Shown: in pieces, positions 1-64,000 of the stretch
Position numbering within the stretch: the first letter of the stretch is position 1
Layout: every line of letters begins with the position of its first letter
Assembly (NCBI RefSeq): GCF_033153115.1
Contig: NW_026889750.1
Coordinates: 14,694,001 to 14,758,000, forward strand
DNA length: 64,000 nt
Reading direction: 5' to 3'
Source of the DNA: Saccostrea echinata
Lineage: Eukaryota
The notes under the pieces: model-generated
Told to the model about the DNA's origin: nothing
The model's database searches: none
Seen by the model: the letters and a program-made list of their open reading frames with translations, nothing else
Translations under genes and position numbers: made by a program

Positions 1-12282: not shown

Positions 12283-12909
12283 TCATTTCTCTCTCTTTCT
12301 TTCCAGGAAACCTCTCCAGGCACCAATTTCCCATTTCCCGAATTCATCTCTGGACTCTAATTCTTTGTTTCTCTTCTCAGGTTTCAGAATTCCATATTCT
12401 TCATAGTTGTCACCTTGCCTGTAAAACAATCTTTCTAATTCTGGTGTACTGTGAGACATACAAAAATCTGCAAACCAGTGAATTCTAGCCACATTCAGTC
12501 CTCCTACAGGTTTTTTCATTTGAATGAATCCCCTGATTTGATGCACTTTTCCTGTCCAGGGATGAATTTCCTTTTCTAGGATCAGGTATTGAAATTCATC
12601 TTCACAGCTCATGAACATATCTATGTCTTCTTCTTCTCTCACATCTTGGATGACAAATGTCCAGTTAGTGGCTACTCTGTAACTTCTGTATGAGTCCTTT
12701 GAGTCATGGATCTCATCATACTTCTTGTAAACATTACAAGGTTCTTCATCCTCCTCCAGAGTTTTCACTTCCATTTTTCTTTGAGGACTGTAATGTTCTT
12801 CTTCCATATGCATGATCAATCTTTTTTCTAATAACTGTTGTTTTTCCTCATCTATATTCATACTCTCTATTTTTTCTAATAACTGTTGTTTCTCCTCCTC
12901 TATATCCAT
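12283..12909 (-). CDS. Degenerate CRESS-DNA-virus Rep-like HUH endonuclease domain protein (copy 1) with acidic N-terminus
   Basis: NWTFVIQ (motif I); YLILEKEIHPWTGKVHQIRGFIQMKK (motif II region); STPELERLFYRQGDNYEEYG (motif III region); no SF3 helicase. Confidence 0.65.
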   Translation of the reverse strand: MDIEEEKQQLLEKIESMNIDEEKQQLLEKRLIMHMEEEHYSPQRKMEVKTLEEDEEPCNVYKKYDEIHDSKDSYRSYRVATNWTFVIQDVREEEDIDMFMSCEDEFQYLILEKEIHPWTGKVHQIRGFIQMKKPVGGLNVARIHWFADFCMSHSTPELERLFYRQGDNYEEYGILKPEKRNKELESRDEFGKWEIGAWRGFLERKREK

Positions 12910-12996
12910 AGTCTCTGTTTTTTTTCCAAACTGACTTTAACTCATGGTAAGGGTCAACTGATCATGATCATCTACACACCTTTATTTATACCCTCA

Positions 12997-13120
12997 GAGG
13001 GGGTGGTGTGCAAAAATGTGTTGTACCTACGTTTTTTTTACTGAGATACTACTGTGTACGTTTTGTTTACGTTATGCTGAGTCAGACACTACACAAAACC
13101 TTAGATTATGACGTCATACT
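12997..13120. promoter_or_regulatory. Repeated enhancer-like cassette (TGCTGAGTCAG + TGACGTCA + TACGT); also at ~19467-19620, partially at ~8566-8670, and in both TIRs
   Basis: Sequence similarity between copies is direct; factor assignment (AP-1/Maf, CRE) is from consensus knowledge. Confidence 0.6.
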
Positions 13121-13177
13121 GATTCACAGTCTAGGCAAAAAAAACCACACACACACAAAAAGCTCCATGTTATTTAT

Positions 13178-13651
13178 TCAAGTAAATCTACAATCTCTTG
13201 GAATTAATTCTTTGTTTCTCATTTCAGGTTTTAAAGTCCCATATTCTTCATAGTTGTCACCTTGCTTATAAAATGTTCTTTCTAATTCTGGTGTGCTGTG
13301 AGACATATCAAAACAGGTTAACCCATGAATGATTTTGTACATGTTTCTCTCATGGGTCCAGTGTTTCATTTGAAGGAATCCTCTCACATGATGAAGTTTT
13401 CCTGTTTCTGGATGCATTTCTTTTTGTAAGATCAAGTATTGATAATCATTTCTAATGATTTGATCTATATCTTCCTGGTGACCTCCAGTTAAATTAAATA
13501 TCCAATTAGCAGCTCTTCTAAATCTCTCCTTTTTAAATTTAGCAATATAATGATTGCCTGGATCTTCTTTATGTTGGTTCTCATAATGAGTTTTAATGTC
13601 TTTCAACAATTGAGTTCTGATTTCCATGATACATCCTTCTGTCAGACTCAT
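13178..13651 (-). CDS. Degenerate CRESS Rep-like HUH domain protein (copy 2)
   Basis: NWIFNLT; YLILQKEMHPETGKLHHVRGFLQMK; MSHSTPELERTFYKQGDNYEEYG; clear paralog of 12283-12909. Confidence 0.65.
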   Translation of the reverse strand: MSLTEGCIMEIRTQLLKDIKTHYENQHKEDPGNHYIAKFKKERFRRAANWIFNLTGGHQEDIDQIIRNDYQYLILQKEMHPETGKLHHVRGFLQMKHWTHERNMYKIIHGLTCFDMSHSTPELERTFYKQGDNYEEYGTLKPEMRNKELIPRDCRFT

Positions 13652-13770
13652 GTTTGAAACAATGAATTTTTTTTGGTGACACTTCTTTTTTTTATATAGA
13701 TAACAATTCAAAGATAATTTTAAATGATTTATTCAGATTCTACCATGATTCTTTCTCTTACAATCTTATG

Positions 13771-14070
13771 TCAATCTTTTTTTCTCAAAATACTTTTTTT
13801 TTGGACACAGCTTCTTTTAGGTCTTTCAGGATAATCTGTTTTTGGTAATAAATGGGTATATTCTTCTTCTGCAGTCAAGGGTCTTTCAATGTAATCTCTC
13901 CCATCATTATCCTTTTCTGGACATAATTGATTATATTTTTCATGAGAAAGGATCTCAATAGTTCCATCCTCCTGTATTTGAATTGGTATACCTTTATCCA
14001 CATCTTCCTCTCTCAGAACTCTCTTTCCAAATGGAATTTTACTCTTTTCTTGACTAGACGTGTTACCCAT
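13771..14070 (-). CDS. Small hypothetical protein with N-myristoylation motif
   Basis: MGNTSS (MGxxxS); TATAAATA ~50 nt upstream. Confidence 0.7.
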   Translation of the reverse strand: MGNTSSQEKSKIPFGKRVLREEDVDKGIPIQIQEDGTIEILSHEKYNQLCPEKDNDGRDYIERPLTAEEEYTHLLPKTDYPERPKRSCVQKKSILRKKD

Positions 14071-14235
14071 GATTAAGACACATCAATAACTGATATATTT
14101 TTCATTTTACACCTTGTATTTATACCTCTTTTTTTTTCTATATTTAGTATCATGGGGAAACCCCTTTTTTATCAAAAAAAAAAAACAAGAATAAATTTTT
14201 TTCAATTCTTTTAATGATAACAAGAACAATAACAA

Positions 14236-14739
14236 TTACAATACATTTTGATAGAAACATTGACAAGTTTGTCCATGACCCGTAGGTCTTTTATGATAAG
14301 TGTCTTTAAACCATTCAGCTACATAATGATCTCTTTGTAATGCTGTACTATGGTCAAAGGGGAATAACCACTCATCTGCGGTTTTTCTCTTCTTGTGTCT
14401 TTGATGTAAATAATACACGCAATATTGTCCACATACATCTGTATTCCAAGCTTGATATCGGTACGGATTATAAATCCATTGTTGAGCATGACGATGGATA
14501 AAATCTTGAATTTCTTTTTGTAAGGGAGGAAATCCATAAGAGTCAAAATATTCGATGACTGGACTGGACAAATACAAACATACCCAATGTTCTCCAGGTT
14601 TATCTTGAGGATCCGTATTCACCACAATGGCTTTTTCTTGAGGTCTTAATTGATTCGGTAATAAATCTAAAGGGTACACACCACCAAAAGAACTCTTTAA
14701 TTCTCTGGATAAGACTTCTTTTAACTGTCCTGTATCCAT
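14236..14739 (-). CDS. PRO: Adenain-like cysteine maturation protease (outer)
   Basis: VNTD..GEHWV..EYFDSYG..Q....VCGQYC catalytic motifs; follows the MCP gene. Confidence 0.95.
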   Translation of the reverse strand: MDTGQLKEVLSRELKSSFGGVYPLDLLPNQLRPQEKAIVVNTDPQDKPGEHWVCLYLSSPVIEYFDSYGFPPLQKEIQDFIHRHAQQWIYNPYRYQAWNTDVCGQYCVYYLHQRHKKRKTADEWLFPFDHSTALQRDHYVAEWFKDTYHKRPTGHGQTCQCFYQNVL

Positions 14740-16160
14740 TAATAATCAATACTGACTACTCTCTGTTTGTTGATTTCTAACAGATTATCGAATTCTGCAT
14801 ATACCACACAATTTAAGGTGTTCACCGTATTGTTGGTAAATTGGACTTCTACTCTCAGATTTCCGGTTTCTATGATATGGAATTTATCCGATTGCGCTTC
14901 TTGATCTTTCGTGAAATCCCAGCCCCATAAAGTGTATCCGTTTTTATACTCTTCTAGGGTGATGTCCGGGGCCCAATCTTCTCCTAATTTTCCCAGTGCT
15001 TGATATAAACTCAGATAAGATCTCAGATATAAATCTTCATTGAAATTAGGTTCGAAACAACGAGTACTCATGGTCTCTCCGTTGATACTGACATCTAATT
15101 TCTTAATTCCCACGTTTTGGAAATGAAACGGATTTTTAGTTTTATCTCCGTTAAATGCCGCATTGTCCACAAAACCTAAAATGATGCGTTTAGGCATCTG
15201 GCCTTGAAACAGATGATCTGTGATTTTAGATTGAGTTCCTGTGAGTATGGTAAAGGTTTTCACTTCGACTCTTCTCAATGGATATTTAGCTCTGTAAGTG
15301 TTCAAACTTTGATTAATACCATTCATCATGACGGCCGTGGGTTTGACTTTTCTCACCCACAAGATCATGCTCAATATTTTGACTTTTCCCGTACTTCCAT
15401 CTTTGATCATCATATAGAACTGAGGTTTAGCTCGATTAAATCTCAAACGGATATCTACTCCATTCGGTAGAAATCGGTCTTGTTGAAATAAATCCAGATG
15501 TAAACGATCATACAAGGTTATTTTCTTACTATCTTTGATAGCCTGGTGACGTTTTCTAAATCCTTCGTTTTTAGAATTGGCCGGTAACTCTGGGACGATA
15601 GGTTTATTAATGGTCACAGTATCGGCAGCACCATGTGCACCTGGGGTTACATCAAATGTCTTATTTTGAGCCACTCCAAGGTCTGCTACCCCTACTTCGT
15701 CCATGTGTCCTGCTGTATCTTTTTCCCACAGACTACAAGCTCTCATCTGGGTCATTAAAGTTCTGGGTTTGTAAGAAAGTAATTTCTCCAGATAAGCTTT
15801 GTAAGGATAAGTATCGGTGCCCGGAGTCACTATTTTTCCATTGACACTGAGATCGATTTCCGTAAACAAAGAATGGAAGATATTATTCACCGGGGCGCAA
15901 GTACTACCAGCTCCAGTCAGATTAGTCCCATCCTCTTTGGTAAATTTACACACTATTTGAACATACGTTTGAGATAAATCCAGATATTGATCTCCTTGTC
16001 CATTAATTTCAAATTCAATAGGAGCCGTATCCGAATCTAAAGTACTGGAAATGGGGTAATATTCTTCCCATTTGGAGTCTTCTAAAGCAATATTAGTCGG
16101 GGGGACTTGGAACAATTCTAAATTGTTCATCCCACACGCACAGGAATCTGGTTGCAACAT
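14739..16160 (-). CDS. PY: Double jelly-roll major capsid protein (outer)
   Basis: [52 protein letters not shown]. Confidence 0.93.
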
Positions 16161-16232
16161 GATGTCTGTCTACTAGGATGGATTTTTCACAAATGAAGGT
16201 CAATCTCACTCGACTCCTCTATTTATAGTGTG

Positions 16233-17111
16233 TCAATCAAAGATATCTAAACCCCTTTTTCTCTTCTTAGGACCTCCTCGGGCTAACACAGGTGTCTTTT
16301 TTCTTCTTTTTTTACCTAGATTCAATCTCAGGGCTTGTACTCCGTGAGTTTTAACAGCATCTTTTAAAGATCTCTTATTTTCTAACACATCTAACCCCGT
16401 TCTAGCAGCAGCAGTCAAGGCATGTTTAGCTCCCGTTTTCAATAAATTTCTCAAAACTCCTCTCCCTCTCTGCCGTCTTCTTCTTTTTCTTCTCCCTTTA
16501 CCTTTTTGACCTTTTTTATTCATCTTTTTAAAAGCTAAACTTCCTCCTCTATTGAGAGCAAATAAGCCTGTATTTTTAACAGCATTGAGTCCATGAGTTA
16601 AAAGAGCATTTTTGATATTTTTCCTTTTTTTAATCACATCTGCTCCTACTTTAGCTCCGGCAATCAAGGCTTGATTACGACCCATTTTGACTAGATCTTT
16701 AAGAAATCCTCGACCTCTTTGTCGCCGCCGGCCTGAGCCTAATTGAACAGCTTCTTTTAAAGTCATCCCTATAGGTAAGTTCGGTACCATTCCCGACATG
16801 AAGTCTATAAAATTTCCTCCTCTTTGAGATTTTTTATAACTCGGGGATATTATAGGTAAGTTCGGTATCATTCCCGACAGGAATCCTATATAATTTCCTC
16901 CTCTTTGAGATCTTTTTTTAAATAGCGATGGAAGCAAAGTGCGTGGAATAAGATTTAGTAATGGTAATCCAATAGGATTAGGGGTAAGGGCTCCAGCCAA
17001 TCCAGAGAGAATTCCACCTACAACACCGTGTCCTTTTTGACGTAATAAACCTTTATGATAGACAAATTGTCCGTGTCCTCTTTGTCTCAATAATCCGGGA
17101 TGATACTGCAT
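16233..17111 (-). CDS. Basic virion core/membrane-active precursor (cupiennin/pVII-like) with repeated QxGxG/QxGG sites
   Basis: Eight QxG(x)G/QxGG motifs followed by amphipathic or basic segments; lies between the penton and MCP genes. Confidence 0.8.
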   Translation of the reverse strand: MQYHPGLLRQRGHGQFVYHKGLLRQKGHGVVGGILSGLAGALTPNPIGLPLLNLIPRTLLPSLFKKRSQRGGNYIGFLSGMIPNLPIISPSYKKSQRGGNFIDFMSGMVPNLPIGMTLKEAVQLGSGRRRQRGRGFLKDLVKMGRNQALIAGAKVGADVIKKRKNIKNALLTHGLNAVKNTGLFALNRGGSLAFKKMNKKGQKGKGRRKRRRRQRGRGVLRNLLKTGAKHALTAAARTGLDVLENKRSLKDAVKTHGVQALRLNLGKKRRKKTPVLARGGPKKRKRGLDIFD

Positions 17112-17257
17112 GTTTCATGACTCGTGTCAGACTGACTTAAATGCACTCCAGGGACTCCTTTTATACCTCCCTGTCTTAAGGTTGAATACAATACAGACAG
17201 CATACCAGACAAGTGATCACTCCCAATAAGATGTAACAAAAAAGATGTACACTCATC

Positions 17258-18259
17258 TCAGTACACTTTTCTGAAATGAAGTTTCACGACTGATTTTCCA
17301 TTTAAAAAAGGCATGGGAGTCCCTAAAGGAGTCATGATATGAATCTCAATGCTATCGAAATGTTTTTTACTCAGTTTCAAATATTCCGCTCGAACCGGTT
17401 CCCATTTAGCTTGTTTTTTATCTTCCAGATTGAGTGTACAAGGAACCACTCTTAATAATTAAAAAGCATTGGATCCTACCGTCTGGGGTTCAATCAAGTC
17501 ACAATACACGTACATGGATTTCAGATTTTCATATAAATCTACGGTATTGTTCCCCATGTAACTCACGTTGATCCATTTGGTTTCTGTATCGTTCTGAAGC
17601 ATCACTTTCTTACTTTCTATTCCTAGCTTATAAGCTAAAGCTGTGGGGAAACGAATGCATAAGGGATATTTTCTAAGTTCTCTCCCGTTAAAGTGATACA
17701 TCACTTTATCATATTTGTCATGATAGGTTAATTTCATGGCATTCTCTTTTTTAGAATCACTCTCTTTTTTAGAATCACCTAAAAACTTCCATAATTTTTT
17801 CAAAGTTTTTTCCAGTCCAAGACTGATTTCATTTGTTAAAGCCATGGGATGAATGTAAGGCCCTAGTCTAAAGTGAATTCGCTTAATTTCCATTTTCTGG
17901 TCTTTTGTTATGAGATTACCAAATTCAGTATGGACCCAATCTAATAGGACAGGACATTGACTTAATGGCATCGCATCTATGGTTTTCATTTTAAATCTGT
18001 CCCATTTAAACACATTAGGTTGTTGGACTTTTGAACTATAAAATTGAGGAAGCAGGATGTCAAAATAAGCTTCCTCTTCTGTGATGTTTTTCAATGATAT
18101 GGGATACATCAATTCTGTTAAAGCCACTTCCCATTGTCCATCTGTTAAATCGACTGTTTGTGGTAATAAAGTTTTAAATTGAGCCGTCGTATTACTCGGA
18201 AAAGATTGCATGGACCCATCACTGGGTAAAGTCATGTAAAAACTACTGCTCTCGGTCAT
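17258..18259 (-). pseudogene. PX: Minor capsid protein (penton, outer) with one in-frame TAA at 17459-17461
   Basis: FYMTLPSD, WEVALTE, YVYCDLIEPQTVG..NAF*LLRVVP..KLHFR; the two ORF-track pieces are in the same frame (1002 nt in total). Confidence 0.88.
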
Positions 18260-18354
18260 GTTCAGTGAGATACTGAGATAAAATAACTTAAGACCCTTCT
18301 ATTTATAACAACTATTTTTTTTGTTTGTTTTTAAAATTTTAATTGGACATATTA

Positions 18355-18837
18355 TTACACTACTTCTTCTTCTTCTTCTTCGGATCTGTAAGGAATCACA
18401 GTCTCAAAACATTGGCCCTCTTCGTTTTCCAAGCTATCTTTAATCTGGGAAAAAGGAATACGACAATACAGGTACTCTGTAGGACAGTAATAGCTAGGAA
18501 TCCTCAGTCCATCTTTTTGCTGGTTCCAGAACAAATCACGAAGACAGTGTTCTATATTCCAACACCATTCACCTTCAGCCAGAACCACACGAGTCTGGAA
18601 TTTACAACGACCTAGGATCAACCATTTGTACTGCTGATAATGATGGTATATTTTGACCCTCACCTTAGATCCTTTAGGATGTAAGAATTTCTGTCTTTTT
18701 TCCAACCACACATCTTGAGTCGATGTACCTGGATGATTTTCAAAATAATCTAGGATGGCTCCTATTTTAGTTTTCATCCAGGGTCCCTGCATGTAAATAC
18801 ATCCAAATAAACTCTCACAATACCAACGATACTGCAT
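18355..18837 (-). CDS. Uncharacterised two-repeat protein ('QYKW..W..CI.D..EYL' family)
   Basis: Aligns by eye with 19708-20151 and 23270-23497; the start could instead be 18900. Confidence 0.7.
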   Translation of the reverse strand: MQYRWYCESLFGCIYMQGPWMKTKIGAILDYFENHPGTSTQDVWLEKRQKFLHPKGSKVRVKIYHHYQQYKWLILGRCKFQTRVVLAEGEWCWNIEHCLRDLFWNQQKDGLRIPSYYCPTEYLYCRIPFSQIKDSLENEEGQCFETVIPYRSEEEEEEVV

Positions 18838-18963
18838 TTTTTTTTTTTGGCGTCTGACTTTTAAACTTGACTTTTTCAGAATGAATACTTTTTGGGTCAT
18901 ACCTCTTTATATAACCTTATCCAATCTATTTTTAGTATCTCAAAAAACCCAACAACATTTTTT

Positions 18964-19416
18964 TTATGATTTATTTCCTTCATATCTACATAAGGGACAA
19001 AGTCTGTAACAAGTCTTGACAAAGTTCTCCACACATTTCCCACAACAAGGATACTGTCGACATTGTTGACACTTCCATCTCCCCTCCGTATTTTCCTCCC
19101 AGCAAGTCAGGCATTTCTTTAAAGCTCTCTTTCTCGTTTCTTTGACCCATAAGGGTACCATATTCTCTACCCCGTACTTCCATGTGAAATATTTCACACA
19201 CCAGTTACATCCACAGGTCTCCATAGAAGGGGGATCATCCACAAACCAGTGTGGAAAAGGCATTTCACAATGCTCGCAAATTCGATAAGTTCTGTGATGC
19301 CATCCGGGATAATCATACACCGTAAATGTACGCCATTGGTTTATTTTCCTATCACAGTAATGACAGTAATACTTTTCTACGTCAATCAAATAAATCAGTC
19401 TCCACGAAAAAATCAT
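18964..19416 (-). CDS. Cys-rich zinc-binding protein with C-terminal all-Cys RING-like finger
   Basis: CHYC..CEHC..CGCNWC, then CLTC..CQQC..CGKC..CPLCR. Confidence 0.8.
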   Translation of the reverse strand: MIFSWRLIYLIDVEKYYCHYCDRKINQWRTFTVYDYPGWHHRTYRICEHCEMPFPHWFVDDPPSMETCGCNWCVKYFTWKYGVENMVPLWVKETRKRALKKCLTCWEENTEGRWKCQQCRQYPCCGKCVENFVKTCYRLCPLCRYEGNKS

Positions 19417-19707
19417 GATTGAGCTCAGTGTACTCAAAGCTAAGCCTTATATACCTTTTTATTTATAGGGGGTGGTGTGCAAAAATGTGTTGGACTTACG
19501 TTTTTTTATTGAGATACTACTGTGGACGTTTGATTGACGTTATGCTGAGTCAGGCATAAGCAATACACACAAAATCTTGGCAGAGATTCAAATCACAGCT
19601 CGGTATGCATTGTGACGTCATGTGTCACCAAAAATGTTATAGTTGAAGAGAGAGAGAGAGAAAAAAATAAGACATTTTTTTTTCTAGGTTTTTAATTCAC
19701 AATAACA

Positions 19708-20151
19708 TTAAAGTAACAAACATGGAATACTTTGACATAGTTCTTTTTGAATAGGAAAAGTTCTCCTCATGTACAAATATTCTGTTTCACAAGCGCAGTC
19801 CATGATGTCGTATCCTTCTTTGAGCACTTTATTTACATAATCTTTGATACAATCACGGATTTCTTCCATCCATTTCCCTTGAATCCAAGTCCTTGCTGGT
19901 CCCTCTGGTTTGTGAGCGAAAACGTATTTTACTTTCCATTTGAATTCCTGATACTGGGGTCGCCATGGTCCTAATATTACTTTTATAAGTTGTCCACATT
20001 CATGGTCCGGTAATTTGATTCTCTTATACAGGTACACATCATTGACTCCTGTTTCTCCCGGATTCTTATCCATGAAATCTTGGATACATTCATTTTTATT
20101 TTTCATCCATTCTCCTTTTTTAGTGGAACCTGTATGTTCTTGCATTTTCAT
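19708..20151 (-). CDS. Uncharacterised two-repeat protein, paralog of 18355-18837
   Basis: GEWMKNK.ECIQDF..NPG..DVYL.KR and QGKWMEEIRDCIKDY..KEGYDI..TEYLYMRR. Confidence 0.7.
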   Translation of the reverse strand: MKMQEHTGSTKKGEWMKNKNECIQDFMDKNPGETGVNDVYLYKRIKLPDHECGQLIKVILGPWRPQYQEFKWKVKYVFAHKPEGPARTWIQGKWMEEIRDCIKDYVNKVLKEGYDIMDCACETEYLYMRRTFPIQKELCQSIPCLLL

Positions 20152-20272
20152 ACGATACTCTGAGCTTAAAAATCCATGTTGCTCTATCCTCAGTCAGATC
20201 AGAAATGAATCTTTTTTTTTGTTTTCTCCCCATTTTATATATACTCTGTGATGTATTTATTTTTTTAAGACA

Positions 20273-20533
20273 TTAACCCTGTACATTGGTGGTCTTCTTA
20301 GGGGTATGATGCATCATTGTAGGACTAGGCATGATATAACCTACTGAAGAACTGACACATACCATCCAATATTCTCGATTAGGATCATGTAAAGCTAACA
20401 TGACCACACTGGTAATGATAAGAGAGACACAGATAAATAATTGGGCGAAATAAACGATTTCTTCTCGAGGAATATTCTCTCCACAAAATTTCCAATGAGG
20501 CGTTATTTGATGAGATCCGTTTGGGGAATCCAT
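20273..20533 (-). CDS. Small transmembrane protein overlapping the integrase 3' end
   Basis: Hydrophobic IVYFAQLFICVSLIITSVVMLAL and WMVCVSSSVGYIMPSP segments. Confidence 0.75.
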   Translation of the reverse strand: MDSPNGSHQITPHWKFCGENIPREEIVYFAQLFICVSLIITSVVMLALHDPNREYWMVCVSSSVGYIMPSPTMMHHTPKKTTNVQG

Positions 20534-21588
20534 GAATCAAAACTAGGGGGATATCCTTTCCACCGAACTTTGACTTCTTGAATGATTTTTTTCCCGACGC
20601 GTCGCTTTTTATACCCCAAGATTTCCTCCACTTCGTACACGTCGTCTTTTTTAATGATCTTTTGTAATTCTTTTTCGTAAAAAGTCCCTTCTAATTCCTC
20701 TCCGTTATAATCTTGCACTCTATACACGTAAGGATACCTTCCAGGAACTCTTTTAGAAATGGTAAACAGTTCTGTGGTCCAGTTAGGTAAATATCCTTTT
20801 TCAAATGTGTGTTTGGCTTTACTGATGCGGACCTGATCTCCTTCTTTAAACTGAGGTTTAAGAAATTGTTTCTGATTCGATATCCCATATAAAGTTTTCC
20901 AGACTTTTAACACATTAGAAGCATTTACTTGAACTGGGGCTCTTTTGATACTCCGATGATAGGTATGATTGTAAGCATACACTAAATCCGGTAAAACTTC
21001 TACATACCGTCTGGTTTTATGACGAGTAAAATAACGCCACATGCGTGCTTTGAGTGTACGCTGAAATCGTTCCACGATACTAGCTTTAGTGTCCGTATTA
21101 CGAGTAGTAAAAAAATGAATGGATTTAAAAGCTTGTAAGAATTCTCGATTGGTAAATTCTTTTCCTTGATCGGATTGAATGCGGACGGGACGTCGACCGT
21201 CTTGTTGAAAAATCTCTTGTAATCCTCGAATCATTTCTTTTCCTGTTTTCTGTTTTAAAGGCACTACCCAGGCATATTTAGATAAGACGTCAATGGCACA
21301 TAATAAAAACGTATATCCATCATTATGTTTCTTTAAACTGGACACATCTGCTAAATCTAATTGCCATTGTTCGTCTATATCGGTCACTCTAGTCTGTTGT
21401 CTCCGGAATTTTCTTTGAATGGGTTTACGTAAAGTATAAGTATCTTGCTCTTTTAACCATTCTCGAATCTTTTTCAGGGAAATTCCTAAAGGTTTAACCT
21501 GACGATACAAAGCTTGTAGTCCTCCGTACCCTCTTTTAGGATCATAATAAATCTCTTTTAAAATATCTTCTACTTGTTTCTTTTTCAT
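20503..21588 (-). CDS. INT: Retroviral-type (rve) integrase with C-terminal chromodomain (outer)
   Basis: WQLDLAD, QSDQGKEF, IVERFQRTLK (DDE); YEVEEIL..VRWKGYP..DSWIP. Confidence 0.97.
   Translation of the reverse strand: MKKKQVEDILKEIYYDPKRGYGGLQALYRQVKPLGISLKKIREWLKEQDTYTLRKPIQRKFRRQQTRVTDIDEQWQLDLADVSSLKKHNDGYTFLLCAIDVLSKYAWVVPLKQKTGKEMIRGLQEIFQQDGRRPVRIQSDQGKEFTNREFLQAFKSIHFFTTRNTDTKASIVERFQRTLKARMWRYFTRHKTRRYVEVLPDLVYAYNHTYHRSIKRAPVQVNASNVLKVWKTLYGISNQKQFLKPQFKEGDQVRISKAKHTFEKGYLPNWTTELFTISKRVPGRYPYVYRVQDYNGEELEGTFYEKELQKIIKKDDVYEVEEILGYKKRRVGKKIIQEVKVRWKGYPPSFDSWIPQTDLIK

Positions 21589-64000: not shown

What the first reader, a model, noticed from the sequence alone, without database searches (positions are those of the whole stretch)
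12283..13651. Polinton carries a duplicated, apparently defanged CRESS-DNA-virus Rep endonuclease domain
Seen: two tandem paralogs, each with its own TATA promoter. Both follow the layout of circovirus/nanovirus Rep N-termini: W.F (motif I); Y.I...E....TG..H..G..Q (motif II); S.....Y...G.Y.E.G (motif III). Both have a 1-residue insertion in motif II (HQIRG/HHVRG instead of HLQG), FYRQ/FYKQ in place of YCxK, and no SF3 helicase. Inference: an ssDNA-virus gene captured by a dsDNA polintovirus and exapted as a non-catalytic origin/hairpin binder. It could regulate the element or interfere with co-infecting CRESS viruses. I do not know of this as a standard Polinton gene.
Basis: partly seen in the sequence, partly recalled or inferred. 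Interest (0 to 1): 0.8.

Follow-up and report, generated by a model that had tools for sequence, protein, structure and literature searches.

The report
Disarmed ssDNA-virus nickase genes in Polinton
A large virus-like mobile element in an animal genome carries two optional copies of the DNA-nicking part of a small single-stranded-DNA virus's replication protein; its cutting residues are replaced yet the genes are kept by selection, so the proteins likely bind without cutting and would most plausibly hinder co-infecting small DNA viruses.

Summary
Observation confirmed. Two paralogous ORFs (RepA 13178-13651, RepB 12283-12909; 57% identical core) lie in a Polinton with terminal repeats and a 6-bp target duplication. 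Profile, language-model and fold searches all point to the CRESS-virus Rep endonuclease domain (predicted model versus PCV2 Rep, Z 13.7). No helicase or oligomerisation domain. Purifying selection acts (RepA versus RepB dN/dS about 0.35). New here: the genes are optional. Of 150 related capsid loci in this genome, 57 have both, 21 RepB only, 4 RepA only and 68 neither, so they are not the element's own origin factor. RepB is acidic and half of its DNA-specificity strand is unconstrained, which weakens the binder idea. Best guess: a bind-only accessory protein against co-infecting ssDNA viruses (0.4), untested. The kind is known from avipoxvirus apvRep-1/3/4; this scan noted a similar dead Rep in a giant virus (e1-8211310). 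I found no report of it in Polintons.

The parts
13178..13651 (-). RepA: 157 aa; N-terminal helix plus a predicted nick-dead CRESS Rep endonuclease domain (about aa 45-143) and a short family-specific tail; no oligomerisation or helicase domain
   Evidence: 59 near-full-length matches at 88-100% among 150 scored in G000, 53 of 59 without an internal stop
12283..12909 (-). RepB: 208 aa; acidic, repeat-bearing N-terminus plus a predicted nick-dead Rep endonuclease domain (about aa 78-178); also occurs alone in other subfamilies
13693..13698 (-). TATA-like box 47 nt upstream of the RepA ATG (consensus match only)
12985..12990 (-). TATA-like box 81 nt upstream of the RepB ATG (consensus match only)
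12998..13116 (.). Module upstream of RepB with CTACGTTT, AP-1-like (13078) and CRE-like (13109) motifs; 12998-13088 is 90% identical to 19467-19556; the same motif set occurs in both terminal repeats and at 8567-8672. Enhancer role inferred.
7422..51712 (.). Outer Polinton: AGTAGT ends, terminal inverted repeats (about 7422-7901 and 51230-51712), 6-bp target duplication TAAGTA; about 22.8 kb without the nested element
23032..44502 (.). Second, unrelated Polinton nested in the outer one (184-nt inverted repeats, target duplication CATTCC); no Rep-like gene
11668..12162 (-). Neighbour: macrodomain-like ORF (weak matches), part of the same variable cassette
   Evidence: DarG E 5.7e-4 over 38 residues; 2fg1/2afc E about 0.003; presence varies
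13771..14070 (-). Neighbour: 99-aa ORF starting MGNTSS, found with RepA; outside RepA relatives P0001, P0002 and P0045 carry a similar N-terminus in the same chain
8797..11166 (+). Neighbours: PP1-binding ORF (8797-9294) and RING-like ORF (10255-11166), candidate host modulators
   Evidence: PF10488 E 3.2e-6 over cut-off; zf-C3HC4_3 E 0.0025 below cut-off
14236..16160 (-). Protease (14236-14739) and major capsid protein (14739-16160) of the outer element
   Evidence: each 30% identical to the inner element's Peptidase_C5-like and DJR-like proteins
20503..21588 (-). rve integrase with C-terminal chromodomain
45391..50790 (-). A32-like ATPase (45391-46023), IAP (46066-46692) and protein-primed DNA polymerase B (46711-50790)

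Best explanation
RepA and RepB are two optional, selection-maintained Polinton genes derived from the nicking domain of a CRESS-DNA-virus Rep; the domain is predicted to be unable to cut and likely acts as a bind-only protein that would cover single-stranded DNA loops such as the origins of co-infecting ssDNA viruses. Steps. (1) Shown by homology: descent from a circovirus/nanovirus-type Rep endonuclease domain, without oligomerisation or helicase parts. The direction, CRESS virus to Polinton, is inferred from the patchy distribution; the donor lineage is unresolved. (2) Shown in sequence, inferred for activity: nucleophile Tyr to Phe, general-base Lys to Gln, metal-ligand Gln to Arg, motif I Thr lost. 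(3) Shown: one group that split into RepA and RepB; purifying selection; present or absent among sister elements. (4) Inferred: nuclear, early expression with the host-modulator genes of the left end. (5) Inferred and untested: the remodelled cleft holds ssDNA uncut, as the engineered PCV2 Y96F domain does, and blocks an active Rep from its origin; variable 5'-specificity residues would widen the range of targets.
For: Fold: model from the 40-row alignment, pLDDT 85.7, matches PCV2 Rep' at Z 13.7, rmsd 2.4 over 98 residues, duck circovirus Z 13.5, FBNYV Z 11.3; Foldseek best hit 6wdz, E 9e-6. A model from the 12 Polinton-type rows alone (pLDDT 64) still ranks four CRESS Reps first (Z 7.1-7.3). 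Residues (10 Polinton-type rows against 30 hits): Tyr in 29/30 is Phe in 10/10; Lys 27/30 is Gln 10/10; Gln 28/30 is Arg 10/10; Thr 28/30 is kept in 0/10; the motif III register is gap-free. In G000 copies: Phe 50/52 and 57/58, Arg 52/52 and 57/58, Gln 52/52 and 58/58, Tyr at the nucleophile site in none. PCV2 Y96F is inactive but binds its origin 10-mer; Glu48/His57/Gln59 hold the metal (PMC7826260, passages). Selection: RepA versus RepB dS 0.89, dN 0.31; RepB shared variants pN/pS 0.24 and 0.33 (p 3e-5, 3e-4) against 1.13 for singletons. Seven family-specific invariant residues (H80, R90, L123, E124, F127, Y128, Q130) fall in or beside motifs II and III, so the old cleft is still constrained. 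Optional: 57 both, 21 RepB, 4 RepA, 68 neither, of 150 loci. The cassette sits among PP1-binding, RING-like and macrodomain-like genes. Kinsella and van der Hoek proposed the same decoy role for apvReps and discounted it because poxviruses are cytoplasmic; that objection should not apply to an integrating element.
Against: No binding, expression or co-infection data. The RepB domain is acidic (net -3 to -8 in 7 of 7 rows; window RepA -2; P0001/P0002 +2/+1) against +1.6 +/- 1.9 in 27 CRESS domains, with 3-4 basic residues in the alpha2-beta4 segment of RepB rows against 3-9. The base-reading His of the bridging motif (23/30 in the hits) is kept in 0 of 10 rows. That segment evolves at pN/pS 1.3-1.55, faster than the rest (Fisher p 0.003) but not significantly above 1 (p 0.28), so relaxation fits as well as diversification. 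The invariant tail (P142, N146, E148) has no counterpart in Reps and may be a protein interface. Purifying selection within RepA copies alone is not significant (p 0.06-0.09). The first fold model was built with 30 Rep-like rows, so it is not independent of the sequence match.
Confidence: 0.4

Rival explanations
1. The domain no longer binds DNA and serves as a protein-binding module on a host or viral partner, like the host-modulator genes beside it.
For: Acidic RepB and loss of basic and base-reading residues; new invariant tail and Glu124 beside the old cleft; neighbours are PP1-binding, RING-like, macrodomain-like and IAP genes.
Against: No partner is known. The strongest new constraint lies at the former DNA-cutting cleft. 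Outside RepA relatives keep a basic alpha2-beta4 segment (6 K/R).
Confidence: 0.28
2. The proteins are optional regulators of the Polinton's own DNA: they bind terminal repeats, displaced single strands or promoters, as the inactivated HUH domains of papillomavirus E1 and polyomavirus T antigen bind origins.
For: Precedent for inactivated HUH domains as origin binders (PMC13595969, passage); E1 and T-antigen domains are fold matches (Z 8.6 and 7.6). A 21-kb palindromic non-autonomous derivative at two sites keeps RepA and RepB frames open while its zinc-knuckle and macrodomain genes are broken.
Against: 68 of 150 related loci have neither gene; five of six fetched Rep-less elements still hold polymerase, integrase, ATPase, capsid and protease genes. 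No helicase partner. No excess of nonanucleotide sites. Supply in trans is not excluded.
Confidence: 0.17
3. The active site has been rewired rather than killed: Tyr128 (one residue on), Glu78, His80, His87/88, Arg90 and Glu124 form a new catalytic or metal site.
For: These residues are invariant or nearly so; Tyr128 is kept in 51/52 and 58/58 copies; RepA keeps His-Val-Arg in strand register.
Against: Position 128 is the Cys position of Reps (28/30), one step round the helix from the nucleophile; no Lys or His follows it; RepB has Gln-Ile-Arg.
Confidence: 0.1
4. The genes are decaying passengers without function.
For: Dispensable; full RepB frames in only 6 of 18 older copies checked, RepA in 13 of 18; no expression evidence.
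Against: dN/dS 0.35 between paralogs and 0.24-0.33 for shared RepB variants; both clades have intact outside members at 54-72% identity; breaks are expected after insertion.
Confidence: 0.05

Closest known systems
Avipoxvirus apvRep-1, -3 and -4 (Kinsella and van der Hoek 2023, PMC10193959; passages read)
   Same: CRESS Rep captured by a dsDNA virus, cut down to the endonuclease domain, HUH/HUQ inactivated, catalytic Tyr missing, several paralogs, purifying selection (0.23 for apvRep-1), dispensable, function unknown.
   Different: Here the carrier is a 23-kb integrating Polinton, not a cytoplasmic poxvirus; sister elements with two, one or no genes coexist in one genome; no link to krikovirus donors was tested.
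CRESS-DNA virus Rep endonuclease domain (Pfam PF02407; PCV2 6wdz/2hw0/8h56, FBNYV 6h8o/2hwt)
   Same: Fold, order and spacing of motifs I-III, Glu48-equivalent kept.
   Different: Tyr96, Lys99, Gln59, Glu100 and motif I Thr equivalents replaced; one-residue insertion at motif II; no oligomerisation or SF3 helicase domain; below the Pfam cut-off.
Origin-binding domains of papillomavirus E1 and polyomavirus large T (inactivated HUH; PMC13595969, passage)
   Same: Inactivated HUH fold in a dsDNA virus.
   Different: Those are fused to an active SF3 helicase and form the virus's replication protein; these stand alone, are optional and are much closer to circovirus Reps (Z 13.7 against 8.6 and 7.6).
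Mriyavirus and Zora-group HUH endonucleases (PMC11253617; bioRxiv 10.64898/2026.06.19.733378; passages)
   Same: HUH genes in mid-sized jelly-roll dsDNA viruses, duplicated in gamadviruses.
   Different: Mriyavirus HUHs keep catalytic motifs, are closest to SIRV1 Rep and are proposed to start replication; this element has its own protein-primed polymerase. SIRV1 ORF119 scored only Z 5.0 here.
HHV-6 U94 (as described in PMC10193959)
   Same: ssDNA-virus Rep in a dsDNA virus with endonuclease motifs inactivated.
   Different: Parvoviral origin; helicase motifs partly kept.

Membership tests
CRESS Rep endonuclease domain (descent) | HUH/Rep fold | tested here: met
   Z 13.7 and rmsd 2.4 to PCV2 Rep'; CRESS Reps also ranks 1-4 with a Polinton-only alignment, Z 7.1-7.3, a range that is not decisive alone
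CRESS Rep endonuclease domain (descent) | Sequence profile match (PF02407) | tested here: inconclusive
   15-23 bits, below the 26-bit cut-off; reciprocal profile search returns 34 Viral_Rep proteins among 37 outside core hits, best E 1.4e-9
Active CRESS Rep | Motif I Thr | tested here: not met
   Asn, Val or Ile in 10 of 10 rows; Asn 50/52 and Val 58/58 in copies
Active CRESS Rep | Motif II HUH/HUQ metal ligands | tested here: not met
   third position Arg in 10 of 10 rows; one-residue insertion; beta2 Glu kept
Active CRESS Rep | Motif III YxxK | tested here: not met
   FY[KR]Q in gap-free register in 10 of 10 rows
Active CRESS Rep | Oligomerisation and SF3 helicase domains | tested here: not met
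   RepA ends 19 and RepB 35 residues after the last strand's Gly; no helicase Pfam match in either
Active CRESS Rep | Cognate nonanucleotide stem-loop origin | tested here: inconclusive
   6 NANTATTAC sites against 6.9 expected; one, inside the capsid gene, has a 7-bp stem
Active CRESS Rep | Nicking-joining activity | not testable with these tools
   needs a bench assay
apvRep-type captured, endonuclease-only Rep | In a dsDNA virus genome, endonuclease only, motifs inactivated | tested here: met
apvRep-type captured, endonuclease-only Rep | Purifying selection | tested here: met
   (omega 0.43 for 38 distinct RepA, 0.39 for 54 distinct RepB sequences, post-insertion changes included)
apvRep-type captured, endonuclease-only Rep | Expression | tested here: inconclusive
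   no run on record as RNA; contigs only
apvRep (orthology) | Krikovirus/draupnirvirus donor, Avipoxvirus carrier | tested here: not met
   carrier is a Polinton; donor unresolved; apvRep sequences were not compared
Polinton/adintovirus (carrier) | pPolB, rve integrase with chromodomain, ATPase, protease, capsid, terminal repeats, 6-bp target duplication | tested here: met
   integrase-chromodomain hallmark from PMC11071296 section 16
Papovavirus-type origin-binding domain | Fused to an SF3 helicase in the virus's replication protein | tested here: not met
   stand-alone ORFs; absent from 68 of 150 related loci

The most novel reading that the evidence does not exclude
Polintons of this animal carry a modular anti-ssDNA-virus cassette: dead Rep domains with a rebuilt cleft and swappable specificity strands that clamp the origins of co-infecting CRESS viruses, so that an integrated dsDNA virus shields its host cell, with two-gene, one-gene and no-gene variants side by side in one genome.
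Probability: 0.25. Interest if true: 0.85.

Novelty: new variant of a known kind. Interest (0 to 1): 0.56.

Why it matters
It shows gene flow from small ssDNA viruses into an animal Polinton and repeats, apparently independently, the outcome seen in avipoxviruses: endonuclease domain only, catalytic residues replaced, kept by selection. What such dead Reps do is an open question. This case makes it easier to test: the proteins are small, the engineered PCV2 Y96F-DNA structure is a ready comparison, the carrier should be nuclear, and natural elements with two, one or no genes exist in one genome.

Tried and rejected
Other genomic contexts: no confirmed locus in viral contigs (RepB core; alignment A1; capsid) or metagenome contigs (A1; P0011); exact-word scans, weak as negatives. 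Fused longer forms: none among 4124 candidates of 449-2000 aa, weak evidence. An intact Rep in the host genome: PF02407 found nothing, but nothing rang in the controls either, so uninformative. Expression: no RNA holder listed; four contig sets of guessed type gave low, patchy cover; no conclusion drawn. Nonanucleotide origin in the element: not enriched. Positive selection on the alpha2-beta4 segment: not significant. Binning pairs by dS biases the ratios and is not used for the selection claim. Donor lineage: backbone unresolved; P0011 and P0039, other degenerate Reps, join the group at 98/93 but on long branches. Chance PDB sequence hits (IL-10 receptor, tetanus toxin Hc fragment, E 0.1-2.4) were ignored. 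No complex was predicted, since no binding partner is claimed. Literature: (listings) and passages showed no Rep-like gene reported in Polintons/adintoviruses; the library lacks most subscription papers, Repbase was not searched, and the PMC11071296 supplements were cut when stored and only their first hits were seen.

Full report
Setting. The window is G000:C1:14694001-14758000 of a 923-Mb genome. It holds an outer Polinton at 7422-51712 with AGTAGT ends, terminal inverted repeats and the target duplication TAAGTA, and a second Polinton nested at 23032-44502 with duplication CATTCC. The outer element encodes pPolB, an A32-like ATPase, IAP and an rve integrase with chromodomain, and a capsid protein and protease each 30% identical to the inner element's. 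The integrase-chromodomain is a hallmark of adintoviruses, described as animal-associated (PMC11071296 section 16; PMC8502044 passages), so an animal host is inferred.

Observation. RepA (13178-13651, 157 aa) and RepB (12283-12909, 208 aa) are tandem minus-strand ORFs, 57% identical over 113 residues. TATA-like boxes and poly(A)-like signals are present as consensus matches. Many copies of RepB start 12 codons earlier; in this copy that leader holds a stop.

Homology. Pfam Viral_Rep matches both below cut-off (E 1.6e-4, 0.024) and 11 of 12 aligned family members. The best solved-sequence hit is FBNYV Rep (E 0.09 single, 0.04 profile). The Atlas feature search ranks CRESS Rep clusters first (0.93-0.94; recognition value 1957, below the 2300 mark, so weak alone). 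The family profile against 1.84 billion proteins gave 41 hits: P0002 and P0004 (family), P0005 and P0008 (N-terminal fragments), and 37 over the core, of which 34 carry Viral_Rep and 15 of those also PF00910. A model from 40 rows (pLDDT 85.7) matches PCV2, duck circovirus and FBNYV Rep domains at Z 13.7, 13.5 and 11.3, well above the best unrelated fold at 6.0 (Foldseek searches agree). Because 30 of those rows were the Rep-like hits, I refolded with the 12 Polinton-type rows only: pLDDT 64, yet CRESS Reps take ranks 1-4 (Z 7.1-7.3). Descent from a circovirus/nanovirus-type Rep endonuclease domain is well supported.

Catalytic site. In PCV2 the metal is held by Glu48, His57 and Gln59, and Y96F is inactive but binds its origin 10-mer (PMC7826260 passages); the motif I Thr and motif III Lys/His are the conserved helpers (PMC8780604 passages). 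Against 30 hits, the 10 Polinton-type rows show Tyr (29/30) as Phe, Lys (27/30) as Gln, Gln (28/30) as Arg, Thr (28/30) as Asn/Val/Ile, the following Asp/Glu (24/30) as Gly or a gap, and a one-residue insertion at motif II; Glu78 is kept (PCV2 numbering). These states are nearly fixed in 52 RepA and 58 RepB copies drawn from 70 fetched loci, 30 of which were the best RepA hits. Loss of nicking is predicted, not measured. Tyr128 sits at the Cys position, one step round the helix.

Selection. RepA versus RepB: dS 0.89, dN 0.31; 0.80/0.15 over beta2-beta3 and 0.45/0.12 over motif III and the tail. In RepB, variants shared by several copies have pN/pS 0.24 and 0.33 (p 3e-5, 3e-4) while singletons are neutral (1.13); RepA shows the same trend without significance (0.43, 0.33; p 0.09, 0.06). 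Of 43 residues invariant in the 10 rows, 10 are rare in 27 canonical Reps; seven lie in or beside motifs II and III and three in a new tail. The alpha2-beta4 segment, which covers the first half of the ssDNA-bridging motif, runs at pN/pS 1.3-1.55, faster than the rest (p 0.003) but not significantly above 1 (p 0.28). RepB domains are acidic.

Distribution. G000 has 59 near-full RepA matches, 53 without a stop, among 150 of 219 candidates scored. RepB also occurs alone, in at least two other gene orders. Of the 150 best capsid matches (of 319 candidates), 57 have both genes within 20 kb, 21 RepB only, 4 RepA only and 68 neither (the Rep lists are capped). I fetched 6 of the 68: none had a Rep hit in 20-30 kb; five held polymerase, ATPase, integrase, capsid and protease genes (three with split frames) and one lacked the polymerase end; my probe did not locate their termini. 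About 45 loci with an 80-82% macrodomain directly after capsid and protease suggest a large, recently spread Rep-less subfamily. The genes are thus accessory in cis. Outside G000 only short unnamed ENA contigs hold relatives (P0001-P0004, 54-72% identical). A tree of 47 rows puts the 10 Polinton-type rows on one side of a branch (93/91) with separate RepA and RepB groups, each holding outside sequences, so the duplication is older than those splits; the donor is unresolved. That the ENA proteins lie in Polintons is assumed, not seen.

Mechanism. The cassette between protease and RING-like gene varies (99-aa ORF, RepA, RepB, macrodomain; RepB; macrodomain; none) and lies among candidate host modulators. 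RepB's upstream module shares AP-1-like, CRE-like and CTACGTTT motifs with the terminal repeats, which hints at early expression. The element has no excess of nonanucleotide sites. I therefore favour a bind-only protein aimed outside the element, most plausibly at ssDNA origins of co-infecting CRESS viruses (0.4). Rivals: protein-binding module (0.28), optional self-regulator (0.17), rewired enzyme (0.10), passenger (0.05). Homology, motif loss, selection and dispensability are shown; binding and target are inferred.

Known systems. Avipoxvirus apvRep-1/3/4 are endonuclease-only, HUH-inactivated, Tyr-less, under purifying selection and of unknown function (PMC10193959 passages): the same kind, in another carrier. 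Papovavirus origin-binding domains and mriyavirus HUHs differ as listed. This scan noted a dead Rep domain on a giant-virus nuclease (e1-8211310; not checked by me); two searches found nothing on this sequence or genome. My searches (passages in 28, 29, 34, 93-95) showed no such gene reported in Polintons.

Verdict. Real feature; new variant of a known kind; interest 0.56.

Noticed in passing
G000:C12 about 12355700-12376790 (L069, L091-L094) and G000:C3 about 13644610-13665650 (L070, L095-L098): A 21-kb wholly palindromic, non-autonomous Polinton derivative: two 10.5-kb arms 99% identical, the same left terminus at both ends, different 6-bp target duplications at the two sites (GTTGAT, AACATT), central spacer of about 155 nt flipped between them. 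No polymerase, integrase or capsid match; open frames for RepA, RepB, the 99-aa gene and a 141-aa ORF. Looks like a snap-back defective genome that integrated twice.
   Followed up: partly
window 23032-44502: A second Polinton of another group nested in the outer one, with a CARD-PC4 gene (23931-24911) and a polymerase in two ORFs (30541-32049, 32280-35243).
   Followed up: partly
window 8797-9294, 10255-11166, 11668-12162, 46066-46692: Rich host-modulator set for a 23-kb element: PP1-binding (PF10488), RING-like, macrodomain-like and IAP genes.
   Followed up: no
window 13771-14070; P0001, P0002, P0045: The 99-aa ORF starts MGNTSS (myristoylation-like; motif recalled); outside RepA relatives carry a similar start in the same chain, so the two genes may have fused or split.
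   Followed up: partly
L009, L010, L011, L017, L021: RepB copies are mosaics of subfamily types; L010/L011 join a window-type N-terminal half to another type's specificity strand, which points to recombination between elements.
   Followed up: no
P0011, P0012, P0039: Other degenerate Rep domains in metagenome contigs; P0011 shares the RGF(I)xMK motif and groups with this family on a long branch; context not found.
   Followed up: partly
RepB residues 70-200: Atlas lead only: an unnamed eukaryotic cluster (52 members, commonest Cnidaria, 212 aa) at score 0.90.
   Followed up: no
window about 13307-13321 (RepA residues 111-115): LTCFD here and LTCFE in P0001 and L021 resemble the LxCxE retinoblastoma-binding motif (recalled), but lie in a predicted strand and may be chance.
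   Followed up: no
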